64,000 nt of DNA from the human T2T-CHM13v2.0 reference genome, Homo sapiens. Below, one piece after another: positions 1 to 64,000 of the stretch. The stretch lies in the NCBI RefSeq assembly GCF_009914755.1, contig NC_060929.1; one strand, given 5' to 3'. The notes below the pieces were generated by a model. That model searched no databases. It was not told the origin of the DNA and worked only from the letters and a program-made list of their open reading frames with translations. Made by a program: the position numbers and the translations under genes. How positions within the stretch are numbered: the stretch's first letter is position 1; each line of letters opens with the position of its first letter.

Positions 1-75
1 AAAATTAAATTAGATTATGCATGTGAACAACTTATCAGAGTGCTTGGCACATTTCAGGTGTTCAACGAATACTTC
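1..75 (+). mobile_element. MIR SINE 3' fragment
   Basis: attaaattagattatgcatgtgaa...agagtgcttggcacatt...gttcaacgaat resembles the MIR 3' consensus (GATTAAATGAGATAATGCATGTAAAG...GTGCCTGGCACATAG). Confidence 0.6.
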
Positions 76-146
76 TGATACTAAAAAGAAAAATGAAGTT
101 AAAGATACCATTCTATGAATACATAGCTATAAAGTAACAAGACTGA

Positions 147-516
<370 letters not shown>

Positions 517-1267
517 ATAGCTATTTTTTATATAAAAGATGCAGGGGTTAGGAAATGATTTTCAATTATAGCTAACATAAATTTCTCAATAAATTAGGTT
601 AAAAGAGTACCCACTTATTACATTATCTCAAGTTAATCTCTATTACAAGATCCTCCAAAGAGAAAAAGTATCATCTTTTTGAATTCTGGAGAAATCCAGC
701 CAATTCAGTCTTCTCAGCCAAGATGGAAGCCCTCCCTCTTCCTTTCAATTCAGTGGAGTCTCAGATCCGCAAGTATGATCTACTACCATGGTGTCTGGGA
801 AAGAGGTGCTGGTTCCTTGGTGGTCATAGTCTGCTCTGATTCCTCCGCTCTATCTGCATCCCTGTCTAATGCGATGGCGTTTCCGTCTCCAGTTACTGAT
901 CGTGGAGCCTCTCCAGGACTACAGGCTCTTCCTCAGCGGCTGCCAAGCTCCTCTTAGGGAAGCCGGGGAACTTCTGAATGCCCAAGTATACCCTGCTGGA
1001 GGCACAGGAATCCTCTTGGAAGCTTTGTCTGGACATGCTTTAATACCGTCCATTTCTACTGTTGCCATACCAAGCCGCTACTGGTCACCACTGTAAATCT
1101 TTCTGCTGTTTTTTATAACCACAAAGTATAGCACAATTTCTGTCTGCTTTCATGCACCTAAAACTATTGTGGTTTTTGCCTTTCCCGGTCTCATTAGCTA
1201 AAACAAAGAGTTGATAAAGGCACAGGCCCTTTCTCAAGAAACAAAATGTTGTCTGTCTTCTTTCTGC

Positions 1268-2517
1268 AGTGAAACAGAATGTAAAGTCCAGAAATAAACG
1301 TGTAATTAAATAATTGTGTTTTTTTTGACAAAGATACTAACACAATTTAATAGGGAAACGGCAGCATTCTCAATAAATCATGTGAAACTAGATACTAATT
1401 CACTCAATAAACAAGGGTTAATTTGAGATGTAGCATAGGTCTGAACATAAAAGTTTCTAGGAGAAAATGTTGGTGACTGTTTTTCAGGCTGTGGGATGAG
1501 CAAATATTTCTTACACTGAACACAAAAAGCACTAACCACAAAAAATACCCAAAAATATTTTTTAATCAAAATTAAAATAATTTGCTCATAAACACCAGTA
1601 AGACAATGAAAAAGCAAGCTGCATGCTGCTAAAAAAAATTGACAGCACGTGTATTGATAAAATGTGTCCATCATATATAATAAAGTTCACAACTGAATAA
1701 TAAAAAGGAAAACAACCCGATAAACCTGAAAATAATTTTGAAGGGACACTTCACGCAAGAGGAAATGCACAAATAACAGGAATTCTCAATAGCCTTACTC
1801 ATCAGTGAAATGCAAATTAAAATCACAATGAGACACTGCTACATATGCAACAGAGTACGTAAAATTATAGAGACTGATAGTGCCAAATGTTTCTATGAAT
1901 ATGAAACAGTGGGGATTCTCATTCAATACTGGTATGTGCATAACAGAAATAACTTCTTTGGAAAATATTTTCTGGGTTTCTTATGTAGTAAAACGTAGAC
2001 CTCTACTGTGACTCAGCAATTTTTATACCTAGGAACATATCCATGATTAATGAAAATAAATATTCACAAAAATGCTTATACAAAAACGTTCCAGGCATTT
2101 TTACTCCTAATAGCCAAATCTGCAGTAAAGCAAATGTTAGTAAACAGAAGAATGGATAAGAAAAATGTGATACATGCATACAGTGGAGTATTACTTAGCA
2201 ATAAATTATAAATACAACAACATGGATGGATCACACAAAAAATTATGCTGAGTAAACAAAGTCAGATTCTACATATTATAGTATGATTCCATTACAGGAA
2301 ATTGAAGAATAGGAAGACTGATCTCTATGTTGACAATAAGAAGAATAGTGTTCTCTGAGTGTCAAAACCTTGTTTGTAAAAGGCACAAAGTAACCGTCTA
2401 GAATAATAGGAATGTTGGCTATCTTTATTGGGCATAGGACAAAATTGTGTAGACTTGTCAAAGCTGTTCAGGCTCACATTTGATATTTGTGCATTTCATT
2501 TCATATTTCAATAAAAT
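1268..2517 (+). mobile_element. Ancient L1 (L1MC/L1ME-type), ORF2 end plus 3' UTR
   Basis: gaaacagaat..ccagaaataaac..tttgacaaag; atgcaaattaaaatcacaatgagac; ends tgtgcatttca...caataaaa. Confidence 0.85.
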
Positions 2518-3164
2518 AATGTAGAAATTTCTTGAATTGGAAAAAAAAATTGTGAGTCTGGGTAGCCATAAAGTAGATGTCTTTTGAGTAAACCTGGGTG
2601 ATATTCAGTGATTTATTTAATTGCCAAATTTTTAATTGAAAGAGTACTATGAAATTTTCTTGACATTTATGCCCCAAAGTTGATTTATGATTTTTGAAGT
2701 TTGTTTATGTAAAAGGCGACTTAGACCTTTTGTATATAACACAAACTTATAGATAAGAATAAATAATTGGAAGTGATACAATGATTGGAGAGAAGCAATT
2801 ACATTAATTCAAAAAACAGTATTTAGAACTAAACCTTTATTTATTTATTATTTGATATCCAGGGTTCTCTTCTCCTAGAAGGGCTATATCACAAAGTGGG
2901 CACTCATTTTTCAAAAATGCCCTTGAGAATATTCTCATATTACATAATACATGTAGATAAATAAAATTTTTAAAACACCTGGGAATATATAGTGCTTAGG
3001 TATGTAAAGACCATTTGGATATAGTTCTCTGTATTGAAAACCAAGCAATTTATTTTTTCTCAGTATCATTGGGTGACCAGTCATGAGATAGGAGTTCAAG
3101 AATACTGTAGTAAGCATGATATTGAGATAGAATGTAAGTTCAATTTATTAATAATAGTGGAATT

Positions 3165-4136
3165 TGTTCAGATTCTTCAATTGCAACAACTCAAATAACA
3201 TACAAAATAAAACATTTTGTTTAGTGCAACTGTAAGTTTCAAGGCCAGTGAAGTTTCAGGAAACGGGTAAACTTAAATGATACTATTGACCTAAAGTCAG
3301 TCGTCTCTCCCCTTTCCCTTTTTCCCTCCCATCTCCTAGTGCAGTTCATCTTACTCATGCGTTATTTTGGGTTTGGATTTTCTGTTTTAATCAGATTTTA
3401 CTTCCAGAGGCCAGGCACAGTGGCTTATGCCTGTAATCCCAGCACTTTGGGAGGTTGAGGCGGGTGAATCATCTGAGGTCAGGAGTTCGCCACCAGCCTG
3501 GCCAACATGGTGAAACCCCATCTCTACTGAAAAAAAAAAAAAAAATACAAAAATTAGCTGGGCATAGTGGTGGGCGCCTGTAATACCAGCTACTCGGGAG
3601 GCTGGAGCAGAGAATCACTTGAACTTGGGACGCGGAGGTTGCATTGAGCCAAGATCGGGCCACTGCACTCCAGCCTGGGCGACAGAGCAAGACTCCGTCT
3701 CAAAAAAAAAAAAAAGGAAAAAAAGATTTTACCTCTAGAGAGATGAGAGGTAACAGAAGGGAGTTTCACATTTTTAGATTTGATAATCCAGGAAGAGAGA
3801 GAAAACTTCTCTCTCTTTCCTTACGCAAAGATCCTATAGGCGGATTGTAATTGTCCTGGATTGAGTCATATGACCATCTCAGAATTAATAAATTTGGCCA
3901 GATAGGTGAAGTCATATAATTGATAGAGCTTGTGTCACATGTTAACCACATGAAGGAGAGACAGACTTGGGAAGAGAAGGTGGAATGGGAGTTGGGCACT
4001 TGAGTAGTGATTGGTAGCTGCTCCAGGACCACATATAATGAAGAGAAGTCAGTTAACCTAGGTCATAAAGGAAATATTATCAGAATAATTGAACTAGGGA
4101 TGCTAGGTAGATCAGAATAGCAGATATATGCAACAA
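3165..4136 (-). mobile_element. MLT1K/L-type MaLR solo LTR, split by an Alu
   Basis: ttgcaacaactcaaat...gtttcaggaaacggg; ggattgagtcatatgaccatctc; gggatgctaggtag...caaca match the old MLT1 reverse consensus. Confidence 0.6.
3409..3723 (+). mobile_element. Alu (AluSx-like) with TSD
   Basis: ggccaggcacagtggctt...A-tail; TSD agattttacttccaga (3393-3408) / agattttacctctaga (3724-3739). Confidence 0.97.
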
Positions 4137-4189
4137 AATTCTGTAAATAATAAGTATTCTGTGTCTGAGTCCAGCAAGTTGACAACAGC

Positions 4190-4884
4190 TGTGTCAGTAA
4201 TATGAAAGGGGGATTTAGTAGAAAAGTTATTAACTAGTAATAGGGATTATATTCTAAGAGGGCCACAGTCTACAGAATGCAGGAATAGTAGATGTAAAGA
4301 AGAACTATTACCTCCAGTGTTGAGGTAGAGCATCTAAAGGAACCAAGTTGGAAAAGGACACTGTGCTTCTCAAAGCTGAGATTCAGAGTTCATTGCAAAG
4401 GGTATGACTGTGGCTGGCCCTCTAGATGGTGGAAATGTTTATTGAGTTGTTTAGGCTAGGAATGGCAGTAAGAAATTCCACACTAGTGTACCTGAGGTAC
4501 TTTTGGCCTACTGGGAACATTAATGAAGCTTATCACCATGCTGCTGGTGAAACTCACCAGGACTCATTCTTCTGGGCAATTGGCAAAACTCACTGGGAAG
4601 CTTCCAAGCAGGATGCTAGAAAAACTTAGCTGTAAACCTCGAGTCTCCTGCACCCCTCCATGCACTGGCAAGGGCACAGCACCTCAGGTGTAAGAAAGCG
4701 AGTACCAGACCAGGAAGGGAAGCCCCTTCATTCTGTAGTGTCCATCCAATAAATACTCTTACTGGTCTAACATTGTGACAACTGATAGAGAAGATATGTT
4801 TACAAGGTCCGGCATCAGTTGCACAAAAGTGAACAAAGAAGAGTAGATTTGGAGCTAAGAGACAATAAGTTGATAACTGACACA
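4190..4884 (-). mobile_element. LTR41-like ERVL solo LTR
   Basis: Reverse complement starts tgtgtcagttatcaacttattgtctcttagctccaaatc...ggaccttgtaaacatat, matching the recalled LTR41 5' end; TG...CA termini. Confidence 0.75.
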
Positions 4885-5049
4885 TGCCATTTTTACCTGA
4901 TCAATCTATATTTTTCTGATCAAGCAATATAGAAAGATGAATCATGCCTGAAAAACAATTTATTGATTTGCCCTAACACCTCACTTGCATAGACCAAAAA
5001 ATACTCAAATCCTATGAAATACTGCCACCATTACTAACTCTACTTCTAA

Positions 5050-5250
5050 TATAACAGCTGCCATTTTTAATATATGCCAATTCTTGTGCCAGATGCTTTA
5101 CATTCACTACCTCATTTAATACTCAAAACAGCTTTATGAGCTGGTACATGTACTAACCCCATATTAGTAAACTCAGAAATGAAGGGCTTAAGGTTGGAAG
5201 AGTAAAAGCACTGAGATTCCAATCCAGGACTATCCATACACCACACATTC
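5050..5250 (-). mobile_element. MIR SINE
   Basis: ataacagctgccatt...tgtgccagatgcttta...ctcatttaatactcaaaacagc..tatgag is the MIR reverse core. Confidence 0.8.
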
Positions 5251-5589
5251 TCGCCAAGTAGGTAACTCTCCTTGAAAGCCCCCAGATTGCTTGTTGGCAT
5301 GGAATCAAAAAAATGGAATACGATGAGCTAAATGTTAAATAACATCAGATGAAGAAAGCTTGGGCAGTTATTTCATCCCATATGTAACGAATGGTCTTGC
5401 AGGAATAGTACTGACCACAACGTGTCAAGAGTTACAAAATTAATTGCCTATAGTAGACTGGTGGATAATGCTTCACAGTGAAGTAATACTGTAATAAATT
5501 GTCAGGCATTCATGGAGACTGGAGAGTGCATGCCGTGTGGAATGGGGCTATTGCTCCTCAGTCGCACTGATGACCAGACTAGAAAATAA

Positions 5590-5760
5590 AACCATATCAT
5601 CCTGATTTTTCAGGAAAAGGAAAAAAAAATAGAATGTTTATGTGAAATCTCCTATTTAAAAAGAATATTGTCAATGAATTAAAATATTTTAAAAGGCACT
5701 GTGAGAACCAAAAAATACGTCAGCAGTGCCCTGTGGTTAACCAGTTTGATATCTGTGTCC
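5590..5760. mobile_element. hAT-Charlie DNA transposon fragment (MER102-like)
   Basis: tttatgtgaaatctcc...cactgtgagaaccaaaaaatacgtcagcag...ccagtttg resembles the recalled MER102 end. Confidence 0.5.
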
Positions 5761-6049
5761 TGTATTTATCTCAGAATAGACACACCTCTTGTCACTGGGA
5801 CAAGTTGAAGGTGCCCTGCCCTCTTGATAATGATTGGATGGACACTGCCAGGGTTTGCTTCTGTGATTACTACTCTTAAATCCAATCTACCTCCACTGCC
5901 ATGTTCTTTTGATCTGATAATACATCCCATCAGGAAATAGAGAACTCAGGCAGGCCTGGAAAGTATTTAGCCTTTTAGTGATTTTTCAAAACTTTGGACT
6001 ACTTCATTATATATTACTCTGTCAGCTAAGCTTCATTATTTTATTATTA

Positions 6050-6430
6050 AAAACTTTGTTAAAAACCAGATGAACATCTATCAAACATTTTAAACATTTT
6101 GTAACTTTATTTATTATCTTTCCTTGTTTTACTAAAGTATTTTAAAATAAATTCCAGATATTGTGGCATTCAAATCTCCCATATTTCAGCATATATCTCT
6201 AAAAAAAATTTTTTAAATCAAACTTATTGCCCCAGTGCCATTAGCCAATCTATTAAAGTTAACAGTATTTCATTTATCCCACAATGTTTCATATTCTGGT
6301 TTTTTTTTTCTCTCTGCTTCCTTGTGGTATTTACTGCATTCCCTTTCCCTTATATTTCTTGTTAATGGATATTAGCTCTAGAAACTTTCGTGGGTTCATG
6401 TTTTAGTAAGAATACTTCGCGGAGGCACTG
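6050..6430 (-). mobile_element. L1MC/L1ME 3' UTR fragment
   Basis: tattttaaaataaattccagatattgtggcattc...atatttcagcatatatctctaaaaa. Confidence 0.55.
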
Positions 6431-7564
6431 GGTGGAGTTTAGCTTTTTGAAATCAATGCTCTTGCTCTCATCTCCTGGTTTGTGGCACTGCAGTTCAGGG
6501 TACTCCCCCAATTAACAACAACCATTTTAGTTTCTTCCACTTCTGAGAGTGTCTTCTTTGAAATCACAAGCAGATAAAGAAAACTCACAGCGGGCTGTTT
6601 GTCTTTGATCTTTCCTTCTTTCTAGCTGTGACCATCAGTCATCCATTGTTTTTTCAGTCCCTGTCTAGGACCTACTCTCATCCTCCCTTCTGAAAGTTTT
6701 CAAAAATTATCTTTCTGCATGCCCAAACAACAGTGCCTTCAGAGCATATGTAACACAGATACACATCAAGAAGGGAATTGAATTTGAAAAAACTGCATCC
6801 CTTAAAACAAATCACCATGGGTCCACCTGCTTTATCTACTGTCACTTCTGTTTTGACATTTGCCAGTGTGCAGGGAGACGCTGGGCTAGGGTCCTTTCTT
6901 CTTCCTTCATCCAAATGCCCTTTGAGAGAATAGTCTGGGAGATTGATGTGTTTTAACAGCTGGGTTGTTATCAGTAGATAAATACTCATTGATATTCAAG
7001 TTTACAATGAGAGTAACTAATATCAATTACCATGGAGAAGGGTAATTCCAACTATTTCTTCTGAGACCACCTTATTTCTCTTGTATTAGGTCAAGAAAAC
7101 ATTCTTCTTGCCTTGTCTTAAGTTACATTATGATAATGTTCTGCCATTAACTGTCAAAGAAGAGAACCATGTATTTTTTTGTTCCCTTTAATTCTTAGGA
7201 TTCCCCTTAGTTGGGCTTAGTCTTAATCTACCCCTTCAAATTTATTGTTCAGAGGAAACCAAGAAACAAACATCAGATTATGTTCAACCTGAGAATTAGT
7301 ATTCAACTGCTTTGGAGAATGAGATTTTTAGACCATTACCACAAATAGATAAGCATATGTGATTTTTCCCCTAATCTCAATTACACATCTTTTGATTCCT
7401 GAATTGCTAGTTTGAACACCATTCTAAATCCTATGTTTAATAAGAGTCTTCATTCTTTCTCTATTGTCTTCTCTTTGGAGTATTGTCCTTTCTGCTAATC
7501 TACGTGCATAGCCTGAGGAACGTACAGAAACTGTGGAAGGAATATTGAGAAAAATATGACACTC

Positions 7565-7935
7565 TATAGCAGTCAGAATGACTGCCATAACAAAATACCA
7601 GACTTGGTGGCTTCACAAACCAAAAAATATTTCTCTCAGTTCTGGAGGCTGGAAGATCAAGGTGTTTGAAGGTTTGGTTTCTCCCAAGTCCTCTCTCCTT
7701 GGCTTGCAGACAGCCAACTTCTCACTGTAGCCTCACGTGGCCTTTTTCTCTGTACTCGAATTACTCTGGTCTATCTCTTCTTATAAGGACACTAGTGATA
7801 CTGGGTTAGAGCCCTACCTTTATTACCTCATATATTCTTATTGACCTCTTCAAAGGTTGTATATTCAAACATAGCCACCTAGGGGGTTAGAGCATCAACA
7901 TATTAATTTAAGGGAACACAATTCAGTTCATAACA
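7565..7935 (-). mobile_element. MLT1B-like MaLR solo LTR
   Basis: ctgccataacaaaatacca...cagttctggaggctggaag...cttataaggacac...acacaattcagttcataaca. Confidence 0.9.
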
Positions 7936-8167
7936 TGCCTTGAGTACTTTTTCTCATCTACAAATTTGTATACAAAATAAACCATCTAACCATCTACACC
8001 ATATTAGCTCCACATTTTGTGTAGGCATGACAAAATCTGAATGTCTGTTTTTTAGCAGACTTGGATAGGAGCCCGTCTTATTTGCAACTGAATCATATTT
8101 ATGTTTGATTATTGCTAACTAGGTGGAAATACTTCAGGGATTTATCCTGAAAGATATAATGTATTTT

Positions 8168-8218
8168 TGTGTATGTGTGTGTGTCTATGTGTGTGTGTGT
8201 GTATGTGTGTGTGTGTGT
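8168..8218. repeat. (TG)n microsatellite, interrupted
   Basis: tgtgtatgtgtgtgtgtctatgtgtg... seen directly. Confidence 0.95.
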
Positions 8219-10224
8219 TTTTTTTCTGGTTTTGATGGCTCGGTAAAGTTATCTACTCTCCTAGCCTGACTTCCTCACAAAGAATGAGCAATATGGATAT
8301 TATTTAAAGACCTGTCTTTATGTCTGAAAATCTATTCTATTCATTCTTTTAGGTTAAGGTTATTAAAAGGACACTACTCTGAAGGATAGAGCATTTTTAG
8401 TCACTTGCCTCTGTGTGTAAATTTTAAATCCTTTCCTTAGTGCATGTATGATGAGTTAGAAAAAGTAATTAGTCATCTTCATAGTTCCTTGAGATTCTAT
8501 AAAAGGGAAGGGTTTGGATATAACCAAGAAATTAAATCAGAGAGAGAGGGTGAGGGGATTGGTAATAACAGCAATAAAATTGGACAGTGTCTGGTATATA
8601 AAAGTCTGAATGAAAAATGAGTGACTCATTGATTGAATTTTATAAAAATTATATCCATTCTCTAATTCCTAATTTAACAAGTGGGCTACAAGACTGTTTT
8701 TGAAAATAACTTTTTTAGATGTTTTAATGTTAATACAGACTATGTATAATTCAAGTTTTTTTTCTCTTTCATTACTAGCTCTATAAAAATCAATATATTG
8801 TTTAGGGTCAAATTTGTATGATTTTTTAAAAAAAAATCTCTCTTCTTAAAAAAGAAGGCTCACATTCTCAAGTTCTGGTGATTGGCTCCAAATTCTCAAC
8901 CTATGGCAAGCTTAATCTTAAACTGTCTTCTGTCTACCACGAGTTAAGACAATTAGCAACCATTTAGAGTAATGAAATTAGACAGTACTCAGGATAAATG
9001 GATGTCTTTGGTTTGCATGACAAGCTGTGACTTAGTGATGAGCGTGAAAGTTTATGTGCCAGACAGAGGGGATTGTCACCTTGATTTTTTTTTTTTTCTT
9101 TTTTGAAGTCTGTCCCAGGCCAGTTCAACTGTTAAATTTCAATTAAACTAAATTTGGTCAGGGAAAAAAAAAAGAAAGATTGGAAATGTAAGTATATTTC
9201 TTTTATCTAGCCTGAGCTGTTGGCAAAGCAAACTGGCTTTTCCATACTTGGCATTTATTAATAATATTTTGAATACCATTGCGCTTTTTAAGCTGAGTGT
9301 GGTGGAATTCTCTTGTGGGATTATTAAATGAGTCGATTTGCATTCTAATGAGAACAAATGTTTGGGATTGCATTGTTAAAATGCTAAAACGGTGTGTGTA
9401 TAATTATTTTGCAGCTTAGATTCGCAGAACTCATTTCCCCAAACTCCTTTTTTTAAATAACTAAAGAGTCAGAGCCTACTGACGGCTGGAGGGGAGGTGA
9501 TTAGGGTAATTTAAACTGTTCACAAATGACTTTGCCACGGAATGAAAGCATTTCTTTGGCTTTGCTCAGCTCCTTTCATTATCTTTAAGCGGCCGCAGTG
9601 TTGAGTCCCATAAGAAGTCCCACCAAGCTCTCTTTCCTTGTACAGTTTCTCATTTGTATTGATTAATCATTTTGTAATTCCATTCTAGGTTGACTTGCTC
9701 ATCTTTAAGGCATTTGCTGCTTTTTCTTTGCTTGTCTATCTTGTAACCGTTATGTTGTCGGTTCTAATACCTTAGCTTTATCACTGCAAGTCAAGCTTTA
9801 AAACATTAATCCTTTCATGCTTTAATTTCATATTCTATTACCAGAATGAATGCAAATACTTTCTTTTTCTCCTTTTTAATCATCTTTACTACAGCTTTTG
9901 CATATGGGCCAATAGTAAACTAAGCTTTTATTATTTACAGTATAACTTTGTTTTTTAAAACAGTTTTTCAACTCTTCTCTTCATAAATTCTGTTGACAAA
10001 ATGCAAATGTTTACTGAAAAAATCTGTAGTCTTAGACTTAATTTGTTGTTGCTAATTTTTAATAAAATACATATATATTGTAAGTGGAGATGATTATGGC
10101 ACTAGTGGTAACAGTAGAAATGTTTCATTATTATAATTTCAAGTATTTGGATTGTTGGCCTTGGCCTGAAGAGTTGATTGTGATGGCAAAGTTTTGGAAA
10201 GATGATTATTTTAGATTTCTTGCA

Positions 10225-10345
10225 CATAGAGCTTGAAGTTGGAAAGAGAAACTAGAGGATTATGGTCTATCCTACTCTTTTTTTGTAGAAAATGACTGAA
10301 TTCTCGAAAAATTAAGTGATTTTTCCCTATGGACAGCAAATAATT
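10225..10345 (-). mobile_element. MIR fragment
   Basis: gttggaaag..actagaggattatggtcta...gtagaaaatgactga...attaagtgattt. Confidence 0.55.
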
Positions 10346-10904
10346 CTTTCATGCATGTTTATTTCAAAAAAGTGAATTAAAACAGAATTGTGTTTATATT
10401 TTGATGACCAATGCTTTATTAGGCTAAATGATGTTTTATGTTTATTCCATAAGGTAAATATTTACATATGTGTTATATGTAATACAAATACAGTTGTTTG
10501 GAAATATGAAAAACGGACATTGCTTTGAAAAATGCAGAAGTGTGAAAATTACGCAGTAAAACGGAATTTTATGATAGTCAGTAATACAATGGAAACAGGT
10601 GGCTTCAGTTAAAATGAATGTTAAAATTTGATAATATTCAAATATAAGGAAAAAGCCAATTAATTAATGTGCTGATGGTTATTCCCTGCTTGAGACATTA
10701 ATTAAAAGCTCATGATAATTGGTGTGAAGACTTTTCATAATTTAAAAATTGGTACTTTTGTTCCAAGTCCAGTTTTGATGGTTTCAAGAACTTAAAAGTT
10801 TTACGAATATGGCATATTTAAAAATACTACTATAGTTACAAAAATAGAAAAGCTTAAATTCTCTTATAACCTTAATTTCCTTCTTGGTAGAGCTTCATAC
10901 TGAG

Positions 10905-11100
10905 AGATCAGTTAGGATTCATTTGGTTGCAGCTGGTAACTAGAAACATGACTCAGACCAGTTAAAATAGGGAAGTGGATTTTTTTTTTTTTTTAAGCAC
11001 AAATAGATAAAAGCCCGGAGGTGGCACCAGTTTAAAATATGCATATCTAGGTTGGTGATCCCATCCCAAGACAGCTTCCTCCCTTGGATCACATGGAAAG
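10905..11100 (-). mobile_element. MLT1 (I/J-type) LTR fragment
   Basis: atcagttaggattc..ttggttgca...taactagaaac is typical of the reverse MLT1 3' end. Confidence 0.45.
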
Positions 11101-13189
11101 AAAAATCGGTAACTATTGGGTAAAAACAGAGAAATGGATGCTTGCAAAGAAGTCTAAGTATATGGAATTATAAGTAGAAGTTTTCAGGTTGTAATATGCT
11201 ACCCAAATTATCATAATAAACATAGAGACAAAAATAGGGGGATCTACTTACTTTATTTCTCACTCTCATATTTCCCCATGTGCTGTCATTATGGGATTCA
11301 TAGGATGGACTGATGAAGGAAAGAGGGCCTGATAAAATGAATTCAAATGAAATAAATTATTCTGTAATCATTTTATTTTCAGGCTTGAGATTCAAGGCAG
11401 ATATACATATCACAAACAATATCTCCTCTTGTGTACAGTAAAATTACCAACTTTGTTCTCTACAACTTTGAATCCTTTAATCTTCCTGTGGATGAACAGT
11501 TCCCCCCTTCTGCCCCCTAAAGCCTTAGTCTGTCATGACCTTTCATACCTGTTTTGTCTTTAGAAACAGCTTTGTAAATGTCACAAGCTTAGGATTCTTT
11601 TTAGAGGCTTTGGGTCTCAGCTCTGTAACCACCGAGTAATCAGATTCGGGTTGGTTGTGGTTCATGATATTTATTGACTGCTAGTTTGGTTTTAGGACCC
11701 TAATGCCATAGGTTGAAGTACCATATTGTCCTATCATGAAGGAAAAGTCAAAGACTATGGGTCTTGTTATTTTCTCTCTCTATATATATGTGTTTTAATT
11801 CCCTGAATTAGCTATAATCTTAATAGTTTTAACTTTACAAATTTTTTTCTGTTGCCATGGAAGAAAACTAAATAAACATAGGCTTTGTCCAGCCTGCACC
11901 AGGATAATATCATCAAAAGATTGAACTCAGAAATGATCAAAACTAGTTCTTCAAATAAAATTGGCAGGAGGGGAAAAATAGATTGCATGTATGCAGGTGC
12001 TAGAAAGCTCTCTTAACTTGCAGAGATCATAAAGAAAAAACTAAAAATGGAAGGACTATTGACTGCAGAAATGCAATATTGCAGATGATAATTACATTTC
12101 AGAGTAGCTAAGAAAAATTATTATTCCTGAGAATATTAACTTAAGTTTCAAAATAAGTTAAGATTAAATATTTAATAGTACTGATAAACCATGTGATTGC
12201 ACAGAATGTACAAAAGCCTTCATGGTTAGGAATTTTACACAAGAGTGAGAATCTGTCCATACTGGGCAAAAGTGAAGATTATACTGGAGTAAACACTATT
12301 GAAGTTGATTAAGCAGCTCAGCCGTTGCATGAATGCAGAGAAATGTACTGCCCTGAAAATCTTTCTAATTGAGCAGGTGTGTTTTTCAAAAGGTTGTTCA
12401 TTAAGTGGATTTTATTGTTTGTGTGTGTATGTGTGTGTATGTTTGAATACATACTTTAGGATTGCCAAATGGCTCTTGATATTTTTGTGTTTAAAAATAT
12501 ACATAAATTTCCTGGCAAACATGAAAATCCTGGGGTATTTAGATGGAAATCTACATTTCTGTTTCTTTTGCATCTAAGGGGAAAAATAGAGGAGCAATTT
12601 TGTTTTAAAAAATTCATATTATTGTTTTTCCTTTGCTTCAGGGCTTTACGAAAATTGAAATTTTGCCAAAGCAGTGCTAATGAATTTACCAAAATATTAA
12701 AGGGAATTCAGAACTCTGACAAGATTGACTTGCAATGGGTATTAATCTTGACAAAGCTTATTTCTGTAGTTGTAATAAATGTAATTATTCACAAATATAT
12801 TCATTGTGCTTTTCTGTTTTAAAAAATTTCTCTTTGCTTCTTTCTCCCCAAGATTAAAATGCTTGGTAACACTATAAAGGTGTTTAGCTAGTTTAGGAAT
12901 ATACTACCCTTCTGTAAGACATGGAAAAATAAAGCTTCAGTGAAAACAAATAAATGAATACACTTAGGAAAAATTAATCCCAAGTGGTTTTATAAGTTAC
13001 TGGGCTCAAAATTACAAACTATGAACTACGAGGGGATTTTAAAAGCCATTGTGAACCACTGGCACAATGTTCTACTTTAGGCAAAAGCCAAAAAATATAC
13101 GCAGCATATTGAAAGTAAAACAGAAAAATCAAAACCATATATTTTTCCATTGCTTTTATGCTTTAAAATTTTGAGAATACTTTGACATA

Positions 13190-13370
13190 TATTCTTTTAA
13201 TATGATCACAAAATTTTCCTGTGTTTAAAATTTATGAATGTTTGTCATTTTACAGATTAAGAAACAAAGGTATAATGATATTAAGTTACTATGCGAAACC
13301 ACATAGACTGTCATAGGTTGATCCAACACTTGAACACATGTTTCTGTGCCATTTCTATTGTACTGAACTG
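13190..13370 (-). mobile_element. MIR fragment
   Basis: cattttacagattaagaaacaaagg...ttaagttact is the MIR reverse core. Confidence 0.65.
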
Positions 13371-13709
13371 TTTCCCAGATTGTCATAATCATGGCAGATC
13401 AGATTAAAGGCACAATCAATCTAAAGAAAGTGTAGAAAACACAACAAAAAGATCTGGGAATTGACAAGGGATATTGTAAATGTCTAGCATCATGTATTAA
13501 TCAATTGGTAAATAAATGTGTATCAAATCCTAAATTAGGTACATGATGTAAATAAATGAATAAATAAATAAGGACATAGGATTACCCCTTATATAACTCA
13601 TGAATAATTAGGAAGAAAAACCATGTGTAATAGAAAAACAGTTCAAGAGATTTGGCTGTAAGAGTTTGAGAGTAGAACCTTGGGAGAGATAAAATGATTT
13701 ACAGCATAA

Positions 13710-14017
13710 TTGTGCTGTCCATTACGGTAATCATTAGTCAAATGCAATTATTGAACACTTGAAATGTGGCTAATGTAAATTTAGATGTGTTGTGAGTATT
13801 AAATACACAGCAGATTTTAAAAACAGTATGGAAAAATCATCTAATATCTTAATTTCATATGGAGGCACGTTAAAATATTAATATTTTGGACTTATTGGGT
13901 TAAAATATATCATTAAAATTATTTTTGCCTCTTTTAAAACTTTTTTTTTAACATAACTACTAGAAAATTTAAAATGGTATATGTGGTTCACATTTTAACC
14001 TTATTAGGCAGAGGCTG
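13710..14017 (+). mobile_element. MER33 (hAT-Charlie MITE)
   Basis: gtgctgtccattacggta...ttgaacacttgaaatgtggcta...actactagaaaatttaaaat..atatgtgg...gctg. Confidence 0.85.
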
Positions 14018-14849
14018 AAATAGAAAACTGAACTCCCAGAGCTGCTGGAAAGTTATGAGGCAAGAAGCAGATCTTGGACGAGGAGAAAGGTGAGGAGTGG
14101 AGTCAATAGAATATTAGAAGACTCTTCCATGATGTCTTTCATAGCTCTAAATCTTCAATTCAGACTACTAACCACAAAACTTTTTATGTAAAAAGAAAAA
14201 AACAGTACTTCCACCTAGGGGCATGATATAACTTTATGAAGAAGATGGCATTGTAACTTGCTCTTAAAGAAGGGTTTGGATATACCATCCAAATTCCTTC
14301 TCAGTATTTTATGCATGTTATTCACAATTTTTCACAGCAACTTCATTATTTCCACATAAAGATGATATAAGGACTCAGAAATGGCCTTTCATGAATTTTT
14401 GAAAGAGTGCATTCTACATATCATTGACAAAGTTTACTCAGAGGAGAAGGCTTAGGTAGAATGAATAGTTCAAGTTATTAGAGGGAAGAGATTATAAATT
14501 AGTGTTCAATATGGAAAAATAAATTTGAGACAGATTTTGGAAAGTCTACAATAGTAATGAATTTAGATGAGGGATATAGGATTGTATGGCAGCAATGTTA
14601 AAATAATAATACAATAATATCTGGTTATATGTTTATAAAAAATAAGTTAATAATGTGGACCTGTTTTGTGATTTCTAGGCAAATTTAATAGTAAAGCAAT
14701 AACAAAATTGCAACAATAACTAAAAGGAGATGAGTCTTCTTATGCCTCATCTATCTTTAGGAAATTCTGAAAGGATTACTTTTACAATGAATGGGACATT
14801 CTTCCATAGTTTCTCAGATTTCCTAGTTCTAACCAGCACAGATAACTTT

Positions 14850-15277
14850 TCTTCACTTCTGTACCCTGTTGAAATACCACGTCACAAAACCTGACTTCTG
14901 ACTTCCTAAGCAGCTGCTGAGGAGCTAGATGAAACCAGCTGGATATAGAAGGCAAATGAGAAACAGGAGACTAAAGATCTCCACGCAGATAAATTTTCCT
15001 TCCTTTCTCTCCTCCGTGTGCAGCTTCCAGATATGATTCTTGCTGCAGTGAGCCCAGTGAAGTCCCACATGCAGAGCAAACACAGGGCCTGCGCACCCTT
15101 TGCTATCTCTGAGGCCCCTTGGGAAGCAGCAGGCATCTCAGTAACAGACTCATGCTTTTCCTCCCCTCACCCTCTCCACCCTGGGCTTACCCCTTCCAAA
15201 GAGATTACACCACTTTAATTTTTGATTCACTGTGTTAATTTTTGCTTTTTTTAGAGGACTCTAGCTAAGAAAGACAG
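14850..15277 (+). mobile_element. LTR33-like ERVL LTR
   Basis: aatgagaaacaggagac...gcagataaatt...ctccaccctggg...tagaggactctagctaag..aca. Confidence 0.6.
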
Positions 15278-15339
15278 GGATATTGAAAAATGTGATTAGG
15301 TCAAAAGGAGGGCAGAAACAGTCATATTTTGTCAGTGCT

Positions 15340-15500
15340 CTCTTTGTTCCAGAAATTCTTTTAAAGAATTTTATGCAAATTATCTTTGGTAATCCTTCAG
15401 AGCAACTCCACTATTTCCATATACACATGAAGATTTAAAAACTCAGAAATGATATGTATCTTACTCAAGATTAAACAGATAGTATGGGAGAGAAGGAAGG
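15340..15500 (-). mobile_element. MIR fragment
   Basis: taatccttcagagcaactcc...tttccatatacacatgaaga...actcagaaatg. Confidence 0.5.
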
Positions 15501-15759
15501 CTTCAAGAGTTTCACCTTACATTGATTAATGTCATAGAAGTGGCAGAAGAAATAAAGGGTCAGAGAGGTAAAGTTACCACTTTGATCCAAACAAATGTAA
15601 ATAGGAGTAGAAAAGGATTTCAAAGCTGGACAAGACTACCTCCAAAGATTGAGGTCTCAACTGTTGTGTCTTACTCCTCTTTCCAGTATAAAGATGGAAG
15701 ATTAGGAAATCTTTAAAAGGGATTAAGATGATTAAAATATATATATGCCCAGCAGTGGG

Positions 15760-15835
15760 ATTGTATGCATGTATCAAAATATCAAGTGTACCCCATAAAT
15801 GTGTACAATTAGTATGGATGAATAAAAAAAAATTT
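15760..15835 (+). mobile_element. L1MA-type extreme 3' end
   Basis: attgtatgcatgtatcaaaatatcaagtgtaccccataaatgtgtacaatt followed by an A-tail. Confidence 0.8.
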
Positions 15836-15889
15836 TAAAAGGTGATTGGGATGCCTAAATAGGAGAACGGATAACTTCAAGAGACAAAG

Positions 15890-16060
15890 GAGTTTAAAAA
15901 TATTTGAAGCTGTGTGTAATGGGGAAAGTCACCTTAGACTTGACCTATGCAACTCCAGTGAAACAGAGAAAAAGCAAAAAGACAAATTTTGGTTCACTGT
16001 AAGGAAAACCTTTCTGAAAGTTAGAACAACTTAAAAATGTCAAAGGCTTGTAATTTTTCC
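15890..16060 (+). mobile_element. L3/CR1 LINE fragment
   Basis: aaatatttgaagctg...ttagacttg...caaattttggttcactgtaaggaaaacctttct..agttaga. Confidence 0.65.
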
Positions 16061-16903
16061 ATGATTTTTAGGGGAATGGGAGGGATCAAATTGGATCTGG
16101 AAAATTTTAGATAGACCATGCTATGGAGAAAGTATTGGCATCAATTATCTTTATGGTAATATTTTCTAACATAGAGATTACATGATTTTGTGTTTTTTCA
16201 TTTGACTAATATTTGAGTGCACTAAAATTTTAAAAGCAAGACATTATAAACAGTTACTATGAACAGATACCATGACCATTTGCCCCCACATTTCGGCTAG
16301 GGAAGGAGTTCCTTTTAATCATGCAAATGAATACTAGAAAATAAGCATCTCATTCACAGTGTCAGGAGTTTTTAACCTTAAACTAATACAGTTCCCACAT
16401 CATTGTATGACTGTTTTGGAAAACATTAATTCTTCATTTGAAAAAATAATTGTATAAAGGTCAAGGCAAGGTTTTCATGCTTGACAAAGAATGTGTTTTG
16501 GTCAACTTTAACCCAATAGTTGGCCTCTGTTACCAAGAGTATTATTTATAAAACTTCAATGAGAAGTGGAACATATATTAGTCTTTGAATAGGTGGTAAA
16601 AATATCCACGGAGCAAATGTAGCATTTACTGTAAATGCAATCTTCAAAGGTAGAGTGTTAATCTATTTTATTATGAAAGATATCTTATAGTTCTCATAAT
16701 AAAGAAAAAATTCTAATTGTCAATCTCAACAAATCTTCTGTATACCCCCCAAAGAAGTTAAGGTCTGTTCAATAATAATTACTTTCCATGTCACATAAAA
16801 ACTTGAGATTTTGTAAAGCTGGCTATTCTCAGAGAAGCAGAATCCATTCAAAGAGATGTTCCAAGACACTCATCCAGTAGGAGAGAAAAATTCAGGATTG
16901 GAA

Positions 16904-16905
<2 letters not shown>

Positions 16906-16943
<38 letters not shown>
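16906..16943. repeat. (CA)n microsatellite
   Basis: Seen directly. Confidence 0.97.
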
Positions 16944-17454
16944 TCAGTTTAATTTTAAATTTCAGTTTAATTATCTTTCTTTAGTCTTTCTGGAAGAGCA
17001 ATAAAAACAATCATAGCCTTATCCTACAAGTTGTAGCCATCTCCTCTGTTTTTTAGTCCAAATGATTCAAATACATAATGAAAAGGCCATATTTTTCCCA
17101 CAAAGGGATTACTTGTTTCTATTAAATAAATCTTCTAATTTTTTTTCCAACCCCTCCCTGATGAGCGTCTATTATTACTACTTGCTCAAACTGGGATGCT
17201 TTTCTTCCAGTCCTCACTTTCAGTTGATAGGGCACCATAGTTTACCACCTACATTCCCTTTCCCATGGATGTGATAACCAGAGTGAAATGAACAGGAAAT
17301 CCTATCTTGGGCGTTTCCTTCCAGTTTCTCCGAGTGTGTTGTTGCAGTAGCTGTTATATTATCTACCTGCCATACCAACATAATTCTGGTTGGTTGGTCT
17401 TGCTTGTAATGTAGCAAGATTGCCATGCAAGCCAGGTTATTGTTCAGTTGCTGA

Positions 17455-17852
<398 letters not shown>

Positions 17853-18345
17853 TAGCCAAGAAAATATAAGAGACAGCCATAGGCTGATGAGTAGATTTCC
17901 ATGTTGAGTTATCTTGATTGTGAGTCAAGTTTTATAAAATATATGGACTTTCAAGTAAATATTTCCATAATGTAAAGTGCTGTTTTTAGCAGGTTGTGGA
18001 TCACAGAGAAATTCTCCCATCCTGATTTTTGCTCAAGAAATTAATATGAAAGCTACGATGCTTTCCCATAATGTCTTCATAGTCTATTTGAAATATATTT
18101 AAAATTCTATTATTCAAAGATAATGATAGTGGGTGCTCACATTTTGTTCCAGAGCACATGTTTGGTATTCTAGTAGAGGATAAAAGTTGAAAGGAAATGA
18201 GTTTGTTGGACTAGGTGACCTGAGTGTAGTATAATCCTGATCAAACTAAAATTTTGGAAACTCATTCAGAAAATAAAATTTATTTTACCTAGCTTATGTT
18301 ATGTTATGAAGAAAGTGATAGTAACTTAAAGATAAGAATGCTCTC

Positions 18346-19349
18346 TATGGTAGGCAGCATTTTGGTTTCTATGATCTCTCCCACTTGCCCCCTGCTTTGA
18401 TTTGGATTTGTGTCACCACCCAAATCTCATGTCAAATTGTAATCCTCGGTGTTGGAGGAGGAGCCTGCTGGGAGGTGATTTGATCATGGGGGTGGATTTC
18501 CCCCCTTGCTGTTCTCCTGATAGTGAGTTCTCACAAGATCTGGTTCTTTTCCTCCTATTCTGGCCATGTAAGACATTCCTGCTTCCCCTTTGCTTTCCAT
18601 CTGACATGATTGTAAGTTTCCTGAGGCCGTGCTTCCTGTACAGCCTGTGAAACTGTGAGTCAATTAAACCTCTTTTCTTTGTAAATTACCCAGCCTGAGG
18701 TAGTTCTTTATAGCAATGTGAGAACAGACTGATACATCCCCACCACTCCACTCTGCATTGTGCCTGTGCGTGTTACCTTCTGTGGCAAAAGGGAGTTGGC
18801 AGATGGAATGAACGTATTGGGCACCTTGGTGTAGGGAGATGATCCTGGATGATTCAGGTGAGCCAGTCTAATTAAATGGGCCTGTAAAGGCATAGCAAAG
18901 AGGAAGAAGAGTCAGAGGCAGAAGAGTCAAAGTGTGTGTGCGCACGGCTGTGTTAGAGAAGTGTACAATGAAGAGGACTCAACTTGCTGTTACTGGCTTT
19001 GGAGATGGAGAAAGGAGGCCATGAGCCAAAAGATGCAGGAGACCTCTAAAGTTGAGAAAGGCCCTCGGTTGACAGCCCACAAAGAACTGGGACCTCAGTA
19101 CCACAGCTGCGTGGAACTGAATTCTGCCAGCAACCTGAATGAGCAAGTAAATGGATTCTTCACTAGAACCTCCAGAAAGAAACATGGACCTGCCATAACC
19201 TTGATTTCTGCCTTGTGAGACTTGAAGGAGAGACCCTGCTAAACCAGCTGGGCTTCTGACCTATGGAAACTGTGAGATAATTAATGGAGTTTGTTTTAAG
19301 ATGCTAAATTTGTGGTGATTTGTTAAGGCAATGATAAAACTCTAATGCA
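18346..19349 (+). mobile_element. MLT1E-like MaLR solo LTR, split by an MST
   Basis: tatggtaggcag...; tggcaaaagggagttggcagatg; ggaactgaattctgccagcaacctgaatgagc; ctgtgagataa...ctaaatttgtggtgatttgtt. Confidence 0.85.
18393..18736 (+). mobile_element. MSTA-like MaLR solo LTR
   Basis: tttggatttgtgtcaccacccaaatctcatgtc...caattaaacctcttttc...gactgataca; 5-bp TSD ccccc/tcccc. Confidence 0.9.
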
Positions 19350-22300
19350 CTCACCTACAGTTTTAGGCAGTTACCTCACCACTCCTATACTTAAACCATG
19401 TGTGTTTTGGGTGTGTATTGGAGTTTCAGTAAACTCAGACGTTGTAGTGCTGATTTCTTGAGCGTGTTCCTGGGATTGGAGGGAGAATTTCTATGACTTA
19501 TTTTATAATTTGGATTACAATTGGAAATCTGTTGTCCTATTTGAAGCATTTTATTAGACCATTTTTTATTAGACTATTTTGAAGATGGAGAAAACCAGTC
19601 ATATGATCTTCTTCATTGTATCCCGATTTCACAGGTCATGATCCTTCAACATTTAAGCAGATGCACCTAAATTGCCAACATTTGATTTCATATCAAACAG
19701 GATAATAGCAAAGAAAATACGCTAAAATAATGTTCTTAATTTGTTTTATTCAGACTTACTGCATACACATTTACGAAGACATTACTTTTAGGATGTTGGA
19801 TGTATTGTCATAAAATTATTAGCCACACATAAATATTTATAGATCTTATTAGAATTCACTAATCTTCTCACTATTAGCCAGCAACTTCAGCTGAAAATTT
19901 CCATAACAATTAGTATTGTTAATGCAAAGTGCTGTGCCTATTTTTGCCGAAACGGGTGTCTTTTACATGAATTTGCCACCATTTTAGATGTCTTTGCATC
20001 TAAAATGAAATGAGGAAAACCATATCTGTTATTAAACTGTGCCTGTCTTTGTTTAGAGCTACTGCTATGAGCCAGAAATCTTGGAAAAGTTTTTCTGCAT
20101 ATCCCCAGCATGTTACTGAAGAGTTTCTTACTACCCTGAAGACAGATATTTCTTCCTCATCTATTGGGAGACTCCAGGAGTCAGTCTTAAGAAGGTCTTA
20201 TTGTGTGCATAGCCTCATGCCCCTGCCCACATTGATAACTCACCAAGGGGTTGAGATTTTATAATTCAGCCTGATTAGGCTGTTATCCATCACATCATTA
20301 CATAAAACCCTACTATAATGGTACACATTCAACTAAAGCATCAACACAATCTAGATTTAAAGAATGAGTTAAGTAAGACAAAAAAAAAAAGGGAAAAAAA
20401 TAGCACATTTCCCCCCATACTCTGTAAACAGCATTTTGGTTCAGACATGTATCTCATTAGCAAACTACCTGAAAACAATAGGCTATAATGAGATCAGTCA
20501 GCAGCTTCATATTACAACATAGCTTGGGGGGCCCTGTTCTTTTGGTAAGGAGTGTATTTTTTACAGAAAAAAAATGTGTATCAAGTTAGTATCTCAGTGA
20601 CAAACCAGTGCTAACTAGCACATGTCTGCATGTCACCAGAGGTGGCTGTGCCTGACATTTCCTGGAGGACAGCCTATAGTTAAGTAGTATTGAAAGGCAC
20701 CACAGGCATTATAGCAAATGTATAGGGGACAATGAGCAACAATGGGGCAAAAAGCAAGCTATTTGAGCTAATGGCTGATGCTGTGTTCACAGTATTATAT
20801 TTGTGCCATTCATATCACTATGGCTAAGGTTGTGTCTGTTTTCATAATAGAGCTACTACTTTAGAGGTTTATAACCTGGCAATAAAAATTAGCTTCCGGC
20901 AAGAACTTGACATACAAGACAAGACCTCAGCAAGAAAGTGATTTTTGAGAAATCAGATTTTGTTCGGGGGGAGCAGGTATGGAATATGTTCTGTTGTTTT
21001 AGACATTCATTTGAGTTTCTGAAACTCAATACAGCTCAGATTTGGAAAATGGCATTTTGTAAGTTATTAGACTATAAAAAAAATCAAACTTGTGAAAGTC
21101 TGGGTCAAACAATGCTTATTTTTGAGGGCTTAGCTCAGAACATTTTTATCTTTCAAAATGTTCTTTGTAGACTTTTCAAAGTAGGAGCATTTTTAATGAT
21201 TCACAGTTCTTTATTTTGATATATAGAAAGGCACAGTTGTGTGAAGATCAAGAAGTTAAAAGGAGTTTATTTTTAGAAGGTAATACATTACGGTATGTTG
21301 CTTTTTTTGAAGTTAAACTCCTTATTAACACCTATTCATTAATACTATTATTAAATGTAATAGATTCATTGCATCTAAACATTGGAAGAAATCCAAATTC
21401 CACAGAGCTGAAAGCATATCACTCCTACCACAACCGTCACCTTCAGCTGTTTATTTAATTTTTACTTTTTGCCTAGCAGTGCACCAGAATCTTGCATGCA
21501 CTAATTTAACATCCATTATTTGACCTCAATACTCTTTAATGCTTGTGTTGTCATAGATAGACACATACATAAAGAAGAAATAAAGTAAAAAGGAACAAAA
21601 TTTCCAAATACATATTCCATTGCACACAAAAATTAATAATCATTTAAGCTTGACCTTTTAGAACCTTTATTTTAAATATTTACAGTAGGCATGCGGGTCA
21701 TCCAGTTATAGTGAGAATTGAGTTGCAGAGTAGGAGAGAAGAGAAAATTGTTGAGAAATTTTGAAAAAAAAAAAAGGGGGGCGGGGGATAAAGCCAAAAT
21801 GGAAGAGAGGTAAGGATATTAGCAAAGGAGCAATTCTCAAATATAGATGTAGATGGTGATTTTTATGATATTGTCAATTATTAACATATTAATAATGAAT
21901 ATTATTTTACTGGTGACCAATTTGTACTAGACATTGAAGCTGCTTTATAGGCAGGACAGGACAGCTATTGATAAATAATTGCTCTCTTCTTACAAATAAT
22001 ACAATTGCATATTTTTCCATAGACAATGGCAGTCTAGATTCAAAGTAGAGTGTAGAATAGCAACAGATTTATCAACTTAAATTTGGATACCTATACTATT
22101 TAAATACCTATGCATTTCTCAAAGGGAATGAAGGAACTAGAGTAAGCTTCAGGAAGCCAGACCCCTGAGTTTTCAGTCAAATGAATGAAAGTTGTCTTAC
22201 AGCCTTCAAAAAGCACATAGTCTCTGTTGTATGAAAAGGTGGCAATGTTGTCACGTTGACTCAGTTGGGTTTAAATAACAAATATCTATCATTCCAGCTC

Positions 22301-23620
22301 ATGTTAGTATAAAATGTTTTTAAAATAATACAATCTTTCACAAGCAGAATTGAAGAACTGTTATGGAAGTAAAAAAAATTAGATTTCCTTTCATATTTAT
22401 CCAGAGTTGTAACGAAGGCTTGACTAAATTAGAGAAAGCACATTTGTAAATTGTTTTCATAAAAGAGGTAGAATTATCACTGAGGCTACAAAACTTTTTT
22501 TTTTTTTTCGTTAACGAATGCCATATCTTACCTTACTTTAAACTCTTCTACTGTGTAAGCCTTTCGGTGTGACTCTTTGTTTAATACTGGATCTCACATC
22601 AGAGACTTGACAAGTTGAGAGGTGAGTTATCTGGAGCAAAAAAATTAAGCTTGTCAGAGGCAGTCCTCCCACACAGAATTAAGATAAGATGATCTCAAAT
22701 TCTTAAGTTCTCAAGGTAATAGTTCTAAAGAGATATTTTTATCCGTACCATCAATACTGAGTAGATTGTGGAAAAAAAATAATTTTTGCCTCTCATGTTT
22801 GAAAGTCACTGTTTTTACAGAGTTTCTTTAATTTTCTTTTTCTTTTTTTGGCTGAACTTTTCTTAGAACAGTGCACTGCTGGGATGCACAGTTATTAGAA
22901 AGTAGGAGGCTATGGAAGATAGAAATTTTTCATTTTTAACCATCAATAGTGCTAGAGAAGTAAATGTATATATTATAACAGAGTTTGAGAAGAGTGGGAA
23001 ATTTATTTTTAAATGAGTTGCATGTAAAAGTGCAAAAGCAATAAAAGCTCATCTCCAAAGTTCAGAAATGAGAAAGAAATTTAAACCCATAGTAGTGGAC
23101 CAGATTTGAAGCTGAAAGATGCAGAATCAGTCACTGGCCTAAAATCTGGGTTCTCATCATCAACATGTACAATTTTTATGTATCCATTTGAAAAATTTAA
23201 TAAATAAAAAAAAACCTGTGCAGAAAAAATACGCACTGTGCATAGCAGAGAACTGGAACTGGCCTCCTTGCATAAAGGCTCACACAATAGAGGAATTGTC
23301 CTTACTGTTAAACAATCACAAAAAGATAATCAGTAGCCATGGGACTGGGCACAAAAGCAAGTAACCCATGCTGGGTCTTGGGTTGTGCTAAAGTGGCCTT
23401 GTGACTAAAATTGCAATCCTGCCAGTGGGACCATTACAAATAAAAACTGGTCGTGTGCCAGTAAATCCCTTAGTATCCAGCAATGGCAAATACAAAATCA
23501 TCCTGGTAAAGAAGCCTATACAGTCCATGGTAGGGAACAGAAAATGGTAGCCAGGATACACAGAAACCCAGTAACTGTATTACAGATTTAAAAGTAAACA
23601 AAGAAGAAACCAAAGCAAAA

Positions 23621-23924
23621 GGTGGGTGCGGCGGCTCACGCCTGTAATCCCAGCACTTTGGGAGGCTGAGGCGGGCAGATCACCTGAGGTCAGGAGTTTG
23701 AGACCAGCCTGGCCAACATGGTGAAACCCTGTCTCTACTAAAAAACACAAAAATTTGCCAGGCATGGTGGTGGGTGCCTGTAATCCCAGCTACTCAGGAG
23801 GCTGAGGCAGGAGAATCACTTGAACCCAGGAGGAAGAGGTTGCAGTGAGCCGAGATCATGCCACTGCACTCCAGCCCAAGCGACAAGAGCAAGACTCCAT
23901 CTCAAAGAAAAAAACAAAACAAAC
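23621..23924 (+). mobile_element. Alu (AluSq-like)
   Basis: Full dimer with the gcgacaagagcaagactcc variant and an A-rich tail. Confidence 0.96.
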
Positions 23925-24129
23925 GTTAAGTATCAGGAAGACTCTTACCTAAACAATTAATTTATATTATGTGTCTTCCTTTTCCCCTTCTGGAATCCAA
24001 TTTTCTTCCCAAAAGTTGAGGAAGTGTAAGTAATATAAAGGCCACATCAATTGTAGAAAGGAAGAGCTGCTATGCATGTGCTAATAGTAATAATGATTAA
24101 CAATTGCCATATATAGTAAAAACAGTATA

Positions 24130-26230
24130 AAATTAAAGACCAATTTTTTTAAAAATAAGAAACTACCAAGTCTCACTCAAGAAGAAAAAAGAGAAAAATA
24201 TCTACAGGTCCAGATGAATTCACTGGCAAATTATCTCACACATTTAAAGAAGGAGTAAGAGCATTCTATCTAAACAGTTCCAAAAAAAATTTAAAGAACA
24301 AAGTATGATCCCCAAATCACTCTGTAAGGCCTGAATATACCCTGATACCAAATCTAATCAAGAGCATAACAGGAAAACTATCGAGGTATCTTTATGAACA
24401 TAGATGTAAAAATTCAAATACATTTTTATCAAATTCTGACAGAAATACGAAGAATAATACATTATGATCAAGTGTTGCCAAGAATGTGAAGTTGGTTTAA
24501 CATTGAAAAATCAATGTAATTTTAACTAAAAAAAAAAAAAAAAATTCTATATGACCTAAGCTAAAATAAAAATCGTAAAAAAGTAAGTAATTTCCTGGAA
24601 AATAAGTAGCAAGCCAAGAATGTCTGTTTTCACTTCTTATATTAGCATTTCTTTATTTAGTCTATCCTATTAAATAGGGCACTAAAAGACACCCAGACTA
24701 GAAAGGAAGAATCAATTGTCTTTTACTGAAGATGACTTGGTCATCTATGCCAGTAAATTCTACAGAATATAAGAAGAAGAACTACCTATCACAAGTTTGG
24801 TAAAATTGTAGAAAATAAGATAGTGATACATAAATCAATGAAATGTATATGTACTGGACACAAACAATTGGAAAATAAAATTTAAAATAGCATTTAAAAT
24901 AGAATCAAATATATCAAATAGGGATGAATTGAAAAAAACAGATGGGTAAAACCTGTACATTAAAAACTCAAAAATGAAAAGTTAAAAAATTAAAAGTGAG
25001 ATGCTCCATAATGCATTGGAAGACTCAGTTATTAGGATATCAACCACCTCCACATTCATCTATAGATTCACTTCTAGTCAAGATCACAGTAGTTGTTGCT
25101 GTGTTTTTTAGAAATTGACAAGATAATTCTAAAATTTTCAGGGAAACACAAAGGACATACCCAGAAGGAATCTGAAGAGAGAGAAAAAAAGTCTTATTAT
25201 AAACCTATAGTAACCAAGATAGTGTGTTATTGGCATAAAGGTAGACAAATGTTTGCAACAGAATAAAGAGAGCAAAAACAAAACTCACACATATATGATC
25301 AACTGAATTTCAGCAGAAGTGTCAAAGCAATTTAAGGGGAAAGAATAATCTTTTCAGTAAATGATGCTGAAACAATTTGCTTTCTATATGTAAAAACAAA
25401 AAGGAAGAACAAAAATACACAATAACCTCAAAGCTTGTCTCATATACCATATGCAGATTTAACTCCAAATGGCTCAAAGATGTAAGCATAAAACCCCAAA
25501 TTAATATAGACCTAAATGTACAACAAAAACAAAAAATATAAAGCACCTATGTAACAAGAAATAAAAAATGATCAGGAAAATGACAAATGATGAAATGTGA
25601 ATTGTCCATATACTACAAACAGATTTTTGATAATATGAAGTTTTAATAGTTTAAGGTAAAATGTAGTACTATCAGTAAACTAATGAGCAAAGGCATCGTT
25701 CTGGACAAAATAAATTATGAATGGCTAATAAGCCAGTGAAAACAAGTTCATTCTCTTTTTTGGCAATATCTCACCTCTAGGTATCTATTTGTAAGAATAA
25801 GCAGGTATGTGCGTAACGAATCATGTGAAAAGTTAGATAAAAACTAGATATCTAGGCCAGGCACGGTGGCTCACGCTTGTAAACCCAGCACTTTGGGAGG
25901 CAGAGGTAGGCGGATCACGAGGTCAGGAGATGGAGACCATCTTGGCTAACAGAGTGAAACCCCATCTCTACTGAAAATACAAAAATATTAGCCAGGCGTG
26001 GTGGCGGGCACCTGTATTTCCAGCTACTGGGGAGGCTGAGGCAGGAGAATGGCGTGAACCCATGAGCTTGCCGTGAGCGGAGATCGTGCCACTGCACTCC
26101 AGCCTGGGCGACAGAGCGAGACTCCGTCTCAAAAGAAACAACCAAAAAAAAAATACTAAACATCTAAACTTATGAAATTAGTTAAATTGTGTAGCATCTA
26201 TGCAATGGAATACGATAATAAAATAGCAAA
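24130..26230 (+). mobile_element. Degraded ancient L1M, ORF2/3' region with internal deletions, split by an Alu
   Basis: caggtccagatgaattcactgg; ccctgataccaaa; aaattgacaagataattctaaaatt; gatcaactgaatttcagcagaagtgtcaaagcaatt. Confidence 0.8.
25855..26151 (+). mobile_element. Alu (AluY-like) with TSD
   Basis: gatcacgaggtcaggagatggagaccatcttggctaac and gagaatggcgtgaaccc; TSD aaaactagatatcta / aatactaaacatcta. Confidence 0.95.
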
Positions 26231-26324
26231 AATATATCCAAAGAGACAGGAAATGCTGGTAACTATATTTAGGTTTTTAAAAATATAGGACTCTGTTTTG
26301 GTATTGTTACCAAACGTAGCTTTA

Positions 26325-26627
26325 CTTTTTTTTCTTTTTTCCTTTTCTTTTTTGAGATGGAGTCTCTCTCTTTCACCCAGGCTTGAGTGCAGTGGTACAA
26401 TCTCAGCAACCTCCGCCTCCTGGGTTCAAGCAATTCTCCTGTGTCAGTCTCCTGAGTAGGTAGCACTACAGGCGCCCGCCACTGCGCCCAGTTAATTTTT
26501 TATTTTTAGTAGAGATGGGGTTGCACCATATTGGTCAGGCTGGTCTCAAACTCCTGACTTCAGGTGATCCACCTCCCTCAGCCTCCCAAAGTGCTGGGAT
26601 TACAGGCATGAGCCACCGCGCCCAGCC
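26325..26627 (-). mobile_element. Alu (AluS) with TSD
   Basis: Reverse Alu; TSD acgtagcttta (26314-26324) / atgtagcttta (26628-26638). Confidence 0.96.
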
Positions 26628-28173
26628 ATGTAGCTTTAAATATACATTAAAGATAGGCCATAAGCTTGCATAGCAAAATGGTAATGGTAGTTTTCCCATA
26701 CTACTGTGATAAAGGAAATTTTCACTTTCTTCTATTTTTCTGTATTTTTCATGCATTTCTACACTGGCCTTGGGTTACTTTTTAAATAATAATTGAGATA
26801 AAAGTGAACTTGAGAAGCAGAAACAAAAAAGACTTTAGAGGTTAACAAGTGCCAGGTTATGATAATTCTTTCATTATTTAAGCAATGGAGAACAATTGGA
26901 AGTACCAAACAAGAGAATTATTTTTTTCATAACTCATTGTCTAATGCTAATGTGACCTGTGTGCACATATACGTGATTTCCTTCAAGGTGATAATGTGGT
27001 CTTTGAGTGTTGGGAATTTCTCACACATCTTTCTACACACAGAACCATATACGTAGTCAATGGTAAATACATTAGACAATCCTTGTGTATGAAATCAAAA
27101 ACTCTGTAGAAAATTAGCATTTATCTAGATTTTGCAAGTACTTCCCAGTCCAATATTTGAAACAATATGTAATTGACTTGCCATAAGAGTAAACTTGAAA
27201 GAATATTATAAAACTAATGAAGCTAAAAATTCCTGATTATATTACATTGAAATGGTTATAATAAACATTCTAGTTAGTCAGGAATCTTTACTTCTATTGG
27301 CCATTCATAATGGATATATGATCATGAAGCATGTAACAAGAAACATGTGTAATACTGGTGTTAATAGAGTGGAAAGTTCAATGAGAAAACAAAATAAAAC
27401 CTAAAAGTGCATGAGACCAAACTAAACAAAAAAGGTGCACCAGATGACATCTAAGAAAATTATGAAATTTTCCATGACACTGAGTGACAAGCTTTGGGAT
27501 GCATAAAAAGAATGGGAGAAAAAGAAGACAGATATACAATAACTAGGAAAAATAAGACTCTCTGAATTGACAAGGGAATATAATTTTTTCAAATGACCGT
27601 TTGTCTTAAGGGAACCAAATATTTTAGTCATGGGCTACCAACTAAGCATGCAGTGTTCTTATGATTTATCTCATCACATCATCTGCATTCGGTTTAACAC
27701 GTGCAATCTCAGCAAATAAACTCTTTTTCAGCATTCCTGTGTGGTCAGGTGACTTAAGTTAAATGTCAGGGGAGATAGCAAGAAGCTACAGCTTAGCATA
27801 TTCATCAGTGTCTAATGAGGGTCTTAAGATGAGACAGAACTGAAGTTAATTCACCAAATTTGTTTGTATTATAGACGTAAAAGGTGGCAAATATGAACTT
27901 AGGAAAGGTGACTCATAAAAATTTTAAGTGATTTACCCATAAAATAAAAACTAAATAATTATGTATACCTATGTATTCTTACTCTGTCAGTTTTACCCAA
28001 ATTATGTAAATTGGAAATAAGTGCCCTTACTGTGAGGATATCACATGGTATTTCACAATATTGTTTATGGATAGCATTCTCTACTCTTCTATAACTCTTA
28101 TGTCTGTTCTTTAATTCAGCAAATATTTATTATGCCCTGATGTCACTCTCAGAATTTTATTAGGTTCTGTGAG

Positions 28174-28396
28174 AAATGAAAACAGCGGAAAATACAAGAT
28201 CTGTCTCAAGTCAGGTTTCTTAGAAGCCAAGCCTGACTGTAATTGACTGAGCTAGTGCTCCTTAGGAAAACCCTGTAAGCAGAGGAATAAAGCTGGATGT
28301 GATAGTGAAGGGATTCAAGAATTCAGCAATGATGTGGTCTCAGGAAGTGTAGCTTCACCCTGACCCATAGGTGAGAGTTCTAAAGCATGAATTGCA
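28174..28396 (+). repeat. Left arm (donor) of a 223-bp inverted duplication
   Basis: Reverse complement of 30210-30432 with 7 mismatches (hand alignment). Confidence 0.97.
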
Positions 28397-28610
28397 GTTC
28401 AGAGTTGCCCTGGAGTCAAAGAGGCTGACTATTTATGCCCTACATCAATCATTAGCTATGAGACATCCTTTTCTTGGCTTAGTTTCCTGGGTGAGTTGGC
28501 TCCACACAGCCTAGAAATACTCTCCAGAGGAGGAGACAGCTAGGCTCCATGAGCAGCTCGCAGACAGTGCAGAGCTGATAGAGCAAATAGACACTTCAGT
28601 ATGGACCACA
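28202..28610 (-). mobile_element. LTR16-class ERVL solo LTR
   Basis: tgtctcaagtcaggtttcttagaagc..agcctga; gatgtggtctcag; agcatgaattgca..cagagttg; TG...CA termini. Confidence 0.7.
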
Positions 28611-28849
28611 GCCTTGCCTTTTCTTTTTCTTTCCCCTGCCCTTCTACTTCTCAGTCTCCACTTTCCTCCATTTTTAAACCATGTCATCATTTGCAAATTT
28701 CTCACCACTCTTTACTGTTGCTTGGTGAGATCCACTGGTACTTTAAGGCCTTCTTCACCTCCACTGGTGACACTTTCACTTATGAGACTGCTGGTTAAAA
28801 TCAGTGTAATACAACTAGTTGACCTCCCTGGTCAGAATCCTCCAATAAT

Positions 28850-29355
28850 TTCCCAAATTCTTCAGCATGATCTACAAGACTCTAAAGATCTGGTCCTCCA
28901 ATACTTTTCTGACACTCTTTCCTGTCACCCAGCACTACCCCTAATATAACGATTCGACTCCAGTTGCATTAGCCTCTTTGCTGATTCTCAAACATACTAA
29001 GCATGCAGATCATTGCAAATGCTGGTTACTCTCCCTAAACTTTCTCTTTCCATTCTTGTCATGGTTTGTTCATGTCTTCCTTTAAGTCTGTGATCGGATG
29101 CTGTTTCATCTGTCAGGCTTTTCTGACTACATGATATAAAATAGCTTCCCTCTTAAAACACATTCATCACCACCTAAAATATTATATATTGTTGGATGGT
29201 TTGATTGATTGGTTGACTGTCTAATCCAGCTAAAATATACACAGACCCATAAGAAGAAGGACACTGTTTATCTGTTTGCCACTGGTTTTTCTACACCTAG
29301 AGCAATGTCAAGACTATACTAGCAACTCAGTGATTATTTGGTGAATTAATGAATA
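28850..29355 (+). mobile_element. L2a LINE 3' part
   Basis: cccaaattcttcagcatgatctacaagactct...acacctagagcaatgtc...ctcagtgattatttggtgaattaatgaat. Confidence 0.8.
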
Positions 29356-29619
29356 GGTGCCAGAAAGACCAGAATAAAAAGCAAAAATACTCTACAATTG
29401 TCAGAGAAAGCCATGCTGGAGTGACTTCTGTGCTGAGACTTTACAGGTGAATTGAAGATTTACAGGTAAGAAGGTAGACAAGAACTTTCCAGGCAGCGAA
29501 ATGAGCCAGTGCCTCTAAAGCAAGGAAGCGCAGTGTCTCTGCAGTTCTTTGCCTATGCTCTGCACTTTAAAGGGCCCATCAATAACCACAACAGTTTTCT
29601 GCAAGAGGAGACCTCTCAG

Positions 29620-30510
29620 ATCTGTATTCTGCTTTCCATTACAAGGCAGCTAGCTTGATATTTCCATTTACATGTTCTGTTGTCATCTTAAAACTACACT
29701 TTTTGAATTTATTCATGTGGCTAAGGTATGACAGTGATGAGAGACTGCTCATTATCACTCACCTTCTTATCCCATCAGTTAATAATTTTATTAATCTTTT
29801 CCTTATAATATCCTTTACTCTCCCATAACTGTTGCCACATCCGTATCCTAATTTTTCATGCTATGTTTGCCTATTGACTGGTTTTTCTGACTCTAAACTC
29901 TCTCATTTCATTTCATCCTGCACCATTTTGCCAGGTGCACAACTCTAACTTAGACTTTCACATCTCACTCAACAGACTCGTGAGATTATCTACAATGGTT
30001 AGTTTCAAAGTTATAGACTCACAGTCAAGGCCATCCAGGACTTGACACCAACCACCTCCCCACTTTTTCCTATTTCTGTTTCTTTCCGTGAAGTTCCAAC
30101 TTTGCTCACATTAGTTCCACATGCACTCATCTACAGTTGCACTTTTGCTCATGGTTTCCCACCATCCTGGAAACCCATCTCATTCCTATGCATTTAACTG
30201 TGCTTTTCATGCAGTTCATGCTTTAGAATTCTCACCTATGGGTCAGGCCGAAGCTACACTTCCTGAGACCACATCATTGCTGAATTCTTGAATCCCTTCA
30301 CTATCACATCCAGCTTTATTCCTCTGCTTACAGGGTTTTCCTAAGGAGCACTAGCTCAGTCAATTACAGTCAGGCTTGGCTTCTAAGAAACCTGACTTGA
30401 GACAGATCTTGTATTTTCTGGTGTTTTTATTTAACCTATGCATTTAACCCATCGTTTAAAACCTAGCTCAGATTTTCTCTCTACATGCAACTTCCCTGAC
30501 CAGTCTATTT
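29620..30510 (+). mobile_element. L2 fragment interrupted by the inverted duplication
   Basis: attcatcctgcaccattttgccag; caaggccatccaggacttg; resumes after 30435 with cccatcgtttaaaacctagctcag...cttccctgacc. Confidence 0.65.
30210..30432 (-). repeat. Right arm (derived copy) of the inverted duplication, flanked by a 14-bp direct repeat
   Basis: cctatgcatttaac at 30185-30198 and 30435-30448; perfect match of 30250-30418 to the reverse complement of 28188-28356. Confidence 0.97.
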
Positions 30511-30534
30511 AAAAATAACTTCCAAATATTTAAA

Positions 30535-30673
30535 AAATAAATTTTATTGTATATATTTAAGGCATACGACATGATCATAAAAGTATCTTCTCTCCAATGT
30601 TCGTTTCAGCATTATTCACAATAGCCAACATATAGAAACAAGCTAAGTGTCCATCAACAAACAAATGGATAAA
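30535..30673. mobile_element. Short L1MA-type insertion with an inverted segment
   Basis: Minus-strand 3' terminus (ttattgtatatatttaaggcatacgacatgat) abuts a plus-strand L1 piece (gcattattcacaatagccaa...aagtgtccatcaac..atggataaa). Confidence 0.7.
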
Positions 30674-32413
30674 TATTTAGAACTTCTAAAACTTCAGTCT
30701 CTATCATCCATTTGGAAAGTGGTCGTTTATTTCCATGTAATATATTCCGTGTCTTTTACATTGAAATATTATTTAAATGTATTATTTTCATTTAACTTTT
30801 TACCTTTTAATTTTTTTATTTTTGTAAGTTGATTTTAAGTTCTCTTGGGGGCAGGGATAAAATCATGGTGTAGGAACCTACTGCCTCCTCTTTTCCTGCC
30901 CCAAGTCACCTTGTAAAGAAGGTTACTTACTGTCAAAGTAACCTCCCTAATAGGTTCTAACATCCACAGCAACCCAAGATCATCCATAAGATTAAACTTC
31001 CATAAATATTTATACATCATTCTCTCTGCCTAGAAGTTTATTTTATTTTACTTTTTACCTAAAAATTCCCCATTTAAGCGTTAAGATTCACTCAGCCACA
31101 AAGTCACTACAATTTAGACTTAGCTTACCTTACTTCGCAGCTTTTGTTTCTACTTCCTTTTTATCATCCCATTATGAGGTTCCTTCTATTTTAGCTCTGG
31201 TTTTATATACAGTAGGAGATTGTGATTTGTGGGAGTTAAGAACATAGCCTTCTAGGTCAGATCTGGATTTGAACTTGACTCTGTCCTTCTGTTGCCTCTA
31301 TTAGATTCACAGCTGCCATAGCCAACAGTATCAGGCTTTGCATGACCATAGAACAACTAGATGCGATCATATTTTGTGCTTACATCAACTACTACAAATA
31401 GCTTTGTGAGTGAATAAACCAAGAATATATTGTTTTTGTTAATCTTACAGACCCTCCACAGTAAAGTAAGTAGATCCATTGGCTTTTTTCTTCTTTTGTC
31501 ACAAGTTTAAAGAATTAAACTTTGAGAAGAAAATGGATGGAGAGGGTGTTGCAGATTGGGATAGCTATGCTAATTAATTCCTCAGGGAAAACACTCTCAC
31601 TTTTACGTAATTTTATTCTGATTGATTTTCATAGCTGTTCTCTTGTTATGATGCTTGCTTATCTGACAGACTGTATGGTCCTTCTCTTTTGCCTTTTGAG
31701 AGCTCTGGATGATATCTTGTTCCATTACAAAAATTTTTTAGGCCAAAAAGCATAAAAATACATACTCATATTTAATGTTAGAAGAAGCAAACCTGGAATA
31801 TTGTTACTCACCTGGAAGTTATCTTGCAAATAAACATTTATTTTCTTAGGCTATACCAACAGAGATCACGTTATTGCATTTTATTTTATGTCATATGATC
31901 TCTTTATTTTTCAAGAAATATCTCTGTTATCCTAGGTAATACTCATTTCTTCCAAGCTGTAAAAATATTTAACAATGTAGCAAATACTACCTACCAAATA
32001 AGGAACTACTTCTTTGAGCAAAGTTAGTTTCAGACACTTTATTATTTTTGTCAACTGAAATGCTTCTACTTCTAATAACAAAACCCCTGACTTAAAATGA
32101 GTTAAACTATAAAGAAAGTGTACTATCTGGTATAACAAGAAGTCGTGAATTATGATGGGTGTCTGAGTTCGTTGATTTATGGGTTCAACAATATGATCAA
32201 CTCTCTGTATCCTTTTAATTTCTGTACTTCTGTCATAAATATTTGCTTGGATGCAACATTTCCAGACATCAAATGTAGAGAAAACAAATAGATCATTTCT
32301 TCCTTTCTCTGTCTCCTAAGAAATAGAAAAATGTACAGAGGCCACTGAGCAAACTCACCTCTTCCCCACCATGCTTCATTGAGGAAATTTCAGACCCATA
32401 CACGTTTGGGGAC

Positions 32414-32597
32414 TGATAGTGTTTGGCTGTATCTCCACCCAAATCTCATCTTGAATTGTAGTACCCATCATCCCCACATGGCGGGGAAGGGACCTGGTCA
32501 GAATCAGAGGTAATTGAATCACGCGGTCTGTTATCCCCATGCTGTTCTCATGATAGTGAGCGAGTTCTCAGGAGACCCGATGGTTTTATCAGGGGCT
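32414..32597 (+). mobile_element. THE1 (D-like) LTR, 5' half only
   Basis: tgatagtgtttggctgtatctccacccaaatctcatcttgaattgtag...catgctgttctcatgatagtgag..gagttctc. Confidence 0.85.
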
Positions 32598-32611
32598 GAG
32601 ACAGGGACATC

Positions 32612-32789
32612 CAAGAGCTGACTTCATGGTGATGCTATCTATGCAATAGCACAGGGTCCTGGACTTAGAAGAACACCATTCTTAGTTTAATGCTCTGCTA
32701 GCATCATCTTGAAATTCTGAATAATTATTAATAAGAAGCCTGCATTTTTATTTTGTACTGGACCTCACAAAGTTTTGTGGTTGAGTCTA
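32612..32789 (+). mobile_element. MER91A-like hAT MITE
   Basis: cttcatgg...gcacagggtcc..cttagaag...tttaatgctctgct...tcttgaaattct...gcatttttattttgtactgg. Confidence 0.7.
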
Positions 32790-33225
32790 CATATTCCCAT
32801 GAGATAATTAGCTTTATGGGGCAGGGATGCATATCTAAATAGAATATATAGGTGTACTAAAAAGGAAGATGAGAAGATAGGATTCTGGGTAGCCTACCCA
32901 TAGATTTTACTCCATTCATCATTTTTTAAGTTTAGAACTGGTTTGACTCCACTCTAAATCACCAAGAGCAACAACAGTAGTGAAGTAACTAGTTCAGTAA
33001 ATACTGGTCAATCAATTCCTCAGATTAAAGAAGGCACTGAGCATGAACTGGAAATCCGTAGTATAGTGGGGGATTTCCAAGCAAAGTGATTAAAAGTGAA
33101 AGCATTCCTTCCTACATTATTGCTCTTGATAGTACTGAAAAATCATACATTTGACCTCTCAAACTAATTTTCTTCCACTAATACCTCTCTCCCAAACTTA
33201 ATATACGACCCTCCCCTTCATGTAC

Positions 33226-33302
33226 ATAGACACACACGCAGACCCACACACCGAGACACACCCAGACACACACACATATACACATACACACACACACACA
33301 CA
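33226..33302. repeat. Degenerate (CA)n repeat
   Basis: Seen directly. Confidence 0.9.
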
Positions 33303-33334
33303 GAGTTCATTATTATTGATATAAGAGAAAAGCA

Positions 33335-33760
33335 GAATGGCTTCTCACTGGTGTAAGAGAAAAGCAGAGATCCTTCAACCATATTACAAGGTCAAGCATG
33401 ATCTTGTACCTGCCCACCTCCCCCACCTTCTATAGGGCTTCTTGCTACTTCAGTTTCTGAGCTTTGACTCTCTGGGCTGTACAATCTCCTTAGAGCTCCA
33501 TGTTTTCTGCAACTTAGGAACTTTGGTCATATTATTCTGTCTGCCTCCTTTTCCCTCTCCTCCTTTTCACCATAGTGAACTTACACGCATGCTTACAATC
33601 AAATTCGAAGTTCTTTTCTCAGAAAACCTTTCCTATACCCAATGGCTGGCCCAGTTATTTTGTTATTGGAGCCTACAACATAACATAGCTTTCCTCCACA
33701 ACTGGTGTCTCAATTTTTTTATGAACACTTTAACCAGTGTCTGCAATTTGTAGTGTAATG
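33335..33760 (+). mobile_element. L2 fragment
   Basis: aatggcttctcactg...tccttcaaccatattacaagg...catgatct; tctcagaaaacctttcct. Confidence 0.6.
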
Positions 33761-34466
33761 CCAAGAGAGCTTAAGCCTGCGGGATCAAGGATGGCAATCA
33801 AATATCAGCTTCATAAAGCTTTTTCAAAATCTGGCTCAAATCATGATAACCACTAAAGAGTAATATGCAAAGAGTGAATCTGGGTCATATCACTAACTGG
33901 AGATTTTGCTGTGTACAGGATATGAGTTAGATTAAGCTTCGTAATTATGTTCAATTGGTTTGTCTATTATTTCACCAAAAATACAACTTTTGAGCTCACG
34001 TATTTTGTAAATTGGATCTATATGATTTTTTGTTTTAATTTAAGCAGGAAAGCCACAAAAATATTAGGACATCCTGATCCAGTGCCAGATCTATCTGCAT
34101 TATTTTAGTTGAATATTTTATAATGTACTTTGAGGATTCTTTTTAAACTATACACTGTAACTTGGCTACTCGTTGAGTGATTTTCAGTCATTTCATTGTT
34201 TTCTCAAAGCTTCTTACTTTGCTCATCAAACTCCAATATTGAAATTCTTCTGAATCTGATGGGCTTGAGATGCTTTCTAATGAAGTATGGGGGACAGGTT
34301 TTTATACTCTCTTGGCTTGTTGTCCCTCATTAGAGACAACTTTGAATTTATATTTTCATTAGGCCTCTTTCCAAGTGTTAACAATATGGTTGGGGATCTG
34401 ACTGCTAATTAAAGAACTGGAGTTAAAATAGAACTGCAGTTTTAAAGGTGCACTCTCTATATGTTT

Positions 34467-34497
34467 GTGTGTGTGTGTGTGTATGTGTGTGTGTATG
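34467..34497. repeat. (TG)n microsatellite
   Basis: Seen directly. Confidence 0.9.
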
Positions 34498-34595
34498 TCT
34501 GCACATCTATATGGCTACTCGTACACAGATTCACACATACACAAACACACAATTAGTGCCTACATTGTTTTTTACAACTCAGTGATTGTGCTGAA

Positions 34596-34960
34596 TCCAT
34601 TCATTTATGCATTCAATATTTATTGAGTACCTACTATGCTCCAGGAACTCATCTCGACATTAGGGATACAGCAGCAAACCAAAAGGATAAGGTAATTCTG
34701 TCACGTAACTTATATTGTAGTAATGGAGAGAGACAAGCACCAGTAAAAACATAAATATGTTCACATAATAATAAGCACTATGAAGATAATACATTTGGTT
34801 AATGTGATAGTTATGTGGCAGATAGTGATTGAGATGAGGAAGAGTTGCTATTTGATTTAGGTGATCAGGAAAGATTCATAAAAAACGTAATATTTGAGCC
34901 TGACCAAAATGATTATATGAAACAAACAATTTGAATATTTTAGACAAAAATAATCTAACT
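34596..34960 (-). mobile_element. L2a 3' end
   Basis: cattcatttatgcattcaatatttattgagtacctactatgctccagg...gggatacagcagcaaac. Confidence 0.85.
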
Positions 34961-35169
34961 GAAAGTAAACTAAACTCAGTCATGAGTCAGGTATAGAGTC
35001 CATCTTTATATAACTGGAAACTTTAATTGATTGGAACAGATTTTTTTTTAAGTTCAATAAACTTCAATGTTGAACTATTTTCATTTTCTCCTTTGTGACT
35101 GCATGAAAGGGGAACGCTTGATGATTACTCATCTGTGGGACTTTTTATCCTTTACAACTAACATTTTTG

Positions 35170-35480
35170 TCCAGGGTTTCCTTCTCATTGACTACTCCGT
35201 CTTGGACAAATTACTTAACATCTTGGATGTTTTTAAAAAAATTATCAGTAATGCTTGCCCTGTTATCTCACCACAGGGTAAGGGGTAAGGTTGTAAGATA
35301 CTTAAGGGAAGATTCAGGAATCTGGCTTATAACTCAATATCTGTGAAACATTGAGGGAAATTATTTAGTATTTCTTCACCTCAGTTTCTGATCTGTAAAT
35401 TATGGAATAATAGAATCTACCTCAGAGCTGTTGTGAGAAGGATCTGGGACTTAGTAAGGACTCTTAATAAATTAGGTATT
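35170..35480 (+). mobile_element. Two adjacent MIR fragments
   Basis: cttggacaaattacttaac; cctcagtttctgatctgtaaa..ggaataatagaatctacctcagagctgttgtgag. Confidence 0.7.
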
Positions 35481-36409
35481 ATTTTAATCAGAAAAGGTAG
35501 TGGTTATGAAAGTTATTTGCAACTGAAAGGAACTCTATAAACAGAGGGTGTAATTATCTGTTTGGTAAGTAGGTAGTCAGGCAATAATTATTGGTTAGTA
35601 GTTTAAAGCATTTTGCTAAGAAATTGTCTTTTTTTTTCAATTTGTGACATATTTTGAGTAGAGAATTGAGCTGTTTTAGAACCATTATATTTTACCACAA
35701 TCCATTACTGTTTTTAAAAAGTTTCTGTCCAGAAATATCATTTTCACATGGGATAGTAGACATGTAATAAGTCAACATATTTATTATCTCTAGGAAGGTA
35801 AGTATTCCTTGTCTTCTTATAGAGGAGTGAATGTTTTCATTTGACATTTTAGTCTTAAAGAGACAAAGAAGTATTCCTTATGCATTAGGTACGAGGTGAA
35901 TGAAGATAAATGGAGACAGTTTTAGACACTCAGGGGAATAAGTACAGTCAGAATAAAAGGGCCACTTCCATTTCTAAGCTTAAGAAAGCTCGCGAGGCCA
36001 CAATGAATAATTATATACTAAACGAAATGTGCAATTATTAATGGTACTGTATCACTTTTCGCAATTTAATTGTCTACCCGAAGACTATCCAAAGATACTA
36101 CATTATATTCTCTACTTTTTTACTTCTTTGCCTACTGAAGCTTTTATAATGATTTACATTAGTAATAGGCTTTCTCCAGTTCACTTAATCATTCTCAATT
36201 TATTCTTCCTTTGATGGAAAGCAATTAAAGAGAGTGTAGAGCCCCTCCCCACCTAATATCAGAGTCCTCACTTTCATAGGCACAGGTGTATGGTGGTCTA
36301 CTTTCTTAGGTGTGCAGCTGCACCAGAGTCCTGGCCATAATGTGGAAGCCATTATAGCCCAACCTTAAGGCCTTTACAATCCTGGATTGCAACTTTCAAA
36401 AAACGAATG

Positions 36410-36660
36410 ACAGGAATGATAGCTAACATTTCTCAAGCATTCACTATATGCTACAGACTGTGCTCATCTTTCTGTGTGGATTTATTTCCTCATTTATATC
36501 CAAACTATGAGGAAGGGATGTGCATAATCCTTATGTTATCAGTGGGAAAATCGAAGCCCAGAAAGGTAAGGTAATTTGCCATGGTCATAGCCAGAATGTG
36601 GAGGCACATTAACCCAGGTTCAGGTATCCTGGCTTTAGAAACTGTACTTTTAACCACCAA
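36410..36660 (-). mobile_element. MIR SINE
   Basis: atagctaacatttctcaagcattcactatatgc...gaaaatcgaagcccagaaaggtaaggtaatttgccatggtcatagc. Confidence 0.85.
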
Positions 36661-36689
36661 TGATCAGTGTAAGTCAAGTGATGCCACTC

Positions 36690-37060
36690 TCCCACACACG
36701 CTTTCCGAAAGTCTCCTGTCACAATTTACACTTGCAGATCTCAGTGCTCAAAATCTTCTTTCTTCAGCTATTCATGTATTTTACTCCTTCATTTTTTTTG
36801 GGTCTCTGCTCAAATGGTACCTCCTTCCAGAGGTCTTCCTTCACTGCACCATTCAAAATAGCAACCCCTGACACTCTCTATCACTTAACCTGATATCTCT
36901 TTCTTCATAGGTATTAATCATTACTTGACGCTACATACTATCTATTCGTTCTATTAATATTTCCTCCACCATCCACAAGGAACTTGAAGACAGAGAATTG
37001 TTTTGTTTCATTTTGTGTCCCCAACATTGTAGCAGCTTAATAAATATTTGTTGGAAGGAA
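36690..37060 (+). mobile_element. L2 3' end
   Basis: ggtctctgctcaaatggtacctccttccagagg...gcttaataaatatttgttggaaggaa. Confidence 0.75.
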
Positions 37061-38289
37061 GAATGTATTAAAAATTACTAAAATAAGAAATAAATGAGTG
37101 TCAGTATTAAGTACAGTACCTGGCACAATGAAAGCATTTAATAAAGATTACTTCATTTATTTTATTATAAAACTAATGATAATTATGATTTTCAAAAGTG
37201 ATCAGAGAAATATAGTGGAGGGAAAAGAAAAAATGCTGAATTTTCCTGAAGGGACCTAAAAAGCTGAGGTAGAGTCAATAATCTAGATAATTTTGTTAAA
37301 AATATAAAAAATATTAGCCTGAAAGGCAAAAAAAATGAAGTAGAACCTTTAAAAAATATATCAATAATTATCAGCTACATTGAAATTTACATGGTAAACT
37401 CTATGCACAAAGTTAATACATATATTTTTCCGAAGAGTGCAGTAAAGATGGCTTTTAAAATTTGACATATATTTTAGCACTAGTTAAAAATATATACTAT
37501 ATTTTGAAGTATGTGTATACCAAAGTCATATGGCTGGATGATATAAAAATAACATAAACTAGGGTATAAAATGATTTATATGTGTTTGTGATATATTTTC
37601 AACAGAGAGCAGAATTGTGCTGTATTCTGGAAGAACCGAATTAGTCAACTTGTAATAAACACAGAAACAGCTGACTTACTAAATTACTAGAAATAATGTT
37701 CCCATTTTGCAGTTTATGACAACTGCTCTGATTTTTTTACTTCATGCATCACTTTTTAAAGATTTTTTGGCTAAACACTGTGCCACTTGACTGCCCGGCA
37801 TTATTTTCCATAATAGAGGAGTCAATACAAAACTAGTAAATTTCATGAATCATAGAAATATTATTTTCTGTTTCCTCAATTCAGAAATATAGATGCATTA
37901 TCTAGAAAAAGATGACAAGTCAGTCTCTAATAACACTCTACATTGTGCGAAACAATTATATAATCCACTTCTAGGCTCTTGGGGATGCAGTGGTAGGCAG
38001 TGACAATAAAGTCCTTTCTGTCATTTTGTGCACACTGTAGTAGCCATGAATGAATGGTGCCTGGTGTACCTCCTCCTTCCACGGGAAGTGGGGAAGTCTC
38101 CAGTTGCCAGGTTTCTGCTACATTATCCTTAATTCTTAAGTGATGCTTTTGAAGGTGGATTCCAAGAGTCCTTCACTGTAATTACATATAATATGTATTA
38201 AAATATATAATATATATTTTATATTTTATAAAGTATAACTACAAGTGTATATTTAATAATTTTAATATATAAAATGTATAATTTTTAAT

Positions 38290-38666
38290 ATAATTTAAGT
38301 TCTAGGGTACATGTGCACAACGTGCAGGTTTGTTACATATGTATACATGTGCCATGTTGGTGTGCTGCACCCGTTAACTCATCATTTACATTAGGTATAT
38401 CTCCTAATGCTATCCCTCCCCCTTCCCCCCACCCCACAACAGGCCCCAGTGTGTGATGTTCCCCATCCTGTGTCCAAGTGTTCTCATCCTTCAGTTCCCA
38501 CCTATGAGTGAGAACATGTGGTGTTTTGTTTTCTGTCCTTGTGATAATTTGCCCAGAATGATGGTTTCCAGCTTCGTCCATGTCCCTACAAAGGACACGA
38601 ACTCATCCTTTTTTATGGCTGCATAGTATTCCATGGTGTATATGTGCCACGTTTTCTTAATCCAGT
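38290..38666 (-). mobile_element. 5'-truncated L1PA5-like 3' end
   Basis: ttaagttctagggtacatgtgcacaacgtgcagg...tccctacaaaggac..actcatcctttt; ORF 38333..38581 derives from it. Confidence 0.95.
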
Positions 38667-38769
38667 ATGTGTATTATATATATATATATGTATTTTTATA
38701 TATATGTAATTACAGTAAATGACAGTAATTACAGTAAATGACTGTAGAAAACTTAAACATATACATTAT

Positions 38770-39112
38770 ATGTGTAAATCTGGAGCTAAGCTAGGGTTGT
38801 TCCTTTGTCCTTTCTGATGGTTATAGCTAAGGGATGTGAAGCTTGACAGCTGTTGGCACCCAAATTTCCATTTATATGAATAAAGATGGTCTACAGTGCA
38901 AGAGAATGGATCTAAGCACCTAGAAAATGAACCATTGAGGAAACCCAGCCCCACTGAGACCCTGTGGTCAGTTGAACCCAGATGCTCCCATGCACTTCTC
39001 TTGGATTGGTTATATGAGATACTCTAGTACCTTTAAAACCAATTTCTCTTTTCTTGCCTAGGCTAGTTTGAGATGTTTTTCTGTCATTAAAACCAAATAA
39101 GTTGTAATTCAT
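38770..39112 (+). mobile_element. MLT1K-like LTR 3' part
   Basis: ggatgtgaagcttgacagctgttggcacc...ctaggctagtttgagatgtttttctgtcatt. Confidence 0.6.
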
Positions 39113-40479
39113 ATCATTAGACTTATATACCTGCCAAGGTCCAAATGTACAATTGACAATTATGTACATCATAGAAAGGATTTTAAAGTAAAAAGAAATA
39201 AAACCATCTCTTCTTAAATGCAGAAATCTATATGTAGTCTTGGACAATAGCCATAATGAAAGTTGAAAATGTCAGCTACCAAAATGAATGGTAAAAGTAA
39301 TGAAGAAACTTGTACATGGAAACTGAAGAAAATGCAAAATACCCTTAAGTAAGAAAAAAATAAAGATTGAGGTTAGAAATAATTAACATTTAAAAATGTT
39401 TAAAGGGAAGATATAGATTTATAATAGCACACTCAGGACACAGAGGGTAAAATCCTAAAACAGGCACACAAAGAAAAAAAATTAAGACTATATTCATTAC
39501 TATAACAAGCTGTATATAGTGGATAAGATACTGTCAAGAAGGCATGGATATGCTGAACTATTAACAAAGTGAAGGCAGAGTTTTATATAGGTATGATGGG
39601 GTAGAACTGAAGGAATGAGAGGGTAATAAAGACAAATTAGAATTAAGTGCAGAAGTACACAGGAATAGGTCAAAGAATTAAATTTGTATGGACTAAAGTA
39701 ATCTGGTGTGACTTAAATAGAGAAAGATGGACTTGAATACGACCTACTGTTTGGAGAGGTGGAGGGCAAAACATATATAATTTAGGATAATAAAAGAATG
39801 GTGTACTTGGGGGATAATTAAGGAATCAACTGGCTAGTAAGGTTGTTATTGCTAACATGTAATAAGAAAGTCGTTTCCTTTTTCCACTCAGGTCATTTTT
39901 CTTTTTATTTATTTTCTTTTTTTCAGGACAAAATAATCACCATTCACTATCACCACTTTCTTTCTTGTTACACTACTTTTCCCCTAGCCCCTGCCCCCAA
40001 ACAAGACACTCTATTAAATTTTATTCTGCGATCACTTACAACTTTCTATCAAAACCACCCTCCTTGACACACATATGATCCTCTTTGACTTTTCTGTTGG
40101 TATATGAAGATGAACAAAAATCATACCCATCAAGGTAGGGCTTTGAAAAGTGCAAAGAAACCTCCTTCAAGGAAATTACAAAGATTCTCTACGTCTGAAA
40201 GTCTAGTTTTCACACCTTACGTCTCCTTTGAGTCTTCCAAGTATGAACCTAAATTGACCCACCATTTGCTTCCTGTTTTCCTAGCTGGGTCTTGCTCGTT
40301 TCTCAGTCTCTCCTAAGGTACTGATAGGGCCCCTTTTCAGCAAATGATTGTACTGGAAGGGAATGGTGGGTTTAGGAATGGAATGCTTCACATAGGAAAG
40401 GCAGTTTTCCTTATCCTACCATCCCATTGCAATATTATCAGTCAGTCCTTAGTCTAGGCACACCTCAGCCTGTGTTCTT

Positions 40480-40630
40480 AGCCATTGTAGTCAAATTATC
40501 TGCTTTTTCTCTGTAGTCTTCATTAGACTGTGGGCAGCTGGAGGGCAATGACCAAGTTCATTCATCTTTAAATTCTCAATGGCTAGCAGGCTACCTGCCA
40601 CATTGTAGATGCTCAGTAAATTTTGGTTAA
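40480..40630 (+). mobile_element. L2 3' end fragment
   Basis: cattagactgtgggcagctggagggca...acctgccacattgtagatgctcagtaaa. Confidence 0.75.
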
Positions 40631-40979
40631 ACTGGACAGAATTGCATCATTACTATTGTAACATTCTGGATAACTCCATTATAATGTACAATATACTGTA
40701 TTATCTGTTTTCTTTGTATTTTTCAAGACAAAATTCCCCCATTTTATTCATTTGTGTTCTTTCTCTCATAGTACATATTAAAATATTGTTGCATGCATGA
40801 ATTAAATAAGTAGACAAATTAGTGAATATTAATATGGTAAAATAAAGTCAAAATGATTATTGAGGTTTAAGAAATGGGGAATTGAAAATGATTGGGGGTT
40901 GGCTGAAGATATATATCTTGCTGGAAAATATTCAGTTAGTGATGCAATGGGAAGTCCAAATGGACAGAAAATCTAGCCC

Positions 40980-41420
40980 CAAATCATTTGTAGTCTATCC
41001 ATCATTCTAACTTTACCCCTGTTCTATCCCTTGTGGCTCAGTCACATCATAAAACAGTTTGTCTCTATGTCTTTACTTGTGTGATTTATCCACCTGGAAT
41101 AACCCTACTTTTTGTCTCTATTTTTGTCAAAGTTCTATTTGTCCTTCAAGAACCTATTTGTATCTCACATCCTCCCAAATTTAGTCCCAGTTCTGCCCAA
41201 TAGCATGCATCTTTACTATGCATCTTTCTCATCTGTACTATTTTATATTTCAGATAGGTCTCCATAGTAGCACTTACTGCCACTAACTTGCATTATGTTT
41301 GTTTTTACATATTATGTTTATTTGCAATCATCTACAATAAATTTTGATGGATTGGGAATTAGGGGTAAATTTCTCATCCTATATTTACAATTCCTAAACT
41401 GTTTTGCACAAAGAAGATAC
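40980..41420 (+). mobile_element. L2 fragment
   Basis: atccacctggaataaccct...ttctatttgtccttcaagaacc...tctcacatcctcc. Confidence 0.5.
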
Positions 41421-43869
41421 ACCGTGTCTGTATACCTAATATAGTCTCTTAATGGTGATTAAAATTATAAGCCTAGAGATAATGTAAAAGCTCAGCAATG
41501 TATACACATCAAAACACTATGTGTGTGTATAATATTAGAACAATAAACATAGTAGATAAATTCGTTTGGGAGCAATCAGCTTTGGGAAATGGCCTCAGTA
41601 TAATAGAAGTACCTGTATTGTACCAAAATTAATAGCTGTGTTGGAAAGATCAAAAGTGATATCACAGGCAATATAATTTTTACGTCATGCCCATCTTTGA
41701 GGCATATGGCATCAAACTTATTTTCTTCTCTTTAACTCAGGGTTTCAATCATGTGTGTGCTTGTGCTGCTGACCAGGACCTCAGAGAAATATAATGTTTG
41801 CCAATGCCATTATTCGTGGGGTTTGCATAAATTACTTTTTAGATTTTTTTTCTTTTTTCTTCCCAAATGGTTTATGAAGCTTGGGAGAAAATATTATCCA
41901 TAATTGCTACACCTTAGATTGCAATATACTATACCAAACTAATCATAGATATTTATAGCCTGCATAAACTCTGTTTGCCCATCCATGGCAAGCATTTAAT
42001 AAAGCTAGTTCATCTGGAAAGGAAGTTAAATTAAATAATCCAAAATGAATATGATGCATAGTCACAAAAATGTGGTGTTCAGATTGAGCTAACAAAAAGG
42101 AAGTCAGGCCCCAGCAAAGACAGACAAGCTAGAAGTTAGTCTTTCTCTCTGTATGAAACATTAAGTCTTTACCATATCTTTTCTGTCCATTCTTTTTAGA
42201 CAGTGTGCCTCGGCCCATTTTTGTTAAATTCCCTAAAATCCAATGTGTCTCTATTAATACTGCATAGATATAATATGAAATTATCCTCCAGCTCCAAAAT
42301 ACAAATTCAAAAACTATATAAGAAAATTCAGATAAAACTTTCAAGGTAGAGTTTACTTTTTCAACAGAAGAGCAAAATTAATTTAAGTGTAAATGTACAA
42401 CAAAGTCGAGCTAATAGAAGGATGGTGAAGTAAATTTTGGTATTTTCGTTCTTCAGATACTACAGAATTTCCAAGGACTTGAGGAATAATTGCACTCTTG
42501 AAAGAGCCTATGAAAAAAGAAGAGACTTGGGAAATTTAACAGAAGTTCACTTTCCACCACTGCGCAAACTAAGGAAAAACTTAAAGCAGTAAATAGCTGC
42601 GGTTGGCAAAGCTGTTTTGGCTCAGGAGCAGCTATCAGGCCTTGATAAGGTCCACAAGTCTGCTGTTCTAAAATCAAAAAAAAAAAAAAAAAAAAACAAC
42701 CCTAAATGTTGAAAGTATTTTTGTGAATCATTTGGTGTCAAAACCTCTCTTGACTTGAACTAATAGGAAGTAACACATAGTCTTTTCCTTTTCATATAAA
42801 TAGTCACATGTTTTGCTAGAGACAGATTATTGGTAGTGTTATATTATGCATGGGGCTTCCTTTCTAAAATCAGAACCATTTTGAACTCTGAAACACATCT
42901 GGCCCCAAAAATTCCAAATGAGGGATTTTATATGTGATGAAACCATTTTTTTCTATCATCCAGCACCATTACCTCCCATCACCCCAAGCACACACACAAG
43001 CTCATGTTTCCATTTGCATATGTTGTCTGAGAATCATTTTGTTTAGGGACAGTTTTTGAGACTGGTAAGGGAATAGAGACATTGTAGAATATATTTTTGC
43101 ATCTTTCCCTACTCGTATGACAATTAATCCTATATATTTAGAAGGGTATGAAGCAGAAGTTGAAAAACCTTTCTTTTTCCTGAGTTATTGAGAATTTGAC
43201 CCAAAGCACATCTCTTTCATGATTTTCATGACAAAGGATGGCATAGGCCTGAAGAGAAGGCAAATGTCCTCAGAATTCCACTCTGGCTGACACCATGAAA
43301 GCTGTCAGATTTGGAAGCACAAGGTTCCATGAATCCTGACACAGCCACTGGTGTTCAATTGCATAACACCTATGAGCAGTGGCAGCAGTTGATTTGGAAG
43401 TATTAATAATTTGCCTTCAAATGACTTGGAAAGCATTGAAAAGCAATAAATGAATAGTAGATCAGGCAAAGGGTATCCTTGAGATAATGTGCTGATTGTT
43501 ACACTGATTTATGAGTCACTAGGAAACATGGTTTTGGGAAATTCAAGAAATAACTGGGGCACATTTTTAGGGGAGCTAGGTTCTTGATAATGTATAGGAC
43601 TCAGAACTATTCCAATAGGAACATAAATGTAAGAGTGACAGTGATTAAACCGGGTGACATTTGGGTTTGATAGGCTGATGTTTTGTTGCTTAATGCCCTT
43701 CAAAATACCAAAATACTTTTATCCACTTTAGCACTACTATCTCTATTCTTTAAATAAAATTTCCAAACTGTTCTAAAAGTCAGGTGTTTTTGCCTTTAAA
43801 GAAGCACTGTCAAATGTACTTGCTTCCAAATCCAATGAGTAAAGCCAAATCCACAGGAATATATCCTTA

Positions 43870-44272
43870 ACTTGCCATATTGTGTCTACTTTCATTTCCA
43901 CTGCAATATTTCAGGCACTTCTTAGTTCAGGAGCAATCTATTGTGCTAACTTGCTTACTGGTGTCTATGCTTTCACTCATGTATCCCTCCAAGTCCTTTC
44001 TCTGCTGCCAAAGTTTTGTTATTAAGGCCAAGTTTAATTAGTTAACTCCACTTCTCAAACTCTCTCAATTGTTCTCATTGTGGGTATAAATACCCCAAAT
44101 TATCATCCTAGTGACTTTGGCCCTTTATAATCTGAATCCAATCCATTGGCCTAATCTTATTCTTTTAAATCTCAGCTTTCACTCTATGACCTTTAATCAG
44201 ATCACTCACCACTCACCAGTACTTGGACTTTCTATTTATTTGCCAGTGCCCAGCGCTATTTCTCTTGAAATG
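43870..44272 (+). mobile_element. L2 fragment
   Basis: ctattgtgctaacttgcttactggtgtctatgc...ccctccaagtcctttctc..ctgccaaag. Confidence 0.6.
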
Positions 44273-44274
44273 CA

Positions 44275-44481
44275 TGTTCTATGATTTGAAGGTATCTTTT
44301 CCAAAATCCATGTGTTAGAAACTTAATCCTCAATGTAACAGTGTTGGTTGGGAACTTTTGGAAGGTGTTTAGGTCATGAAGTCCCTTCTGTCATGAATGG
44401 ATTAATGCTGCTATTAGAAAGATTTGCAGAAGTGTGCTCTTGCGCTCTCTTGTGCACTAGCTCTCGCTGTCTCTGTCTCTT

Positions 44482-44533
<52 letters not shown>

Positions 44534-44690
44534 CTGCCCTCCTTTATGTGAGGATTCAGTAAGAAGGCCTGCATCTGATGCTGGAGTTTTGATCTTGCAC
44601 TTTACACACTCCAGAATAGTAAGAAATAAATTTCTGTTTTTTATAAATTACCTAGTCTCAGGCATTCTGTTATAGCACTAAAATAACGTG
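44275..44690 (+). mobile_element. MSTD-like MaLR solo LTR with an internal (CT)n(CA)n repeat
   Basis: ccaaaatccatgtgttagaaacttaatcctcaatgtaacagtgttg...aaataaatttctgttttttataaattacctagtctcaggcattctgttatagca. Confidence 0.88.
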
Positions 44691-45525
44691 TCTCAGTTTC
44701 TAGCCTCCTGGTAGAATAAGCCTAAAGCAAACCTTAGTATGGGACAAAATACTTCCTCCAGTTTTTGTGGATTTATTTTCTCTTTTAAAAGTTTGCCAAA
44801 ATCAATGGAAACCTTTCCGACAGAGACTTTCTTAAATAAGAGGGTCTTTAGTAGTCATAAACAAGAAGGGAATAATTTCATGGGAATATGATAGACATCA
44901 GCAGAGTCGTGTATCAGTTTGCCTATTAATCACAACTTGTGCCTCCATTTTTCTTGCCAACTGCTGAATAAACTTTGATGGGTTTGGCATCTATGTGACT
45001 ATTGGAATGCTGTCAAGAAATGGTATTCAGAACCTGGGGCTCTAGTGGTGAGATGACATATGGATGTGCCTCTGGTGACTTCAAAACTTTCTTTTTGGAC
45101 AAATTTATAATTTCTGCAGAACTGGAAGAACATCACTTACAATGATACTTGGCCATTTATATATTGTGCAGTTTAAGCAAGTGAATCAGTTGCTTCTTCA
45201 ATTGCTAGCAAGCAAAAAGGTAGTGGAGAAGTCATTTATTAAATGTGCTTCAGCTAGCAATAAAGGTTTGGAATTGGATGCTATTTTGAAAGCATTGTCT
45301 GTTGACAGATGAGGGCCTAAGAAGCATGGGGTTAAGGATATCAAAAGCATTGAATTTTTTTTTTTTTATAAAAGAGGAAATATATCCCAGATGTTTAGTA
45401 TTTGGAAACTATTTCTACCTCTATGTCTTTGATGTGAGAACCAGAGCCATTTCCCAGATTACAAAGGCCATAAGTTCATGCCGTCATAGGAATTTAGAGG
45501 CCTTTAGAATGGCATATGCCAAGTT

Positions 45526-45527
<2 letters not shown>

Positions 45528-45556
<29 letters not shown>
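45528..45556. repeat. (TG)n microsatellite
   Basis: Seen directly. Confidence 0.95.
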
Positions 45557-45634
45557 CACTTCTCTGTAAATGTTAAGCATTTGAAAATTATTTTGTAAAT
45601 AATTTTCACCAATCCTCCCCAATTTATATACTTT

Positions 45635-45929
45635 CTTTTGTTTGTTTTTGAGATGGAGTCTCATTCTTTTGCCAGGCTGGAGTTCAGTGATGCAATCTCA
45701 GCTCCCTGCAACCTCCGCCCTCCCAGGTGCAAGCGATTCTCCTGCCTCAGCCTCTTGAGTAGCTGGGACTACAGGCACACGTCACCACACCCAGCTAATT
45801 TTTGTATTTTTAGTAGAGACAGGGTTCCACCATGTTGGCCAGGATGGTCTGGATCTCTTGACCTTGTGATCCTACCATCTCGGCCTCCCAAAGTGCTGGG
45901 ATTACAGGCATGAGCCACCGCACCCAGCC
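45635..45929 (-). mobile_element. Alu (AluSc-like) with TSD
   Basis: aggatggtctggatctcttgaccttgtgat; TSD tatatacttt / tgtatacttt. Confidence 0.95.
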
Positions 45930-46848
45930 TGTATACTTTTTACTAAGCCTATAAATCACACCATGCTCTATGGCTTCTTTCCACCAGTGAAAATGACCCC
46001 TTCCCTATTTCCTTGATGTCTTTACATAGTTATTTTTGATGGATTATTTTATTCGTCTCCCAGTTTACTTTCCTTCCTCTGTAAACTAAAAGCTTCACTC
46101 TCTTAGAGGCATTGGGACACTGGCTTCCATTCTAATCTTCATCTTCCTTTTCTCACTCCTTTCCTAGAAGGAAAAGCTGGACTCTAACTCGTGGCTTTGG
46201 GGAAGGCACAAATTAGCATAACTGATCTCTTCCCAAGCTATTTCTCTCAAGCCAACATGTTCATGTGATAGTTTTAGTCTTCTCCTCTTCTATTTTCTGC
46301 ATAATAAGAAAATGTGGGTTAGGGCCAAGGCTCTGTCTTCTGGCTTGAAATCTGGGGAATCATCTCCCTATCCCTGCCTTTGGGTCTCCATAACAGGAGG
46401 CAGCAATTCCTCCTGCCACTGGTTAAATATTTATTTGAAGATTCTATTTCAGGAAATGTGGACTGCAAGATCAAGAGAGAGAGGAAATACTTTATTTCGA
46501 GCCACTCTCCTTGCAGTCTCAGACTGGGTTCCAATCTTGCTGTGCCAAGAATAAAGTCAACTTCATATTTATATAGTTATATTATCCGGAGATCTGAGAA
46601 AGAATGGACGTTACACTGATCTTCTATGTTCTTTTATTTAGTTTCTAACTTCAATGTTATTTATATCTAAGTCTGAATGCTGTCTATATTGAAAATAGTT
46701 AATTTATTAAAACATTTTTTCACGTAAGTTTATGGTCACAGTACCTAATCTTTGCTAAATGTTTGATTTATTTCTAAAAAGTCTTAAAATGATAGTTTAT
46801 GAGTGCTCTCTTATTACCCTTAAACTTTTGCCTTTTAAAATGACTTGT

Positions 46849-47150
46849 AGCTGGGTGCCGTGGCTCATGCCTGCCATCCCAGCACTTTGGGAGGCCAAGG
46901 GGGGGCGGATCATTTGAACCCAGGAGTTTGAGAACAGCCTGGGAAACATGGCGACACACTGTCTCTACAAAAAATACAAAAATTAACCAAGTGTGGTGAT
47001 GCGTGCCTGTAGTCCCAGCTACTTGGGAAGCTGATGTGTGGGAAGATTGCTTGAGCCCAGGGAGGTTGAGGCTGCAGTGGGGCCATGATTGCACCACTGC
47101 ACCCCCACCTGGGAGACAGAGTGAGATCCTATCAATAAATAAATAAATAA
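46849..47150 (+). mobile_element. Alu (AluJ)
   Basis: gattgcttgagcccagggaggttgaggctgcagtg..ccatgattgcacc; (AAAT)n tail. Confidence 0.95.
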
Positions 47151-47362
47151 CAACTTGTGATATCATGACCACGAATATATTTGTAAAGGTTTAATTATAA
47201 ACTATTGTTAGCATTTGCCAAATTGGAAGGACATTTATTTTGAATCTATCATACCTATTTTCAACTTCAGTAATTACAAGTGGTCAATTGTTTTTCATTT
47301 ACATTTACTTTCCTTCTTTTTCTATACTTAATTTAAATTATATTAATTTAATTATTATTGTA

Positions 47363-47515
47363 TTTTTAGACCTGGGGTCTCACTCTGTCGCCCAGGCTGG
47401 AGTGCAGTGGCACGATCATAGCCCATTGCAGCCTTGAACTCCTAAGCTAAAATGACCCTCCTGCCTTGGCCTCCCAAGTAGCTGGGACTGCAGGTGTGCA
47501 CCACCACACCTGGCT
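47363..47515 (-). mobile_element. Alu right monomer (FRAM or truncated AluJ)
   Basis: gggtctcactctgtcgcccagg...gatcatagcccattgcagccttgaactcc...cacacctggct. Confidence 0.9.
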
Positions 47516-47930
47516 ATTATTTTAAAGTAAGTCACAGAGCGTATTATTATATTATTTCATCTGTAAATAAATGAATGTATTTTTAAAAAGCATAAGAATA
47601 TTGTTAAAAAAACTATAGTACTATATTCTTATACCTCAAAAATAAAAGTTCTTTAATATTGTTAAATATTTGTTCAGTGTTAAAATTTCCAATTTTTAAT
47701 ACATTTTTTTAACATTTTATTTTAAATCCAAAGCAAGTCCACATATTTTGCTTCATTGATATATCCCTTGTGTTCCATTAGTATATAGTTTTCCCTTCAA
47801 ATTTCTACTCTCCCAGGGCCATTTATATCTGAGAACATTGCCGCAGTCCAGATTTTGCTGATTATATACCTCATGGCAATTTTAATGTGCTTTTCTGCCC
47901 TCTTTTTCCGTAAATCAGTAGTTAGATTTA

Positions 47931-48032
47931 ATGCACTCTCCAATATGGTAACCACTAGATACATGTAGCTATTTAAATTCAAGTTAATTAAACCATTTTC
48001 ATCGCAGCAGAAGGTTCTATTACAGAGTGCTG
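47931..48032 (+). mobile_element. Internally deleted MER3 MITE
   Basis: gcactctccaatatggtaaccactagatacatgtagctatttaaatt...cagaaggttctattacagagtgctg. Confidence 0.75.
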
Positions 48033-48233
48033 ATCTGGAGGACGTAGCAGATTCAGGTTCAATTTTTGGCAATAGTTTTTCACACATGATCCTGTGTTCT
48101 TTCACCAGGTACGATATAAAGTTTTGCCTTTGTGATGTTAGCAGCTACCGATGATCAATGTCTAGTTGCATCATTCATTAAGAGTTGCAAAATCATCATA
48201 ATCTAATTCTATAGCTCATGACCTGGAATTCTT

Positions 48234-48430
48234 ATATATGTATGTGTGTGTGTGTGTGTGTGTACACAGACACACATATATACATGTATATATATATATG
48301 TGTGTGTGTGTATATATATACATATATATGTGTGTATATATACACATATATATGCGTGTGTATATACACGTATATGTGTATACGTATATATATACACATA
48401 CGTGCGCATATATATATATATATATATATA
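48234..48430. repeat. Compound (TG)/(TA)/(CA) microsatellite
   Basis: About 200 bp of near-continuous purine-pyrimidine alternation; it explains the Y/I/V/C-rich ORFs. Confidence 0.97.
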
Positions 48431-49086
48431 AAACTTCTCCATATTTATTCTACTACCAGTGGTACAGTTTAAATAGCACAGGCAGAATAAATACATGATT
48501 TTCCGCCTTTATTTGGTAGTTTTCAAAATAATAGATTGGTCATGAGGATACTCCAACTAAAAATGTTTGATGTGATTCAATCTGTTAAAATTTGTATCCA
48601 TATTGATGCTCCAGTTTCTGCTTTGACATGTGGAAGTTTCTTCAAGTTGGTTCCTGTCAGGTTTTGCATGTGTATGTTGATTTTTTTTTTTTGGCATGAC
48701 TAGTAGTTTTGGGTAGCTTCTTTTATTATTATTATTTTTCCATAAGTTGTGGGGTACAGGTGGTATTTGGCTACATGAGTAAGTTGTTTAGTGGTGATTT
48801 GTGAGATTTTGGTGAACCCACCACCCGAACAGTATACACTGCACCCTATTTGCAGTCTTTTATCTCTCGGCCCCCCTCCCACTATTTCCCCCAGGTCCCC
48901 CAAGTCCACTGTATCATTCTTATGCCTTTGCATTCTCATAGCTGAGCACCCACATATCACTGAGAACATACCATGTTTAGTTTTCTATTCCTCAGTTACT
49001 TCACTTTGAATAATTGTCTCCAGTCTCATACAGGTCGCTGCAAATGCTGTTAATTCATTCCTTTTTATGGCTCAGTAGTATTCCAT

Positions 49087-49258
49087 CATATATATGTATA
49101 TATATGTATATATATGTATATATATGTATATATGTGTGTATATATGTATATATAGTATATACATGTATATGTGTATATATTATATATGTGTATATATGTA
49201 TATATTATATATGTGTATATATGTATATATACGTATATGTATATATACATACATATGT
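49087..49258. repeat. (TA)/(TATG)n microsatellite inside the L1PB 3' region
   Basis: Seen directly. Confidence 0.95.
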
Positions 49259-52001
49259 CTATTTTTTTGGCAGTTTCTTTATCCACTCACTGATTGATGG
49301 GCATTTGGGTTGGTTCCATGATTTTGCAATTGTGAATTGTGCTGCTATAAACATATGTGTGCAAGCATCTTTTTAGTATAATGATTTCTTTTCCTCTGGG
49401 TAGATACCCAGTAGTGGGATTGCTGAATAAAATGGTAGTTCTACTTTTAGTTCTTTAAGGAATTCCACACTGTTTTCCATAGTGACTGTACTAGTTTACA
49501 TTCCCACCAGCAGTGTAGAAGTGTTCCCTAATCACTGCATCCATGTCAACATCTACTGTTTTTTGATTTTTTTGATTATGGCCATTCTTGCAGGAGTAAG
49601 GTGGTATCACATTGTGGTTTTGATTTGCATTTCCCTGATCATTAATGACGTTGAGCATTTTATCATATGTTTGTTGGCCATTTATATATCTTCTTTTGAG
49701 AATTTGTCTGTTCATGTCCTTAGCCCACTTTTTAGTGGGATCGTTTGTTTTTTTCTTACTGATTTGTTTGAATTCATTGTAGATTCTGATATTAGTCTTT
49801 TGTCAGATGTATAGATTGTGAAGATTTTCTCCCACTCTGTGGGTTGTTTACTGACTGTTCCTTTTGCCGTGCAAAAGCTTTTTAGTTTAATTAAGTCCCA
49901 GCTATTTATCTTTGTTTTTATTGCATTTGCTTTTGGGCTCTTGGTCATGAAATCCTTGCCTAAGCCAATGTCTAGAAAGGTTTTTCCGATGTTACCTTCT
50001 AGAATTTTTGTAGTTTCAGGTCTTAGATTTAAGTGCTTAATTCATCTTGAGTTTATTTTTGTATAAAGTGAGAAGTGAGGATTCAGTTTCATACTCCTAC
50101 ATGTGGCTTGCCAACTATCCCAGCACCATTTGTTGAAAAGGGTGTGCTTTCCCCACTTTATGTTTTTGTTTGCTTTGTTGAAGATCAGTTGGCTGTAAGT
50201 GTTTGGGTTTATTTCTGCATTCTCTATTCTGTTCCATTGGTTTATGTGCCTATTTTTACACCAGTATCATGCTGTTTTGCTGACTGTGGCCTTATAGTAT
50301 CTTCTGAAATCAGGTAATGTGATGCCCCCAGATTTGTTTTTTTTGCTTAGTCTTGCTTTGGCTGTGGGGGCTCTTTTTTGGTTCCATATGAATTTTAGAA
50401 TTTTTTTTTTCTAATTCTATGAAGAATGTTGGTGGTATTTTGATGGGGATTGCATTGAATTTGTAGATTGGTTTTGGCAGTTTGGTCATTTTCACAATAT
50501 TGATTCTACCCATCCATGAGCTTGAGATATGTTTCCCCTTGTTTGTGTCGTCTGTGATTTCTTTCAGCAGTGTTTTGTAGTTTTCCTTGTAGAGGTCTTT
50601 TGATGCCTTGGCTAGGTATATTCCTAAGTATTTTATTTGATTTTATTGCAGCTATTCTAAAAGTGGTTGAGTTCTTGATGTGTTTCTCTGCTTGGTTGCT
50701 GTTGGTGTATAGAAGAGCTACTGATTTGTGTACATTAATCTTGTATCCGGAAATTTGCTGAATTATTTTATCAATTCTAGGAGATTTCTGAAGGAGTTTT
50801 TAGGGTTTTCAAGGTAAACAATCATATCATCAGCAAACAGTGACAGTTTGACTTCCTCTTTACTGATTTGGATGCCCTTTATTTCTTTCTCTTTGTCTGA
50901 TTGCTCTAGCTAGGACTTCAGTACTATGTTGAAGAGGAGTGGGGAGCGTGGGCATCCTTGTCTTGTTCCAGTTCTCAAAGGGAATGCTTCCAACTTTTTC
51001 CCCATTTAGTATTATGATAGCTTTGGGTTTGTCATAGATGGCTTTTATTACATTGAGGCATGTCCCTTGTATGCCAGTTTTGCTGAGAGTTTTAATCATA
51101 AAGGGATGCTGGATTTTGTCAAATGCTTTTTCTGCATCTATTGAAGTGATCATGTGATTTTTGTTTTTAATTCTGTTTATGTGGTGTATCACATTTATTG
51201 ACTTGTGTATGATAAACCAGACATGCATCCCTGGTATGAAACTCACTTGATTATGGTGCATTATCTTTGGTTTGTTGTTGGATTAGGTTAGCTAGTATTT
51301 TGTTAAGGATTTTAGCATCTATGTTCATCAAGGATATGGGTCTGCAGTTTTCTTTTTTGGTTATGACCTTTCTTGGTTTTGGTATTAGGGTGATGCGGGC
51401 TGCATAGAATGAATTAGGGAGGGTTCCTTCTTTCTCTATCTTGTGGAATGGTGAGAAAGGGATTGGTAATTCTTCTTTGAATGTCTGGTAGAATTCTGCT
51501 GTGAATCTGTCTGTTCTTGGACTTTTTTTATTGGTAATTTTTAAATTACCATTTCAATCTCACTGCTTGTTATTGGTCTGTTCAGGGTAACTTATTCGTC
51601 CTGATTTAAGCTAGGAGGGTTGCATTTTTCCAGGAATTTATCCGTCTTTTCTAGGTTTTCTAGTTTATGTGCATAAAGGTGTTCATAGTAGCCTTGAATG
51701 ATCTTTTGTATTTCAGTGGTGTCAGTTGTAATACCTCCTGTTTCATTTTTTAATGAGGTTATTTGGATTTTCCCTCTTTCTTCTTGGTTAATCTTGCTAA
51801 TGATCTATCAATTTTATTTGTCTTTTCAAAGAACCAGCTTTTTGTTTCATTTATTTTTTGTATTTTTTTTGTTTCAATTTCATTTAGCTCTGCTCTGATC
51901 TTGGTTATTTCCTTTCTTCTGCTGCATTTGGGTTCAGTTTGTTCTTGTTTCTCTAGTTCCTTGAGGTGTGACATTAGAATGTCAGTTGTGCTCTTTTAGT
52001 C

Positions 52002-52676
<675 letters not shown>

Positions 52677-53753
52677 TAGTTATTTAGGGCTGTGAACTTT
52701 CCTCTTAGCACTGCTTTTACTGTATCTGCTAGGTTTTGATAGGTTGCATCATTATTGTTCAGTTCAAATAATTGTTTAATTTCCATCTTGATTTCGTTTT
52801 TGACCCAGTGCTCATTCAGGAGCAGGTTATTTAATTTCTATGTTTTGCATGGATTTGAAGGTTCCTTTTGGAGTTGATTTCCAGTTTTATTCCACTGTGG
52901 TCTGAGAGAGTGCTTGATATAATTTCAATTTTCTTAAATTTAATCAGGGTCATTTTATGCCTATCATATGGTCTATCTTGGAGAAAGTTCCATGCCCTGT
53001 TGAATAGAATGTGTATTCTGCAGTTCTTGGGTGAAAGGTTCTGTATGTATCTGTGAAGTCATTTGTTTCAATGTATAGTTTAAATCCATTGTTTCTTTAT
53101 TGGCTTTCTGTCTTGATGACCTGTCTAGTGCTGTCAGTGGAGTATTGCAGTCCCCCACTATTATTGTATTGTTGTCTATCTGACTTCTTAGGTCTATTAG
53201 TAATTGTTTTATAAATTTGAGAGCTCCAGTGTGAGGTGCTTATGTGTTTAGGATTGTGATATTTTTCTGTTGGACAAGGTTTTTTACCATTATATAATGT
53301 CCCTCTTTGTCTCTTTTAACTGCTGTTGCTTTAAAGTTTGTTTTGTCTGATGTAAGGATAGCTCCCCCCACCACCCTCGCTTTTGGTGTCTTTTTGCATG
53401 AAATGCCTTTTTCCACTGCTTTAAGTTTACGTGAGTCCTTATGTGTTGGGTGAGTCTCCTGAAGGCAGCAGATAGTTGGTAATGGAGTTCTTATCCATTC
53501 TGCAGTTTACACTCAATGTTAGTATTGAGGTGTGAGGTACTGTTGCATTCATCGTGCTATTTGTTATCTGTGTAATTTATTTTTGGTTTTTGTTTTTGGT
53601 TTTTGCTTTTTTAACTTGTATTTTTGTTTTACGGGTTCTGTGTGATTTATGCTTTAAAGACATTCTGTTTTGATGTGTTTTCAGGATTTGTTTCAAGATT
53701 TAGAGCTCCTTTTAGCAGTTCTTGTAGTAGTGGCTTGGTAGTGGTGAATTCTG

Positions 53754-54377
53754 TCAGCATTTGTCTGAAAATGACTGTTTCTTTCCTTCATATATGATGC
53801 TTATTTTCACTGGATACAAAATTCTTGGCTGATAATTGTTTTGTTTGAGGAGGCTGAAGATAGGGCCCCAATCCCTTCTAGCTTGTAGGGTTTCTGCTGA
53901 GAAATCTGCTGTTATTCTGATACGTTTTCCTTTATAGGTTACCTGGTGCTTTTGCCTCACAGCTCTTAAGATTCTTTCCTTCATCTTAACTTTGGATAAC
54001 CTGATGACTATGTGCCTAGGCAATGATCTTTTTGTGATGAATTTCCCAGGTGTTCTTTGTGCTTCTTGTATTTGGATGTCTAGGGCTCTAGCAAGGCCAG
54101 GGAAGTTTTCCTCAATTATTGCCCCAAATAAGTTTTCCTAACTTTCAGAATTCTCTTCTTCCTCAGGAACACCAATTATTCTTATGTTTCATCGTTTAAC
54201 ATAATCCCAGACTTCTTGGAGGCTTTGTTCACATTTTCTTATTCTTTTTTCTTTGTCTTTGTTGCATTGGGTTAATTCGAAGACCTTGTCTTCTAGCTCT
54301 GAATTTCTTTCTTCCACTTGTTCAATTCTGTTGCTGAGACTTTCCAGAGCATTTAGTATTTCTATAAGTGTGTCCAC
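53754..54377 (-). pseudogene. Disrupted L1 ORF1 remnant
   Basis: PRHIVIRLSKVKMKERILRAVRQKHQVTYKGKRIRITADFSAETLQARRDW, plus coiled-coil NRIEQVEERNSELEDK...EQSLQEVWDYVKR. Confidence 0.93.
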
Positions 54378-56092
54378 TCTTTCCTGAATTTTTTGTTGTT
54401 TTTTTCTTTAAGCTTTCTGATTCCTTGAATATTTCTCCTTTCACTTCTCGTATCTTTTTTTTTTTTTTTCTTTTTTCCCTTGCTTTGGCCTTCACCTTTC
54501 TCTGGTGTTTCCCTAATTAGTTTAATAGCTAACCTCCTGAATTCTTTTTCAGGTAAATCAGGGATTTTCTTCTTGGTTTCGATCCATTGCTGGTGAACTA
54601 GTGTGATTTTTTGGGGGTGTTAAAGAGCCTTCTTATGTCATATTACCAGAGTTGGTTTTCTGGTTCCTTCTTATTTGGGTAGGCTCTGTCAGAAAGAAGG
54701 TCTAGGGATGAAGACTGTTCAGATTCTTTTGTCCCATGGGGTGTTTTCCTGATATTAGCACTCTTCCCCTTTTCCTATGGATGTGGCTTCCTGTGAGCTG
54801 AACTGCAGTGATTGTTGTCTCTCTTCTGGGTCTAGCCAGCAGCAAGTCTACCTGGCCCCAGGCTGGTACTGGGGATTGTCTTCACAGAGTCCTGTGATGT
54901 TAACCATCTATGGGTCTTCAGGTGTACCAGCACCTGTTCCAATGGAGGTGATAGGGGGTTGCAATGGACTCCATGAGGGTTCTTAGCTTTGGGGGTTTAA
55001 TGCTCTATTTTTGTGCTGGTTGGCCTCCTGCTTTCCCGAGAGCATCAACTGTGGTAGTATGGAGAGGAACTGGCAGTGGGTGGGGCCCTAGAACTCCCAA
55101 GATTATATGTCCTTTGTCGTCATGTACCAGGGTGGGTAGGGAAGGACCATCAGGTGAGGGCAGTGCTAGGTGTGTCTGAGCTCAGACTCTCCTTAGGTGG
55201 GTCTTGCTGCAGCTGCTGTGAAGGATGGGGATAACGTTCTCAGGTCAATGGAGTTGTGTACCTAAGAGGATTCTGGCTACCTCTGCGGAGTCAGGCAGGT
55301 TGTCAGGGAAGCTGGGGAAAACTGGTAGTCACAGGCCTCACCCAGCTCCCAGGCAAGCTGAAGGACCAGTCTCAGTCCCACTACATACCACCCCCCACCC
55401 CCAATAACCCTGAGTCTCTTTCCAGGCAGTGGACAAGCTGGGCTTGAGAACTTGCCCCAGGCTACCCACCTCCCAGCTGTGAAAGAAAAGGGCTTGGTTC
55501 TTCCCCCACCTATGGAGTCTGCATACCAGATTTGTGCCCTTCCCTAAGTTCTAGCCAGGAGGCTTCTCACATCATTCAAATGGTTAGAAAGTTCCAATTG
55601 GAGATATCCTTCTCGCAGTGGTGTTTTCCCCCTCACTCTTCTGGCCACCCTCCCAATGGATCCCTGTGGTCCCAGGCAGGAATGACCTGATTGGAGACCC
55701 AGTGGACTCCCAAGGCCTTTCTGCTGCTTCCTCTATCCATGCATTTTGCTCAGCTCTCTAAATTGACTCAGTACCAGTTAAGGTTGGAAATTTCTCTTGC
55801 AAACAGACGTTCTTTTTCTCCAGTGAGGATGTGTGTTCAGGAGAGGAGGCTCTCCCTTTTCCACTTCCACAGTTGGAGCATTCACAGTATTTGGGGTGTC
55901 TCCCGGGTCCTGCAGGAGCTGTCTGCTTCCTTCAGAGGGTCCGTGGGTCCTCTGGGGATTGCAGGTTTGTTCTTGTAGTTGATCTGGAGCTAAAACTCAC
56001 AGTGCGAGCCTCTGCATGCTGCTCTGTCCATCTGAGTCAGAGCTGCAATCTAGTCCTGCCTCCTGTCTGCCATGATGAGCCAGTAGCTTCTT

Positions 56093-56650
56093 ATTTTCTT
56101 TTGTTATAAAATGTTCCAGCTTATCCAGTACAGTTCCAGCCCTAGGTGTGGAACCAGCTATTTCTCCAAGGAGCTCTGTTATTTTGATCCAGAAGTAGTA
56201 TTTTAAGGCTACATTCTCAATGCTGGGTCTCATTACTACTGGGTTTGACGTTGGTTCTAGACCCTTTCAGTGGACACACCAAGAAGTTTTATTTTAGGAT
56301 AAAGTACTTTATGAGATTTTTAAAGATAAAATACATAAGCCTATCTTGTCATTTCCAATTGAATTCAAGTCTACAAAATTGTATTTATCTCTACTACCTT
56401 ATATCAATATTCCTCCTTCCCAAGCTGAAAAACCCCATTGTGTATAATAACAGAAATGACGGAATATAGTTCCTCATTTGCTTTGTCTTAAAATGCAACA
56501 ATACAATTTTGAATATCCGTCATCAAGATTATAGTCACAAAAACATTTTACAATTTTGTTTTTTACATTTATTTTTGTTCTTACAGTATATACTACAAAG
56601 GCTGTAGTATATGGTCAAATTACTATGTTTTTAAGTCACTTGAATTACTT
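56093..56650 (-). mobile_element. L1MC4-like 3' UTR, continuation
   Basis: atgttccagctt...ggaaccagctatttctccaaggagctctg...tctagaccctttcagtggaca. Confidence 0.75.
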
Positions 56651-56779
56651 TTCCTCTATGTGATTATTCCATTGCAATATACATGTAGTCAATACATACA
56701 CATTTTGGTAAAACTTTAGGAAACTTCTCTGAAAAAGCTGGGACATTAGAGCCAAATTTTGAAGTACCTTATATGGCAT

Positions 56780-57260
56780 ATTTAGGTAGATTTTTCTATA
56801 TTTGGAAGTAAAAGAATACCCAATCTCTAATTGGCTTAGGCAAAAACAGAATCTCTGACTACTATAGATAAAAAGTCCAGAAATATCTCCCCCAGTCACT
56901 TGTCCTCTTTGCTCTTGCCCCAACTCTGTTCCTCTTTTTCATGTTTGGCAAAGTTTTTAAGCTTGCTGCCTGTAGTAATCCCCAGAAGGTTTGGGCCTCT
57001 AACTTCAGCATTCTAATATCAGTGAAAAATAAACTGCTTTCTTCCTAACAATTCTACACATATCTGGAGCCAAGATTTCATTGGTTCAGAGTGTGTGACA
57101 TGCCCTTCCCTAAAACAATCACTTTTGACAGGCGATAAAGTGCACCGATTGGCTTAGGCCTGGGCATGTACAAACATTAACTAAGACCGGGAGAGGAAGT
57201 TCCTCAACGAAAGTTTCCTGCGTTCTTATCAGACGATGGCAAATTAATGATTGATGATCA
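56780..57260 (-). mobile_element. MLT1K/L-like LTR
   Basis: acccaatctctaattggcttaggcaaaa...aaaagtccaga; tttcattggttcag..gtgacatgcccttccctaaaacaatcac. Confidence 0.6.
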
Positions 57261-57959
57261 ACAATAGTAAATTCCAGAGTCATTTATAAAACAGATAATT
57301 TGATAATTAAAATATATTTACGATGTTAAAGCTTTATCATCAGATTCCGCAGGTTCACAGCAACTACTGACACTGTATATAACTGGAATTCCACAGACTT
57401 TTATTGCTGGAAGGAACGATGGAAATTACTTTGTCCAAGCACTTCGTTTGTAGAGAATGGAACTAAGTCCCAGAAATTTACTACCCAAAAGCCAAAAGGA
57501 CTTCAATGCATGGGAGTATGGATAGAAGGAAATATATTCTTAGACTGTGAGCAGATGGGCTTGCCTTAGGAAGGTCCCAGAAAATCACATTTTCACTTTA
57601 TTCTCTTTTTTAACAAAACTTCTATTTTGGGGCATAATTTGGAGTATCCTTCCAACACACTGCCCTCTTCTTTGGCATAATATGAAATATACCCATCATG
57701 CTCACTGGAAGTACAGGCCTGAGTGCATATGACTATACTGGCTTTCTCCCCCTGGTGTACAGATAATAAAACTGGAGATAAACATCCATCTTTTGACCAG
57801 ACAATGAGCCAGAAAAAACATCGCATTCTCAGACAGCAAATTTTTAAACTAGGAGACACATAGATTGAAGTTACCCAAGCAATAAGATTAAATTTAGATA
57901 CTCATGGAGAGTTGAGGCTAGTAGATATGTTGAATCATAGAGAAATAAGATGAAAATAA

Positions 57960-58084
57960 GAAGAACAAGGCAAAACCATGGAGAAAGTAAAAAGATCAGT
58001 GGCTGCCAGGGGTTGGGGAGGAGGGAATAATGAACAGGTGAAGCATAGAGGATTTGAAGGGCGGTGAAACTATTTTGAATGATA
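57960..58084 (+). mobile_element. L1MC-type 3' UTR fragment, target of Tigger1; resumes at 60451-60470
   Basis: ggcaaaaccatggag..gtaaaaagatcagtggctgccagggg...ggtgaaactattttgaatgaTA[Tigger1]TActataatg. Confidence 0.85.
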
Positions 58085-60450
58085 CAGGTATACTTCTTTT
58101 TGTGCTTCATTTTATTGCACTTTTCAGATATTGTTTTCTTTACAAGTTGAAAATTTGTGGCAACCCTGCATTGGGCAAGAGGTTCAGCGCCATTTTTCCA
58201 ACAGCATGTGCTCACTTTGTGTCTCTGCGTCACGTTTTGCTAATTCTCACAATATATCAAACTTTTTATTGTTATATCTTTTAAGGTATTTTTCATCACT
58301 GACCTTTGATGTTACTATTATAATTGGTTGGGGTGCTACAAACCACCCACTTTTAAGATAGCAAACTTAATCTATGAATGTTGTGTGTATTCTGACTGCT
58401 CTACCAACCAGTCATTCCCACATCTCTCTCTGTTTTTTCTCGGGTCTTCCTACAATGGCCTCTAAGTGTTCAAATGAAAGGAAGAGTTGCACATTTCTCA
58501 CTTTAAATCAAAAGCTAAAAATGATTAGGTTTACTGAGAAAGGCATGTTGAAAGCTGAGATAAGTCAAAAGCGAAGGCCTCTTGCACCAAACAGGCAATT
58601 TGTGAATGCAAAGGAAAAACTCTTAAAGAAAATTTAAAGTGCTCCTCCAAAGAACACACAAATGATAAGAAATAGAAACAGTCTTACGATATAGAGATGA
58701 TATAGAGAAAGTTTTAATGGTCTGTACAGAAGATCAAACCAGCTACAATATTTTCTTAAGCAGAAGCCTAATCCAGAGTAAGGCCCTAACTCTCTTCAAC
58801 TCTATGAAGGCTGAGAGAGGTGAGAAAACTGCAGAAAAAAGTTTGAAGCTAAAGGAGTTTGGTTCCTAAGGATTAAGGAAAGAAGCCTTTTTTATAACAT
58901 GAAAGTGCAAGGTGTGTCAGCAGGTGCTGATGGAGAAACTGTGTCAAATTATCCTAAAGATCTAGCTAAGATAATTGGTGAAGGTGAATACACTAAGTAA
59001 CAGATTTTCAATGCAGACTAAGCAGGCTTATTTTAGAAGAAGATGCTCTCTAGGACCTTCCTAGATAGAAAGGAGAAGTCAATGCCTGCCTAAAAAGGAC
59101 AGGCTGATTCTCTTGTTAGGGACTAAGGCATTGGGTGACTATAGGTTAAAGCCAATGACTATTTACCATTCTGAAAATCCTAGGGCTCTTAAAAATGATG
59201 CTAAATCTACTCTGCCTGTGCTCTGTAAATGGAACAACAAAGCCTAGATAACAGCACATGTTTGTACAGCATAGTTGACTAAATATTTTAAGCCCACTGT
59301 TGAGACCCTACTACTCAGAAAACAGCAAAATATTTTTTTAAATATTACTGTTAGTTGACAGTGCACTGCGTTACTCATGAGCTCTGATGGAAAATACAAG
59401 GAGATTTATGTAGTTCTCATGCGTGCAAACGTAGCGTTCATACTGCAGCCCATGGATCAAGGAGTAATTTTTACTTTTAAGTCTTATTTAACGCATACAT
59501 TTCATAAGGCTGTAGCTGCTATAGATAGTGATTTTTCTGATGGATCTGGAGGAAATAAATTGGAAATATTCGGGAAGGGATTCACCATTCCAAATGTCAT
59601 TAAACTATGTAAGTATATTGGTGATTCATGGGAGGAGGTCAACATATCAATATAACAGGAGTTTGAAAGAAATTGATTCCAACCCTCATGAATGACTTTC
59701 ATGGGTTAAAAATTTGAGAGGAGCAAGCAACTGCAGATGTGGTAAAAATAGCAGGAGAACTAGAATTAGAAGTGGGACCTGAAGATGTGACTGAATGGCT
59801 GCAGTCTCATGCTAACCCTTGAGTGGATGAGGAACTGCTTCTTATGGATGAGCAAAGAAAGTGGAAACTAATTTTTGAAATGGAAACTACTCCTGGTGAG
59901 GAGGCAGTGAACATTGTTGAAATGACAACAAAGGATTTAGAATATTACATCAATGTAACCAGTAAAGCAGTGGCAAGGTTTGAAAGAATTGACTCCTATT
60001 TTGAAAGAAATTCTACTGTGAGTAAAATGCTATCTAACAGCATTACATGCTACAGAGAAATCTTTCATAAGAGGAAGAGTCAATTGATGTGGCAAACATC
60101 ACTGTTGTCTTATTTTAAGAAATTGCCACAGCCACCCAACTGTCAGCAACCACCACCCTGATTACTCAATAGCCATCTGCATCGAGCCAAGGACTTCTAC
60201 CAGCAGAAAGATATGACTTGCTGAAGTCTCAGATGATTGTTAGCATTTTTTTAGCAATACAATATTTTAAATTATGACCTGATTTTTTGACATAATGCTC
60301 GTGCACATTTACTAGACTACATTATAGTCTAAGCATAACTTTTATATGCATTGGGAAACTAAAAAATTTGCCTGTGACTAGCTTTATTGTGATACTCACT
60401 TTATTGCAATGATCTGAAACAAAACCAGCAACATCTTTGAAGTATACTTG
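58085..60450 (+). mobile_element. Near full-length Tigger1 (Tc1/mariner, pogo-like) DNA transposon
   Basis: TIRs caggtatacttc... / ...gaagtatacttg; TA TSDs at 58083-84 and 60451-52; 2366 bp. Confidence 0.95.
58455..60243 (+). pseudogene. Decayed Tigger1 transposase (CENP-B/pogo DDE, TIGD1-like)
   Basis: MASKCSNERKSCTFLTLNQKLKMI..., [29 protein letters not shown]...; multiple stops and frameshifts. Confidence 0.92.
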
Positions 60451-60479
60451 TACTATAATGACGGATCCTGTGGCAAAAA

Positions 60480-60590
60480 TCAGTTCAGTAACTTATTGAA
60501 GATTGTATATGTAGAACGTGGCTGGGCAGGAGTTTAAACTCCAACAATCTGGCTCTGGAGAGCATCCTCTTAACCACGAAATACTGTCTG
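60480..60590 (-). mobile_element. MIR fragment
   Basis: agtaacttattgaagatt...gcaggagtttaaactccaacaatctggctctggagagcatcctcttaaccac. Confidence 0.7.
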
Positions 60591-61979
60591 GGATTGGTTG
60601 GAGGCGGGAGAGTATGAAACCTTTTAGAGAAGAAACTCTGTTGAGTTCTTAGCAGCTTTTATTCCAGATCCCATAAATCTACCTAAAGTTTGGTTTCTAG
60701 GTCAGTGAGGTTTCTCTACCTAAGCTAACCACTTCCCTGCACCCAAATTGATCTTAGACTGAGATGACTTAATAGAGTAATTTTTATTGTCATTAAAAGA
60801 GACCTACATAGTATCTTCATCTGGATACAGCAAGAGCTGGTATATTTTTCCTTCAAAAGAATCATTCAAAAAAATAGCTGGGATCTCTGTCCTGCCCAAA
60901 GTGAGGATTATAATGTGTATATCTGGTTTTTGATTTTAAAGAATTCATTACCAAGTTTGTAGATACATTCCTATCAACTTTTCTATACAAAGCATGATGC
61001 ATTAAGAACTATGTAGTGGTCAGTAAATGTTTTTGGACTATATGGAAGTGCAAATCTCCTCTTTTGAAAGTCAAGAAAAGTTGTGTTTATTAGCCCTGTG
61101 GGATAAATATCTAGAATAGGATGAGTTTGCCCAATATAGTATAGATCAGTATATGTTTACTTTGAAAGTAAGTACAAGTTTCTATACTAATGACCAAGAT
61201 AAGTTTATTGAATTGTTCTCTGTGCATTGATAGTTTTAGAATCAGGGCTTTTAAAAATTATTAGTTAGTAGAATTTACTCCCAAGCAAGTGAAAGCAGTG
61301 AGTAAAGAATTAAGAAGTAAAAAGCATGGAAACTTCATGCTTTAACAGGTAGCTTCCTTTGAAAAAGTCAAATACTGCATATGATTGTAACAACAGCTGT
61401 GCTCAGTTGTTTTATAGGTTCCTTTATATCAAGGTGCAGGCAACAGAAAATTTGAGGAATTCAAAGAGCAAAATATACATGTAAAAGAATGGACGAACTC
61501 TAGAGACTGGGCTATTTAACATCTGCCTTGTATTTGGCTTAGAACATGAAGTTAGTGCTCTACTGCTCTCCAGCCATCCCCCAAACACCTCTGAGAGTCA
61601 AGTTTTACTTGCCCTAACTTCTCAGAGACGGATGGCTCCCTGTGAGCAGTAGATTCTCCAAGGGAATTTACTGATACTCATTACAATATATTAATCACAG
61701 CAGAAGCTCTGTCGGCTAAAGGAAATGGGAAAGGGGGGGTGGGGTCTGAATTCAGAATCCTATAAATCAAAGGCTTAAAAACAAAATTACAAAACTTTAC
61801 TTACATTTGTCCCTATAGGAAACTTTGGAAGGGAGATTTACTGTGTATTACTTTAACCAAAGGCCAAAGGACGAGTTCCCTGGTTCAAACATCTAACAAA
61901 CCATATTTCTTTCATGTATGAGTTGTGAAGAACAACTACAAAACTGCTTGGCTCCAAGAAGAGATAGGTACTCTTTTTG

Positions 61980-62480
61980 TGAAAAGGGCAAATATTGCTT
62001 TAACAAATACTTCCGCCGGCAGATTGTTAATGGGGCCATCATGAAGGGCTTATGCGATGATCCAGGAGATAATTGAGAAATTTGGGACGCTTGTTCTTCT
62101 CTACCAAATCTGGCTTACGTTATTTCAGAGCCAAGTTGTTGACCTTTTCTTACTTCTTTTGTTAAGCTGTGGTACCAAAAGGCTTATATATTCAAACAAT
62201 TTTAGAGAACCTTTTTACCAAGAGAAAAGTAGGGTGCTTAAATTTATTGAATACTGCTGCATTTAACCTATTTAATTGGAACACGTTAATTAGATCTAAT
62301 TGCAAAGTTGTTTTAATTGGAAAATCAAGCATTGCACTGATATTGGTGTGCATGATTAAACAAAGTAACTGAGGTCACCAGTAGATTGTATAAGATTCAA
62401 GCCTGTGATTGATTAAGTATGAAAGTTAATCAATTTAATTTATGTGATTGATGTTGATTCTTTCATTTTGAAATTGCCTG
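61980..62480. promoter_or_regulatory. Candidate homeodomain/PBX/SOX-rich enhancer
   Basis: No recognisable repeat; TAATTG x3, TAATTA, TGATTGAT x2 and AACAAAG within ~200 bp, with retained CpGs upstream. Function is inferred. Confidence 0.5.
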
Positions 62481-62849
62481 TTTGTATCTTATTTTTATCA
62501 AGATACTGTGTGTGGAATGTCAAATAAACTACAGTAACACTTCAATCTGTTTATTTTCGTATAATGATGTGTTTATTTCTGATCTAAGTAATTTTAACAT
62601 GGCTTTTGTGTCACTAATTAAGATTTTCAAGTTACTCAAGGTAAAATTAGGTTTTCTATTAAGAAAATTTAATTTTCTTGAGGAAATAATTCAGGCAACA
62701 TGGGAAAATTAACCTATTAGTTCCATTAGTAGAGTTGATGGTTTATTGCCTTAAAACATATGCCATGCAGCTCAGGAACAAAGGTGTCCCTTTTTTAATC
62801 ATCTCAGTGTCAATATGCTTCATGCTTCCTGATGACTATGAGGATAATT

Positions 62850-62930
62850 GTAATAATAATGAGAAGATGAACATTTATGTAGTACTTATTATGTACCAGG
62901 CATTGTTCTAATTTCATTAAATATAATAAC
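62850..62930 (-). mobile_element. MIR 3' fragment
   Basis: aacatttatgtagtacttattatgtaccaggcattgttcta. Confidence 0.75.
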
Positions 62931-63171
62931 TAACTTGATAATTTAAATTACGTAAAAGCATTTGCTTCTGGGAACTTACTTTTATCAAAGTCACAGTACT
63001 AACATCTTCTCATATATTAGATACTGTCTCCAGCACAGTTGCAAACATATATGGTTAAGCCGTTGCAAAGTAAAATTATTTGCCTAGGTCATATAGGGAG
63101 TAGGCCTTTGATACATTTTCATATTTAACATTGAGGAAATTGACCTAATTCATATGATTGAATCCATACCT

Positions 63172-63649
63172 TGTTTCAGTCAGGGTTCTCCATATATAAA
63201 AATGCAATGTTGAGCTACATTCCTGGCATATAATGCTGAGTTGTTGCTCTCAGCTAATGCTCCCTGTCATTCCACTTATTGTTAAGAGAGAGGTCTTTTA
63301 AAGATTTATTTTAAGGAATTGGCTAATATGATTGTAAGGAGGGTGGCAACTCCAACGTCTGTTGGGCGGGCTGGCAGAGTAGGCATGCAGGTAGGAGATG
63401 ATGCTGGAGTGTTGAGTCTGAAATCTGTAGGGCAGGTCAGCAGACTGGCAACTCAGACAGGAGTTCATGCTGCAGTCTCAAGGTAGAGTTTCTTCTTCTC
63501 CAGGAACCTCACGTTTTGCTACATCTACAGGTTAACCATGTCTATAGGTTAGCAAAATCTACAAAATGCCTTTACAGCAATAACTAGAAAAGTGATTAAA
63601 TGACTGAGTGCCATAGCCTAGATGAATTGACACAAAATTAAGCATAACA
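63172..63649 (-). mobile_element. MLT2D-like ERVL LTR
   Basis: agtcagggttctcca...agatttattttaaggaattggct..atgattgt; gaaatctgtagggcaggtcagcagactgg; ttgacacaaaattaagcataaca. Confidence 0.85.
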
Positions 63650-64000
63650 TAGCTTGACTTTATATGAATGGAATACCAAGTTGTGTAGGAGTCATGGGAA
63701 TTAATATATAATTAAATATAGTGAAACATAGATATAGCACTGTTCTGAAGCTAGATAACAGAACTAATAACTTGGTAATAGGCTTGCCGTATTAAACTTG
63801 CAGCATACATTGAAGTTTGGTTCACTGAGCAACTTTTCTAAACTTTTCTTTCTCTTCAATTTTCCAAATTCTTGCCACCTGGGGCTATGGCAGTTTTGGC
63901 CCAAAACTCATAAGCAGAAGTCTGCTAAAAAAGGGATGTTATCATAAAGAAAGCTTATTTTTCTTCCTAAAGAGAATCATTGCTGCTGCACAAAATTTCC

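What the first reader, a model, noticed from the sequence alone, without database searches (positions are those of the whole stretch)
28174..30448. Local 223-bp inverted duplication inserted into an L2 with a 14-bp direct repeat
Seen: 30210-30432 is the reverse complement of 28174-28396 (216/223 identical by hand alignment), with a 1813-bp spacer. The duplicated unit spans the end of an ancient LTR16-class LTR plus ~28 bp of non-LTR flank, so it is not an independent TE insertion, and ~97% identity is far too high for two copies of such an old family. The right copy interrupts an L2, is bracketed by cctatgcatttaac (30185-98 / 30435-48), has an 11-nt filler (tgtgcttttca) and has no poly-A. Inference: a templated insertion at a staggered break by short-range template switching (FoSTeS/MMBIR or polymerase-theta-type repair). 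Repeat masking would hide it.
Basis: partly seen in the sequence, partly recalled or inferred. Interest (0 to 1): 0.8.

Follow-up and report, generated by a model that had tools for sequence, protein, structure and literature searches.

The report
Local inverted copy-and-paste insertion
A 223-base stretch of unique human DNA was copied backwards into a site 1.8 kb away, duplicating 14 bases of the target; it is a clean example of a known kind of copying error and has no evident function.

Summary
Window 30210-30432 is the reverse complement of 28174-28396 (216 of 223). It is flanked by an exact 14-nt direct repeat (30185-98 / 30435-48), with an 11-nt filler on the left and AA on the right. The assembly holds only these two copies, so this is not a dispersed element. 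The right copy is the derived one: it alone has the direct repeat and the filler.

My best reading (0.62) is a DNA-templated, copy-and-paste template switch. Synthesis left the host strand at 30198, copied 28396 back to 28174 in reverse, and re-entered 14 nt upstream of its departure point. That re-entry re-replicated the 14-mer. Published models already describe this pattern, so a staggered break is not required.

All seven mismatches lie in the outer 54 nt of the unit, and the central 169 nt are identical (P about 3e-4). This fits error-prone synthesis near the junctions, or later gene conversion.

An L1-mediated (RNA) origin fails three of four hallmarks.
- The right flank belongs to a dispersed family that I recall as L2.
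- The left flank could not be shown to belong to it.
- LTR16 could not be tested.

No primate orthologues were available, so the age is open. This is a new member of a known kind, of modest interest.

The parts
28174..28396 (+). Donor (original) copy of the 223-nt unit
   Evidence: This is arm 1 of the inverted repeat. Its flanks share no direct repeat beyond a chance-level 6-mer. It has no filler.
28397..30184 (.). Sequence between the donor and the target site. It holds a + strand copy of the dispersed family that I recall as L2, at 28820-29371.
   Evidence: Profile of 29 genomic copies: E 1.7e-31 over the whole window and E 1.1e-32 over 5 kb.
30185..30198 (+). Left copy of the 14-nt direct repeat CCTATGCATTTAAC. 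This is host sequence up to the departure point (point 1).
   Evidence: D7, 100% identical. None of 5000 random placements reached 14 nt.
30199..30209 (+). 11-nt filler TGTGCTTTTCA of undetermined template
   Evidence: The best local matches are a 10-mer at 26746 and several 7-mers, all within chance expectation.
30210..30432 (-). Derived, inverted copy of 28174-28396. It is 216 of 223 identical, with mismatches at 30214, 30229, 30248, 30249, 30419, 30421 and 30428.
30433..30434 (+). Two bases AA between the copy and the right direct repeat. They are either untemplated, or templated if synthesis skipped 7 nt of the donor: the donor read in reverse continues CATTT-CTCACAG-AACCTA.
   Evidence: sequence read directly.
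30435..30448 (+). Right copy of the 14-nt direct repeat. This is host sequence re-replicated after re-entry at point 4.
30455..30516 (+). Right flank belonging to a dispersed repeat family that I recall as the L2 3' region
   Evidence: A motif taken from 30492-30514 has 40 exact genomic matches against 0 for the reversed control. Profile hits: E 1.1e-5, E 1.4e-4 over the whole window and E 5e-7.
30574..30673 (+). Fragment of a very abundant repeat next to the target. I recall it as the L1 ORF2 3' region. It is not part of the event.
   Evidence: 989 first-look candidates, 40 scored at 80-90% identity. A profile of 12 copies gives E 1.5e-27.

Best explanation
This is a single copy-and-paste template-switch event on DNA, in an ancestor of this genome.

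A 3' end being extended along the + strand stopped after 30198. It acquired 11 nt of filler, then primed on the + strand (or its sister) at 28396. It copied backwards to 28174, which gives a reverse-complement copy. It then returned to the original template 14 nt upstream of where it had left (at the position of 30185) and carried on. Re-copying those 14 nt produced the direct repeat.

In the four-point notation the order along the sequence is 3 (28174), 2 (28396), 4 (30185), 1 (30198).

The same product arises in either of two settings. The 3' end may have been a nascent strand at a stalled fork (FoSTeS/MMBIR type). It may instead have been the resected 3' tail of a break folding back on its own single strand (snap-back synthesis).

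Shown: the structure, the copy number, the direction of copying, and the clustering of mismatches.

Inferred: the order of the steps, that the template was DNA, and that the junction-proximal mismatches were made by a low-fidelity polymerase during the event.

No present function is evident. The pair could form a 223-bp duplex in a transcript.
For: - The inverted copy is 216 of 223 identical with no indels.
- The donor is retained, and the 3.1-Gb assembly holds only these two copies (2 of 2 candidates). A 26-mer from the unit, allowed up to 3 mismatches, finds only the two.
- The 14-nt direct repeat is far beyond chance (0 of 5000 random placements) and occurs only at the right copy.
- There is an 11-nt filler at one junction and 2 nt at the other.
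- All 7 mismatches fall at unit positions 5-14 and 184-219, with a 169-nt identical core. The probability of such a core is 2.5e-4 for 7 random mismatches and 1.25e-3 if the tandem pair counts as one event.
[quoted passage not shown] 'Cycles' of templated insertions re-replicate a host segment (PMC7025897). MMBIR junctions carry microhomology, templated insertions and raised point-mutation frequency (PMC4352052).
- The donor lies only 1.8 kb from the target. That is natural for a local template switch, but not for an RNA taken at random.
Against: - There is no clean microhomology at either junction. The AAC that ends the 14-mer matches the donor bases next to point 2, but the filler separates them. 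The CCTA at the other junction matches the donor only after a 7-nt skip (read post hoc).
- 223 nt copied from 1.8 kb away is beyond the reach of the published short-range scan, which looks for a template within 100 nt. From recall, it is also longer than typical polymerase-theta insertions.
- A 14-nt duplication is also what LINE-1 ORF2p staggered nicks give, at 12-18 bp.
- Each copy keeps one CpG where the other has CpA. This looks like ordinary decay after the event, so some or all of the mismatches may not be synthesis errors.
- No empty site in another genome could be examined.
Confidence: 0.62

Rival explanations
1. LINE-1 ORF2p initiated the event. Its endonuclease made nicks 14 nt apart, and the gap was then filled in one of two ways. 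Either a local non-polyadenylated RNA, such as an intronic transcript of the surrounding lncRNA gene, was reverse-transcribed. Or repair synthesis copied nearby DNA.
For: The 14-nt duplication falls within the 12-18-bp range reported for ORF2p insertions, which leave 3' overhangs (PMC11702581, passages). That paper's abstract also lists templated insertions among the changes at L1 insertion sites. Class 1 templated-sequence insertions have target-site duplications (PMC5110952). A TTT/AA sequence lies 3 nt inside the 3' edge of the 14-mer. By the hub's annotation, both copies lie in an intron of a predicted minus-strand lncRNA.
Against: There is no poly-A or poly-T at either end. The nick sites implied by the 14-mer read TAAC/CC and TAGG/AA, not TTTT/A (read directly). 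No AATAAA lies within 30 nt of either possible RNA 3' end; the only one in the unit, at 28286-28291, is about 105 nt from the end. An RNA donor gives no reason for a source only 1.8 kb away. The lncRNA is a predicted model and no paper in the library names it (0 papers).
Confidence: 0.17
2. A staggered double-strand break was repaired by capture of a free DNA fragment (an end-joining 'patch', the class 2 templated-sequence-insertion type). The 5' overhangs were filled in, which gave the 14-nt duplication.
For: Filler nucleotides occur at both junctions. Class 2 events show non-templated additions and microhomology (PMC5110952).
Against: By definition, class 2 events lack target-site duplications, and their donors are distant. 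Here there is a 14-nt duplication and the donor is 1.8 kb away. A free fragment would still have to be copied from the donor, which remains intact.
Confidence: 0.1
3. The inverted repeat is older than the identical core suggests. Gene conversion between the arms later homogenised the central 169 nt and left only the ends diverged. This changes the dating and the reading of the mismatches, not the origin.
For: The core is identical while the ends are diverged. There is reciprocal CpG-to-CpA loss, one in each copy. This points to real elapsed time in both lineages.
Against: Two of the mismatch groups are tight clusters (positions 12 and 14; positions 184 and 185). This is more typical of error-prone synthesis than of independent neutral changes. 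No direct test was possible.
Confidence: 0.25
4. It is an assembly artefact of the T2T assembly.
For: None from any call.
Against: The second copy differs from the first at 7 positions, carries its own filler and has an exact 14-nt duplication of unique host sequence. A collapse or mis-join would not produce this.
Confidence: 0.01

Closest known systems
[quoted passage not shown]
   Same: A reverse-complement copy of nearby sequence is inserted. Return upstream of the departure point creates a direct repeat. The event looks like one large insertion in a linear alignment. It produces a new inverted repeat.
   Different: That scan only looks for templates within about 100 nt. Here the template is 1.8-2.0 kb away and 223 nt long, with an 11-nt filler at the first switch.
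'Cycles of templated insertions' in cancer genomes (PCAWG; Li et al. 2020, PMC7025897; passages read)
   Same: It is a copy-and-paste process. A template is copied and inserted, the string returns to the host chromosome, and a host segment is re-replicated.
   Different: Those events are somatic and were called from short-read structural variants, typically between distinct regions or chromosomes. Here the event is germline-fixed, uses a single template, is local and inverted, and re-replicates only 14 nt.
FoSTeS/MMBIR rearrangements at genomic-disorder loci (PMC4352052, passages read; Carvalho et al. 2013 and Hastings et al. 2009 seen only as references there)
   Same: Template switching, templated insertions and raised point-mutation frequency near the junctions.
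   Different: From recall, those events span kilobases to megabases and change gene dosage. Clear junction microhomology is expected there but is not clearly present here.
Templated sequence insertion polymorphisms, classes 1 and 2 (Onozawa and Aplan 2016, PMC5110952; parts 1-2 of 4 read)
   Same: A unique, non-repeat sequence is inserted and the donor is retained. It shares the target-site duplication with class 1, and the filler nucleotides with class 2.
   Different: Class 1 needs a poly-A tail, a poly-A signal and a TTTT/A site, all of which are absent here. Class 2 has no duplication. Both have distant donors, thought to act through RNA.
Synthesis-dependent microhomology-mediated end joining, snap-back synthesis (PMC2943611 and PMC5728401; search listing and start of abstracts only)
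   Same: A 3' end folds back on its own strand and primes synthesis, giving an inverted templated insert at a repaired break.
   Different: From recall, these inserts are typically a few to tens of nucleotides, templated within tens of nucleotides of the break. I did not check this in the papers.

Membership tests
Local template-switch / copy-and-paste templated insertion | The insert is a copy of nearby sequence (here reverse-complement) and the donor is left intact. | tested here: met
   216 of 223 identical and inverted, with the donor present 1813 nt away.
Local template-switch / copy-and-paste templated insertion | The copied unit is not a mobile element: there are no other copies with the same ends. 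| tested here: met
   The genome search finds 2 of 2 candidates, both at this locus. A 26-mer allowed up to 3 mismatches finds the same 2, with 0 for the control. This applies to this assembly only, and the search method is insensitive below roughly 80% identity.
Local template-switch / copy-and-paste templated insertion | The host segment is re-replicated on return (point 4 before point 1; a 'cycle'). | tested here: met
   An exact 14-nt direct repeat flanks the insert. None of 5000 random placements reached 14 nt.
Local template-switch / copy-and-paste templated insertion | Microhomology at the switch points. | tested here: inconclusive
   AAC (3 nt) is shared by the host end and the donor next to point 2, but it is separated from the copy by the 11-nt filler. 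CCTA (4 nt, or 6 with the AA) is shared at the return only if 7 donor nt were skipped.
Local template-switch / copy-and-paste templated insertion | An ancestral empty site (a single 14-mer with no insert) in an outgroup or in another allele. | not testable with these tools
   No primate or other human assemblies are held. The flanks are unique in this genome, so there is no paralogous empty site.
LINE-1 ORF2p-mediated insertion (TPRT; class 1 templated sequence insertion) | A target-site duplication of at least 5 bp, typically 12-18 bp. | tested here: met
   The duplication is 14 nt.
LINE-1 ORF2p-mediated insertion (TPRT; class 1 templated sequence insertion) | A poly-A tail at the 3' end of the insert. 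| tested here: not met
   The insert ends read ...TTTTTATTT-AA and TGTGCTTTTCA-TGCAG..., with no A-run or T-run.
LINE-1 ORF2p-mediated insertion (TPRT; class 1 templated sequence insertion) | Insertion at a 5'-TTTT/A-3' endonuclease site. | tested here: not met
   The implied nicks read TAAC/CC on the top strand and TAGG/AA on the bottom strand. A TTT/AA lies 3 nt inside the 14-mer (read directly).
LINE-1 ORF2p-mediated insertion (TPRT; class 1 templated sequence insertion) | A poly-A signal 10-30 nt upstream of the donor's 3' end. | tested here: not met
   No AATAAA lies within 30 nt of 28396 on the + strand or of 28174 on the - strand. The only one, at 28286-28291, is about 105 nt away (read directly).
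Class 2 templated sequence insertion (end-joining patch) | No target-site duplication, and a distant donor. | tested here: not met
   There is a 14-nt duplication and the donor is 1.8 kb away.
   The right flank 30455-30516 matches (E 1.1e-5; E 5e-7). The left flank gives no hit at E up to 100. The in-script empty-site join scores no better than shuffled left flanks: 273 of 300 shuffles and 17 of 20 control chunks reach it, and 198 of 200 shuffles reach it. The name L2 is recalled and comes from no library.
   No repeat library is held. Genome searches with 28140-28430, 28397-28900 and a 26-mer find only this locus. A single-sequence nhmmer search of the window and the stored loci finds nothing.

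The most novel reading that the evidence does not exclude
This is a germline example of an intermediate-scale template switch: hundreds of bases copied from about 2 kb away, with re-entry upstream of the departure point. That scale falls between two kinds of study. Short-range scans look for templates within 100 nt, and structural-variant studies work at kilobases and above. On this reading the junction-proximal mismatch clusters are a fossil record of the low-fidelity polymerase that made the copy, not of later decay. If so, such events may be a hidden class in primate genomes, and a datable and countable one.
Probability: 0.35. Interest if true: 0.45.

Novelty: new member of a known kind. 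Interest (0 to 1): 0.3.

Why it matters
On its own this is one neutral insertion in an intron of a predicted lncRNA, and I found no sign of function.

Its value is as a clean, fully resolved specimen. It has a unique donor, an intact target duplication, a filler, and a non-random pattern of differences. It shows that template-switch insertions occur in the germline at a scale that current short-range scans, limited to a template within 100 nt, would miss.

With ape orthologues it could be dated. The seven differences could then be polarised, which would show whether repair synthesis is mutagenic near its switch points in the human lineage.

It also creates a 223-bp near-perfect inverted repeat. 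The computed arm-to-arm RNA duplex energy is about -408 kcal/mol on the minus strand. In principle this could form double-stranded RNA in a transcript, or promote inversion of the 1.8-kb spacer. Both remain untested.

Tried and rejected
1. Paralogous empty site. Genome searches with the left flank found only this locus. The right-flank search found 40 scored matches out of 989 candidates, but all of them were to a 100-nt fragment at 30574-30673. A profile of 12 copies showed it to be a long, abundant element that I recall as L1 ORF2, so that model was dropped.

2. L2 test. A motif from 30492-30514 gave 40 genomic matches against 0 for the control. Profiles were built from the first 29 of the 39 foreign matches, the ones returned as loci. 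They detect other copies in the window and the right flank, but never the left flank. Pairwise alignment of the two presumed L2 pieces was not significant (z between -0.94 and 1.85). Single-sequence nhmmer and blastn within the window also found nothing.

3. Continuity of the donor context. I thought a minus-strand repeat 3' end at 28098-28204 ran through the donor's left boundary (E 0.01). Over the whole window the E-value is 0.13. With a cleaner model the hit shrinks to 28103-28137 at E 0.47. I rejected it as evidence.

4. LTR family. This could not be tested.

5. Origin of the filler. No convincing template was found. The best is a 10-mer at 26746, against about 0.24 expected by my own estimate.

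6. Rfam. No family reaches its gathering score in 26000-33000.

8. No paper in the library names the lncRNA. I did not search the literature for this specific locus by coordinate.

9. The first profile carries unrelated flanking repeats at both of its ends, which I read as Alu from recall, so its hits outside about positions 380-1000 were ignored.

Full report
**Observation.** Window 28174-28396 and 30210-30432 are reverse complements over 223 nt, separated by 1813 nt. An ungapped alignment gives 216 of 223 identical and does not extend further on either side. The right arm is bracketed by an exact 14-nt direct repeat, CCTATGCATTTAAC, at 30185-30198 and 30435-30448. Eleven bases (TGTGCTTTTCA, 30199-30209) lie between the left repeat and the copy. 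Two bases (AA, 30433-30434) lie between the copy and the right repeat. In 5000 random placements of the same geometry in this window, the longest word shared by the flanks never reached 14 nt; the maximum was 13. Across the whole window this is the longest and most identical inverted repeat. The other 24 pairs listed, out of 65 found, are 74-89% complementary; I read those with printed sequence as Alu from recall.

**Not a mobile element, and direction of copying.**
- A search of the window's own 3.1-Gb assembly with 28140-28430 found two candidates, both at this locus.
- A 26-mer from the centre of the unit, allowed up to three mismatches, again found only these two, with none for the reversed control.
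- The left flank of the insertion and the sequence right of the donor are unique in the genome at the sensitivity of that tool.
- The donor's own flanks share only a 6-mer. In the random placements, 1647 of 5000 reach 6 nt or more.

The right copy is therefore the insertion and the left copy is the source. The insert has no A-run or T-run at either end, and I saw no terminal inverted repeat on reading them.

**Pattern of differences.** The seven mismatches lie at unit positions 5, 12, 14, 184, 185, 204 and 219, and the central 169 nt are identical. With seven mismatches placed at random, a run of 169 or more occurs with probability 2.5e-4. With six events, counting the adjacent pair once, the probability is 1.25e-3. 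So '97% identity' is really a perfect core with ragged ends.

Two readings remain open. The first is error-prone synthesis close to the two switch points. Raised point-mutation frequency is listed among the signatures of MMBIR junctions (PMC4352052, passages), and two of the mismatch groups are tight clusters (12 and 14; 184 and 185). The second is ordinary divergence followed by gene conversion of the core. In favour of real elapsed time, each copy retains one CpG where the other has CpA.

The Jukes-Cantor distance is 0.032, and the 95% upper bound from 0 differences in 169 nt is about 0.018. Using substitution rates that I recall rather than compute, this puts the event anywhere from recent to roughly the age of the great-ape radiation. 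No primate sequence was available to decide.

**Mechanism.** The structure is what a single template switch with return gives:
1. Extension along the + strand stops after 30198.
2. Eleven bases are added.
3. Synthesis resumes on the + strand at 28396 and runs backwards to 28174.
4. The end returns to the host template at the position of 30185 and continues.

Because the return point lies 14 nt upstream of the departure point, those 14 nt are copied twice. [quoted passage not shown] A direct repeat is generated, the event looks like one large insertion, and the return requires the new duplex to open, as in break-induced replication. Their search space is 100 nt on each side, so an event with a template 1.8 kb away would not be found (PMC7954356, passages). 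The PCAWG study defines 'cycles' of templated insertions as strings that return to the host chromosome and re-replicate a host segment (PMC7025897, passages).

A resected 3' tail snapping back on its own strand gives the same product, and I cannot tell the two settings apart.

Junction microhomology is weak. The host end AAC equals the donor bases next to 28396, but the filler intervenes. At the other junction AA-CCTA matches the donor six-mer AACCTA only if seven donor bases (CTCACAG) were skipped. I found this post hoc and give it little weight. The filler has no convincing template.

**Rivals.**
- **LINE-1 ORF2p origin.** A 14-nt duplication is also typical of ORF2p, which gives 12-18 bp with 3' overhangs (PMC11702581, passages). 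Class 1 templated-sequence insertions are defined by a duplication, a poly-A tail, a poly-A signal and a TTTT/A site (PMC5110952). Here only the duplication is present. The implied nicks read TAAC/CC and TAGG/AA, there is no tail, and there is no AATAAA within 30 nt of either possible 3' end. I give this reading about 0.17.
- **End-joining patch (class 2).** This requires no duplication and a distant donor, and both conditions fail.
- **Assembly artefact.** A collapse or mis-join would not carry seven differences, its own filler and an exact host duplication.

No repeat library is held, so I built tests from the genome itself.
- A motif from the right flank (30492-30514) has 40 exact matches in the genome against 0 for its reversed control.
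- A profile was built from the 29 foreign copies returned as loci (of 39 foreign matches). It finds a long + strand copy at 28820-29371 (E 1.7e-31), further copies at 34595-34957, 36744-37073 and 40506-40631, and the right flank at 30455-30516. From recall, this family is the L2 3' region.
- The left flank gave no hit. An in-script join of the two flanks scored no better than joins with shuffled or unrelated left flanks.

So 'interrupts an L2' is shown for one side only.

The stretch at 30574-30673, which I first mistook for the L2 end, belongs to a different, very abundant element that I recall as L1 ORF2. A tentative minus-strand repeat end across the donor's left boundary did not survive a whole-window E-value or a cleaner model. 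The LTR16 label for the donor could not be tested.

**Context and function.** By the hub's annotation, both arms lie in an intron of a predicted minus-strand lncRNA. The paper library holds no mention of that gene. Rfam finds nothing in 26000-33000. The two arms would pair strongly in a transcript: the computed duplex energy is about -408 kcal/mol on the minus strand and -422 on the plus strand. Nothing shows that this is used.

**Verdict.** The kind of event is already described in print. This specimen is larger in reach than the published short-range events and much smaller than clinical or cancer rearrangements, and it is unusually clean. It is a new member of a known kind, of modest interest.

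Noticed in passing
window 30574-30673 (possibly from about 30504): A 100-nt fragment of a very abundant repeat lies about 125 nt right of the insertion. The search gave 989 first-look candidates, with 40 scored at 80-90% identity, and the paralogues share more than 700 nt with one another. From recall it is the 3' part of L1 ORF2. It appears to split the L2-like sequence.
   Followed up: partly
window 28820-29371 (+), 34595-34957 (-), 36744-37073 (+), 40506-40631 (+): Four further copies of the dispersed family defined by the motif at 30492-30514 (recalled as L2), with E from 1e-7 to 1.7e-31 against the 29-copy profile. One of them lies inside the spacer between the two arms.
   Followed up: partly
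window 29400-29519 (-) and 28103-28137 (-): Weak, non-significant matches to the same family profile (E 0.78 and E 0.47 over the whole window). These may be very decayed fragments or chance.
   Followed up: partly
window 48227-48434 and 49079-49277; also 8158-8233, 16894-16978, 33230-33332, 34450-34583, 44488-44560: Long compound TG/TA and CA microsatellite tracts.
   Followed up: no
window 38282-38587 versus 52022-52323: Direct repeats of about 300 nt at 91-92% identity, 13.7 kb apart (families D9, D15 and D16). I take them to be two copies of a younger interspersed repeat. They were not examined.
   Followed up: no
unit positions 12/14 and 184/185 (window 28185/28187 and 28357/28358): Two of the mismatch groups are multi-nucleotide clusters. 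Each removes or creates the only CpG of one copy.
   Followed up: partly
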